A stretch of DNA of 64,000 nt from Dendrobates tinctorius (GCF_039654945.1 NW_027361692.1:21018001-21082000), one strand, 5' to 3'; shown: positions 1 to 64,000, counted from the first letter of the stretch. Numbers and translations: made by a program. Notes: generated from the letters alone by a model not told the origin.

Positions 1-1850
1 GTCTGATTTTGTGGGTGGGGCCCCTCAGGGTCCGATTTTGTGGCTGGGGCCCATCAGGGTCCGATTTTGTGACTGGGGCCCCACAGGGTCTGATTTTGTG
101 GGTGGGGCCCCTCAGGGTCCGATTTTGTGGCTGGGGCCCCTCAGGGTCTGATTTTGTGGGTGAGGCCCCTCAGGGTCCAATTTTGTGGCCGGGGCCCCTT
201 AGGGTCTGATTTTGTGACTGAGGCCCCTCTGGGTTCGATTTTGTGGCCGGGGTCTCTCAGGGTCTGATTTTGTGGGTGGGGCCCCTCAGCGACCGATTTT
301 GAGGGTGGGGCCCCTCAGGGTCTAATTTGGTGGGTGGGGCCCCTCAGGGTCCGATTTTGTGGGTGGGGTCCCTCATGGTCTGATTTTGTGGGTGGGGCCC
401 CTCAGGTTCTGATTTTGTGGTTGGGGCCCCTCAGGTTCTGATTTTGTGGCTGGGGCCCCTCAGGGTCCGATTTTGTGACTGGGGCCCCTCAGGGTCTGAT
501 TTTGTGGTTGGGGCCCCTCAGGGTCCGATTTTGTGGCCGGGGTCTCTCAGGGTCCGATTTTGTGGCCGGTTCCCCTCAGGGTCTGGATTTGTGGGTGGGG
601 CCCCTCAGGGTCCGATTTTGTGGGTGGGGCCCCTCAGAGTCCGATTTTGTGGCTGGGGCCCCTCAGGGTCTGATTTTGTGGCTGGGGCCCCTCAGGGTCT
701 GATTTTAAGGGTGGGGCCCCTCAGGGTCTAATTTGGTGGGCGGGGCCCCTCAGGGTCTGATTTTGTGGGTGGGGCCCCTCAGGGTCCGATTTCGTGACCT
801 GGGCCCCTTAGGGTCTGATTTTGTGACTAGGGTCCCTCTAGGTTCGATTTTGTGGCCGGGGTCTCTCAGGGTCCAATTTTGTGGTTGGGGCCCCTCAGGG
901 TCTGATTTTGTGGCCGGGCCCACTCAGGGTCCGATTTTGTGGGTGGGGCACCTTAGGGTCTGATTTTGTGGGTTGAGCCCCTTGGGTCCATTTTGGTGGG
1001 CGGTGCCCCTCATGGTCCGATTTAGTGGGCGGTGCCCCTCATGGTCTGATTTGGTGGACGGGCCCCTTAGGGTCCGATTTGGTGGGCGGGGCCCCCTGGG
1101 ACCGATTTGGTGGGCGGGGCCCCTCTGGGTCCGATTTGGTGGACGGGGCCCTTCAGGGTCCGATTTGGTGGGCGGGGCACCTCTGGGTCCGATTTGGTCG
1201 GCGGGGCCCTTCAGGGTCTGATTTGGTGGGCGGGGTCAATCTGGGTCCGATTTGGTGGGCGGTGCTCCTCGGGGGTCCGATTTGGTGGGCGGGGTCAATC
1301 TGGGTCCGATTTGGTGGGCGGGGCTCCTCAGGTTCCGATTTGGTGGGCAGGGCCCCTCAGGTTCTGATTTGGTGGGCGGGGCCCCTCAGGGTCCGATTTG
1401 ATGGGCGGGGCCTTTCTGGGTCCGATTTGGTAGGCGGGGCCACTCTGGGTCCGATTTGATCGGCGGGGCCCTTCAGGGTTCGATTTGGTGGGCGGGGTCA
1501 CTCTGGGTCCGATTTGGTGGGCGGGGCTTCTCAGGGTCTGATTTGGTGGGCGGGGCTCCTCAGGGTCCGATTTGGTGGACGGGGCCCTTCAAGGTCCGAT
1601 TTGGTGGGCGGGGCCAATCGGAGTCTGATTTGGTGGGTGGGGCCCCTCAGGATCCGATTTGGTGGGCTGTGCTACTCTGGGTCTGATTTTTTGAGCGGGG
1701 CCACACTGGGTCCGATTTGGAGGCCAGGGTGGCTCAACCTCCGATTTGGAGGCCGGGGTGGTTCAGCCTCCGATTTGGAGGCCGGGGTGGCTCAGCCTCC
1801 GATTTGGAGGCCGGGGTCACTCAGCTTTCGATTTGGCGCGCCGGCCCTTT
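1..1850. repeat. GC-rich ~29-30 bp minisatellite (consensus ~GGGTCCGATTTTGTGGGTGGGGCCCCTCA) whose unit drifts along the array
   Basis: About 60 tandem units are visible; the repetitive ORFs (GPLRVRFCG...) are translations of the repeat; the array runs off the left edge. Confidence 0.95.
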
Positions 1851-2513
1851 AAGACTCATTTCGGTGCGCTGGCCCTTTAAGAATCACTGTGGCACGTCGG
1901 CCCTTTAAGAGCCAGGGTGGCTCACTGGGTTTCTAAATCCACTTTGTCGCACATTCTATCTCAGGGGCATGTGTCATGTGATTAAGCTAGATTTGCATTT
2001 GTGCTGTGGGTTTCACTTTAAGAGCTGATATTATGTGGCAGAATCTCTCTCCTTGGGATGTCATGTGACGTTCGTAGGCGTTGGCATAGTAACTGGGTCT
2101 GCCTGCGCATATCAATGAGCTCAACTGCCATTTCAATCACCTCAGGGCACGTTTTGCCATTACCCATTGAAAAGCATTGGAGACAGTGCATTCCAATGAC
2201 GGGAAAAAAAATTTTCAAACGCAAATTGCGCAAAAACTACAAATCCGATCGACACGAAAAATACTTAGCACACCTCTCGTGGACGCTGGCTTCGAAACAA
2301 CACCTCAACGGCGTCTGTGCGTGTAGCGGTTCGGGCCGTATTAATTGCGGAAATCAACTTAATAATAATAAGAAGAATAAGTTAGCAGCGTTCGGATTAC
2401 AATATAGTGTTTTTTTCAAACCACTATAATAATAAGAAGAAGAAGAAGAATAAGTTAGCAGCGTTCGGATTACAATATAGTGGTTTTTTCAAACCACTAT
2501 AATAAGTTAGCAG
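1850..2513 (+). mobile_element. Putative 3' end of a non-autonomous Helentron/HINE-like rolling-circle element
   Basis: (TAA)n/(AAG)n microsatellite followed by a terminal hairpin TATAGTGGTTT-TTTC-AAACCACTATA; the ~70-bp terminal unit is repeated about 2.2 times (2377-2513) and cut by the hAT insertion. Confidence 0.5.
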
Positions 2514-3759
2514 TAGAGTTGAGCGACTTTTGGTTTTTTAGGGTCGCGTTTCGTTTCGTGAAACCCGACTTTTCCAAAAGTCGGGTCGAGCAAGATCGTT
2601 CGATTATAGGGAAAAGTCGGGGTCGTCCCGAAACACGAAACCTAATGTAAGTCAATGGGGAATAAAAGTCGGCAGTGAGAGGAGGACAGGAAACACACCT
2701 ACAGTGCCCATTTGAATGCCAAAAGCATCAATTCTTCTTACTTAAGCTTGTCAACCTTAATTAACTTCATAATACAAGTTACGCACTGAAAAATGGGGGT
2801 TATTTGGCTAAAGTTGTGGGGGGGAGGGCTGGCTGCAGGTTTTTATGTGCCCTGGGCGAAAGAGCGCCCCTTTAACACATACCACAACTCATCATGCTCC
2901 GATACGGCAGAGAAATAGTGGTATAGTGCAATGAAAAATACTTCACTTTTTACATCTCATGACGAGGCCCATCTATTTCTCCATACAGAATCATTGGTCC
3001 CATATAATGTTTGAAACAGTATATGATGAGCTCCACATAATGCTACAGTCTATGTTGGTCCCCATGGATGAAGCTCCACTGTCTTATGGGCCCAAATAAT
3101 GCTCCAAACATAATGGGCCCCATTTCTAATGCTCTAGTGTATAATGGGCCCTGTAAATGCTGCTCCAGTGTCTGATGTCCACCTTTGGAATGTTCCAGTG
3201 TATGGTGGGCCCCATCTATCATTCTCCAGAGTATAGTGCTCCCCAAAAATTGCTGTCCCAACATTGAAAACAATCAAATAAGTCTCCTCGCTAGGGAATC
3301 CCTGTACTTGTCTGGACTCCTTGTCGTCCCCATCTTCCATCTCACTGCACAGTATTTCAACTTTGCAAGTGCTGTGATCCTGAGCAAGCAGGGGGGGCCC
3401 ACTCATTGGCGATGGCACTGGCACAGGGCCCCTGATAGTACGGTGGTGTGTCTGATGGCGGGTGGGCCGAACCTGCACTTTCATCTGCAGCTTCCTCTTT
3501 GTCACCGTGTAAGATGGAACTGTATATGGGAAGGGTAACCTGAGTTTCATCAGGGTCAGATTCAGGTCGTGTAGCGTGCGAGGGGAATGTAGTGGTCTGG
3601 GTCAATGTACCAGCAGACTCATCGAGCAGTGGCTGGGCATCAGTGCACTTGTGTCGCCCCCAGGAGTACGGTCGCCACAGTGGCATTACCTTCTTCCTAG
3701 GGAGTGTGATGTCATGCTTGGGAGCAACGAAGGATCTCTCTAGCAGTTTAACTGATTGG

Positions 3760-4230
3760 GCGGCGTTATTCCCACGAGTCATGACCCTCCAAACAGCGTT
3801 CATGAAGGCAAAGTGTTTGTTTTACGTGGGCAGTATGGTTGCAAAGCTGAACCTTAAAGGAATGTCCAGAAGGGCACCACCAGGAGTGGAGCCTACGGTT
3901 AAATTCAACTCCACCTGGGAAACCTCAACCATGCCAGCTACAGAACAGATGCACACATTGCAAGCTTAATTCCGTTAACGAACGAGACTCCGTCATGCCC
4001 CGCGGTCCGAGTCCGGCTTACTAGAGGGACACGTGAGGCTCTGGCACATGAGATTGGCCAAAAACTGGTGTGTCATGCCCTTACATGTCCGTGGCTGCAT
4101 GTGCGCTACACTGAAAAGGCCAGCGTTTGTCGCTTACAGGTGCAGATAACCCGCTGAACAACGTTAGTGATGGGGATCACTGATTACAATTATTACCCGC
4201 GAACAATGATTTCCCAGTAAGTGCAGGTCA
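3760..4230 (+). pseudogene. Diverged 18S rRNA-derived fragment (3' half) inside the hAT element
   Basis: Recognisable 18S motifs in order: GCGGCGTTATTCCCA, AGTATGGTTGCAAAGCTGAA.CTTAAAGGAAT, AAGGGCACCACCAGGAGTGGAGCCT, TTAATTCCG.TAACGAACGAGACTC, ATGCCCTTA.ATGTCCG.GGCTGCA..GCGCTACACTGA, GTGATGGGGATC, TTCCCAGTAAGTGC.GGTCA; many substitutions and internal deletions. Confidence 0.9.
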
Positions 4231-4339
4231 ACCGCAGTTCCGGAATTAGGCCTAACCGTCATTCCTGAAAAAATGAAAAACTTACGTGTGCAAACCACAG
4301 GTGCTGCAGCTTGCTTAACAGCTCGCCAGCCGTTCTCAC

Positions 4340-6212
4340 GCCCAGTATGGATTACACGTGATTGCACAAAGGTGAGAAAGGGTACCGTATCCCCAGATAA
4401 CATGTATGGATAGCGTACACATTCAAAATATATGTCTCAGGAGGCAGGCTCAGACGGTGTCAGGCCCAGTATGGATTGTACGTGATTGCACAAAGGTGAG
4501 AAAGGGTACCGTATCCCCAGATAACATGAATTGGATAGCGTACACATTCAAAATATATGTCTCAGGAGGCAGGCTCAGACGGTGTCAGGCCCAGTATGGA
4601 TTGCACGTGATTGCACAAAGGTTAGAAAGGGTACCGTTTCCCCAGATAACATGTATGGATAGCGTACACATTCAAAATATATGTCTCAGGAGGCAGGCTC
4701 AGACGGTGTCATGCCCAGTATGGATTGCACGTGATTGCACAAAGGTTAGAAAGGGTACCGTTTCCCCAGATAACATGTATGGATAGCGTACACATTCAAA
4801 ATATATGTCTCAGGAGGCAGGCTCAGACGGTGTTAGGCCCAGTATGGATTGCACGTGATTGCACAAAGGTTAGAAAGGGTACCGTATCCCCAGATAACAT
4901 GTTTGGATAGCGTACATATTCAAAATATATGTCTCAGGAGGCAGGCTCAGACGGTGTTAGGCCCAGTATGGATTGCACGTGCTTGCACAAAGGTTAGAAA
5001 GGGTACCGTATCCCCAGATAACATGTATGGATAGCGTACACATTCAAAATATATGTCTCAGGAGGCAGGCTCAGACGGTGTCAGGCCCAGTATGGATTGC
5101 ACGTGATTGCACAAAGGTTAGAAATGGTACCGTTTCCCCAGATAACATGTATGGATAGCGTACACATTCAAAATATATGTCTCAGGAGGCAGGCTCAGAC
5201 GGTGTTAGGCCCAGTATGGATTGCACGTGATTGCACAAAGGTTAGAAAGGGTACCGTATCCCCAGATAACATGTATGGATAGCGTACACATTCAAAATAT
5301 ATGTCTCAGGAGGCAGGCTCAGACGGTGTCAGGCCCAGTATGGATTGCACGTGATTGCACAAAGGTTAGAAAGGGTACCGTTTCCCCAGATAACATGTAT
5401 GGATAGCGCACACATTCAAAATATATGTCTCAGGAGGCAGGCTCAGACGGTGTTAGGCCCAGTATGGATTGCACGTGATTGCACAAAGGTTAGAAAGGGT
5501 ACCGTATCCCCAGATAACATGTATGGATAGCGTACATATTCAAAATATATGTCTCAGGAGGCAGGCTCAGACGGTGTCAGGCCCAGTATGGATTGCATGT
5601 GATTGCACAAAGGTTAGAAAGGGTACGGTTTCCCCAGATAACATGTATGGATAGCGTACACATTCAAAATATATGTCTCAGGAGGCAGGCTCAGACGGTG
5701 TTAGGCCCAGTATGGCTTGCACGTGATTGCACAAAGGTTAGAAAGGGTACCGTATCCCCAGATAACATGTATGGATAGCGTACACATTCAAAATATATGT
5801 CTCAGGAGGCAGGCTCAGACGGTGTCAGGCCCAGTATGGAGTGCACGTGATTGCACAAAGGTTAGAAAGGGTACCGTTTCCCCAGATAACATGTATGGAT
5901 AGCGTACACATTCAAAATATATGTCTCAGGAGGCAGGCTCAGATGGTGTTAGGCCCAGTATGGATTGCACGTGATTGCACAAAGGTTAGAAAGTGTACCG
6001 TATCCCCAGATAACATGTATGGATAGCGTACACATTCAAAATATATGTCTCAGGAGGCAGGCTCAGACGGCGTCAGGCCCAGTATGGATTGCACGTGATT
6101 GCACAAAGGTTAGAAAGGGTACCGTATTCCCAGATAACATGTATGGATAGCGTACACATTCAAAATATATGTCTCAGGAGGCAGGCTCAGACGGTGTCAG
6201 GCACAGTATGGA
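4340..6212. repeat. 124-bp tandem array (~15 copies) inside the hAT element
   Basis: Near-identical units at exact 124-bp spacing (ORF starts 4725, 4849, 4973...); each unit has GGTACC, CACGTG and ACATGT. Confidence 0.97.
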
Positions 6213-6633
6213 TTTGACGGCCCAGATTACACAGCGGAGGACCAGGGAGAGGTAAAGATTGCAAATGCTGGGGCCCTGCCCAAGCAAGGGGGGCCCACTC
6301 GTGGGCGTCGGTACTGGCACTGGGCCCCTCATAGTACAGCGGTGTGTCTGACGGCGGGTGTGCACCACCACCGTCAGAGACACTTGATTGCACTATTAAG
6401 GACCCTGTGCCAGTGCCCGTGCCCAAGAGTCGGCCTACCCACCTGTCCAGGGCAACGGCACTCGCACGGTGTCGTGCGCTAGGTGGTGACCCCGGCCATG
6501 GGGGGGGAGGCAGCACAGTTAGGGAGTTTTAGAAAGTGGCATATGTTGATGTTGGACATTCAGCTGATGCAAAAGGCGAAATAGGTGAAGCCCCAGGAAG
6601 AGGTGGACCAAAGCAAGCCATTTTTCTGTCACC

Positions 6634-9600
6634 CTATGTGTCATCAGGGGAAGGTGGGACAAAATCCTTGGAAACCCATGCGTGGTTCATTTTAATGAAG
6701 GTTAGATCATCCACATTTTGGGTTGACAGACGGGTCCTTTTTTCTGTCAGGATTGATCCAGCTGCACTGAAGACTCTTTCCGATAGCACACTTGCAGCTG
6801 GGCAAGCGAGCTCCTGTAAGGCATATTGGGCCAATTCAGGCCAGGTGTCCAGTTTAGCGGCCCAATAGTCAAAGGGGAATGACCTGTGTGGGAGAACATC
6901 GATATGGGAGGAAAAGTAGTTTGTAACCATAGTTGACAACTGCTGTCTCCTGTCACTTTCCATCGATGCAGTATTACCAGTTGTGTGAGCGGTATTTGAA
7001 AAATCAGTCCACAACATTGTCATGAAACCCCTGTCTCCAACGCCACTTCTGCTGTGTGCACCACGAACACCTCTGCCAAGCTGCCCCCGGCCCGTACGGC
7101 TCGTGTGAGAACCATCACCGCTGCTGTGTGCTGGGAATGCCTCAAGCAAGCGATTTACCAGAGTTGCTTGTTTATTAGCCAATATTAGGTCAAGGTTCTC
7201 CTGTGGCATGATGTTTTGTAATTTGCCTTTATAGCGTGGATCCAGGATGCTGGCCAACCAGTAGTCGTCATCGTTCATCATTTTGGCAATGCGGGGGTCC
7301 CTTTTTAGGATCCGCAAAGCATAATCTGACATGTGGGCCAATGTTCCCGGTGTCAATGATGCACTGCGAGTGCTGGGTGGAGGAACACTTTCTGGCAAAT
7401 CCACATCCCTCCAGTCACGCACAAACCCTGTACCAGACCTTGCCACGCCAACATTTTCACTTGCCCCACGAGATGCATCTTCCTCCCCTAAGTAATCATC
7501 CCCATCATCATCCTCCTCCTCCTCTTCTTCCTCCACCTCGTCCAGGAGAGGTCCCTGAGCAGACAATGGCTGAATGTCATCAAGGATTCCCTCCTCCTCT
7601 TCCTCCTCATCAACATTGGCTGCAGATGCCTGCTCCTTAAGGTGCATCAAAGTTTACATGAGCAGACGCATAAGTGGGATGCTCATGCTTAGAATGGCGT
7701 CGTCTGCGCTTACCAGCCGTGTGCATTCCTCAAAACACTGAAGGACTTTACAGAGGTCTTTCAGCTTCGACCACTGCACACCTGTCAACTCCATGTCTGC
7801 TCTCAAAGTGCCTGGCCGTGTATCCTCCCACAAATGCATTATGGCCTGCCTCTGCCCGCACAGCCGATCCACCATGTGCAGGGTGGAGTTCCACCTTGTT
7901 GCAATGTCGATAATGAGGCGGTGGTTGGGAAGGTGGAGCAATCGCTGCAGCTTCTGCATACGAACGGAGTGTACAGGCGACCGGCGGATGTGCGCGCACA
8001 GTCTTCGCACCTTCTGGAGCAGGGCTGTTAACTCCGGATAATTTTTGAGGAAGCACTGCACCACCAGGTTCAAGGTGTGAGCCAAGCAAGGTATGTGGCT
8101 GAGTTTTGAAAGGGCTATGGCTGCCACAAAATTACGGCCGTTATCACTAACTACCTTGCCTGCCTCAAGATGTACACTGCCCAGCCATGACTCAGTTTTT
8201 CGCTTCAAGTACTCGGCCAGCACCTCGGCGGTGTGTCTGTCGCCCAAACACATCATCTGCAACACAGCCTGCTGACGCTTTCCACTAGCTGCTCGATAGG
8301 GGGACACATCGTGTGCAACAGTGGCAGCTGCAGATGGAGTGCTCGTACGACTGCGCTCTGTGGACGAGCTTTCGCTTCTGGAGGAGGAGGAGGAGGAGGA
8401 GGAGGGTCGAACGCCTACAGCCAACTGTTTCCTATACCGTGGGCTAGGCAGCACTGTCCCACCACCGCTGTCCCCTGTGGACCCTGCATCCACCACATTA
8501 ACCCAGTGCGCAGTGATGGACACGTAACGGCCCTGACCATGCCGACTGGACCATGCATCAGTTGTGAGGTGCACCTTTCCGCTCACTGACTGCTTGATTG
8601 CATGGACAATGCGGTCTTTCACATGATGGTGGAGGGCTGGGATGGCTTTGCGAGAGAAGAAGTGGCGACTGGGTAGGTCATAGCGTGGTACTGCATAGGC
8701 CATGAGTTCGCGGAAAGCTGTGCTTTCCACCAACCGAAAGGGCATCATCTCAAACGAGATTAGTTTGGCAATGTGGGCGTTCAAACCCAGTGTACGCGGA
8801 TGAGAGACTGAGTACTTTCTTGACCTACTCATAGTTTCTGGGAGGGTGAGCTGGACTTGAGAGCTGCATATGGTGGAAGTAGCGGTGGACAGGGCGGACT
8901 GAGAGAGGGTTGATGATGGTGATGGAGTTGGTGTTCTTTCTGATGGCCTAGAATCAGTCTTTCGTTGATATAACAGTGGGATTCCCTGACTGCTGTGGCC
9001 TTGCAACGACACCTCAACATTTGCTGCTGTGCTAACCGGTGGGCTTACAGTGGGGGAAACAATGTAGCGTTGCTGACTACCTTCGTTGTGATCAGTTGCA
9101 CATGTGGCACTTGAGGTTTGGTGTTGTGTCCACGCTTGCAAGTGCATGCTGGTTAAATGTCTAAGCATGCAACTGGTATTCAAATTTTTCAGATTTTTCC
9201 CTCGGCTAAAGGTCTTTGCGCACTTCTTACAGATAACCTTGCCTGATCATGAGGATTTTGTTCAAAAAAGTGCCACACTGCACTCTTCCTACTTTGGAAG
9301 ACATTTTGCGGCCTAGCACGCTGTGCTATTTTGACCCTCTGGACAAGCTGTCCAGCAACTCTTTTGATGTTTGGAACCTGTCTTTGGAGTGCTCCGGGCC
9401 TGCCAGATAACAGCTGTTGCGATGTCGATGTCTGCTGTGGATGCTCCTCATCTGAGCTGTTGGAAGCAGCACCCTCTTCCCCCAATGGATGCCAATCTGG
9501 GTCAACAACTGGGTCATCCATCACCTCCTCTTCTATGTCATGTGCACCTTCCTCTGTGTCACCGTGTATGGTGGTATAGTGTGCGGGAAGGGGCACCTGA

Positions 9601-10178
9601 GTCTCATCAGGGTCAGAATCTGGCTCTGTACACTGCGAGGACAATGTAGTGCTCTGAGTGAATGTACCAGCAGAATCATCCATCAGCGGCTGTGCATCAG
9701 TACACTCCATGTCAGATTCATCTTGGCCTGGGTAATTCACCATTTCACTTGATAATCCAGGCATGGTATGTGAAAACAGCTCCATGGAGTAATCAGTAGT
9801 ATGGCCTGCGTCATCCTTCAATCTTGGTTGGGGTGAAGGACACAAGGAAAGGTGTGGTTCATGAACATGAGCCTCCAATGATGACTCAGTGCTTTTACTT
9901 TTTACAACTGAAGAAGAGGAGGCGATAGAGTTGGAGGCTGAATCAGCAATGTAATACAAAACTTTTTCCTGATGCTCTGGCTTTAAAAGCGGTTTGCCAA
10001 CTCCTAGAAAACTAAGCGTTCGAGGCCTTATGTAGCCAGACGATGACGCAGGGTCAGCACCTCCTGCATTCGGTCCTATTTTGCTCTTGCCACTACCATC
10101 AGATCCACCACCAACACCATCATTACCAGTTGCCAACCCCCGCCCAATTACACGGCCTCTTCCACCAGCCTTCCTCAT
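6634..10178 (-). pseudogene. hAT transposase (ZBED4/ZBED6-like: acidic N-terminus, BED finger, DDE core, hATC dimerisation domain), disrupted
   Basis: ATG at 10178 (MRKAGGRGR). BED motif KSAVWHFF...C..C...MLRHL is broken by a frameshift near 9240. Core motifs HLTTDAWS, VSDNG, CLAHTLNLVV, TRWNST. In-frame TAA at 7654-7656. C-terminal WPELAQYALQELACPAASVLSERVFSAAG. Confidence 0.93.
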
Positions 10179-10254
10179 TTTTGGTAGAAATGTAGACAAA
10201 ATCCAACAAACTATATAGTAATGTAAAACAAGGTACAAGGTGTCTATAGGACAG

Positions 10255-11040
10255 GGGAGATTTTGAATTTCTGCAGACACTTTTGGACACTGGACACTTT
10301 TGGATTGTGTGAGGCCCAATGAATATATGAGCGCTATGTGACAGGCTCGATGGCACAGCTGTGACCAAAGTGACTAGAGGATAAGGGAGATTTTGAATCT
10401 CTGCACACACTTTTGGACACTGGACACTTTTGGATTGTGTGAGGCCCAATGAATATATGAGCGCTATGTGACAGGCTCGATGGCACAGCTGTGACCAAAG
10501 TGACTAGAGGATAAGGGAGATTTTGAATCTCTGCACACACTTTTGGACACTGGACACTTTTGGATTATGTGAGGCCCACTGATATCTGAGCGCTATGTGA
10601 CAGGCTCGATGGCACAGCTGTGACCAAAGTAACTAGAGGATAAGGGAGATTTTGAATCTCTGCACACACTTTTGGACACTGGACACTTTTGGATTGTGTG
10701 AGGCCCAATGAATATCTGAGCGCTATGTGACAGGCTCGATGGCACAGCTGTGACCAAAGTGACTAGAGGATAAGGGAGATTTTGAATCTCTGCACACACT
10801 TTTGGACACTGGACACTTTTGGATTGTGTGAGGCCCACTGATATCTGAGCGCTAGGTCACAGGCTCGATGGCACAGCTGTGACAATAGTGACTAGAGGAT
10901 AAGGGAGATTTTGAATCTCTGCACACACTTTTAGACACTGGACACTTTTGGATTGTGTGAGGCCCAATGAATATCTGAGCGCTATGTGACAGGCTCAATG
11001 GCACAGCTGTGACAATAGTGACTAGAGGATAAGGGAGATT
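10255..11040. repeat. ~130-bp tandem array (~6 copies) upstream of the hAT transposase
   Basis: Unit GGGAGATTTTGAATCTCTGCACACAC...GACTAGAGGATAA recurs at ~130-bp spacing. Confidence 0.95.
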
Positions 11041-11450
11041 GGATTGCTTTTAAAAAAGCAGTTTGCGGAGCAGTGGGTAAACAGCAATGCCAGCCTGTCA
11101 GGAAGCCTTAAAAGGCAGCCCAACAACCAACACCACTGATACACCACAATATAGCCTCCCCTTGCACTGCACACACAGTGACTGGTGTGTTGTGCAGGCC
11201 AAATTGCTAGCAGCAGAAGCAGTTTTTTTTTCTTCTCAGCAGGACAAAAAAAAAAATTTGGATTGCTTTTAAAAAAGCAGTTTGCGGAGCAGTGGGTAAA
11301 CAGCAATGCAGGAATGTCAGGAAGCCTTAGAAGGCAGCCCAACAACCAACACCACTGATACACCACTATATAGCCTCCCCTTGCACTGCACACACAGTGA
11401 CTGGTGTGTTGTGCAGGCCAAATCGCTAGCAGCAGAAGCAGTTTTTTTGT
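11040..11450. repeat. ~190-bp direct duplication in the hAT 5' region
   Basis: GGATTGCTTTTAAAAAAGCAG...GCAGAAGCAGTTTTT occurs twice, ~219 bp apart. Confidence 0.9.
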
Positions 11451-11520
11451 CTTCTTCCCTGCCTAACGCTCTCCCTACAGAATCAGCAGCAACCTCTCCC
11501 TATACTGAGATCGGCAGAAG

Positions 11521-11668
11521 TAAGATGGCGGTCGGCGTGCACGCCCTTTTATACCCCCTGTGACGCCCACCAAAGCAAGCCAATCACTTGCATGCCCTTC
11601 TGAAAGATGGTGGTGACCCCTGCCTATGTCATCACGTTGCCCACAGTGTCCGTGGATCCTGATTGGCT
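11521..11668 (-). promoter_or_regulatory. Candidate Pol II promoter of the hAT transposase
   Basis: Minus-strand TATAAAA (11547-11553), a YY1/Inr-like CCGCCATCTT ~16-25 nt downstream, and two inverted CCAAT boxes upstream (~11580 and ~11662). Confidence 0.5.
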
Positions 11669-11836
11669 GAAAAAGAGCGCAAAACAAACTTTTGAAACGC
11701 GACTTTGGCGCGTAAGTCGCCGACCTCGTGGTCGACCTCATCCTAGGGTCGGGTTTCGTTTCATGAAACCCGACTTTGCCAAAAGTCGGCGACTTTTGAA
11801 ATTTTTCGACCCGTTTCGCTCAACTCTAGTCATAAG

Positions 11837-12127
11837 TAGTGATGAGCGAGTATACTCGTTGCTCGGGTGTCTTCTGAGAATTTTGACGTGCTCAGAGATT
11901 TAATTTTTGTCAACGCAGCTGCATGATTTGAGGCTGCTAGATAGCCTAAATACATGTGGGAATTGTCTGTTTGTTAGGGATTTCCCACATGTATTCAGGC
12001 TGTCTAGCAGCTGCAAATCATGCAGCTGTGTCTACAAAAACTAAATCTCACAGCACGCCAAAATACTCGGAGGACACCTGAGCATGCTCTGGAAAACCGA
12101 AGCAATGAGTATACTCACTTATCACTA
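11837..12127. mobile_element. hAT MITE (~290 bp, palindromic)
   Basis: TIR TAGTGATGAGCGAG / CTCACTTATCACTA; 8-bp TSD GTCATAAG at 11829-11836 and 12128-12135. Confidence 0.9.
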
Positions 12128-12135
12128 GTCATAAG

Positions 12136-13050
12136 TATTCAGACCCTTTGCTCAGTATTGAGTAGAAGCACCCATTTGAGCTAGTACAGCCATGATTCTT
12201 CTTGAGAATGATGCAACAAGTTTTTCACACCTGAATTTGGGGATCCTCTGCCATTTTTCCTTGCAGATCGTCTCTAGTTCCATCAGGTTGGATGGTGAAC
12301 ATTGGTGGATAGCCATTTTCAGGTCTCTCCAGAGATGATCAATTGGGTTTTGGTCAGAGCTCTGGCTGGGCCAGTCAAGAATGGTCACAGAGTTGTTCTG
12401 AATCCACTCCTTTGTTATTTTAGCTGTGTGCTTGGGGTCATTGGCTTTTTGGAAGGTGAACCTTGGGCCAAGTCTGAGGTCCAGAGCACTCTGGAATAGG
12501 TTTTCATCCAGGATATCTCTGTACTTGGCTGCATTCATGTTTCCTTCAATTGCAACCAGTCGTCCATAAAAAACCTCCATAGCATGATGCTGCTACCACC
12601 ATGTTTCACTGTTGAGTTTCTATTGGGCAGATTATGAGCAGTGCCTGGTTTTCTCCACACATACTGCTTAGAATTATCACCAAAATGTTCTATCTTTATC
12701 TCATCAGACAAGAGAATCTTATTTCTCATAGTCTGGGAGACCTTCATGTGTATTTTAGCAAACTCTGCGGGCATTCATAGGCTTTCATATGTCTTGCACT
12801 GAGGAGAGGCTTCCATCAGGCCACTCTGCCATAAAAGCCCTACTGGTGGAGGGATGCACTGATAGTTGACTTTGTCGTACTTTCTACCATCTCCCTACTG
12901 TATCTGTGGAGCTCAGCCACAGTGATCTTGAGGTTCTTCTTTACCTCTCTCACCAAAGCTCTTCTCCCACAATTGCTCAGTTAGGCTGGACGGCCAGGTC
13001 TAGGAAGACTTCTGGTGGTCCGAAATTTCTTTCATTTTAGAATTATGGAG
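12136..13050 (-). mobile_element. Tc1/mariner remnant with partial transposase
   Basis: ORFs 12535-12774 and 12152-12580 contain ILLSDE, VKHGG, NDPKH and WPSQS..QNPI; both ends truncated. Confidence 0.9.
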
Positions 13051-13365
13051 TTCATTCACAGATCAGCCGGGGACTCCCCGCAGCCTCAGTGTTGTCAGCA
13101 GGAGTCCCCGGCTGATCTGTGAATGAACTAATGACCATGGGAACAAAGTCAGAAACTTTCCCACGGTAATTAGTTCATCTACAGGCAGCCATTGAGGCTG
13201 TGCAGAGCTGAATCAATTCATTTTGTAGTAGATTACAGTGAGGCTGGTCGCATTAGCACCGGTACTCATTGTAAACTACTTAACCCCTTCTGATGGATTG
13301 CAGCGTGGGACATGACTGAATGGCGGAGAGATAAGGATATTGGTGATTTTTTATGTTATTTTTGT

Positions 13366-13935
13366 ACGCGTATTGCCGCTGCGACTAGCGGCTTCGTCGC
13401 AGCGGCAATACGCGTGGGGCCTGCCTACCACCCCGTTTCTTTAGCCCCTTTGGGACTCTTGCTGCTCTAACCTGTATCTGGTGGTTCTAATTTGCTCATT
13501 ATGCATCCACTGCAACGTTTCAATTTCAGCCATGGTATAACCATTCTTGGGCGTCTTTTGCACTAGGCAATTTCATTCTGTGGTTAGTTCCTCATGCTTT
13601 CGGGCAGTTAGGATTTACATTTTTTCTTACATTGATTTATTATATGCTTGATATCAAGTCTATTTTTCTGCCTTATCTTTGCCTGCAATGTACATGGCTG
13701 TCTTGTTATATATAATTGCATGATATGTGCCTGCTTATGGGTGGCTATGAATAGTCCAATATGGGCCTCATCTTAGGTTCATATTACCTGTTTTTTGGGG
13801 GTGTCTGGGTTATTGGCTCTTTGTTTGTATTTTAAATGTTTTTAGCTTATTGTATCCAATATGAAATAAAGGTTTTTTATTGTCTATTGGGATGTGCATA
13901 CCATCATTAGCCTAGTCTTTTTCTTCCTTTTTTAT
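13366..13935 (+). mobile_element. Penelope pLTR/retrozyme-like remnant with a short 5' inversion
   Basis: 50-bp hairpin (13366-13415) built from a decayed hammerhead (GACGA-AGCCGCT..AGCGGC-AATA-CGCGTGGGG), followed by an AT-rich tract with AATAAA. Confidence 0.45.
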
Positions 13936-14398
13936 GTACATGCTTATTGTCATATGCCAACTAGCTTATTATCCTAATTCTCATAATGCTCAGTGAAAAA
14001 TGACAGCACCTGTTTCATTGAAAGAAGAAGGAAGAGTAACTAGTTGTCATGAAATCATAATTATGAAAATAACATATGAGTGGTCATGTGATGACCTCTG
14101 GAATCAGGTCATCACATCCTGACAATGAGCTAATAAGATTTGTCTTTTTACAGTTATTCAGTTTAGAATTAATGCTCCTAACATAAATACAGATGTAGTA
14201 ATTTTTAACTTGTCAGATGGCACATTAGTTTATTAATACAGCCATGTATCACGTTATCTGACAAGTTATGGATTGCTATATCTGTGCGGGGTCAGAACCA
14301 ATAACAGTGCAGTAATTCATCACCAGAACCACCAACAACACATAAATACATGACCAAAACCACCAATAGCACAGAAATACATTACCAGAACTGCCAAC

Positions 14399-14990
14399 TG
14401 TGCTGCTCAAGAAAATAAAGGGAACACTCAAATAACACAGCCTGGATCTGAATTAATGAAATATTCTCATTGAATACTTTTTTCTGTACAAAGTTGAATG
14501 TGCTGACAACAAAATCACACAAAAATCTTCACTGGAAATCAAATTTATTAACCAATGGAAGCCTGGATTTGGAGTCACACACAAAATTAAAGTAGAATAT
14601 AATGTCCTTAAAGTCAAAATGAGGCTCAGTATTGTGTGTGGCCTCCATGTGCCTGTATGACCTCCCTACTGTACAATGCCTGGGAATGCTCCTGATGAGG
14701 GGGAAGATGGGATCCTGAGGGATCTCCTCCCAGACCTGGACTAAAGCATCCACCAACTCCCGGACAGTCTGTGGTGCAAAGTGACGTTGGTGGATGGAGC
14801 GAGACATGATGTCCCAGATGTGCTCAATTGGATTCATGTCTGGGGAATGGGCAGGCCAGTACATAGCTTCAATGCCTTCATCTTGCAGGAGCTGCTGACA
14901 CACTCCAGCCACATGAAGTCTGGCAATGTCCTGCATTAGGAGGAATCCAGGGCCAACCGCACCAGCATATGGTCTCACAAAGGGTCTGAC
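14399..14990 (-). mobile_element. Tc1/mariner remnant (C-terminal transposase plus one TIR)
   Basis: ORF 14529-15095 has LMQDIARLH...WPAHSPDMNPIEHIWD; TIR-like CTGCTCAAGAAAATAAAGGGAACAC. Confidence 0.85.
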
Positions 14991-17029
14991 CCCTTCTTCA
15001 CACTGTTTTGTCACAGTGTATGTTCCTATACCATCCAGTCTTTGTACTCTGCCCCTCCTTACCTTACACACCCACTCTGCATACAGTCCCCTCAATATTG
15101 TGAATTCATACCATCCCTGAATGCTGCCACCTCTTTATACCTACACAAGAACTCAGTTTCTATATAATGCCCAATCACACTTTTCTTTCCTCAAATTGTC
15201 CTCTCACACTTTTCTACCCTTACACTAGCCCCTTGCATATTTCTTCCCCCACACTGTAGCCCATACTGACTTCTCACTATAATGCCTCCTTACACTAGCC
15301 AGTCTTTGTACTTTGCTCCATCATGCTTTTCTCCGACCTATTGTCTCCTATAACTTTTTTCCTCCCATATTGGCTCCTAACAGATTACCCTCATACAATC
15401 TCCTCACACATTTCATGCCATACTGTATCCTTAAACAATCCTACTTTCCATATTGTCTCTTAACACATTTTCCCCTACTCTCAATACTGCATCCTCACAC
15501 ATTCTCCTCATCTCCATACTGTCTCCTCATACTCCCCTACCTCCTCCCATACTGTGCCCTAACAGCATTACCTTGTCAAAAATGTTTTTTTCAGTGCAGT
15601 GTCATTGGAACACTGATCTTGTCGCCAACCACAGCCACTGCAGCACAGAAATGGTATCACCAGTGTGATCAGTTGACCTGTGCCCGGAAGTGTCATCAGT
15701 CAGAGCTTCAATTGTACTCATGCCTGAAAGGTACGAGAACAATTAAATGGAGATTTCTAGCATTTAACATGTTTTCTGAATTGGCTGCCAGTTAGACAAC
15801 TGACTTTGAGAATGGCTGAAGCCCACATTCAGGGAATGGAAAAACCCCAGGCAGATGCATCAGGTGGTTCTAAGGTGCCCCACTGCCAGTGCCTCCCTAT
15901 TGGGTATGCACTTTCTTATTCTACTCCTGTAGTCTTCCCTTTACATTTACTAGCAATATATAGTCAATAAAGATGTGAAATATTTTGTTATAATAATGTG
16001 CTCTATCAAATACCAGCTAAATGACAATTCATGTTTTTCAGTTAGAAGAAATTCATATTTTTTCTGTTGAAATAATCCTTTATCTTCATTCATCTGTCTT
16101 TTCTACATGTCCCGGTTATAGCAATGAGCAGGGGACAAATCCATAGAGCTGTAAAAAAAAGCAAAACTTTTAAAAATTTGGGATAAAGCTCACATTGTTC
16201 TGTAAAAGGGCATCTACAATATAATGTGCACATTATTTTTGCAGCACCACAATGTTCTGGAAAAAGCAATAGATTACAAAGTAAGTCTCCATTGGCAAAG
16301 AAACATTTTCTGCAGCTAAATTTATGACATGAATCATTCTTGGCTTATAAAAACTTTGGGAGCTAATATATCAAAATGTTTACAACAGAACACTAGTGTA
16401 AGAGACTTCGAGAATTTGCAACTTTTTTGTTAAAACATGTTGAAACATTTGTCATTTTCATGTTGATTTCAAACAGCTGCATCAAAATGTCCAGAGCTTT
16501 GAAGAAGCCAGTTCAAGAAGGGCATAGCTATGCCTATCTAAAAAGTTAATCGAGAATGGTGCCACTGATAAGCTGTGCCAAAGTCATTTAGTGGTGTGTA
16601 CATCTTAATGAATTTGGTGCATCTTATTCTTCCACAGTCCTCATTAAGACTGGCGTATGAAATGCCAGTTTTATTGATTTGGGGCCATAAAGTTTTTTGC
16701 ATACTATTTACATTGTATCTGGCTGCTGAGCTTAGTGATTGGCTGCAGCAATGATGCACACTGTAGTTGTGATGTCACTACTGCTGTTTATACAAAGAGA
16801 CAAAAAGCTACAAATATGTAGCAAGGGCCTAGGAGAGCTAAGTCTGTTAGTGTATGTTCCCAGCTACAAATGACTTGTGATTGACAGATGGCATGATACA
16901 AATTGTTTGATATCGGTGCTCTCACATTGTGTTCAGGCATCCATTCATTGGCCCCATTTGGGACTGGTATCCCAAACCCCAAAAAAAGGATTTCAGGCGT
17001 ATGCGCCGAAGGGGAAATAGACTATCAAA

Positions 17030-19130
17030 GAATCATAGAATGGTAGAGTTGGAAGGGACCTCCTGGGTCATCTCGTCTAACCCCCTGCTCAAAGCAGGAT
17101 TCATTAAATCATCCCAGACAGATGTCTGTCCAGCCTCTGTTTGAAGACTTCCATTGAAGGAGAACTCACCACCTCTCGTGGCATCCTGTTCCACTGATTG
17201 ATCACCGTAACTGTCAAAAAGTTTTTTCTAATATCTAATCTGTGTCTCCTCCCATTCAGTTTCATCCCATTGCTTGCTTCTATTCTTTCCTTGTACAACT
17301 AAGAATAAAGATGATCCTTCTACAATGCAACAGCTCTTGAAATATTTGTAGTCTCCTCTCCTCTCAGTCTTCTTTTTTGCAAGATAAACATTCCCAAATC
17401 CTGTAACCATTCCTCATAGGACGTGGTTTATAGACCAGACACCATTCTGGTTGCTCTTCTCTGAACTTGCTTCATTTTGTTGATGTCTTATTTAAAATGT
17501 GGTCCCCAAAACTGGATAAACTATTCCAGATGAGGTCCGACCAAAGGGGAGTAGAGGGGGATATTTACTTCACATGATCTAGACTGTATACTCTGTTAAT
17601 ACATCCCAGAATTGTATTTGCCTTTTTTGCTGCTGCATCACACTATTGACTCATGTTCAGTCTGTGATCTATTAGTATAACCAAGTCTTTTTCACGTGTG
17701 CTGTTGCTTAGCCCTATTCCTCCCATTTATTGATGAGCGATTATACTTGTTGCTCGAGTTTTTCCGAGCATGCTCGGGTGTCCTCCGAGTATTTTGGCAT
17801 GCTCAGAGATTTAGTTTCTGTCACCGTAGCTGTATGATTTGCGGCTGCTGGACAAGCTTAATACATGTGAGGAATGCCTGTTTGTTAGGGAATTCCCACA
17901 CGTATTCAGGCTGTCTAGCAGTCATAAATCATGCAGCTGCTACTACAAAAATTTAATCTCTGAGCACTCCAAAATACTCGGAGGACACCCTAGTATGCTC
18001 GGGAAAACTTGAGCAATGAGTACACGCGCTCATCACTACTCCCATTCTGTATATGGGTTTTAATTTTTATTGCCCAGATGTGCTTTGCATTTTTCACTGT
18101 TAAAAACCATTCTGTTAGTTGCTGCCCACTGCTCCAGTTTATTTATATATTTTTGAATCCTTTCTCTGTCTTCTTTAGTATTAGCTATTCTTCCTAGCTT
18201 TGTGTCATCAGAAAAATTAATCAGTTTGTCCTCAGTTCCTTCATCTAAATCATTGATAAAGATGTTGAACAATACAGGGCCCAGAACAGAGCCCTGTGGA
18301 ACCTCACTTGAGACAGTCTTCCAACTGGATGTGCAGCAATTTGCAACCACTCTTTGGGTCTGATCACTAAGCCAGTTATGAGTCCACTTAACAGTTGCTT
18401 TCTCCATTCCATAGTTAGTCATTTTTTCAATAAGGATTGTGTGATATTTTGTCAAATATTTGCTGAACTCAAGATATACTATATCTACAGCATTTCCCTG
18501 ATCCACCCAGTCATTGATTCTGTCATAGAAGGTAATTAAGTTAGTCTGACATGACTTATTATTTACAAACCCATGCTGACTTTGATTAATCACCTCATTC
18601 TTATCCAGGTACTTACATACATGTTGTTTAATAATTTGTTCATCTTCCCTGGTATAGAAATCAGACTCACTAACCTATAGATCTCTGGGTCCACCTTATT
18701 CCCCTCTTTGAAGATAGGGATAACATTTGTTCTTCTTTAGTCTTGTGGAACTTCTCCTATTCTCCAAGAATTTTCAAAGATTATGGAGAGTGGTTCAAAA
18801 ATTTCTTCTGCTATCTCCTTCAGTACTCTGGGGTGTAATTCATCTGGACCTGGAGATTTGATTTAATTTATGGTAGCTAAATGTTTCCTCACCATCTTTC
18901 TGTTTATAGATATCCTGGATTCTTCTATTCCTTTAATAGGACAGTCAAGATCAGTTGATGTTACATTTACTTTCTGAGAGAAAACAGATGTAAAATACGG
19001 TAGGAATTTAAAAGTTTGGCCTTCTCAACATCCTTTCTTACCGTTTCATCATTTTCATCCTATAAAATACTATAGCATTTTTGACTTTTCTTTTACTTTG
19101 GACATATCCCCCAAATCCTTTTTTATTGCT
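17030..19130 (-). mobile_element. CR1 LINE, 5'-truncated, degenerate RT
   Basis: QHGF..SCQTNL, VPQGSVLGPVLFNIFINDLD, FSDDTKL; C-terminal RKNFLTV.VINQWNRMP; CR1-type 3' end TTCTATGATTC. Confidence 0.92.
17728..18038. mobile_element. hAT MITE (same family as 11837-12127) inserted in the CR1
   Basis: TIR TATTGATGAGCG / CGCTCATCACTA; 8-bp TSD CTCCCATT at 17720-17727 and 18039-18046. Confidence 0.92.
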
Positions 19131-19149
19131 ATTGGCATCTGTTGCAAAA

Positions 19150-20045
19150 GCTTGGTGTAACTTGGTGGCTATGATTGCTGACTGGAGTTTCCATGTTGTT
19201 GTAAGGCAGGATATTGGGTGGTAGATGGATGGAACTGTTCCTTTTGTGAGGATCTTTCATAATCAGCACTGTTCTTCCTTGTGTTAACCAAGTTTGGTGG
19301 TGGCCTGCTTCTAGCAGTTGGTTCATCTGCTTTGCCATACGTTCATGTACTGCGTGAATTTCTTTAGCCAGTAGGTGTTGATCATGTCTGAGTCAGATGC
19401 TGTCCAGCTCTTCTTGTTCTTGACCTGCTGTTGGATGTCTGCATCTGTAAGGCTGGTTTCACATTTGCGTTAAAACAACGCTGCGCCCTGCGTCGTTAAG
19501 CCCCGCCCCGAGCCGGCTCCCTGCCCGCCCCATCCGGGATCACCGCCTACTTTCGCATTTGCACGCATGCGATCGGTGCACCCTATCTTTAGCATAGGGT
19601 GCGCAGATCATGCGCTGCCAGTGTGAAAGTAGCGTGCTGCACACTTTTGACGGTGCGCCGTGCGCGCCGAAATGCAGCATGTTGCATTTCGGCGCGCACG
19701 GCGCACCGTCAAAAGTGCGCAGCACGCTACTTTCACACTGGCAGCGCATGATCTGCGCACCCTATGCTAAAGATAGGGTGCGATGATCGCATGCGTGCAA
19801 ATGCGAAAGTAGGCGGTGATCCCGGATGGGGCGGGCAGGGAGCCGGCTCGGGGCGGGGCTTAACGACGCAGGGCGCAGCGTTGTTTTAACGCAAATGTGA
19901 AACCAGCCTAACGGTGACTGGTTCTTGCTCTAGGTGGTTGCTGTGTTTAATTCTTAGATCTTGCAGCCACATTGCACTGGTGTGTATTTTTCCCTTCTCC
20001 TATATGTTCCTGCAGTATTGCTCAGTCTAGCTTGGACTAAAAAGG
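19150..20045 (-). mobile_element. R4/Dong-like (RLE-class) non-LTR retrotransposon RT fragment
   Basis: Minus-strand translation YWLK..HAVHERMAKQMNQLL...WLTQGRTVLIMKDP..., matching the pre-RT domain 0/1 region of R4/Dong-type elements as recalled. Confidence 0.7.
19451..19908. mobile_element. PIF/Harbinger-type MITE, 458-bp near-perfect palindrome
   Basis: GGCTGGTTTCACA...TGTGAAACCAGCC; TAA TSD on both sides; arms complementary along nearly their whole length, centre ~19679. Confidence 0.92.
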
Positions 20046-21165
20046 TTCAGACAGAGTGAACGTGTTGTGCATCATTTTTGTCACAAAGGAGGAAGAAAAA
20101 GACCGGGTTTTTCAATGTATCCGCACTGACCACACAATGACAGAAATATTCTTGAAAGCTTTATTGTGCCGATGCATTTCGTGGCAAATCTGCCACTTCC
20201 TCAGGGCCAAAGATTCTTGCGGAAGTGGCAGATTTGGCACTTTTGTGACATTGGTATCTACGGGGGTCTGCAGCGACCACTGGTTCCTTTTACATTCTGC
20301 AAGGGGTTGTGACTGTTCACAACCTGGAAAGGTGAGTGTACCAACCATGTATTGTCACCCAAAATATCACTTTTATCGCCCTATGTACGCTCTCTTTCCT
20401 TAATTTCAGAGTGCATCATTTTTGGGCATGTACGCCTACTAGAGGAGGACATTCAGATGTAGCAGACTCAGACATAGTAGAAAGCACCCTACATTTCACA
20501 ATGTTTTAAGTATAGCCTACATACCAATAATATAAATCCAAAAAAGGCTAAATGCATAAAAGCTCATCCATAAGAGTACAGCAAAAATCTGAAAAGAAAA
20601 AATAGGACCAAAGAGCAATATAGTGTCTTTGGCACTATATGCATTCATCACTTTACTTACCTCCATACACCTCCTCTATGTATTCTTATGGCCGGTATTA
20701 CTGAACGCCATTTTCGCTGTCGGGCTATATCTTCTCCTATGCACTATTATTTGTAGGTCCTTATTGGACCACTAGTATTGCACTACTGCACTTTATATTT
20801 AATAATTGAGAGATATTTGCTTATTCAACTACTTATACATTTTTTATCTGGTGACTATTGTTTATTTATATCCCTATACTTGCTGTTCTCTTATGGCCAA
20901 TTGTATATTCTTTGGGTATATGTGATATATGGATTTCACCAACTTACTTGCCTTTTATATACTAAATCTAGTCTGAATGTGGCATCTAGGTGTCGCTGAT
21001 TCCCTTTTTCATACTGTTATATATTATATATTACTTATTCTATTCAATTTTTTGTAAACAATAAAAATTACGTATTTTATTTATTGCTCTTTGGTCCTAT
21101 TTTTTGGATTTATACCAATAGCATAGTTTGAAATTCACATGCAACTTTTGCATTTTTATTGTATA

Positions 21166-21450
21166 CTAGATAGAGGCCCGATGCTATTGCATCGGGAGGG
21201 GGGTAGTGTCACGATGGGGGCAGGCTTTGCAGCATTGAGAATCTCTCCCCCCCATGTACTCACCCACCTATCCACTCTCTCTTTCCCCATGTGCTGACTT
21301 CTCCAGTCTGTGCTCTCTTCTTTGACCTGTCTACCCCATGTGCTATCCACCTTTGTCTGCTGTCTCTCTCCTTCCTGTGCTGTGTTCTGCCCTCATGTGC
21401 TGTCCCATTTGAACTGTCTCCTCCCCATGCTTTATCTCTCTCACTCCTGT
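21166..21450 (-). mobile_element. Helitron 3' terminal fragment
   Basis: Minus strand CCCGATGCAATAGCATCGGG hairpin followed by CTAG|T at 21166. Confidence 0.6.
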
Positions 21451-21879
21451 GTCTGACCATGTACAGAACATACCACAGCTCCTGGTCAGGGGAGGAAGCA
21501 ATAGACAATACTGGCATTACAGCAGGAGATCGCAGAGGATACATTTTGTACGGTAAAATATTGTTTAAAAACAGTCAGTGAAATATTTTACCTCACAAAA
21601 TGAATCCTCTGTGATCCCCTGCTGTAATGTCAGTATTGTCTTTTACTTCCTCCCCTGCCCAGGAGTTGTGGTATGCTCCATACACAGTCAGACACAGACA
21701 ATTTTTAAAATGAACTTTCGTTCATCAGAAAACCCCTTTAATGTGACCCGCTTCCCCTGCCTGTAGACATGTCGCACATTTGCCACCGGGATCAGCCGAA
21801 TGATTCACTGCTCCTGCACAGAATTTGCATAGGCGCAGTGTGAAAGGGGTTACGCTGGTGGTACTGCGCAAGAGGCTGC

Positions 21880-22370
21880 GAGAGTGTGTGAGTGTGTGAG
21901 TGTGTGTGAGAGTGTGTGTGAGTTTGAGTGTGTGAGTGTAAGTGTGAGAGTGTGTGAGTGTATGAGTGTGTGTGTGTGTGTGTGTGAGTGTGAGTCTTAG
22001 TGTCTGTGAGTGTGAGTATGAGAGTGAATGTGAGTGTTTGAGTGTATGAGTGTGAATGTGATTGTGTGTGTGAGAGTGTGTGTGAGTTTGAGTGTGTGAG
22101 TGTAAGTGTGAGAGTGTGTGAGTGTATGAGTGTGTGTGTGTGAGTGTGAGTCTTAGTGTCTGAGTCTGTGAGTGTGAGTATGAGTATGAGAGTGAATGTG
22201 AGTGTGTGAGTGTATGAGTGTGAATGTGATTGTGTGTGTGAGTGTGTGAGTCTAAGTGTGTGTGTGTGAATGTGTGTGTGTGTGAGTGCGTGAGTGTGTA
22301 AGGGTGAGAGTGTGAGTGTGCATAAGTGTGAGAGCGTAAGTGAGTGTGTGTGTGTGAGTGTGTGTGTGGT
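21880..22370. repeat. Degenerate (TG/TGAG)n microsatellite with an internal duplication
   Basis: GT-rich tract; the His/Thr-rich ORFs are translations of it. Confidence 0.95.
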
Positions 22371-23924
22371 GCGTCGGTGTTCCGCTGGTGGTACCGCGCA
22401 ATAGGTTGGTACCAGCAGCAGTTTCCATATTGAGACACGCATCACTTGGGTGTCCCAATATGGCTGTCGGTGAACTTCCTCCGCTTGGAATTCTGGGATA
22501 CGGTGACATCTGGACAGAACAGGAAAAGAAAACATTACAAGGCAATTATATAAATAGATAAAACATGAGTGATTGTTCATCAGCATTTATGATTCGAGTT
22601 TCATCAGTATTTGGTCAGTGTTTCAGCTTTGACATCAGTTTCAGTAGAGATTTTTAACAAATAAGAAAAAAATCAGTACTAAAGCTATACCTATCCATTA
22701 CAATGCTAGTCACAGACAGCACATGGATAGTATTTGAATGTCATCCATGTGCTGTCCGTAATCTTTATGTATCTATAGACTTGTACGGATAATTTTGATC
22801 CCTGAAAAAGATAAAAAACAGACATGTCTCCAAAATTCTTTTGCTGACAAATGATCTGAAAAAAACACTTCATGTGAATAGTAGCATAGACTTTAATTGG
22901 TATGTATTCTATCCATGAAAAATCACAGTTAAAATCCTGTAGCTGTCTGAATAAGGTCATAGTGTTTTCAGACAAGCAATGCAGTTCTAGCAGTCTGCAC
23001 TTCTACATTTATTTTATTTGCTAGAAGGTGCGTGCCAGCTTTGTTTTTTTTTTGAGCTTAATAAATGGATTGTCTCGTAAAAGCAGCACTTGAAAAAAAA
23101 GAAGTCAAGCTTCTCTTACCACCAGCAATCTGCTGTTTTTGCAGGCAAAAATCATGTTTAGGCATACATTTGCCATGCAAATCTGGTGTGGAGTAAATGC
23201 AGAATAATATGCCAGGAATTCAAATAAATGGCAATCCATGACCAGGGCCTCCCATCATTAGACAACCCTTTTGAAAACTCTGTATAGTGGATTACATTTA
23301 GATTCTACACCTTGATTGCGTAATGTAGAAAACCATAATATTTACCTTCCTGATTATAAGAAGTAGAGCATTTATGTGTTTGACAATATTTCATTAATTT
23401 GTTAATTTCATTAACCTTACACTTCAAATTTAATAGGAAAGATAGTATCACACCTTTATACTCTGACAAATATAATTAGCTGGCAGAAACTCATTTTAAT
23501 TTGTTTGACAGTAAAAGATTGTTCCAAATGTCAAGACACCTTGTATTATAAGATGATTAAAATAATGCTGTTTGCAGTGAAGTTCCCATGGTGCTGCTTT
23601 ATCTCAAGTTCTTTGGCATTTAGCTGGTGACTTTAGAATCTTTAAATAATGAATACCCATCCCACTGTACTTTCGAGATTAAACTGGCTTCTTTCAGTGA
23701 ACACTAGTTAATCTATGCAGATTTTTTTTCCAAATGGATTAAATATATGATAAAATGTTAAACAGGAGCTTCAAAATCAGTAATTAGGTAAAATACTTTC
23801 AGAAAGTTATGTTCCAAAATAGCAACAGAATCAGAGGACCTTGAATACATAGTCCAGCCAATGAGAAGAAAAGGAAAAAGGTTCGTTAGTGTCAAAACAA
23901 GTGTGTCAAAAGTTTCTTCTTTAA

Positions 23925-25584
23925 AGAGAACCTGTCAGCATGGTTTTTGCAATGCAAAGACACAACTGAAATGGCGCTGTAATACTGATTACATTAATAT
24001 TTTTGATGAAGAAAAAAGCCTGGAGGTTCTTCTATTTGAAGGTTTCTACTAATTAAATTTTGGTGCACAGGGGTTGAACTGCACAGTGGATATTCTCCTC
24101 CCTGTCTGTGATCCCCAGCCCCTCTTCCTTCTGTCACGGTCACGTGTGACTGGATGCAGCGAGTACCGCAAGGCGAACCCATGACACGCGCGACCCTGGA
24201 TACACCGCCTCCAGTTGGGTGAATTTAAATAATAAGACGTGCAGCTGGATACACCGCCTCCAACTGGCAAATTTAGGCATTACACGTATATATAAAGTAG
24301 TCTGGAAACCCCGCCTCCAGTAAGGCGAATTTAAATAATAAAGGGGAACCTGGGTAACATTAAGAATGGTGGGCCCTGCAATAGGGAATAGGGAAGTGGA
24401 GACCTTCTGTACTCCCCTGAGCCAGTGTCCCTGCACTCCTAACGTTCCCTATGCCGGTTCTGCACCGGGCGATGCACAGGAGCTTAAAAACCCTAGCTCG
24501 CCCTGAACCTAAACCCTCACTAGGGAATTGGTCAGTGCAGAAACTAATCCCACCACTGCACTAAACACACATGAGGGAAAATGACAATACAGGGGAAACA
24601 CCACTTAGCTTTGCTCTGTTGCGTACGCTCATAGCAACAGAGCCCACCACCTGTGTGCATCTTCTCCTCCACCCGGATCCATCACCATAACTGGATCCTT
24701 CACCATAGTGCAGCCTTGGAGCAGAGTCCACCACCAGTTGCAGCTGCCCAGTAAACAGAGTCCCAAAGATGAGTCCAGCTTCTGCCAAAAAGTCAAGCAT
24801 GCTTGAGTCCAGTTTTCAGCAACCAAGTCCAACATGCTGCGTGCAACTCTCACTATCATCGCCACTCCACCAAGCCATGCCAGCACTTCCTGCTGACACC
24901 ATAAACTGTGACTCCACCACGCCATGCCAGCCCTTCTTGCAGACCACATAGCTGCCACTCGTCCACTCTGGCTGGACTGCGCAGGACTCATGTTCAGCTC
25001 CCTTTTTCACCCAGGCTTCCTTGTGAATGACTAACACACAATATCACCAACAGTGATTGAAAACACCTGGCTCTCTTTTATAGAGCCTCACACCTGATTT
25101 ATAATTACGTGCACTAAACAAAAGAAACTAAAGTGCACTACCACTCACCACCACCGGGGCAACTTAGAATGAACGACACTACATGTAATAATTCTAATGG
25201 CCACCGGGGGCAATCACATCACTTTGGCACCTAGCCAAAGGAAAAAAAGTTCACTTATCCATTTAATCTGTCAGATCCACGCTGGATCATGACACCTTCC
25301 CCCAGTCTGTAAATGACAGATCACTGCAGATATTTCAAACAAAGGAGGCCAGTCATAGTCTGGAAGAGGCAGATAGGCAGGGAATCACAGACAGGGATGA
25401 GAAGACCCAGAGTACAGTCCAGCCCCTGTGCACCAAAATCTAATTATCATAAAACTTCAAATGATAGCTAAAGAATTTTAACATAGCAGATTTTTTCACC
25501 AAATTTTTCAATTTAACCTGTATTAAAGTGCCATTACAGCCACATCTTTACTTTACATTATAAAATCATGCTGACATGTTCTCT
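23925..25584. mobile_element. Kolobok/T2-type MITE split by a solo LTR
   Basis: TTAA|AGAGAACCTGTCAGCATG ... CATGCTGACATGTTCTCT|TTAT; ~200-bp imperfect inverted arms. Confidence 0.75.
24132..25294. mobile_element. Gypsy-type solo LTR
   Basis: TGTCACG...CATGACA termini; 5-bp TSD CCTTC (24127-24131, 25295-25299). Confidence 0.85.
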
Positions 25585-27085
25585 TTATTATATTCCTGCA
25601 ATGATGAAACTATATGAATTGTAGTAACTGGCCCAAAAGTCAAAATATGTACTACTTTGATACTCTGGTTGACAACATTTCCAACTTCTTGGATTCAAAG
25701 CATTTCTTACACAGTAATGACTTCAAACAACAATATCAAAAATTGAAAGTCAATAAAATTAATACAATCTTTATTAATAATATATAAAAACCATCATACA
25801 CATATAGACACAAAACTGAATACACAGACAATGAAAAGCCAGGGGATGTCACTATAAAAGCAGTAAGGATGTAGTGAAAACCTTGCTGGATAGATAATAA
25901 TATAGATTTGGGAGTAGATTTGTTACAAATTAACTTGTTATATAATATAGACTAGTAAATGATCATATATGTGCACACTTTGAAATTGAAGAAAAGAAAA
26001 TGTTACACAATACTTGAAAAATATTTGAAAACAATCAAAAACGCACAATGCACAAAAATATAATGGCCTTGCAGCACAGCTATTCCATTATGAATCACTA
26101 CACATTAAATGGAAGCCATCATCACAAAATGACCTATTGTTTAAAAATCACCTATCACCAGTGTGGGGCTGTAATGTTTGTTTAACCCCTTAACCCCAGG
26201 AGATATTTTTGTTTTGCATTTCTGTTTGTTTCTGCCTTTTTACCAGAGCCATAGCTTTTTAATTTTTTGGTCAATATGGCCATGTGAGGGCTTGTTTTTT
26301 GTGGAACTAGTAGTACTTTTGAACGACACCATTGGTTTTAACATATTGTGTACAAAGCATAAATAGGGCGTTATCCAGACAAGAAGCATTTAATTATGCA
26401 TAAACTACTAGGGGTGTTGTCAGGAGGCACAACACTAAGAAGGGCTCAGAAATAGAAGTTCCAGCTGTTGCGCATCCGCAGGTTGGTAGATACAACTTAG
26501 AAATGAGGAGGTGTGGAGAAGCAGATATCATTTGCTGCTGCTTATTGCTGCATATAGAAAATAAGATAAAAACAACATGAACAAATACCCTGTAATAAAT
26601 AAACGCATAGTGATAAAACATATAAATAAAATAGGGTATTGTTTTTTAATCAAAAAAGCGTAAAAGCAATCCCACTACGACAAGGTATCTAAAGTTCAAT
26701 TAGGACAGTACCTAAAGTTCACCTCACTATGTGTCAGCAGATGTAAGGAATGCTAAGCTGACAAGTAGGTGGCACTTCAAGGGCATTAATTTTTATCATT
26801 TTGACATTTTTTTAATTTTAGAAAATGTTTGCAATATTTAAATATTGCTATATCTTGCTTTCCTTTTCAGAATTTTTTGGGTTGTTTTTGGTATCTCTTA
26901 TTTAAAGAAAAAAGTAAAACTGTCTAAATGATCATTTGAAATAAATAGAAGCAGGTGTAAGGAATTTTTTTTACTGCTTACAATATGTGTGGAGCTTAGT
27001 TGGTTGAAGGAATTGAAGGAAGCTCTCCCATGGTTTGATACATTTACAACAATTAGTATAAACCATAGTGCAAATTCATGCCAGT

Positions 27086-28079
27086 TGTGAGGCAGTGACC
27101 TGTGTCATATGCATGTGTCGCTATATGTCCCCCCCATGATGCACACAGAAACATATTGAGGCCGCGGGAGCGCATTGCAGTCACAGGTCCAAATCTGCTG
27201 TCAGGCAGGAATGTGGGCGTGTCTTCTGCAACAGAGATACAGGGAGGTGGTTGGTCACATAACAAAGCGTGGAGGAGAAACACAAAGGAGAGGAATGCAT
27301 GAGTCACCCGCTGGTTCCAGTCCCTAAAAAACTTTGGTTTCTCAGTGGAGCATTGGGCAAGGAAGTCACAGGTACATGCGGATGCCCTGTCACATAACCC
27401 CTGTATGGTGGCAAGTGTTCATCCCCACAAGTTGTAACAGAGGAGGAACGTATGTGAGGCAGTGACCAGTGTCACTAAGTCTCCCCCCAGGATGCGTACT
27501 GAAGTGTATTGAGGCCATGGGAGTGCATTGCAGTCACAGGCATAGCTGTGATTGCAATGCAAACTAAAAGTAAGTGTTGGTCTTAGGCAAGTTATTTGTC
27601 CAAGGCAGATTTAAGAAAACTTGCTATGGGCTTTTATTTTTTAAATGGACTACAGGATAGTAGTGGGGCAGTCCATTTCCTTCCCGGCCGGGTTTTCCAT
27701 GTGACCTCCAGCCACAGGTACCTTGTAAAAACCCCTGTAGTAGATGGTTGGGTGTGTTAGTTTGGTCTTGCAAGCATGCAGAGCAAAAAGCTCTGCAGAG
27801 CTCCACCTGTGTGAGGCAACACAGGGCCAAGCAAAGCAAAAAGGTTTGGCTCACCTCAGTGTGCACGGCGGTGCAGTTGCCCACAGCATTGGGTCTTGGA
27901 TGTGAACTGTCTTGTTTCCCTGGCAGCGATCCGGACGTGGACTGTCTTGTTCCCGGCTGCAATCCGGAGGACATCGTGTGCTGTGTATTTACGTGAGTGG
28001 GACATTTAAACACGATTTGCTTTGAACTTTGCTGGGTCACTGCCTCATCACTGCACAGTTTGGATACTGCTGCACTACA
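27086..28079 (+). mobile_element. Internally deleted Gmr1-like Gypsy LTR element
   Basis: TGTGAGGCAGTGACC at 27086 and ~27454; end ...CTACA; 4-bp TSD CAGT; residual RNase H C-terminus (VTRWFQSLKNFGFSVEH...ADALS) directly before a purine tract and the 3' LTR. Confidence 0.75.
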
Positions 28080-28293
28080 CAGTCCATAGCAAATAAAACA
28101 TTTCCCACCACAACTATTTTTCATTCTTTTCACGTTTATTATTTGAACACGACTCACAACAGCCATTATTTTTCAAAAAGATAGTCACAAAGAAATGTCA
28201 CAGCAATTATACAGAAAATTAAAATAAAAAAACGTGAAAAACAACAATCTAAAAATCATATAAACCTAACCAGTAAAAAGAACAAAAATGAAA

Positions 28294-30840
28294 TCACAAA
28301 AACACTGACATGTCCAACTTATCATTGAAACCTCTCAGTCCCATTACTTGTAAACGCATTATCCACCTGGCTTCTCTTCTCAACAGTAATCTATGTAGAT
28401 CACCACCCTGTGGAGGCAAGATCAACTTCTCTATGCCAGCAAAGTGCAATACATTTGGGATACCTACATGGACTTCTCTGATATGATTAATCAAACGTGG
28501 AACCCCCTTCCCAGTCCTAATAGAATTAGCATGATCTCTAAATCTAATAAACAGATGTCTGATTGTTTTGCCGATATAGAAAAAATGCACCGACAGAATA
28601 ATGCATGTACGAAATAATTAGTTTTACATGATATAAAATCCTAAACAAAATGAGAAATCAAACCAATTTTAAGAGTATTACCTGTGATATGCTGGGGGCA
28701 AAAGGAACAATGGCCACATCTAAATACCCGAACTGAGCCAATCTTTTTTTTATTATTTTCAACCCCTAAATGTTTACGTACTAAAATATCCCGTAGATTC
28801 ATACCTCGCCTACAAGTAATCAGGGGGCCTCTCATCACAATATCAGAAATTTCCTTACCACGTTCCAACAAATGCCAATTTTTTCTAATCACAGACCAAA
28901 TGTAATATTTCCATTGACCCATATTTAAAACAGAACACAAATCTCCTTTCTTTATTTTGTCTACCTTTTCCTGGTAAATCAACGGAGGTGCGTGATTTTT
29001 CCAATGCTGAATCTAAGAGATGTGTGACGTATCCTCTATTTCGAAATCTATCATAAACCCTTTTAAGTCTGAGAAATTGACTCAGTGCTTGTTTCACATG
29101 GAAAGGATGAGCACTGTCATAATGAAGAAGAGCATTGGTAGAAGATGGTTTTCGAAACACCTCAGTGTGAAGAGTTCCCTGATCTATATGGATTTCCACA
29201 TCTAAAAATTCTAAAGACAAACCTCCAAAAATGGAGGTAAACTTCATATTCATATCATTAGACCCATTGAGAAACTCCAAAAATGAATGGAAGTCCTCTC
29301 TGGACTCATCCCACACTATGAACTCATCATTCACATACCTCATATAGAGTTTTATATACTTCAAAAAACTGTTTTTCTCCAAATAAGCAAATCTCTCCTC
29401 AAAAAGCACCAAAAATAAATTTGCAAAAGTACAAGCTACCGGAGGTACCAATTCTGACCAAATTGGAATGCATAGCATTTTAAAATGAAGGCTAAACCCT
29501 CACACACAAAATCAACAAAAGATGGGGTCCTCTCCGTGCTGTTCAAAATCTCCCTAATAGCACTAATACCAACGTCATGTGGAATCCTAGTGTAGAAGCT
29601 TTCTACATCTATGAATACTAATTGAATACCATCCTGCCAAATGAAATCCTTAAGGGATTCCAAAAATTGTTTGGTGTCTTTGATGTAAGATGGAGTAACA
29701 GGCGTAATAGCCACTCCATGTATTGGGACAAAGGTTCGGTTAATGATCCTATACAATACAATCGGGCTTCCTGGAGGTGACAAACGTGACTTGTGCATTT
29801 TGGGGAGATGATACCAATATGGTTTGCAAGGGAACTCCGGTAGCAATTTTTCCAATTTTTTCTTTGAAGCAATACCCAACTCCACAAATTTGCTCAAAAA
29901 GGTACGTAATTCATATTTATATTTAAAAGTCGGGTCCTGTTGTAACAACTGGTTGATGTCTATATCGGATAGCTGTCTAGATGCCTCTGCCAAATATTGA
30001 TTCTTTGGCAACAAAACTTTGTTGTCACCTTTATCAGCAGTTCTGATAATAGTATCTGCCCAACCATTAATCTCCAACAACACCTTTTTTCTTCCGAAGA
30101 TAAACTAGCAGGGAGTTTATGGTATATTAACGCCTACCAGGTGAAATGTGGGGTGTATAAGTCGAGAGAACACTACCTGAGAAAGGATCAAATTTATACA
30201 AATCTTGGACCATTCCACTATGATTAGACTGCGGAGACGATAGATCTAATAAACCAACAGCATCATCTCTCATATCAGCCAAAGAATTAGTACCAGCCAT
30301 GAAGGCTAAAGGGCCTACAGTGCCGTGCTCTAACCCTTAAAACATGCATGGTTTGTCTGATTGGATGATATGAAAGATTTCTGAAGATGCATTTTCCTAA
30401 TTGCTTTGAAAAGGTCAATTTTGAAATCAGTGAGGTTAAACTCATCAGGTATGCAAAAATTTAACCCTTTAGACAAAACAGATAAATGCGCCAAATTAAG
30501 TACATGGTCAGTCAAATTAATCACAGAAAAAATCAAATCACTCTGATCGGCCCCTATCTCCACAAGACTTGCCTCCGTTTCCTTTTCCTACCCCCTGGGC
30601 ACATTCTGTGTCTAAAGGGGGTGCTGAAGATGAACCTGCAATCGATATACGAGAAAGTTCAAAAGAACCAGATGGAGTCACCGTTTCCTCCTGGGCACTC
30701 GAGTCAGAATCTGTGGTAAGGTAATCCTTTTTATATTTAATAGATCTTTTATTTCTGAATCTTGAAGATCTAAACTTTCTCTGATTCGGATTACCCTTAT
30801 TCCAAGAAAAAATTTGAATTAATCTCATAGTCCTTTCTTT
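28294..30840 (-). pseudogene. Degenerate Penelope-like (Neptune) element: RT plus GIY-YIG endonuclease
   Basis: INLT...LSKGLNFC, ADKG, LPKMHK...PGSPIV, DVESFYT, FANLF, YMRYVND, FRKPS, CGHCSFC, FYIGKT.R.L..RFRDH; many frameshifts. Confidence 0.9.
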
Positions 30841-31069
30841 TAGGCAAGGTCACTTCAGTAACCTAAGTAAGGCACAGAGTAACAAGTTTATAATTGATGT
30901 TCTTATGTATTAAACAAGGGACTGATGGTTAGTACCTGATATTAAGAGGTGTGTTGGGTTAGGTGCAGCATCCACCGGTGAAAGCTAATTGATTGCCGCA
31001 GCATGTCTCCCCCTGCCCAACGAGAGCCGTTTCGCTAAGTAGCTTCTTCCTTGTTCCTCTGTGCAGCTT

Positions 31070-32020
31070 CCTGGTGTATTCCAACCTATTAACCCTACAT
31101 TATACCCAGATTTCCAACAGTGATATGGGCAATGTGCAATACTGCTCTTTTTGCAGATACTTAGTAGTAACAAAACGATGGCTGATTTTTGTCTAATGAG
31201 GCATGCTGAATCTTGTAGTGACTAATTTGCATGTTAGAACCTCATGTATTTACATCTAACCTATATATCCAGATTTTGTTTTTTACATAAGCACTTTAAT
31301 TACCATCTTGTTACTCTGTACTGCTCCCTGGTGTATTCTAACCTATTAACCCCACATTATACCCAGGTTTCTAAAAGTCATATGGGCAATGTGCAATACT
31401 GCTCCTTTTGCAGATACTTAGTAGTAACAAAACAATGGCTGATTTTTGTCTACTGATGCATGTTGAATTTTGTAGTGACTAATTTGCATGTTAGAACCTC
31501 TGAGTATTCATGTGCAATATTGCTTTTTGCAAAACTTAAGGTTCTGTCACACTTAGCAATGTACCAGCAATCCCTACCAGCGATATGACGCGGTCAGGAT
31601 CGCTGGTACATCGCTAAGTGGTCACTAGTGAGCTGCCACACAGGCAGATCTCACCAGCGACATCGCTGGGGATGGGGGTCGCTATTTACCTGTCACACTA
31701 GGCGATCCTGACGTCCTCCCGCCCGGCTCCACACGTCACTCATCTCTCCACAGCAAGCGCCGCAGGTAGCTGACGACGAGAAACAGTCCTGGACGTTCTC
31801 GCGCGATCAGCGATAACCAGCAGGGGAGCAGGTCGGAGGTAAGTATCACACACAGCGATATCGCTAGCAATATCGCTATAACGTCACAAGTTATAGCGAT
31901 ATTGCTAGCAATATCGCTTAGTGTGACAGTACCTTTAGTAGTAACAAACAATGGTAATTATTGTCATCTACTAAGGCATGTTGATTCTTGTAGTGACTAA
32001 TTTGCATGTAAGAACCTTTT
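31070..32020. repeat. ~260-bp unit repeated 2-3 times; third copy interrupted by a MITE
   Basis: ...TTTTGCAGATACTTAGTAGTAACAAAAC...GTAGTGACTAATTTGCATGT recurs. Confidence 0.8.
31539..31934. mobile_element. PIF/Harbinger-type MITE
   Basis: TIR AGGTTCTGTCACACT / AGTGTGACAGTACCT; TTA TSD; the empty site is visible in the neighbouring repeat copies. Confidence 0.85.
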
Positions 32021-32039
32021 TGTATTTATACATACCTAT

Positions 32040-33356
32040 AGGGTTAATTTTTGTTTCTTCCATGTCTTTGTTACTATCTTTGCCGCAGCTTATCCCCCTC
32101 TTTTTTGGAGGCCTTTTGCCCTGTCTTTTTAATTCTCTTATTTTTTAATATTTTCAAGAATAATTTTTTAACCATTTATATTTTCTGTTATCTTCACTTT
32201 CTTTCCACATGACATATATCATTGTGGAATATGTTGAGCCCAAGAAAAAATTTGGCCTGATTCAAAATCATTTTTGTCTCTGATAAATTTGTCCCATTTT
32301 CTGTTTTTGACTTCAGTCTGAATAGGAACCAGTCTGCTATCCAATTTCCTATTGAATTGCTACCACTGACTTTCAGAAAATCTGGTTCTCAATTCGTCCT
32401 TCGTTTTTTCCATTTCCTCTTTCAGTAGATCATAATTCTGCATGTTGTACTTTAGGACTAGCTGTAAAAGATCCTGAGAACGCTACAAAAAAATCTTTTC
32501 CTATTCAGCAGTAAATGAGGGGTTATATTTAAAGTGGGAATTTTCCTTAAAAATTCATTCTTACACCACAAGGGACTCTGCCACATTCCACATGCGATTT
32601 CAGTGAATTGATCATCCAGAACAGATTAATTTCTCTTTCAGCTAAATTGCTGAATTTTTGTTCCAACATTTTGGTACTAAATGAGTGTATGTCATCTTGC
32701 TGTTCACACTCTAAAAATAACTATCAACATTCTCACGACCTACCTGTAACCCATACAAAGTAGATGGTGTTTCTGACTCCATTTTGCTAGTCAAAAGAAT
32801 GTGCAAAAGCTTAGCGGGTACAGACTGGCTAACAGGAGTATACTGATATGTGTGCCGGATCGTATAAAACAGTCTTGAGGCAAATGTCAAAAGAAGAGAA
32901 AACCGCACCACAATCATTCCGGAGCCCAATGTCTGTTGTACACAATTACCTCGCTTCTAGCATAATTGCACTGGATCATGGATGCCAACCCATAGGAAAT
33001 ATTGGGGGAAGTGTTCAGCCTTGCAAGAGGCATATCTTCCCCGTCATTTCTCTTGAACTCACAGGATCCGTAGAAGAGCAGGTGCGTGAAACAGCCGTCA
33101 TCCGTTCATCGTTCACTGGTTCTAAATCGTACCTGACTGTATGAAGATGTTTTTACGTCTATGAATAAAGTTTGGATTTTTTAATAATGGTGAGTGCCAC
33201 CTTTTTGCCCTCTTTTGCATGTTATACTGTTTCCTATGGGTTGGCAACCATGAGCCAGTGCAATTTGGCTAGAAGCGATGTAATTGTGTACAACAGACAT
33301 TGGTCTCCAGAGTGATTGCGGTGCGGTTTTCTCTTCTTTGGACATTTGCTTCAAGA
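32040..33356 (-). mobile_element. 5' part of a Penelope-like element with an inverted pLTR
   Basis: Minus-strand RKWDKFIRDKNDFESGQIFSW resembles the Neptune N-terminal motif (KFQRDVEDKKLVRMYKW in the 1036-aa ORF); ~128-bp inverted arms 32873-33000 / 33229-33356; hammerhead-like motif at 33064-33103. Confidence 0.7.
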
Positions 33357-33882
33357 ATTATAACTAATGGTCACTCTGTTTAAGATTTAGCCAGGATTCC
33401 AAAAAGAACTTGCGCTTCCTTTGTATTGTCTTTACATACTCAACGTTGTACATCCAACTGAAAGCTGCTTGGCAGTTTTCCCCAGTATTTTCTTGAGGGC
33501 TTCTACACACACAACTGTAAAAATTTGATGCTATCCATCGTTTTCATGGACAACACTCATCCCCATGTTCTTCTATGGGACTCTGCACATTTCTGACTTT
33601 TTCCACGGACCGAGTCAGTCCAGAGCAAAATTCACAGCATGCATGATTTATATCCAATATCGTATAACACTTGAACATTCATGTCTAAAGGTCCTTGGAA
33701 AATATCTGACCACACTCGGATGACAACTGAGTACAGTCTGATTTTCACTGACTGACAAAATGTAGAAGATGGAGAATTTTTTATACTTCACCTTTCACAT
33801 GTAAGAAAATAAGATCACACTGTGATTCATAGCGTGATTAACATAATCAGTCCGATTTTCTCAGATGTGACCGTAACCTTAA

Positions 33883-34965
33883 CCCCTTTCTGACATGAGT
33901 TGTACTATCCCGTCCTTGTGCCCTGCGCCCCTATGACCATGGATGGAAAAGTACATCTCAGAGATCGGCTGTGCACATTGACCGCTCCCAGCACTTTACC
34001 CCTGGAATACTGCCATCAAAAACCACTGCAGCATTCCGGGAGCAGGTAGAGGGCTGACAGCCCCTCTGTCTTTGGATCGTAGACCCCGCGGCATGACGCT
34101 AGGTCCTGATCATTCAAATGGTAACCCGATGTCCTGCAGCTCTGACAGCTTCTGTAGCATGCATGCTATAGAAGCGATCAGCCTACACAAAATGATTGTC
34201 CTATAGTGGGCCAAGGTGTAAAAATTAGAATTAAGTAAAAAAAAAATGTAAAAATTGTAAAAATATTTTTTTAAAAATAAAAAAATAAATATTTATTCTT
34301 TCATTAAATCAATATTTGAATAAAAAATACTTAACCCCTTTAGTGAACACCATAAAAAACAAGGCAAAAAGTAATGCTTTATCATCATACCGTCGAACAA
34401 AAAGTGGAATAACACACAATCAAAACAACGGATATAAAGAAGCATGGTACTCCTGAAAATGTAATTTTGTCCCACAAAAAATGAGCTGCCATACAGAGTC
34501 ATCAGCGAAAAATAAAAACATTATAGCTGTCAGAATAAAGTGATGCAAAAACATTTATTTTTTCTACAAATTCGTTTTTATTATTTAAAAGCACCAAAAC
34601 ATAAAAAATATATAAATGAGGTGTCGCTGTAATCGTACTGACCTGAAGAATAAAACTGCCTTATCAATTTTAGCACAGGTGGAATGATGTAAACGCTCCC
34701 TCCAAAAGAAATTCATGAATTGCTGTTTTTTGCTTATTCTGTCCCCCAAAAATCGAAATAGAAAGCAATCAAAAAATGTCATGTGCCCTGAAAATAATAC
34801 CAATAAAACATCAGCTCGTCCTGCAAAAAACAAGACTTCGCATAACTCTGTGGACCAAAATATGGAAAAATTATAGCTCTCAAAATGTAGTGATGCAAAA
34901 ACTATTTTTTGCAATAAAATGCGTCTTTTAGCGTGTGACAGCTGCCAAACATAAAAAACCGCTAT
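33883..34965. mobile_element. Truncated piggyBac-like non-autonomous element
   Basis: TTAA|CCCCTTT terminus followed by AT-rich subterminal repeats. Confidence 0.5.
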
Positions 34966-35699
34966 AATGCCTCTTTCACACGTCCTGATATTTCCGGTAC
35001 CGGAGATGTCGGTGTCTGTGTGTGCAATACTTGCGGCACACTTGTGGCATGTGTGTGTCGTATCAGCACCACACGGACGGGTGCCAGGGAAGAAGCGTTG
35101 CAGTCAGCGCTGTTCCTGGCACTGGGTGCTGAACATGGCTCTTGTCATTCTCCCCTGCTCAGCCAGCAATCGGCGCCAGCAGGTGAGAATGAGTTACATT
35201 TAACCCCTTAACGACTGCTGATATGCCTTTTAACAGTGGTAGTTAAAGGTACTTAAACCACACCACTGCTTTTTATTGGCACTAAGGTTTAAGGTTATAG
35301 CGCCCCCCAGCATCAGAATTTCTCTGGGGTCTCGGTTACCAGGGATAACCGAGACCCCTGAGAATGTGATTCGGGTTGTTTCTTATTGACCTTGATGTTG
35401 CAATCACTGTTATTAATCACCCCCCAGTAGCTCCGTTTTCCCTGCAGCCCCCCCTGAAGTCCCCAGGGCCTCCGGCTTCTTCCGGGAGAAAATGGTGGGT
35501 GCATGCGCAGTGCGCCCACCGAGATCTACCGGCAGGCACCCAACAACAATAGAAGATTTTTTCCTATTGGTTCATTTTGATCACTGTGATAGACCCTATC
35601 ACAGTGATCAAAATAAAAAAAATAGTAAATCAGACTTCCCTTTATCACCCCCTTAGTTAGGGAAAATAAAATAAAAAAAATTTTTATTTCCATTTTCCC

Positions 35700-35935
35700 A
35701 TTAGGGTTAGAGTTGGGCTAAAGTGAGTTTTGCTAAAGTTAGGGTTAGGGTTGGGGCTAAAGTTAGGGTTATGGTTGGGGCTAAAGTTAGGTTTAGGGTT
35801 GGGGCTTAAGTTAGGGTTAGGGTTGGGGCTAGAGTTGGGGTTAGGGTTTGGGTTAGGGTTGGGATTAAGGTTGTGTTAGGGTAAGGTTTGCAGTTAGAGT
35901 TAAGGTTGTGTTGGGTTAGGGTTAGAGTTAGAATT
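35700..35935 (+). repeat. Degenerate TTAGGG interstitial telomere-like tract
   Basis: TTAGGG, TTGGGG and TTAGAG variants with a GGGGCTAAAG(TTAGGG)2 sub-period. Confidence 0.85.
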
Positions 35936-36876
35936 GGGGGGTATCCACTGTTTAGGCACATCAGGGGCTCTCCAAACTCGACATGTTGCCTGATCTCAAT
36001 TCCAGCCAATTCTGAGTTGAAAAAGTCAAATGGTGCTCTTTCCATTCCAAGCTCTGCTGTGCGCTCAGTGATATACCCCCACATATGAGGTATCGACAAA
36101 CTCAGGACAAATAGGACAACAATTTTTGGGGTCCAATTTCACCTATTACCCTTGTAAAAATAAAAAATTGGGGCAAAAAGGTAATTTTTGTGAAAAAATA
36201 TGATTTTTTATTTTTACGGCTTTACGTTATAAACTTCTGTGAAGCACTTGGGGGTTCAAAGTACTCACCACAAATCTAGATAAGTTCCTTAGGGGGTCTA
36301 GTTTCCAAAATGGGGTTTCTTGTGGGGGGTTTCCAATGTTTAGGCACATCAGGGGCTTTCCAAATGCGACAAGATGTCCGATTTCAATTCCAGCCAATTT
36401 TGGTTTGAAAAAGTCAAATGGTGCTTCTTCCTTTCCGAGCTCTGCCGTGTGCCCAAGCAGTGGTTTTCCCCACATATGGGGTATCAGTATACTCAGGACA
36501 AGTTGGGCAACAACTTTTGGGGCCCAATTACTCCTGTTACCATTGGGAAAATTAAAAAATTGGGGACTAAAAGATCATGTTTGTGGACAAAATATGATTT
36601 TTTATTTTCACACCCGGGCATTATAAACTTTAGTGAAACACCTGGGGGTTCAAAGTTCTCACCACACATCTAGACTAGATAAGTTCCTTGTGGGGTCTAG
36701 TTTCCAAAATTGTGTCAATTGTGAGGGGTTTCAACTGGTTAGGCACATCAGGGGCTCTCCAAATACTAAATGGCGTCCGATCTCAATTACAGCCAATTTT
36801 GCACTGAAAAAGTAAAACGGCGCTCCTTTCCTTCCAAGGTCTGCCATGCACCCAAACAATGGTTTAACCCCACATA

Positions 36877-38483
36877 CAGTGGGGAAAAAAAGTATTTAGT
36901 CAGTCAGCAATAGTGCAAGTTCCACCACTTAAAAAGATGAGAGGCGTCTGTAATTTACATCATAGGTAGACCTCAACTATGGGAGACAAACTGAGAAAAA
37001 AAAATCCAGAAAATCACATTGTCTGTTTTTTTTTCATTTTATTTGCATGTTATGGTGGAAAATAAGTATTTGGTCAGAAACAAGCAATCAAGATTTCTGG
37101 CTGTCACAGACCTGTAACTTCTTCTTTAAGAGTCTCCTCTTTCCTCCACTCATTACCTGTAGTAATGGCACCTGTTTAAACTTGTTATCAGTATAAAAAG
37201 ACACCTGTGCACACCCTCAAACAGTCTGACTCCAAACTCCACTATGGTGAAGACCAAAGAGCTGTCAAAGGACACCAGAAACAAAATTGTAGCCCTGCAC
37301 CAGGCTGGGAAGACTGATTCTGCAATAGCCAACCAGCTTGGAGTGAAGAAATCAACTGTGGGAGCAATAATTAGAAAATGGAAGACATACAAGACCACTG
37401 ATAATCTCCCTCGATCTGGTGCGCCACGCAAAATCCCACCCCGTGGGGTCAGAATGATCACAAGAACGGTGAGCAAAAATCCCAGAACCACGCAGGGGGA
37501 CCTAGTGAATGAACTGCAGAGAGCTGGGTCCAATGTAACAAGGCCTACCATAAGTAACACACTACGCCACCATGGACTCAGATCCTGCAGTGCCAGACGT
37601 GTCCCACTGCTTAAGCCTGTACATGTCCGGGCCCGTCTGAAGTTTGCTAGAGAGCATTTGGATGATCCAGAGGAGTTTTGGGAGAATGTCCTATGGTCTG
37701 ATGAAACCAAACTGGAACTGTTTGGTAGAAACACAACTTGTCGTGTTTGAAGGAAAAAGAATACTGAGTTGCATCCATCAAACACCATACCTACTCTAAA
37801 GCATGGTGGTGGAAACATCATGCTTTGGGGCTGTTTCTCTGCAAAGGGGCCAGGACGACTGATCCGGGTACATGAAAGAATGAATGGGGCCATGTATCGT
37901 GAGATTTTGAGTGCAAACCTCCTTCCATCAGCAAGGGCATTGAAGATGAAACGTGGCTGGGTCTTTCAACATGACAATGATCCAAAGCACACCGCCAGGG
38001 CAACGAAGGAGTGGCTTCGTAAGAAGCATTTCAAGGTCCTGGAGTGGCCTAGCCAGTCTCCAGATCTCAACCCTATAGAAAACCTTTGGAGGGAGTTGAA
38101 AGTCCGTGTTGCCAAGCGAAAAGCCAAAAACATCACTGCTCTAGAGGAGATCTGCATGGAGGAATGGGCCAACATACCAACAACAGAGTGTGGCAACCTT
38201 GTGAAGACTTACAGAAAACGTTTGACCTCTGTCATTGCCAACAAAGGATATATCACAAAGTATTGAGATGAAATTTTGTTTCTGACCAAATACTTATTTT
38301 CCACCATAATATGCAAATAAAATGAAAAAAAAAAACAGACAATGTGATTTTCTGGATTTTTTTTCTCAGTTTGTCTCCCATAGTTGAGGTCTACCTATGA
38401 TGTAAATTACAGACCCCTCTCATCTTTTTAAGTGGTGGAACTTGCACTATTGCTGACTGACTAAATACTTTTTTTCCCCACTG
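36877..38483 (+). mobile_element. Full-length Tc1 (IR/DR-type) transposon
   Basis: ~210-bp TIRs CAGTGGGGAAAAAAAGTATTTAGTCAG / CTGACTAAATACTTTTTTTCCCCACTG; TA TSD. Confidence 0.97.
37244..38266 (+). pseudogene. Tc1 DD34E transposase (340 codons) with a single nonsense codon
   Basis: Paired-like HTH, WSDETK, HDNDPKH...34 aa...DLNPIE; ORFs 37244-37750 and 37769-38266 are in the same frame, split by TGA at 37748-37750 (likely TGG>TGA). Confidence 0.95.
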
Positions 38484-40049
38484 TATGGGCTATCAGCGCA
38501 CTCAGGACAAATTGCACAACAACTTTTAGGTCCAATTTCTCCTGTTTCCCTTGGGAAAATGAAAAAAATTGGATCTGAATTATTTTTTAGTGAAAAAAGT
38601 TAAATGTTCATTTTTTTAAACATTTCAAAAATTCCTGGGAAGCATCTGAAGGGTTAATAAACTTCTTGAATGTGGTTTTGAGCAATTTAAGGGGTGCAGT
38701 TTTTGAATGGGTATTTTCTATCATATAGACCCCCCAAAGTGACTTCAAATGTGATGTGGTCCCAAAAAAAGGTGTTGAAAAACTGAGAAATCGCTGTTTA
38801 ACTTTTAACCCTTATAACTTCCTAACAAAAAAAAAATTTTGGTCCCAAAATTGTGCTGATATAAAGTAAACTTTAGGAAATGTTAATTATTAAGTATTTT
38901 TTGTGGCATATCATTGTGATTTAAGGGCATGAAAATTCAATGTTGGAAAATTGCGAAATTTTCAAAATTTTCACCACGTTTCTGTTTTTTCACAAATAAA
39001 CACAAGTCATATCAAAGAGATTTTACCACTAACATGAAGTGCAATATGTCTTAAGAAAACAGTGCCAGAATCACCAGGATCCATGTAAGCGTTCCAGAGT
39101 TATTACCTCATAAAGGGACAGTGGTCAGAAATGTAAAAATTGGCCAGGTCATTAACATGCAAACCACCCTTGGGGGTAGAAGGGTTAAACTGTAACATGT
39201 AAAGTGCTGCGGAATATGTCAGCACTATAGAAATAAAATGTATTAATATTATTAAACTGAGCTTAGGAGAAGTTCTTTCTTTTGATGCTGGAAGTCACAG
39301 AAATGACACCACCTTTCTATCAATAATATAAAATATTAATGACACTTTTGCCTGCAATTTCATTTTAAATTTCTAAATTAAAAGATTAAATTATCTTAGC
39401 TGCATAACTTATCATAATGTAGGAGAATAGTTTTTATTTACATAAGATAACACAAGTCTTATACTTTGTAGTCATATTGTATAATAGAAGTTATTCCCTT
39501 CACTCTAAAGTTTTTGCCTTTTTTATTTTAATACATACATTTTCTGTTTTAGGACAAAGGATCAACAGTGGCATCAAGTGGCCATAACAGTTAATCAACG
39601 AATGTCCTAGAGATATCCTTCGGGATATATTCCAGCATTAATTGCATTCCAAGACAATGACCTGAATGTATTTCAGTGCATGGTCATATAGCTGGTTGTT
39701 TAATGGTGTAATAATGTACTTTATATATAACCTTTAGTCATTTCAAAGGTATATTACTTTACTGTTTCTTAATTATTGAATTTTCATTAAAGAGCTTATA
39801 AGTGTCTGAGTTTTCAGAACATCTGTTATGTTTTTAATGGTGGGGTGGATCCGAATTTGCTATGAACAAGGAAATGCATGTAAGTTCAATTCAAAGCTTC
39901 ACAAAACTGGCAAAATAACTATTTATTTAAACAATAGAGTAATATTTAACACTAGATGGTGGCCCGATTCTAACGCATCGGGTATTCTAGAATATGTATG
40001 TAGTTTATTTATGAAGATTTAATAATAATGCAATAATGCACCCCCCTAT

Positions 40050-40661
40050 CCTGATATGCATGGTCCTCTCACCCCCAATCCTGATATGCTTGGTCCTCTC
40101 ACCCCCCATTCCTGATATGCATGGTACCCCTCACCCCCCTATCCTGGTATGCATGGTTTCCTCACCCCCCAATTCTGATATGTATGGTCCCTCTCGCCCT
40201 CCAATCCTGGAATGCATGGTCCTCTCACCCCCAATCCTGGAATGCATGGTCCTCTCACCCCCAATCCTGGTATGCATGGTCCTCTCACCCTTCTTTCCTG
40301 GTAAGCATGGTCGCCTCACCCCCCTATCCTGGTATGCATGGTCCCCTGACCCCCCAATCCTGATATGTATGGTCCCCCTCACCCTCCAATCCTGATATGC
40401 AAGGTCCCCTCACCCTCCAATCCTGGAATGCATGGTCCTCTCACCCCCCAATCCTGGTATGCATGGTCCTCTCACCCCTCTTTCCTGGTAAGCATGGTCC
40501 CCTCACCCCCCTTTCCTAGTATGCATGGTCCCCCTCACCCCCTTTTCTGGTACGCATGGTCCCGTCACCCCCTTTTCCTGGTATGCATGGTCCCATCACC
40601 CCCCTTTGCTGGTATGTATGGTCACCCTCACCTACTATTCCTGGTATGCATGGTCACCCTC
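40050..40661. repeat. ~30-bp minisatellite CCTGGTATGCATGGTCCCCTCACCCC (resumes at 49838-50075)
   Basis: Tandem units are directly visible. Confidence 0.9.
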
Positions 40662-41778
40662 GGTTTTAGGAAGTTTCGCCCCCAGCAGTTCATCCCCAGC
40701 AATTTGCCCCCAGCAGTTCACCCCCAGGTACATTTCACCCCCGCACATTTCGCCCCTATCATTTCACTCCCAGGAGGATTCGCCCCCAGCAGTTCGCCCC
40801 CAGCAGTTCACCCCTGGCAGTTCACCCCCGATTTTTTCGCCCCCAGCAGTTCGCCCCTGGATGTTTCGCCCCCAGTAGTTCGCCCCCGGATGTTTCACCC
40901 CCAGCAGTTCACCCCCGGATCGTTCGCCCCCTGATGTTTCTGCCCTAGCAGTTCACCCCCGGATGTTTCGTCCCTAGATTTTTTGCCCCTGGATGTTTCG
41001 CCCCCAGCAGTTCGCCCCCGGATGTTTCGCCCCCAGCAGTTCGCCCCTGGACTTTTCGCCCCCAGATTTTTCACCCCCGGCAGTTCACCCCCGGATGTTT
41101 CACCCCAGCAGTTCATCCCCTGATGTTTCGCCCCCGGATTTTTCTCCCCCGGAAGTTCGCCCCCGGATGTTTCGCCCCCAGCAGCTCACCCCCGGTAGTT
41201 TTCCCCGGAAGTGTGTACCCTGTTTTGCCCCCAGAATTTTGTGTTTGGATGTTTCGCCAGTTTGTCCTTGTGGTTCATGAATTCCCTTGCGTCATCAATT
41301 CATGCCACAAAAGTACTGTACAGAGTGCTGCACTTTTGTGACATTTTAAATCAGCTGTTTCTGTCTGTAAACCTCACAACTGATTGAATTATAGTGTCAG
41401 AGCATTTTGCCTGCAATTTTAACAAGACATTTTCCAAAACGTTTCTAAAACATTTTTGTGTTACAGAAACATACCAAGAAAAAAATAAACGGATTCAAAA
41501 AATGCAGTGTGAATGAGACCTGATTTAGGTGGGGAATGTAAACCACTCTAAACTCAAAACATTTTGTGAACTTTTACCTGATCCATCACTGACCTGCTTT
41601 TTTGCAAGTTTTGTTGCAGATGTAACAATTTTCATGTCAGGTGTACTGCAAGTTACATTAGACTAGCTTTTATTCCATCTTTACATCAGAATATAGCAGT
41701 GTCTAAAATCTCTACAAAGAGAGAGGTGTACTAGCACAAAAAATCAGTCAGCTTCCACAGCAATTCACTTTCTACAAG

Positions 41779-42222
41779 TATGAATTTGTTTTATCCAAAC
41801 GTGGGGAGAAGAAGTGGGTCCACGAGAATCACATTTACGTATTTTCCAAACGAACGGCTGACGATGTCTATTCCATCTGGGTGTGTGAAAAACAGTTGAC
41901 TTCCAAGTAACCAATCCCCACAACCACGCAGCACAAGCAGCAAGACCTGTAGCAATCTGACTTGTCAATGAGGCGCTCACCAGGGCAAGGACAACACAGG
42001 AGACACCACCACAGATTCTGACAGAAGTCATTTCAGGAGCCCATTCTAATGTTGTAGGACTTCTCCCAAAGAAAGCATCACTGAAGAGAACAATACGATT
42101 ATCAAGGCAACTTGGCAATATTCCAAGGTTGCCCCAAACCCTTGATCAACTTGTTATTCCCCAGGAGTTCCAGGGGATCAATATTGATGGTATCCAGCAG
42201 CAGTTCCTTCTGCATGACTCTG
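41779..42222 (+). pseudogene. FLYWCH-domain MULE (Phantom) transposase exon, disrupted
   Basis: Hand translation: YEFVLSKRGEKKWVHENHIYVFSKRTADDVYSIWVCEK (frameshift) VTNPHNHAAQAARPVAI*LVNEALTRARTTQETPPQILTEVISGAHSNVVGLLPKKASLKRTIRLSRQLGNIPRLPQTLDQLVIPQEFQGINIDGIQQQFLLHDS, ending at a G|GTAAG donor. Confidence 0.85.
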
Positions 42223-43569
42223 GTAAGCATTTAACATTTCCATTATATAGAATTATTGCAAAGTTTATATTGCGCAAATGTGAAAAATTATCTATTACAA
42301 AGTGCTGATATAGAATACTATGTGATTATTTTACCTTAAAGGGAAACTTTGTGGATAGTGTAATGTAGGATGAGGCCTACTGATTCCAACTATGCCTCAC
42401 TTGTTTAGTTGCAGTCTGATTCTGCCTTTGAGATACAGTGGCCTGCCATGTTCATAAGCACAGTGGCAACCTTGTCCACCAACCATGATTTGCAGGTATC
42501 CAGCCATTGTCAATCACAACCAGAGGACAAGGTTGTCGCATCAAAATCGTATCACTAGATGTCAATTTTAGTGTAGAATTTTCTGCTATAAATTAGTTGC
42601 AGATTGTCTGCTGCAACTACTTAGTGCATGTGAATGGACCTTAAGGATTCATTAACATGTCTCCTAACCTCTGCCCTGCCCCTTTAGCCATGCCCCCTGC
42701 TAACAGCCTGAAATGAAGTTCCAATGCTGAATTAGTGCTGGGAAGAGGGTACACCATGCCCCAGTAGGTGCCGGTCACTTACCGGAGCAAGGCAGGGGGT
42801 TAATTAATATTCACCACCTGCTTCCATACGCTGCTTTGATACAGGACCTGGAATGATGTATGCAATCATGTGATCGCACACGTCTCAGGATTTGCATTGA
42901 AGCAGAGTGAGGAAAGCAGCGCAGCAGCAGGCGGTGAGTATTAATTTATCCTTGCCATGCTCCAGGAGGAGACAGGCACCTATTAGAGCATGATAGATCC
43001 AGGGGGCCCGCTGTTCATGGTCGCATTACACCCCTTGGCGGCAGGCCCCTGATGGCCCGGGGGCAGTGGTGTCCCCTGCCTACATGGTAGGTACGCCACT
43101 GCTGCACTGCATGTCATTTTTTTAACTGTGCATTTTTTCATGAGCATGTGGATGGAATTTAGACATTTACGCTGCATATGACCCCGACCTAATGAACTGT
43201 TGAGTTAGTATGCTTTTTTTCACAAATAATTCTTACATGTTTGCTTGTTTTTCCTGATGTAAACCTTTTATTATCATGGAATTCTGCATTTTGCTAGTTT
43301 CTGCTGCCGTTATTCCTTTCACGACTTTGAAAATGTGACATTTTTGAAGCTTGAAACATTTTTAAACAGAAATATATCATTTTCCACTGGAACAATACAT
43401 GTCGTAGAAAAAACTATTGTTTAGTTCCTTCACACCTGATTTTGCTTCAATTTAACTTTTCTGCTATAAAATCAGAAAATCTGAAGAAAAATGTGAGTTT
43501 TTGATGTGAGATATGAACAACGGATGCTTCTGATTAGGAAAATTTATTGTGAATTCATCCCAAAATTCT

Positions 43570-43842
43570 CTGTCGCGCATCTGCCCTTTTTGAGCTGCAC
43601 CGAGTGCACATAATGCAACACAATGCATTTGGCGCACGTCGGCGCAGCACAAAAAGGGCGGATGTGCGGGCAAAAGTGTACCAGCGCACAACCAGCGTAC
43701 CCAATGCTAAGTATAGGGTATGCTGATTGCATGCAGCATCATGCGATCAGAGGAGGAGCTGACCGGAGGAGGCACGGCTGGGGCCAGAGCTTAGCGGCAG
43801 CCCTGCGCTGCACCCAGTAACGCTAGTGTGAAACTAGCCTAA
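43570..43842. mobile_element. Half copy of a Harbinger MITE related to 19451-19908
   Basis: Ends GTGTGAAACTAGCC|TAA; shares the ATGCTAA.ATAGGGT motif. Confidence 0.65.
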
Positions 43843-43992
43843 GTGTCCAAGAAAAAATATGCAACTCCAGGTAGAGAAAAGTTAATCCATGGGGCAGAAA
43901 TGACCAGAGTGCATATTAGAGATTTGAAAGCTAAGGTATAAGGAAGATATAAAAGAAATAGTGTTGCTACATTACCATAAGTAGTGACGGTA

Positions 43993-44148
43993 CCCCATCG
44001 CGCGTTTCGCATTTGCTTTTTCAAGGGGAGTGTATTTTTTAATATAATCAGGTAAAATTACATTTGGGTATCTTTTATACAGGGTGCCGATACCTCCTGG
44101 ACTAGCGCATCCGCCCCGACGTGCGTTTCGGTTCCTTTCTTAAGGGGC
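43993..44148 (-). ncRNA. Two tandem minimal hammerhead-like motifs (Penelope pLTR/retrozyme remnant)
   Basis: CCCC-TTGAAAA-AGCAAATGC-GAAA-CGCGCGAT-GGGG (43993-44028) and GCCCC-TTAAGAA-AGGAACC-GAAA-CGCACGTC-GGGGC (44113-44148); both have decayed cores. Confidence 0.6.
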
Positions 44149-44833
44149 CTGCTACCAACCAGGTGTCTCCATTATTTATATCTCCCAGCCGCAGCGTGGT
44201 ATACCGCGCGACCAGAAGTGACGCTCACCACCTGGATGTGACACGTCACATCCGGGTGGTGAGCATTACTTCCAGTCACGCAGACCAGAAGTGACCACGG
44301 TTATCTGATTATATTTGCGGAGTATTATTGTAATTATGGGTATGAGGGTTATTGCTAGGCAAGCGGCATTAATTTATGGTTGACATCTAGATCATAATCT
44401 GTGATGTGGCCTATACAGCTTGCCATTTAATTATGGCTATATTAATATTTGTAGTAGTTTATTATTAGGGCTTTCTCAGTTCTGCCCCTTGTAGCTGCAA
44501 TATATTGCTGGCAGTCCCTATGTCTATCCGTTTTTGTCTTAGCTGTCTCTTCCTGGATTTGCGCGTTTAATGAGTGACTGTGAGCAATGAGTGTATTATA
44601 TTTTTATACACACAAATAATTGCCTTGTCTTCATCCTTTTTCCTATGGTTCTGTGAGGTACCGACAGATGCGGAGGGTCCTCTTCAATCCTCTTCCATGC
44701 ACTTCCACATTGTGTGAATGTCATCGTTCCCGAGGGAATCACGTTCATTATTCCTAGCTAGGGATTCCCTTGATCAAGAAGATTCTCCACACAGGTAAGG
44801 ACCTCAGCAAAGGGGAGAGAAGCGATTTTTATT

Positions 44834-44946
44834 TTCTGATGAGCAAACTCCAAACATTGCCTGTTTTGGGTCGGCGTGGTTGAACCCGAGCAGGCAATGT
44901 TCGATACGAAACCTAAACTTTCCAGATCGGGTTTGCTCATCACTAG
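44834..44946. mobile_element. Tiny hAT MITE
   Basis: TGATGAGCAAA...TTTGCTCATCACTA, same TIR family as the other hAT MITEs. Confidence 0.6.
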
Positions 44947-45319
44947 ATATAGTATGATATGTAATGGATGACAAAAAGAAGCCATTAAGTGTAACACCAC
45001 TAGTACATGACAGTAAAATGATGGTCACTTGTCTTAGATCAGGGGTGTCAAACTCATATTCACCAAGGGCCACACCAAGTTAATGGATGTCCCTAAAGGG
45101 CCGTTTGTTACTAAAAGACCGGATGCACACAATCGAGTCCCGTCCAGAACATGCATTTCTCTGCACAGAGCAGTGCATGCCCCTGTATAAGGCATGTCAC
45201 GGTGGATCAGCTCTTTACCAAGCGCTGTCACATCTTCCCTGGATCTCACTGAAATCATGGAGAGCTATGGCTGCAGCTTCCAGTCACTTGTCCTTGTCGT
45301 TGGTGCTGAAAGCTGCTGA

Positions 45320-48071
45320 TAAACTGAAGCTGAAAGCTGCAGATGCACTCCGTATGCATCTATTCCCCCTCCAACCTCCAACTGGCTGTCATCTACCGCC
45401 CCCCGGAACTAGCCATCTCCACCTTTCTCGACCACTTCACCACCTGGCAACTCCATTTGCTTTCTGCTGACATCCCCATCATCATCATGGTCGACTTCAA
45501 CATCCCCATTGACACTTCCACCCCAGCTGCCTCTAAACTTCTATCGCTCACGGCTTCCCTTGGCCTCACTCAATGGTCCTCTGCGGCCACTCACAAAGAT
45601 GGTCACATGCTGGAGCTTATCTTCACCCGTCTTTGTTCCCTCACTAATCTCAATAACTCACCCCTCCCCCTGTCTGACCACAAACTACTGTCATTCTCTT
45701 CCCTCTCCTCTCCTACTGCGCATCCCCCGCTCCATAAACTCGCTCACCCTCGCAGGAATCTCAAACACCTCAATTTGCAATCACTCTCGGAGTCCCTTCT
45801 CCCTCTTACAGACATAGCTTCCCTTCATGACACAGATGCTGCTGCCACTTTTTATAACACCACAATAACAGCAACACTTGATTCAGCTGCCCCCCTCATG
45901 CAGAGCAAACTCGTACAATCAACAGGCAGCCCTGGCTGACCAGCCTGACCAAAGAACTGAGACAGTTTTCCAGGGCCGCTGAGTGGAGATGGAAGAGAAC
46001 CCATTCTACTGAGCACTTCAGCGCATACAAGCAGTCCCTTGCCAGCTTTAAGTCCATGCTCTCTGCTGCTAAACAAGCTTACTTCGCATCTCTCATATCC
46101 TCCCTGTCTCACAACCCTAAACAACTCTTCAACACTTTCAATTCTCTACTCTGTCCCACAGCACCTCATCCCCCTCCTCTCATTTCTGCTGAAGACTTTG
46201 CCTCCTTCTATAAGCAGAAGATCAACAAGATCAGACAAAACTTTGGCCCGCAGCCCCCAATGCCCCTCTTAGCCACTCAGCCCTGTTCTGCAAAAGCCAG
46301 CTTCTCCACTGTGACAGAAGATCAGCTCTCCACCCTTCTGTCCAGATCACACCTCACCACTTGTGCCCTCGACCCACTCCCATCTCACCTCATCCCTAAC
46401 ATGGCCACAATCTTCATCCCATCTCTATCACACCTCTTCAACCTTTCACTTACAAATGGTGGCTTTCCCTCATCCTTCAAACATGCCTCAATCACACCCA
46501 CCCTCAAAAAGCCCTCCCTTGATCCATCCTCTGTGTCTAACTATCGCCCGATATCTCTTCTCCCTTACGCCTCAAAACTACTGTACCAGCATGTATATCT
46601 TGAACTGTCCTCCCACCTCTCCTCCTGTTCCCTCTTTGACTGGTTACAATGTGGCTTCCGACCGCATCACTCAACTGAAACTGCCCTAACTAAAGTCACT
46701 AACGACTTACTAACCGCCAAGAGCAAGCGACACTACTCTGTCCTCCTTCTCCTGGACCTGTCCTCTGCCTTCGACACCATAGACCATTCCCTCCTGCTAC
46801 AGACTCTCTCATCTCTTGGCATCACAGACTTGGCCCTATCCTTGATCTCATCATACCTAACATTTAGTGTCTCCCTCTCACACACTACCTCCTCACCTCG
46901 CCCCCTGTCTGTTGGTGTTCCTCAAGGCTATGTCCTAGGACCCCTACTATTCTCCATCTACACCTTTGGCTAGGGACAGCTCATAGAATCCTACAGTTTG
47001 CAGTATCACCTCTATGCCGATGACACGCAGGTCTACCTATCTGGACCCAACCTCGCCTCCTTACTGACTGAAATCCCACAATGCCTGTCTGCTATCTCAA
47101 CCTTCTTCTCTGCTCGCTTTCTCAAACTGAACAAGAACAAAACAGAGTTCATCATCTTTCCCCCATCTCACTCTACCCCTCTACCAGACCTATCCATCAA
47201 TGTCAATGGCTGCTTTCTTTCCCCAGTCCCGCACGCTTGGTGCCTTGGGGTGATCCTCGACTCTGCGCTCTCTTTCAAACCACATATCCAAGCACTCGCC
47301 TCCTCTTGCTGCCTCAAACTCAAAAATATTTCCCGGATCAGCTCATTCCTCAACCACGAAACCACAAAAACACTATCATCTCCCGCCTCGACTACTGCAA
47401 CCGCCTACTCTCTGGCCTCCCCTCTAGCACTCTGGCTCCGCTCCAGTCCATCCTACACTCTGCTGTCTGACTAATCCACCTGTCTCCCCGCTATTCCCCA
47501 GCCTCGCCCCTATGCTACGCCCTTCACTTGTTTCCTATTGCCCAGAGGCTCCAATTCAAAACACTAACCATGACATACAAAGCAATCCACAACCTGTCCC
47601 CTCCATACATCTGTGACATGGTCTCTAGGTACCTACCCGCACACAACCTTCGATCATCTCAAGATCTCCTCTACTCCCCCCTTATCTCTTCTTTCCACAA
47701 TCACATACAAGACTTCTCCCGTGCTTCCCCCATACTCTGGGACTCTCTGCCGCAACACATCACACTCTCACCATCAACGGAAACCTTCAAGAAGAACCTG
47801 AAGACCCACCTGTTCTGACAAACCTACAGCCTGCAATGATCCTCGGTCTACTGAACCACTGCATGACCTGCTCTACCCTCTCCTACTGTATCCTCACCCA
47901 TCCCTGTAGACTGTGAGCCCTCACGGGCAGGGTCCCCTCTCCTTATGTACTTGTGTGTCCCTTGTCTTACACATGTTTATTATACTTGTCTATATTTCCC
48001 CTTTTCACATGTAAAGCGCCATGGAATAAATGACGCTATATAAATGCATAATAATAATAATAATAATAATA
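45320..48071 (+). mobile_element. L2 LINE, 5'-truncated (partial APE plus RT), degenerate
   Basis: AVIYRPP, DFNI, THKDGH.LEL, SDH; [46 protein letters not shown]; L2-type 3' end TGTAAAGCGCC...(TAA)n. Confidence 0.93.
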
Positions 48072-48391
48072 AACAGCTGGTTCAATGCAGAATACAACTG
48101 AACCCTATTCTTGGCCTAATCTGAGGAATGGGCATCAACAGAAAAAGGGATCCTGAAGTGAGAATACCACTTTTATCTGCTGCTCCATTCTCTGGTGTAC
48201 TGGCAGAGTGTTCTGTGAGGGCTAATCCCAAAACCCCCTTTCTGAAGACCTGATAAAGTGGTTCTGTAGAAGCTGGTTAACCACCACTTTAGTTCAGCAA
48301 AGCCAATATCTCAGTTCTGCAGAGATGGTTGGTGGGATTAACCCTGTAGTCAGTCAATAGTCCCCCTGCTTCAATACATTGCCTGCATTAA

Positions 48392-48915
48392 AGGGGTATT
48401 CTCATGCTGAACAGCAAAATAAGGCAGCATGCTTTCAGCAATTATGTTGTGGTAAGCAGGCTGCCGATCTTCCCCTCCTGGAACTTACCTAGAGGTCTTC
48501 TGCTCATCTTTGCCTGATCTTCTCCTGACCATGTGGGCTGGCGATCGCCATGCTGGATCCATAAGCCACCACGAGTTCTCTCCTTCCCAGCGTCCTCTTC
48601 TTCTGCTTGATCTCATCGCGGCACTGCACATGCGCAGCAGTGTTTTGGTGACAGGAGAGGCATCCTGCCCCCTGGATTGACTGATGAATGGGGCAGGAGT
48701 GATGTCATGTCAGTGAGGGGCCAGGAGACATTTGGCCTCACTGCCACAGCATTCTTCATGCTTCATGGATCAGTGATCCAGGCAAGATGAAAAGACAGCC
48801 AGAAGCAGGAGAAGACGTCACGGGGAACCGCTAGACTGCACTCCGGGACCCAAGAGCTGCAGCTGCGACAGGTAAGTATGTCAGTTTTTTTGTGTTCTAG
48901 GGTGGTAATATTCCT
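48392..48915. mobile_element. Kolobok/T2-type MITE
   Basis: TTAA|AGGGGTATT ... AATATTCCT|TTAA. Confidence 0.6.
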
Positions 48916-50776
48916 TTAAGGCCAGCCAATAGAGCTGCTGAAAAGGCAGCCTCAAGAATCCCCAGCAATTGGGGTCCTCTATATTTTACCCCAGGTATGT
49001 TCAGCCCTAGATGTTTTGTTCCCTGTATGTTGACCCCAAAAGCTGAGGGTGAAACATCTGGGGTCAAAATGCTAGGGGCAAAACATCAGATGGTGAAACT
49101 TCCAGGGACAAAATGCTGTAGGTGAAAGATCCGGGGGCAAACTGCTGGGGGTGAAAAATCCAGGCGCAAAATATCCTGGGGCGAAACATCGGGGAGCGAA
49201 CTGCTGGTGGCGAAACATCTGGGGGCGAACTGCCAGGGGCGAAAAATCCAGGGGTGAAACATCTAGTGTCGAACTGCTGGGGTGAAACATCCGGGGGCAA
49301 ACTGCCGGGGGCGAAAAATCCGGGGGCGAACTGCTGGGGCGAAACATCCGGGGGCGAACTGCTGGGGGCGAAACATCCGGGGTGAAATGCTAGGGGCAAA
49401 ACATCCGGGGGCGAACTGCTGGGGGCGAAACATCCGGGGGCGAAAAATCCGGGGGCGAAATGCTGGGGGCAAAACATCTGGGGGCGAAAAATCCGGGGGC
49501 GAAATGCTAGGGGCAAAACATCTGGGGGCGAACTGCTGGGGGCGAAAAATCCGGGGGCAAAATGCTGGGGGCAAAACATCTGGGGGCGAACTGCTGGGAG
49601 CGAAACATCCGGGGGCGAACTGCTGGGGGCGAAACATCCGGGGGCGAAAAATCCGGGGGCGAAATGCTGTGGGCAAAACATCCGGGGGCGAACCGCTGGG
49701 GGCAAAATGTGTGGGGGTGAAATGTGCAGGGACGAAACCTCCTGGGGGCCAAATGTTGGGGATGAAATGTGCGGGGGCAAAATGCACCTGGGGCAAACTG
49801 CTGGGGCGAACTGCTGGGGGCGAAACATCCAAATCCCAGTCACCTTCACCCCCTTTCCTTTTATGCATGGTCCCCCTCACCCCACTTTCCTGGTATGCAT
49901 GGTCCCTTCACCCCCCTATCCTGGTATGCATGTTTACCCTCACCCCCTTTCCTGTTATGCATGGTTCCAGTCACCCCCCTTTCCTGTTATGCATGGTTCC
50001 TGTCACCCCCATTTCCTGTTATGCATGGTCCCGGCACCCCCCTTTCCTGGTATGCATGGTCCCCATCACCCCTAGGAAACTGCACACATACAAAAAAAGA
50101 AAACCCATCTTTCTTGTGGTCCAGCACTGTCCCGTTCTGCCGGAGGCTGGGGGAGCCAGGAGGAGTACACGCATGCCCATACCGCGCTGTCCACCGCCAT
50201 TTTCCTGAAGACACACTGCAAATGTGTTTTCACGAAAATGGCGTTGGATAGCGGTATGTGCGTGCAATTCTCACGCGCACTCCTGCCCCGGCATCTTCCA
50301 GTCCCAGTAAAGCTTAGCGTGAAGGACGAAGATGACATCACTCTCGCAAGAGCATGACATCATCAGCGGTTTTGGCGCAAAGCATTACTGGGACCAAGAT
50401 GCAGGACGCGTGGTTAGAAAAGGGAAGTCCGGGGGCCGTCCAAAGGTGAGTATCTCACTATTTTTTATTTTAATTCTATTTTTTACAGATTAATGGTACC
50501 CAGGGCCTGGAGGAGTCTCCTCTCCTCTGGACCCTGGCTATCATCCGCACATTAGGCCGTGACCAATCAGTGGCGCGGGAGGCTGGAGTGCGCCTGTTGC
50601 TGATTGGTCGCGGCCTAGCGGCCACAACCAATCAGCAAGGCGGGATTTCCATTACAGACAAACAGACAGACAGAATTAGACAATTATATAGTAGATTTAT
50701 ACTGATTATATCAAATCTATAATAAAATGAATAATTTTCTTGTAAATATCTCCCACTATACAATGCCTTTTATCTA

Positions 50777-50880
50777 CCCTATTTTTCGGACTATAAGACG
50801 CACTTTTTTCCCCAAAAATTTTGGGGGAAAATGGGGTTACATCTTATAGTCATAATGATAGTCGTAATGTACTTACCAGG
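50777..50880. mobile_element. pogo/Tigger-like TIR fragment
   Basis: TA|CCCTATTTTTCGGACTATAAGACGCAC terminus. Confidence 0.55.
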
Positions 50881-52969
50881 AGTGTGGCAGCAGTAAAGGC
50901 CACTTAAAACTTTAAAACAGCATCTGTTGCGAAAACTAGCATGAATATTGCGGAAGACATTTCACTGTCAATTATCTCCTTCAGTCTATAACGTTTCACA
51001 GATGTACCAATGTGTAATTTAGCATGAGAGGATAAATGAAACAACTGGTTGATAAATTCTAATACTCAACCACTCAAAATAAATAAGATACAGTAATACT
51101 TCTGAAAATGATAGGCAAAAAAATGAGAATGATGCATAATTACACTGAATAATTATTAATGATGAAATAAAAAATGACTGAAAAGAAAAAAACACTGCTT
51201 CTATTAGTACTGCATCAGAGATATAAATAATATAACCTTTAATGTGGTAAGTTTAAATAAGCAACAAACCTAAATTATTAAAAAGTTGTCCCACCAGATT
51301 TAAAGTGCAAGGCAGTGAAAGATAGCAAATAACTATAGGGAAATGTCAAAGATGAGTAGGATATAATGTCCCACAGCCTAGCTAAGGTACACAAAATATC
51401 TTATGGCATTGTTTGATGACGACAAGTACAATCCAACCTCTAAGTTCAGTGACACCCTATAGACTAGTAATATATAAATATATACAAGGGGATTGTATAT
51501 GTTGTGTGTTTTTGACACTCTCACTCAAAAAATAGAGCCAAAAACACACAACTACGAATAATATAATTGGAGCAATCTCACCCATAGAGGAGACATGGAG
51601 CCAGTTCCCCAAATCCATCATTATCTATTATTGTTTCTGTCCAATGACACCATGTACGTGATTCTGTAATGTCTAAGGTGCGCCAATCCCAATGAGTTTC
51701 CTCTCAAAGCTAGATTCTTTAGGGGATTCTTATCAAGGTAGAGGAATGTATTACCACAATGCCTGCACCGCAGTGCCGCCGGTCCTGTTTCTCTGACCCT
51801 CTGCGTGGAAATGCCAAAGACCAATCAGCTTTAAATCATAGTTGTTCCTGGCCATATCACATCCGGGAATGCTAACCCTATTTCCTGTTAGTGGAAAGTT
51901 CCCGCCGATGGTGACACGCATATGTCCCTTCCTGGTGAAGCGTCCATATGATCAACAGCACCTACCATCTGGTGAAGTAATTTTAGGGGCCAGGGTTTCT
52001 AAACAACTGCTTAACTCTGTACTGCGCCTATTCCTACCCCTATGATGGAACACTCAAATGAGAGTCCTTAGTAGTACCTGGGCCCCTATTCCAGACACCA
52101 TTGTGCACTGGCACAATCAAAGCCAGCGACATATATCACAAACAACAGCAAAACATCTCTTAGACTTTTCTCGACATGGTACACCCTTCACTAGGGTAAC
52201 AACAGAAAGATGGTTACCATATAATATGTCAATGGTGACACTCAAGTATAGATATTCTTAATCAATGCATGCTCATTTCAGAAGAAACAGGTTGTAGAAG
52301 ACTTTATTCTTAGATTCATATGATGATGGAGAGGATAGGAGGCTATCTGTGATTAATAAAGAACAGCTAGAACAACAGGTCAGTTGAATGTTGAAAGAGT
52401 ATTACTTAGGGAGAATAGGCTACAATAAAAGACATAATAGGATCAATATAGAAAGGGCCAATAAGGCTTGGCTCTATATATATTTAAAGAGGTAGATACA
52501 CAAACCTCAGTGACATTATCTAGATGTCAACAAAAAGGTAAGGCTGTACAAAACAGCCCCCCCCAGGCGAAAAGCCACAAAGCACCCACTCCAAGAGCAA
52601 TCTATTCATGCAAGGAGAAAAATGGAGCAAACAGGTGAATGCAGTAAAAAAGTAGTCATCTTTATTAGTTAAATACAGACAAATATAATGACAAGTAGTA
52701 ATAGATAAAATAGTGAGAATAACAACACCGCAGGATAAAAGAACAGAAACCCCCGGACACAAGGACAACCATCATGCATGTCGTGGAGTACAGATATATA
52801 TAACTCAATAGTAAATGTCACCACACAGCATCCACCTGGACAAGACTGCACCGCAAAATATAAGTGTAGAGGTATCCAAGAGGCGCTAGGTGCGCCAAAT
52901 GTAGAAAGCAGTATCTTACCACAGGTGGAGGCAGAGGCTGAAGGGGTCCGGGGCCAGGTTGGGGGCAAG

Positions 52970-53013
52970 CCCGACGCGTGTTTCGCGTGTTTACACACAC
53001 GCTTTCTCAAGGG
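52970..53013 (-). ncRNA. Minimal type I hammerhead ribozyme (U3-A8 variant), downstream pLTR
   Basis: CCC-UUGAGAA-A-GCGUGU(GUGUAA)ACACGC-GAAA-CACGCGUC-GGG. Confidence 0.75.
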
Positions 53014-53908
53014 AAGTATCGCGGGGAAGGGTAAAGGACCTTCTTATGCACCAGGTGGCCAGATCACATGACCGCCAGTAAGCCAATGGGAGTGGTATAG
53101 AGCGGCGCATGCGCGGTGGGCACAGCAAGCGCCGGCAATGCAGGGACAAAGCGTCACACATCGCCCAAGGCCTGGGGGAGGGGGGAATTCCCGGAGGCCG
53201 AGAGAGACGCGCGGAGACGCTCGCCCTGCAGCCGAGCGGAAGCAGGCACAGCGGGCATGCGCACAACCAGAGCCCAAAAGTAAAAGGCAATATACAGGGC
53301 TGGGCGTGAGCAAGTCATATACAAAAACCATATGCACACATGAATGATCAAAAGAATAGCACTAAAAGGGGACACCAAGAAAAACAGCAAGACAATCAAA
53401 AAATCATGCAATAGAGTATAAGATGCATAATAAATAGAGGATATTAGAGAAACCAGATCCCCTGTCAATATGTGGGGCATAGTTCCCCACTCCACATATA
53501 CATATATATATAGAACTGTAAAATAACCAAATGCAGATAGTCATGCAACCAATGCAAAATACATATATATAGGGAGATGCGTTGTCCTCCAAACTGCAAC
53601 TCTTGTATCCCTGTGCAAAGTATGATTTCGATACAATAATGTATATGGAAAACGACGAACACACGACAGATCCATCTCCCATGCAGAGAATGTACAACGG
53701 GGCACAAAAAGGTCCAGAAGAGAACTAGAAAGGGAAAATAAGAATAAAACAATGAATAAAATGTGATATAATAAAACCAGAAAAAAAACCAATCACCGGA
53801 ATGGGGAATAACAGAGGAATGAAAGGGCAAGGTAGATGATACAAAGAAGTTATTTTGGAAATGTATTTTTAAATGTGTACATGAGTATTAGCAAACAGTA
53901 AGGGTCAC

Positions 53909-56900
53909 CTACAAAAAAGAGGCAAAAGATAACGATTCATTTAGGCCCTTAGGGGTCAGGGTGTCCAGTGTGACAATCCATTTAGCTTCGACTTGGGCCA
54001 GTCTCCGTTTGTAGTTACCACCTTTCGCCCCCAAATGGACCTGATCAATGCCTCTAATTTTAAGAGAAGTAGGGTCACCATTATGATACTGCCGAAAATG
54101 GCGAGGCAGAGTCTTGAGAAGGGAAACGTCAGTCACTGTCTTGGACGCACAAATGTCCCGCACATGCTCACGCACCCTCCTCCTAAGTTCTCTGGACGTG
54201 AGACCAACGTAAATTTTTGAGCAGCCACATGTGGAGTAATAGATCACATTTGTGCTGCTACATGAAATCCGATGACGAATATCAAACTGTCTCCGTCCAT
54301 CGGAGGAGGTAAAGGTGTCGCAGCGCAGGACATTTGTGCATGCAAGACAGTGACCACAAGGTATGGAGCCAGGTACAGGGCCCCTGGACCCAAATACATT
54401 AGTCGACACTGGGAGATAGTGACTCCTCACCAGAAGGTCACTAAGATTTCTTGACCTTCTTGCGGTCATTGAGGGGGATCGTCCCAAGAATGGACCCAGG
54501 GCAGGTTCAGTCCCAAGAATCGACCAATGTTTGGTAAGGATCTGCCTCATGTTGTCCCATTGATGGTTAAATGTAGAGATGAACCTAATTGGTCCATCCA
54601 TAGTCTGTCGAGAGGCCCTATTACGAGAAACCAAGAGACTACCGTGTGGAGTGGCTCTTGCTCTTAAGTAGCCTTTTTTGATGCATCTATTGGAGTAGCC
54701 TCGGCTCGAAAAGCGCGTTTTCAGATCGGCCGCTTGCATCTCAAACTTAGCATCTGACGAACAGATCCGCCTCATCCGTAAGAACTGTCCGACCGGGACA
54801 GCCCCTATGGTGGAAGGGTTGTGGGCAGAAGACGCATGAACCAAAGAATGATCAACACACATAGTGACATCCAGAAAATTAATTTTGGCAGCATCAAATG
54901 TATAAGTCAAATGAATGTTCAAATGATTATCGTTCAGCGTCTCCATAATGTCCCCGAGCTGCAGCACCAATCCGTCCCACAAAAAGAAAATATCATCTAT
55001 ATATCTATGCCAGCACAGCACATGGGAAGCGGCCGGCACGCCCGCGTCGCCAAAAAAGGATCTCTCCCACGAACCGAGGAAGAGATTAGCGTACGCGGGC
55101 GCACAGGCCGCGCCCATGGCAGTGCCGCGTTGCTGCAAGAAAAATTGGTCTTTAAAAGTAAAAAAATTGTGGGTAAGGATAAAGTGCAACAGCTCGAGGA
55201 TAAGCCCACATAAGGGGCCGTCCAGGTCGGAGGCACCCAGGAAGAGGCGGACCGCGTTCATGCCATCAGTGTGTCCAATGCAAGTATATAGGCTCTCCAC
55301 GTCGGCAGTGACTAGAAGAGTCCCTTGGTCCACAAAAATGCCATCGACCCTAGCCAGGGCATCCGTAGTGTCACGTATGTAAGATGGCAAGGTTTCTACC
55401 AACGGTTTTAGATAAAAATCAATAAATTGGCAGATAGGGTCACATAACCCATCAATGCCAGACACTATGGGACGCCCAGGAGGGTCGAGGGCATTCTTGT
55501 GGACCTTTGGTAACAAGTAAAAAGTTGGAACTCTTGGGTATTTAGCCACCAAGCCATCAAAGACCTGCTTAGAAATCACATTATTATCTAGAGCCTCCAT
55601 AAGGATGCGCTGGAGGCCGAGAGAGAAGGTCGCAAGAGGATTGGAAGGCAGTCGAAGATAAGTATCAGTGTCCCTGAGTTGACGAAAGGCCTCACGTTCA
55701 TATTTATCATGTGGCCATACCACAATGTTCCCCCCCTTGTCGGCCGGTTTGAAAACCACATCAGACAAGGATTGTAATTCAGAAATGGCAATGCGTTGAG
55801 CATGAGTCAAATTATCAAATTGACGTTTAGTTGACAATTCCTTGAAGTCCTCACAAACTAATTTCATAAAGACCTCAATAGCCGGACTTAACGACAAGGG
55901 GGGGAACTTTGCGGACCTTGGCAAGATCGAAGACGGAAACCTACTTGGAGATGGAGTCGCCTGCTCATCAAGCAATTCCTCTAAAGTGCGAAGAGCTTCT
56001 CTCTCGACCTCACTCATCACCTCCCTGGAGGCCTTCTTGGCATGCAGTTTTCGCAGCAAGAGTTTGCGAGAAAATAAATGCAGGTCCTTCATGGCTGTAA
56101 AAAAATGAAAAGAGTTAGTGGGACAGAAGGAAAGGCCTCTCGACAGAACATCCAGCTGTATTTTGGATAATGTATGGGAAGACAAGTTAAGTACCTGTAG
56201 GCCAACCTGAGATTGGAAGGCCTTCCCAGTATTAGACTTATTTTTAACAGTTTGCCTAGTCATGATACGTTTGATTGTAGAATTAGACTCAGAAGAACCA
56301 GCACCCGGGTACATCTTGGAGCAATTTTCATTCTCACCAGAAATGTTGGACCTAATGGAGGCAGACCTAGATCTGGAACGAGAATAGTTCCTGTATTGAG
56401 GCCTAGAACGGTCCAGGGGATTACGCCATTTATACATGCGTACTAATTTCTTATCCTCCACATCTCTCTGAAATTTTTTGGCCTTTGTAGACTGGATTTC
56501 TTGTGCCCATTTTTGAGAAAGATCATCCATTTCCTCATTGAATTTCTTTAAGGCATCACTGGCCATATCTCTACGGAGAATTACTTGCAAGGCTTCCATC
56601 TCAGATTCAATTGATGCAAATGATTCCTGATTCATTTTTTTCAGGAGTTCCATGAAACCCATGGAACACGTATTAGCCAGGGTTTCCCAATTATTAATAA
56701 AGACATCATCTTGAATCGGAAAAGATGGAAAGACCTGTATACGTAGTCCTCGTGGTATGAGGTCCTTATGGAGGTATTTCTCAAGGAATGCATGGTTCCA
56801 CCAGGTTCGAGTCCGTTTACGGAGAAGGTCTTTGAATTGTTTAATAGTATCCTGAATTGCCCTACTCATACCCTCTGATCCCCCTTCTGGGTCATCCTGC

Positions 56901-57019
56901 AGTGTGTCATTAATAAGTGCACGCCAAGTCTGATCGCGACCACGGAAATCCATTATATGGCTGAGGACAACTGTGAAAACCACAGAACAAGTTAGTAGAT
57001 ACACAAACCTCAGTGACAT
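53909..57019 (-). CDS. Penelope-like RT/GIY-YIG polyprotein, 1036 aa (possible start MDFRGR at 56953); lacks 16 aa including YRKPT
   Basis: NLS..LSRGLSFCP, KPADKGG, LPKVHK, PGRPIV, DVESLYT, GTAMGA, RYIDDIF; CGHCLAC linker; NVIY...IYVGLT.R.LR.R..EH endonuclease. Confidence 0.93.
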   Translation of the reverse strand: MSLRFVYLLTCSVVFTVVLSHIMDFRGRDQTWRALINDTLQDDPEGGSEGMSRAIQDTIKQFKDLLRKRTRTWWNHAFLEKYLHKDLIPRGLRIQVFPSFPIQDDVFINNWETLANTCSMGFMELLKKMNQESFASIESEMEALQVILRRDMASDALKKFNEEMDDLSQKWAQEIQSTKAKKFQRDVEDKKLVRMYKWRNPLDRSRPQYRNYSRSRSRSASIRSNISGENENCSKMYPGAGSSESNSTIKRIMTRQTVKNKSNTGKAFQSQVGLQVLNLSSHTLSKIQLDVLSRGLSFCPTNSFHFFTAMKDLHLFSRKLLLRKLHAKKASREVMSEVEREALRTLEELLDEQATPSPSRFPSSILPRSAKFPPLSLSPAIEVFMKLVCEDFKELSTKRQFDNLTHAQRIAISELQSLSDVVFKPADKGGNIVVWPHDKYEREAFRQLRDTDTYLRLPSNPLATFSLGLQRILMEALDNNVISKQVFDGLVAKYPRVPTFYLLPKVHKNALDPPGRPIVSGIDGLCDPICQFIDFYLKPLVETLPSYIRDTTDALARVDGIFVDQGTLLVTADVESLYTCIGHTDGMNAVRLFLGASDLDGPLCGLILELLHFILTHNFFTFKDQFFLQQRGTAMGAACAPAYANLFLGSWERSFFGDAGVPAASHVLCWHRYIDDIFFLWDGLVLQLGDIMETLNDNHLNIHLTYTFDAAKINFLDVTMCVDHSLVHASSAHNPSTIGAVPVGQFLRMRRICSSDAKFEMQAADLKTRFSSRGYSNRCIKKGYLRARATPHGSLLVSRNRASRQTMDGPIRFISTFNHQWDNMRQILTKHWSILGTEPALGPFLGRSPSMTARRSRNLSDLLVRSHYLPVSTNVFGSRGPVPGSIPCGHCLACTNVLRCDTFTSSDGRRQFDIRHRISCSSTNVIYYSTCGCSKIYVGLTSRELRRRVREHVRDICASKTVTDVSLLKTLPRHFRQYHNGDPTSLKIRGIDQVHLGAKGGNYKRRLAQVEAKWIVTLDTLTPKGLNESLSFASFL

Positions 57020-57472
57020 TATCTAGATGTCAACAAAAAGGTAAGGCTGTACAAAACAGCCCCCCCAAGGTGAAAAGCCACAAAGCACCCACTCCAAGAG
57101 CAATCTATTCATGCAAGGAGAAAAATGGAGCAAACAGGTGAATGCAGTAAAAAAGTAGTCATCTTTATTAGTTAAATACAGACAAATATAATGACAAGTA
57201 GTAATAGATAAAATAGTGAGAACAACAACACCGCAGGATAAAAGAACAGAAACCCCTGGACACAAGGACAACCATCATGCATGTCGTGGAGTACAGATAT
57301 ATATAACTCAATAGTAAATGTCACCACACAGTATCCACCTGGACAAGACTGCACCGCAAAGTATAAGTGTAGAGGTATCCAAGAGGCGCTAGATGCGCCA
57401 AATATAGAAAGCGGTATCTTACCACAGGTGAAGGCAGAGGCTGAAGGGGTCCGGGGCCAGGTTGGGGGCAAG

Positions 57473-57516
57473 CCCGACGCGCGTTTCGCGTGTTTACACA
57501 CACGCTTTCTCAAGGG
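57473..57516 (-). ncRNA. Minimal type I hammerhead ribozyme (U3-A8 variant), upstream pLTR
   Basis: CCC-UUGAGAA-A-GCGUGU(GUGUAA)ACACGC-GAAA-CGCGCGUC-GGG; palindromic helix III ACGCGCGU; GUC cleavage triplet. Confidence 0.8.
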
Positions 57517-58416
57517 AAGTATCGCGGGGAAGGGTAAAGGACCTTCTTATGCACCAGGTGGCCAGATCACATGACCGCCAGTAAGCCAATGGGAGTGGTA
57601 TAGAGCAGCGCATGCGCGGTGGGCACAGCAAATGCCGGCAATGCAGGGACAAAGCGTCACACATCGCCCAAGGCCTGGGGAGGGGGAAATTCCCGGAGGC
57701 CGAGAGAGACAAGCGGAGACGCTCTCCCTGCTGCCGAGCGGAAGCAGGCACAGCGGGCATGCGCACAACCAGAGCCCAAAAGTAAAAGGCAATATACAGG
57801 GCTGGGCGTGAGCAAGTCATATACAAAAACCATATGCACACATGAATGATCAAAAGAATAGCACTAAAAGGGGACACCAAGAAAAACAGCAAGACAATCA
57901 AAAAATCATGCAATAGAGTATAAGATGCATAATAAATAGAGGATATTAGAGAAACCAGATCCCCTGTCAATATGTGGGGCATAGTTCCCCACTCCACATA
58001 TACATATATATATATAGAACTGTAAAATAACCAAATGCAGATAGTCATGCAACCAATGCAAAATACATATATATATAGGGAGATGCGTTGTCCTCCAAAC
58101 TGCAACTCTTGTATCCCTGTGCAAAGTATGATGTCGATACAATAATGTATATGGAAAACGACGAACACACGACAGATCCATCTCCCATGCAGAGAATGTA
58201 CAACGGGGCACAAAAAGGTCCAGAAGAGAACTAGAAAGGGAAAATAAGAATAAAACAATGAATAAAATGTGATATAATAAAACCAGAAAAAAAAACCCAA
58301 TCACCGGAATGGGGAATAACAGAGAAATGAAAGGGCAAGGTAGATGAAACAAAGAAGTTATTTTGGAAATGTATTTTTAAATGTGTACATGAGTATTAGC
58401 AAACAGTAAGGGTCAC

Positions 58417-59537
58417 CTACAAAAAAGAGGCAAAAGATAACGATTCATTTAGGCCCTTAGGGGTCAGGGTGTCCAGTGTGACAATCCATTTAGCTTCGAC
58501 TTGGGCCAGTCTCCGTTTGTAGTTACCACCTCTCGCCCCCAAATGGACCTGATCAATGCCTCTAATTTTAAGAGAAGTAGGGTCACCATTATGATACTGC
58601 CGAAAATGGCGAGGCAGAGTCTTGAGAAGGGAAACGTCAGTCACTGTCTTGGACGCACAAATTATCCTGCACATGCTCACGCACCCTCCTCCTAAGTTCT
58701 CTGGACGTGAGACCAACGTAAATTTTTGAGCAGCCACATGTGGCGTAATAGATCACATTTGTGCTGCTACATGAAATCCGATGACGAATATCAAACTGTC
58801 TCCGTCCATCGGAGGAGGTAAAGGTGTCGCAGCGCAGGACATTTGTGCATGCAAGACAGTGACCACAAGGTATGGAGCCAGGTACAGGGCCCCTGGACCC
58901 AAATACATTAGTCGACACTGGGAGATAGTGACTCCTCACCAGAAGGTCACTAAGATTTCTTGACCTTCTTGCGGTCATTGAGGGATATCGTCCCAAGGAT
59001 GGACCCAGGGCAGGTTCAGTCCCAAGAATCGACCAATGTTTGGTAAGGATCTGCCTCATGTTGTCCCATTGATGGTTAAATGTAGAGATGAACCTAATTG
59101 GTCCATCCATAGTCTGTCGAGAGGCCCTATTACGAGAAACCAAGAGACTACCGCGTGGAGTGGCTCTTGCTCTTAAGTAGCCTTTTTTGATGCATCTATT
59201 GGAGTAGCCTCGGCTCGAAAAGCGCGTTTTCAGATCGGCCGCTTGCATCTCAAACTTAGCATCTGACGAACAGATCCGCCTCATCCGTAAGAACTGTCCG
59301 ACCGGGACAGCCCCTATGGTGGAAGGGTTGTGGGCAGAAGACGCATGAACCAAAGAATTTACTGATGTTGGTTTACGATAAACATCAGTCTGGATGCGAC
59401 CAGTGTGATCAACACACATAGTGACATCCAGAAAATTAATTTTGTCAGCATCAAATGTATAAGTCAAATGAATGTTCAAATGATTATCGTTCAGTGTCTC
59501 CATAAAGTCCCCGAGCTGCTGCACCGATCCGTCCCAC
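58417..59537 (-). pseudogene. 3' portion of the Penelope ORF (RT thumb plus GIY-YIG), frameshifted near 58665
   Basis: Near-identical to 53909-54980; retains TGRIQTDVYRKPTSVN; 1-bp insertion in the endonuclease. Confidence 0.9.
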
Positions 59538-59712
59538 TGCATTCACCTGTTTGCTCCATTTTTCTCCTTGCATGAATATATAAAGAGGTGTACCTATCAC
59601 TCCCCCTAAACACCTCTATTCTAATCTGTACTCTACCTGTCAGCAGAAGCTAGCACCCTAAACATCTTATGCAAAGTGGCGCTTTCATTCATTGAAAACT
59701 GCCCCTATAGCT

Positions 59713-60066
59713 TCTATCTCTATATATAAAAGTGAATGTATGTATGTATGTGTGTGTATGTATCACCAGCCAATCACGAAGCATCTTTCATTTTACCAGA
59801 GCTGTTCAAAAGAAGCTGAGCTGTGATTGGTTGCTATGAGCAACAGTTTTCCTTGCAACCAATCACTAAGCATCTCTCATTTCACCAGAGCTGCTTAAAA
59901 GAAGCTGAGCTGTGATTGGTTGCAATGAGCAAGTTTTCCCACTTGACGACACCTCAGCAGACACTGACATGGTGGGAGAAATCTAGCATCCTCGGGAACA
60001 TTAGCTCCAGCCATGGTCTGTCCCCCGGAAAGGAGCAGTGAGTACATGACGGAAATGAATCCCCCC
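59713..60066 (+). mobile_element. Helitron-like 5' end, interrupted by the Gypsy LTR
   Basis: TCTATCTCTATATATAAAAG followed by (GTAT)n and an ~90-bp duplicated CCAATCAC...GTGATTGG unit. Confidence 0.55.
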
Positions 60067-60981
60067 TGTTGTGAATTCTCTTTCTGGGCTCCCTCTGGTA
60101 GTTACTGAAGGTAGTGGAGCTGGTCAGATTGACAGAGGTCTTGCAAGTTCTCTTTCTGGACTCCTTCTGGTTGTTACTGGAGGTAGTGGAGTTGGTCAGA
60201 TTGACAGAGGCTTACCACCAGATAATGATGATGATGATTGGAGATCTGGTGTATTTAAGACAGTTGGCTTCTTTCAATCCCTGCTGGTGATTTTCTTCCT
60301 GTGCCTTCTGAGGTCTGATGTCTGATGTCTCCTGCTCTGTTCCTGCATGGTTCAGCTAAGTGTTCATTTGCTAATCTTTTTGCATTTCATCTGGCTTTGT
60401 CTATCTCTGCTTTGTGCGGGTCAGCTTTCTCCTGCTGGAGCTGTGCTGGATCACCGCCCATATGTTACTGCTTGTCAGTTTGTTCTGTCCCCTGTTATAT
60501 TGGTCTCTTTTTGCTTTGCTTTCAGTATATACCAGAGTGCTGATATAGTGGGGGCGAAGTCGTGTGACTTCAGTGTTTTTTGTGCATCAGACATGTTTGA
60601 TTTTTCAGGGTTTTTGTGTGATTGCAGACAGTGTCTTTCCTTTCCTGTCCTGTCTACTCAGTTTGAGCCCCATCATTTGCTCAGTCTATTTTTCTGCCTG
60701 CGTTTGTGTTTTCATCTTGTCTCACCGACAAATTATGTTTGGGGGCTGTCTACTGATTTGGGGTCTGCTCTGGGGCTGTTTAGTTTTCATCTTTCTTGCT
60801 TTAGGCTGAGTTATTTCTCCAGCTGTGCCGAGGCGTCTAGGGCATTGTAGGTACGCTCCACAGCTACTGCTAGTTGTGTGGATAGGATCTGAGGTCTGCA
60901 ATCCGCTTAGTTACCAACTTTTCTGGTTGTCTGGTGGCTTACCCTGGTCTTGCTATCCTCCTCAGTGACCCATTCATAACA
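60067..60981 (+). mobile_element. Gypsy 5' LTR
   Basis: TGTTGTGAAT...ATTCATAACA termini, followed by leader and gag-pol; ~75-bp tandem duplication near its start. Confidence 0.8.
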
Positions 60982-61117
60982 GAATCATCAGCCTTACTGT
61001 AGACTCTAGGGTACTCTAAAGAAGGAAAGAATTTTAAAAAATAAAGTGTCAGAATTTTTTTGTATATTTTTTCGTCTTTTTTTTTTCTGGGGCCGTAGGA
61101 GGATATTTTTTGTCTAA

Positions 61118-61870
61118 ATGGAGACTAGGCAATTGTCTGAATGTGTTGAGCAGCTCGCTGCTGAAGTGCGGAGAATTTCTGCCTATCTCGCTTAATCTGC
61201 TGCTGTTGAACCACAAATCCCTACTCCTGATTTGTTTTCTGGGGATCGGTCTAAATTTTTGAATTTTAAGAATAATTGTAAACTATTTTTTGCTTTGAAA
61301 CCTAACTCATCAGGGAGCTCTGTGCAGCAGGTTAAAATTGTCATTTCCCTGCTCTGCGGCGATCCCCAGGATTGGACCTTTTCTTTGACACCCGGAGATT
61401 CTATTCTATCTAATGTGGACGCGTTTTTTCAAGCCCTGGGGTTGTTGTATGATGAACCTAATGCTATTGATCAAGCTGAGAAAACCTTGTTGGCATTGAA
61501 CCAGGGTCAGGATTCTGCAGAGTTATATTGTCAAAAATTCCGAAAGTGGGCGGTCCTTACTAAATGGAATGACGATGCCCTAGCAGCTCTCTTTCGGAAG
61601 GGTTTGGCAGAAACCGTAAAAGATGTTATGGAGGGATTTCCTGTCCCCTCTGGTCTTGACGACTTTATATCATTGGCCATTCAAATTGATCGGCGCTTAC
61701 GTAAATGTAAAACTACACGAGAGGCATTGCCGCCTTCCGAATGAACTTCTGAACCCATGCAATGCGATAGGGTTTTGTCTAGGGTGCAACGTCAGGAGAT
61801 TAGAAGGTGTAACAAGTTGTTTTTTTTTTCTGTGGGGGCGCCTCTCATACTATTTCTGTCTGCCCTAAAC
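61118..61870 (+). pseudogene. Gypsy (Sushi-like) gag, disrupted
   Basis: P..FSGDRSKF..F..NC, ISLL.G..QDW, L.QG..SAE.Y...F, F.KGL...VKD, LAIQIDRRL; decayed zinc knuckle. Confidence 0.85.
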
Positions 61871-61926
61871 AAGAAAAGCGTTTTGCTCACACATTTGAGG
61901 TAGGCAGTGTACAGCCTAAGTTCCTT

Positions 61927-64000
61927 TTGGTGATTACCTTGATCTGCTCCTTGTCAACATTTTCCACTAAGGCTTTTGTTGATTCAGGAGCAGCTTTGAA
62001 TCTGATGGATTTTGACTTTGCCAAATGTTTTGGTTTTCCCATGATACCCCTGTGGACTCCTATCCCTTTGAGGGGTAGTGATGCTACTCCTTTGGCGGAG
62101 AATAAACCCCAGATTTGGACCCAGGTGATAATGCGGGTCGCCCCGGACCAGCAAGGAAATTGTAAATTTTTGGTGTTGCACAATTTGCATGATACTATTG
62201 TTCTGGGTTTTCCTTGGTTGCAAACTCATAATCCTGTTTTGGACTGGAAATCTGTGTCTGTGGTGAGTTGGGGTTGTCAATGCAAACTTAGTGACACTCC
62301 TGTTTTCTCCACCTCTCCCCAGTCTCATGATATTCCTGACTATTTGGCTGATTTTTCTGATGTATTTAGTGAGAGTAAGTCCGCGTCTTTGCCTCCTCAT
62401 AGGAGTTATGACTGTGCAATTGAGTTAATGCCTGGGTGTAAATTTCCCAAGGGTCGGCATTTCAACTTATCGGTACCCGAACATGATGCTATGCGATCTT
62501 ATATCAAAGAGTCGTTGGAGAAGGGTCATATTAGACCATCTTCTTCACCTTTAGGTGCTGATTTTTTTATTGTGGCCAAGAAAGATGGCTCATTAAGGCA
62601 ATGTATTAACTATTGTTCCCTTAACAAAATCACTGTTAAATATCAACACCCATTACCCCTGATTTCTGATTTATTTTCCAGAGTTAAAAGTGCCTGTTGG
62701 TTTACCAAACTTGACCTAAGGGTGCGTATAATCTTATTCGCATCAAGCACGGGGATGAATGGAAGATGGCGTTTAAAACCCCGGAGGGACATTTTGAGTA
62801 CCTGGTGATGCCTTTTGGGCTCACTAATGCCCCTTCTGTCTTCCAATCTTTTATGAACGATATTTTCTGGGACTTTGTGGATAAGTTTTTGATCATTTAT
62901 CTGGATGATATTTTGCTCTTTTCCAGTGATTGGTATTCTCATGTGGAACATGTCCGGACTGTGTTCCGGATTTTGAAGGAAATTTCTCTGTATGTTATGG
63001 GATCGAAGTGTCTCTTTGGTGTACAGAGAATTTCATTTTTGGGATTCATTTTGTCCCCGTCTGCTATTGAAATGGACCCGGCCAAGGTACACTCCATTTA
63101 TGACAGGGTTCAGCCTACTTCTTTGAAGGCTCTCCAGAAGTTTTTGGGTTTTGCTAATTTCTACCGTAAATTTATAAGTAATTTTTCTGGTATTGTCAAA
63201 CCACTGACTGATTTGACCAATAAGGGTGCTGATGTGGTGAATTGGTCTCCAGAGGCAGTCTCGGCATTTCAGGAGCTTAAGCGGAGATTCACTTCTGCTC
63301 CGGTTCTATGGCAACCTGATGTCTCACTTCCATTTCAGGTGGAGGTAGGTGCTTCTGAGATTGGTGCAGGAGCTGTTTTGTCCCAAAAAGATCTGGTGAC
63401 TTCTAAAATGAATCCCTGTGCCTTCTTTCCTCAAAAATTCTCCCCATCTGAACATAATTATGATGTGGGGAATCGTGAATTGTTGGCCATGAAATGGGTA
63501 TTTGAAGAGTGGAAACATTGGTTGGAGGGAGCTAAACATCAAGTTGTGGTCCTCACCGACAACAAGAATTTGATTTATCTTGAATCAGCCAAACGTTTGA
63601 ATCCTAGACAGGCTAAGTGGGCCTTGCTTTTCACATGTTTTCATTTTGTGGTCTCTTTTCTTCCGGGCACTAAGAATGTTAAGGTGGATGCCCTTTCTAG
63701 GAGTTTCTTTGCGGATTCTCTTGATGTGACTGAGCCTACTACCATTCTAAATGAGGGTGTATGTAGTTCTTTCCGCCATCTCACCCGATTTGAGATGTGC
63801 CCTGGAGGAATTTCAGGAAGACAAACCTGAACGTTGCCCTATGGAAAAATTGTATGTCCCTGACCAGTTGAGGAAAAGAGTAATGTCTGAAATTCATTGC
63901 TCCGCGTTGGCTGGTCATCCAGGTATTTTTGGTACCAGAGATTTGGTGAGTCGGTCTTTTTGGTGGCCTGCCTTGTCTCGTGATGTCAGGAATTTTGTGC
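61927..64000 (+). pseudogene. Gypsy pol (protease, RT, RNase H, start of integrase), frameshifted; runs off the window
   Basis: AFVDSGA, KKDGSLR.CINY, FTKLDLR, MPFGLTNAP, YLDDIL, FLGFANFYR, NYDVGNRELLA; integrase H-X6-GHPG near 63895. Confidence 0.93.

Follow-up and report, generated by a model that had tools for sequence, protein, structure and literature searches.

Positions 40662-49837 of the analysed window, a 64-kb (64,000-nt) stretch of the Dendrobates tinctorius genome, constitute a single DNA transposon, and the copy found there is dead, non-autonomous and old. Very probably it is a decayed member of the Mutator superfamily, of the type that combines a FLYWCH zinc finger with a MULE transposase domain and carries foldback-like composite arms, in a family whose closest relatives are firefly elements and which most likely reached poison frogs through an ancient transfer from insects. 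Taken alone, the locus is one unremarkable dead element, and its value lies in the family to which it belongs. The features of the element and of its insertion site are listed in Table 1.

Table 1. Features of the transposon and of its insertion site in the window.
Feature	Position	Strand	Basis or description
Host 31-bp minisatellite, left part of insertion target	40039..40661		TRF: period 31, 20 copies
Left target-site duplication copy, GTCACCCTC	40653..40661		8 of 9 bases identical to right copy
Left composite terminal inverted repeat	40662..41260	+	Tip GGTTTTA, GGA, then ~32 tandem 14/15-bp TTCGCCCC units
Broken first coding exon (FLYWCH zinc finger and linker, residues 1-163)	41780..42227	+	Pfam, blastp, tblastn
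Splice donor GTAAGC of conserved phase-1 intron	42228..42233	+	Gly codon after DS is split, as in firefly L001
Internal DNA (possibly intron remnant and/or other insertions)	42234..45000	+	No coding similarity to transposase
Nested decayed non-LTR retrotransposon (LINE), endonuclease and reverse transcriptase	45084..48072 (5' limit approximate)	+	Pfam, (ATA)8 tail
Internal DNA, LINE to right arm	48073..48984		Matches neither firefly element nor 3' flank of L002
Right composite terminal inverted repeat	48985..49837	-	On reverse strand: tip GGGATTT, GGA, then ~45 units
Right target-site duplication copy, GTCACCTTC	49839..49847		Pairs with GTCACCCTC
Host minisatellite, right part of insertion target	49849..50072		TRF: period 32, 7 copies

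Composite arms and target site

A first-pass annotation of this DNA had described paired inverted arms of about 600 and 800 bp, built from short subrepeats and flanked by a target-site duplication of about 10 bp. This description is borne out with small adjustments: the element is bounded by long terminal inverted repeats of the Mutator superfamily that measure ~595 bp on the left and ~850 bp on the right, and the duplication spans 9 bp, within the Mutator range of ~9 (8-11) bp. Exact copies of the TTCGCCCC core occur 17 times in the left arm, exclusively in forward orientation, and its exact complement occurs 24 times in the right arm, exclusively in reverse orientation, while the remaining ~62 kb of the window hold merely 1 + 1 exact copies. 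If at most one mismatch is allowed, 32 units are detected in the left arm and 45 in the right arm, with a spacing of 14-15 bp, and complementarity between the two arms ranges from 70 to 87%, depending on the segment. The inner end of the right arm also contains ~65 nt of degenerate units in the opposite orientation.

The element interrupts a host minisatellite whose unit and orientation are identical on either side. The phase of the minisatellite across the insertion reveals ~9-10 extra bases, which is consistent with the duplication. Self-comparison of the 64-kb window identified no second copy of the element or of the LINE nested within it. The pairing of the arms recurs in a firefly, in the element at 9342-13377 of the Photinus pyralis locus L001, where the arms carry 11 and 8 copies of the TTCGCCCC core at a 14/15-bp period and are enclosed by a perfect 9-bp target duplication, CTTTTGGAT. 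The tips of the firefly element read GGGATCC-GGA / GGTTTAC-GGA, compared to GGTTTTA-GGA / GGGATTT-GGA in the frog element.

These observations bear on a different reading of the locus, according to which the arms would have arisen when a host minisatellite was duplicated in inverted orientation, with an unrelated pseudogene fragment, the FLYWCH-like stretch, trapped between them. This reading, which we hold to be very improbable, is contradicted by the TTCGCCCC core, which is nearly confined to the arms and keeps one strand in each, by the location of the tips, the GGA trinucleotides and the 9-bp duplication exactly at the ends of the arrays, and by the firefly element, in which arms of this kind again flank this gene.

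A broken first exon and its intact relatives

The FLYWCH...HNH...LKRTIR...FLLHDS exon with a GT donor that had been noticed 0.5 kb inward of the left arm is confirmed as a broken first coding exon. The N-terminal half of its FLYWCH domain, at 41788-41907, matches the Pfam model with an E-value of 1.4e-4 and 22.4 bits, a score that falls just below the cut-off of 23.6 bits because 13-14 residues of the finger are deleted. HNH follows at ~41919-41927, and the LKRTIR...FLLHDSG stretch extends to the last base of the exon, immediately before GTAAGC. Using blastp, three pieces of the exon, compared one by one, are 80-89% identical to residues 4-43, 57-74 and 76-163 of the poison-frog proteins P0068, P0069 and P0071. 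The frame changes twice, through the loss of 1 nt in codon 3 and through a ~43-nt deletion that takes out zinc-finger residues 44-56/57 and lies between 41907 and 41904 (the matches on its two sides overlap), and a TGA stop is found at residue 75 (41958-41960).

The relatives of this exon are transposases that carry both FLYWCH and MULE domains. Full-length proteins of this kind are present in Dendrobates, Ranitomeya and Anomaloglossus, the poison-frog proteins comprising 465/466 residues. P0068, P0069 and P0071 pass both Pfam cut-offs (33-39 bits for FLYWCH; 42-49 bits for MULE, with a cut-off of 27.6), and the full-length members keep the catalytic residues D190, D252 and E383 together with C273-x2-H276 (CxxH). 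The cluster defined by P0068 contains 17 members at no less than 90% identity from three species, several of them 461-466 residues long. Gene models in the frogs, which encode 430-466 residues, cover 5.7-8.7 kb.

Vertebrates possess host FLYWCH-domain genes, and a domesticated gene of this type (FLYWCH1-like) might be envisaged as the source of the exon. The two frameshifts and the stop, which leave no intact frame, the MULE transposase domain borne by every close relative, and the location of the exon between transposon arms with a target duplication all argue against such an origin, which we find scarcely credible.

The splice donor of the window copy coincides with the intron of the firefly L001 element (donor at 10566/10567, acceptor at ~11446/11447) in both codon (Gly) and phase (1). 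The spliced transposase proposed by the first-pass annotation is supported for the family, as the donor sits at its real intron; the window copy itself, with a broken exon 1 and no exon 2, does not encode a transposase. A tblastn search of the 64-kb window with seven relatives (E up to 50) returned exon 1 as the sole match and no similarity to the MULE domain (residues 164-466), in agreement with the earlier failure to find the catalytic exons.

The internal DNA that follows the donor yielded no transposase match in the tblastn search (E up to 50), no Pfam domain and no further copy in the window. The nested LINE presents a strongly C-rich skew and Pfam matches to RVT_1 (6.8e-22 and 4.9e-6) and Exo_endo_phos_2 (0.011), and is terminated by its (ATA)8 tail. 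The 3' flank of L002, a contig with a frog-clade exon 2, has no match in the window, and the element contains no Rfam family or tRNA gene that the respective scans could detect.

The element inserted into the host 31-bp minisatellite, duplicating 9 bp, and of its two coding exons it retains exon 1 alone, having lost exon 2 with the D190/D252/E383 core seen in intact relatives and having received the LINE in its interior. In intact elements, the spliced transposase of 465-466 residues is predicted to use its FLYWCH finger to bind the tandem units and to pair the arms, and would then cut and re-insert the element. The window copy would be mobile only if its arms were still recognised by a transposase supplied from an intact element.

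Phylogenetic placement and origin of the frog family

To place the frog sequences, one quick and one careful tree were inferred, with rooting by outgroup choice. In the careful tree, the frog sequences define a clade with support of 100/100 that is sister to the Photinus sequences P0001, P0066 and P0067 (100/99), and the window exon groups with P0069 of Ranitomeya variabilis (96/82). The frogs are nested inside a clade of 22 sequences (100/100) that also contains all nine of the firefly sequences. Outside the pair formed by the frogs and their Photinus sisters lie other Photinus and Aquatica subfamilies, and further out lie aphids, ticks, mites, copepods and springtails. The position of the frog clade, nested within firefly sequences, is thus incongruent with the host phylogeny.

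Protein identity between frogs and fireflies amounts to 65-78%, and reaches at most 46% with sequences beyond the 22-sequence clade. Relatives in Romanomermis, a mermithid nematode, show 49-55% identity, and those among aphid proteins 35-42%. In predicted-protein databases, the named vertebrate matches are, provisionally, only those from Dendrobates, Ranitomeya and Anomaloglossus (Dendrobatoidea). Third-position identity between frog and firefly sequences is 45-47%, and NG86 estimates of dS are either 2.4 or not computable, as synonymous sites are saturated.

Taken together, these data suggest that poison frogs most likely acquired the family from an insect lineage, through horizontal transfer in the distant past. 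Such a transfer is the best reading because no other vertebrate relatives were found in protein databases, and the transfer is considered ancient because of the saturated synonymous sites. This saturation also renders the comparison of element dS with a higher host dS inapplicable, so that the argument for transfer is built on the incongruent tree and on the patchy distribution of the family.

Saturated synonymous sites imply an old split, which would suit an ancient vertebrate Mutator lineage that was inherited vertically, lost everywhere except in poison frogs, and kept similar to firefly elements by slow evolution; the incomplete sampling of unannotated vertebrate genomes points the same way. 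We nevertheless deem vertical descent quite improbable. The sister group of the frogs is a single Photinus subfamily, with the other Photinus and Aquatica subfamilies left outside, the aphid, tick, mite, copepod and springtail sequences fall further out in the tree, and identity to the firefly proteins far exceeds that to any sequence outside the clade. Furthermore, other vertebrates are without a match in protein databases, and frogs and fireflies have a derived intron position in common.

The nine firefly sequences span the whole 22-sequence clade, whereas those of the frogs are united in one clade nested at its tips, as would be expected if frogs were the recipient. This pattern speaks against frogs as the donor to insects, and against an unsampled third party, for instance a parasite or a virus, as the donor to both, routes that we regard as unlikely. 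Some observations nevertheless favour them: the root of the tree depends solely on outgroup choice, several clade members are SRA contigs without an assigned host, relatives exist in a mermithid nematode, and Phantom-type genes have reportedly been encountered in insect viruses. Returning to transfer out of insects, we lean towards the view that an arrival from a firefly-related insect founded a genuine Mutator lineage in Dendrobatoidea, whose open, intron-containing genes of 466 residues, near-identical across Dendrobates and Ranitomeya and catalytically complete as judged by sequence, may still be mobile.

In their survey, Dupeyron et al. (2019, PMC6446971) could confirm no MULE transposase in vertebrates. 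For one frog lineage, the locus and its intact relatives provide a structurally complete case, encompassing arms, target duplication, FLYWCH finger, DDE core and intron, and this frog Mutator lineage is tied to firefly elements. If the proposed transfer is true, the Mutator superfamily joins the few groups of transposons that have passed between insects and tetrapods. Transposition assays could also draw on the frog family as a candidate source of a natural MULE transposase from a vertebrate.

Comparison with known Mutator and foldback elements

In layout, the frog element can be likened to Drosophila Foldback (FB), whose inverted arms are likewise long, unequal and composed of short subrepeats in tandem; in contrast to FB, the frog arms accompany a FLYWCH+MULE gene and are flanked by a 9-bp duplication. 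It can also be likened to Tm1, the Mutator/Foldback family of root-knot nematodes, with asymmetric 7-bp outer motifs, GGA and 13-15-bp tandem repeats whose number varies, arms of unequal length, a 9-bp target duplication, and a transposase of ~470-500 residues with an N-terminal FLYWCH and a MULE domain (Gross and Williamson 2011, PMC3169594). Compared by description, the frog element has the same succession of 7-nt tip, GGA and tandem-repeat arm, the same inequality of arms and the same duplication length, and its family transposase has the same two domains. The repeat unit is CGATTCAGTATCCGC in Tm1, whereas the frog element has the TTCGCCCC core, and the frog family further differs in its vertebrate host, its intron-split gene and the lack of a histone-hairpin variant.

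The Phantom subclass, which includes Muta1 of Aedes aegypti (PMC5499845), combines FLYWCH and MULE domains with 8-10-bp duplications and, in some members, long or foldback-like arms; for the clade redefined as group 20, all reports concern invertebrates, a tunicate or an ichnovirus (Dupeyron et al. 2019, PMC6446971). The frog family shares the two domains and the foldback-like arms, and the window copy presents a duplication of 9 bp. The original assignment to Phantom holds in a broad sense, that of FLYWCH+MULE elements with foldback-like arms as in Tm1.

In a 2026 arthropod survey (PMC13359780), which includes the firefly families MULE-1_PhPy and MULE-1/2_AqLe, firefly MULEs of 466-472 residues were placed in a clade named 'MuDR1xSM', a neighbour of '20_Phantom' and not a part of it. 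The MULEs of Photinus pyralis (PPYR_00736/02059/05412, locus L001) agree with the frog family in arm unit, period, 9-bp duplication, and intron position and phase, have similar tips, and show the protein identity given above. The L001 element differs in its length of ~4.0 kb and its arms of ~180 bp, the frog arms being 3-5 times longer and the frog genes extending over the 5.7-8.7 kb noted above, and, with respect to the direction of the gene, each tip type occupies the opposite end.

Arms, insertion site and coding remnant of the window copy

At both ends of the element at 40662-49837, a 14/15-bp unit (core TTCGCCCC) is repeated to form arms of ~595 and ~850 bp with opposite strand polarity and a unit spacing of 14-15 bp; elsewhere in the 64-kb window, the exact core is present in only one forward and one reverse copy. 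The arm tips read GGTTTTA-GGA and GGGATTT-GGA. Innermost in the right arm (48975-49040), ~65 nt of degenerate units are oriented opposite to the remaining arm, generating a small local foldback. The insertion target is a C-rich host minisatellite with a 31/32-bp unit (about CACCCCCCTTTCCTGGTATGCATGGTCCCCT) that lies on both flanks in one orientation, indicating that the element inserted within that array, and the phase of the minisatellite reveals that 9 (at most 10) bases were duplicated at the flanks. The inverted, repeat-built arms and the target duplication proposed in the first-pass annotation, from sequence alone, are hence both borne out.

Six-frame translation and comparison with relatives place the first coding exon at 41780-42227, corresponding to residues 1-163 of the 465-466-residue poison-frog proteins. 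Its pieces were searched singly. The N-terminal half of the FLYWCH finger yielded a Pfam match with an E-value of 1.4e-4 (22.4 bits versus a cut-off of 23.6). The exon carries three lesions: the loss of 1 nt in codon 3, a ~43-nt deletion that shifts the frame and removes finger residues 44-56/57, and a TGA at residue 75. The catalytic MULE exon (residues 164-466), which the first-pass annotation likewise did not find, returned no match anywhere in the 64-kb window, even at E up to 50. The window copy is dead and non-autonomous and, taken singly, the locus is an ordinary dead copy.

Coordinates of the window element, its flanks and the related firefly element
Feature	Position	Properties
Left arm	40662-41260	core forward only; 17 exact cores; 32 units at <=1 mismatch
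Right arm	48985-49837	core reverse only; 24 exact complements; 45 units at <=1 mismatch
Host minisatellite, left and right of element	40039-40661, 49849-50072	identical orientation on both sides; 31-bp period
Target-site duplication	40653-40661 / 49839-49847	GTCACCCTC / GTCACCTTC; flanking element
Exon piece (protein residues 4-43)	41788-41907	80-83% identity
Exon piece (protein residues 57-74)	41904-41957	78-89% identity
Exon piece (protein residues 76-163)	41961-42227	86-89% identity
Decayed non-LTR retrotransposon, nested	~45084-48072	endonuclease and reverse transcriptase (Pfam RVT_1 6.8e-22); ends in (ATA)8
Firefly element (P. pyralis L001)	9342-13377	4.0 kb

The domains of the nested retrotransposon lie in three shifting frames, with a tail of ...GTAAAGCGCCATGGAATAAATGACGCTATATAAATGCATAA(TAA)n, and no second copy was found within the window. 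No coding, RNA or repeat content was recognised in the internal DNA at 42234-45000 and 48073-48984. On the + strand, the GC-rich segment at 48480-48880, which ends in GACAG|GTAAGT, resembles a first exon bounded by its splice donor.

Relatives of the transposase and a shared intron

Searched exhaustively with phmmer, the 89-residue piece at 41961-42227 returned 63 proteins, with a top match in Photinus pyralis (72% identity) and an Anomaloglossus baeobatrachus protein among the matches (94% identity over 33 residues). Word searches were performed with the firefly and Dendrobates tinctorius proteins as queries. Full-length FLYWCH+MULE proteins are present in D. tinctorius (466 aa), Ranitomeya variabilis (465 aa) and R. 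imitator (430-466 aa), with both domains above Pfam cut-offs and with D190, D252, E383 and C273-x2-H276 conserved. At 90% identity, the D. tinctorius protein belongs to a cluster of 17 members from these three species, several of them of 461-466 residues. Since they extend over 5.7-8.7 kb, the frog gene models contain introns.

A 668-residue A. baeobatrachus protein (P0009), in which ~150 residues of the MULE domain are followed by ~500 unrelated, partly coiled-coil residues, is probably a chimeric gene model. A D. tinctorius gene model named 'voltage-dependent calcium channel gamma-2 subunit isoform X1' (P0216) clusters at 90% identity with the MULE exon-2 protein P0075, which points to either exonisation of a transposon exon or a chimeric annotation. 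Fragments from Romanomermis culicivorax (P0003, P0226) show 49-55% identity to the exon-1 region; a host of this type, a mermithid nematode parasitic on mosquito larvae, could serve as an intermediary.

The firefly locus L001 carries, together with a transposase gene, paired arms of ~180 bp with the same core as the window element (11 and 8 units, 14-15 bp apart), tips reading GGGATCC-GGA and GGTTTAC-GGA, and a perfect 9-bp target duplication (CTTTTGGAT). Relative to transposase gene direction, the GGTTT.. and GGGAT.. tips occupy opposite ends in L001 and the window element. The L001 gene contains a ~880-bp phase 1 intron that splits a Gly codon after 'DS', at the exact site of the window GT donor, where the exon ends in ...FLLHDS-G followed by GTAAGC. 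A third relative (L003) has its intron at another position, and the intron position is therefore common to the firefly-frog group. Taken together, these data uphold the first-pass reading of a FLYWCH-MULE element with paired arms and an exon ending in a GT donor: the poison-frog relatives of the exon (78-89% identity) are full-length proteins bearing both domains, the arms are paired in an independent copy, and the donor coincides with the firefly intron.

The exon-2 acceptor is used in a frog-clade contig (L002:1-80, a Logan contig of SRR27929957), where a phase-1 junction links MULE exon 2 with a KRAB A-box-like upstream exon (KDLYKDVIMENYQPLISQ); L002 looks like a chimeric spliced transcript using the transposon's acceptor.

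Origin and distribution

In a careful maximum-likelihood tree, with which a quick tree agreed, the frog sequences form a single clade (100/100) whose sister group is one Photinus subfamily (100/99), both nested within a clade encompassing all nine firefly sequences (100/100), with aphid, tick, mite, copepod and springtail sequences falling outside. The window exon pairs with the R. variabilis protein P0069 (96/82), defining a second frog subfamily separate from that of D. tinctorius and R. imitator. Frog-firefly identity is 65-78%, compared to at most 46% with all sequences outside the firefly-containing clade, and dendrobatoid frogs provide the only vertebrate matches in protein database searches. 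This pattern of tree and distribution fits horizontal transfer, probably into frogs. It was no recent event, since frog and firefly lineages share just 45-47% identity at third codon positions and dS has reached saturation; as a result of this saturation, the classical dS test of transfer is not applicable. Contamination was ruled out because the window copy is flanked by host minisatellite and contains a nested frog LINE, and because the frog genes of the family lie on chromosome-scale contigs. Neither MULEs in poison frogs nor insect-frog MULE transfer are reported in the published literature searched, and Mutator elements go unmentioned in the Oophaga pumilio genome paper.

Predicted mobility and classification

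Beyond the structure of the element, the intact domains of the family and the conserved intron, which are directly observed, Mutator biology, as described for Muta1 (PMC5499845), suggests that the DDE transposase would excise and re-insert the element, leaving 9-bp duplications. Given their strict polarity and period, the repeats probably offer the FLYWCH finger multiple sites to bind. The window copy would be movable at most in trans.

In arm layout, 9-bp duplication and the FLYWCH+MULE protein of its family, the element matches the description of Tm1 by Gross & Williamson, who reported an asymmetric 7-nt tip, GGA, a variable count of 13-15-bp tandem repeats, a 9-bp duplication and a FLYWCH+MULE protein, and who placed Tm1 in the Phantom subclass of Mutator (PMC3169594). 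Dupeyron et al. reserved the name Phantom for a clade of elements from invertebrates (PMC6446971), and a 2026 arthropod survey assigned firefly MULEs of 466-472 residues to the neighbouring clade 'MuDR1xSM' (PMC13359780). By its architecture, we class the window element with FLYWCH+MULE elements of the Phantom/Tm1 type in the broad sense; the family is a new vertebrate member of this known kind of element, with a probable insect origin.
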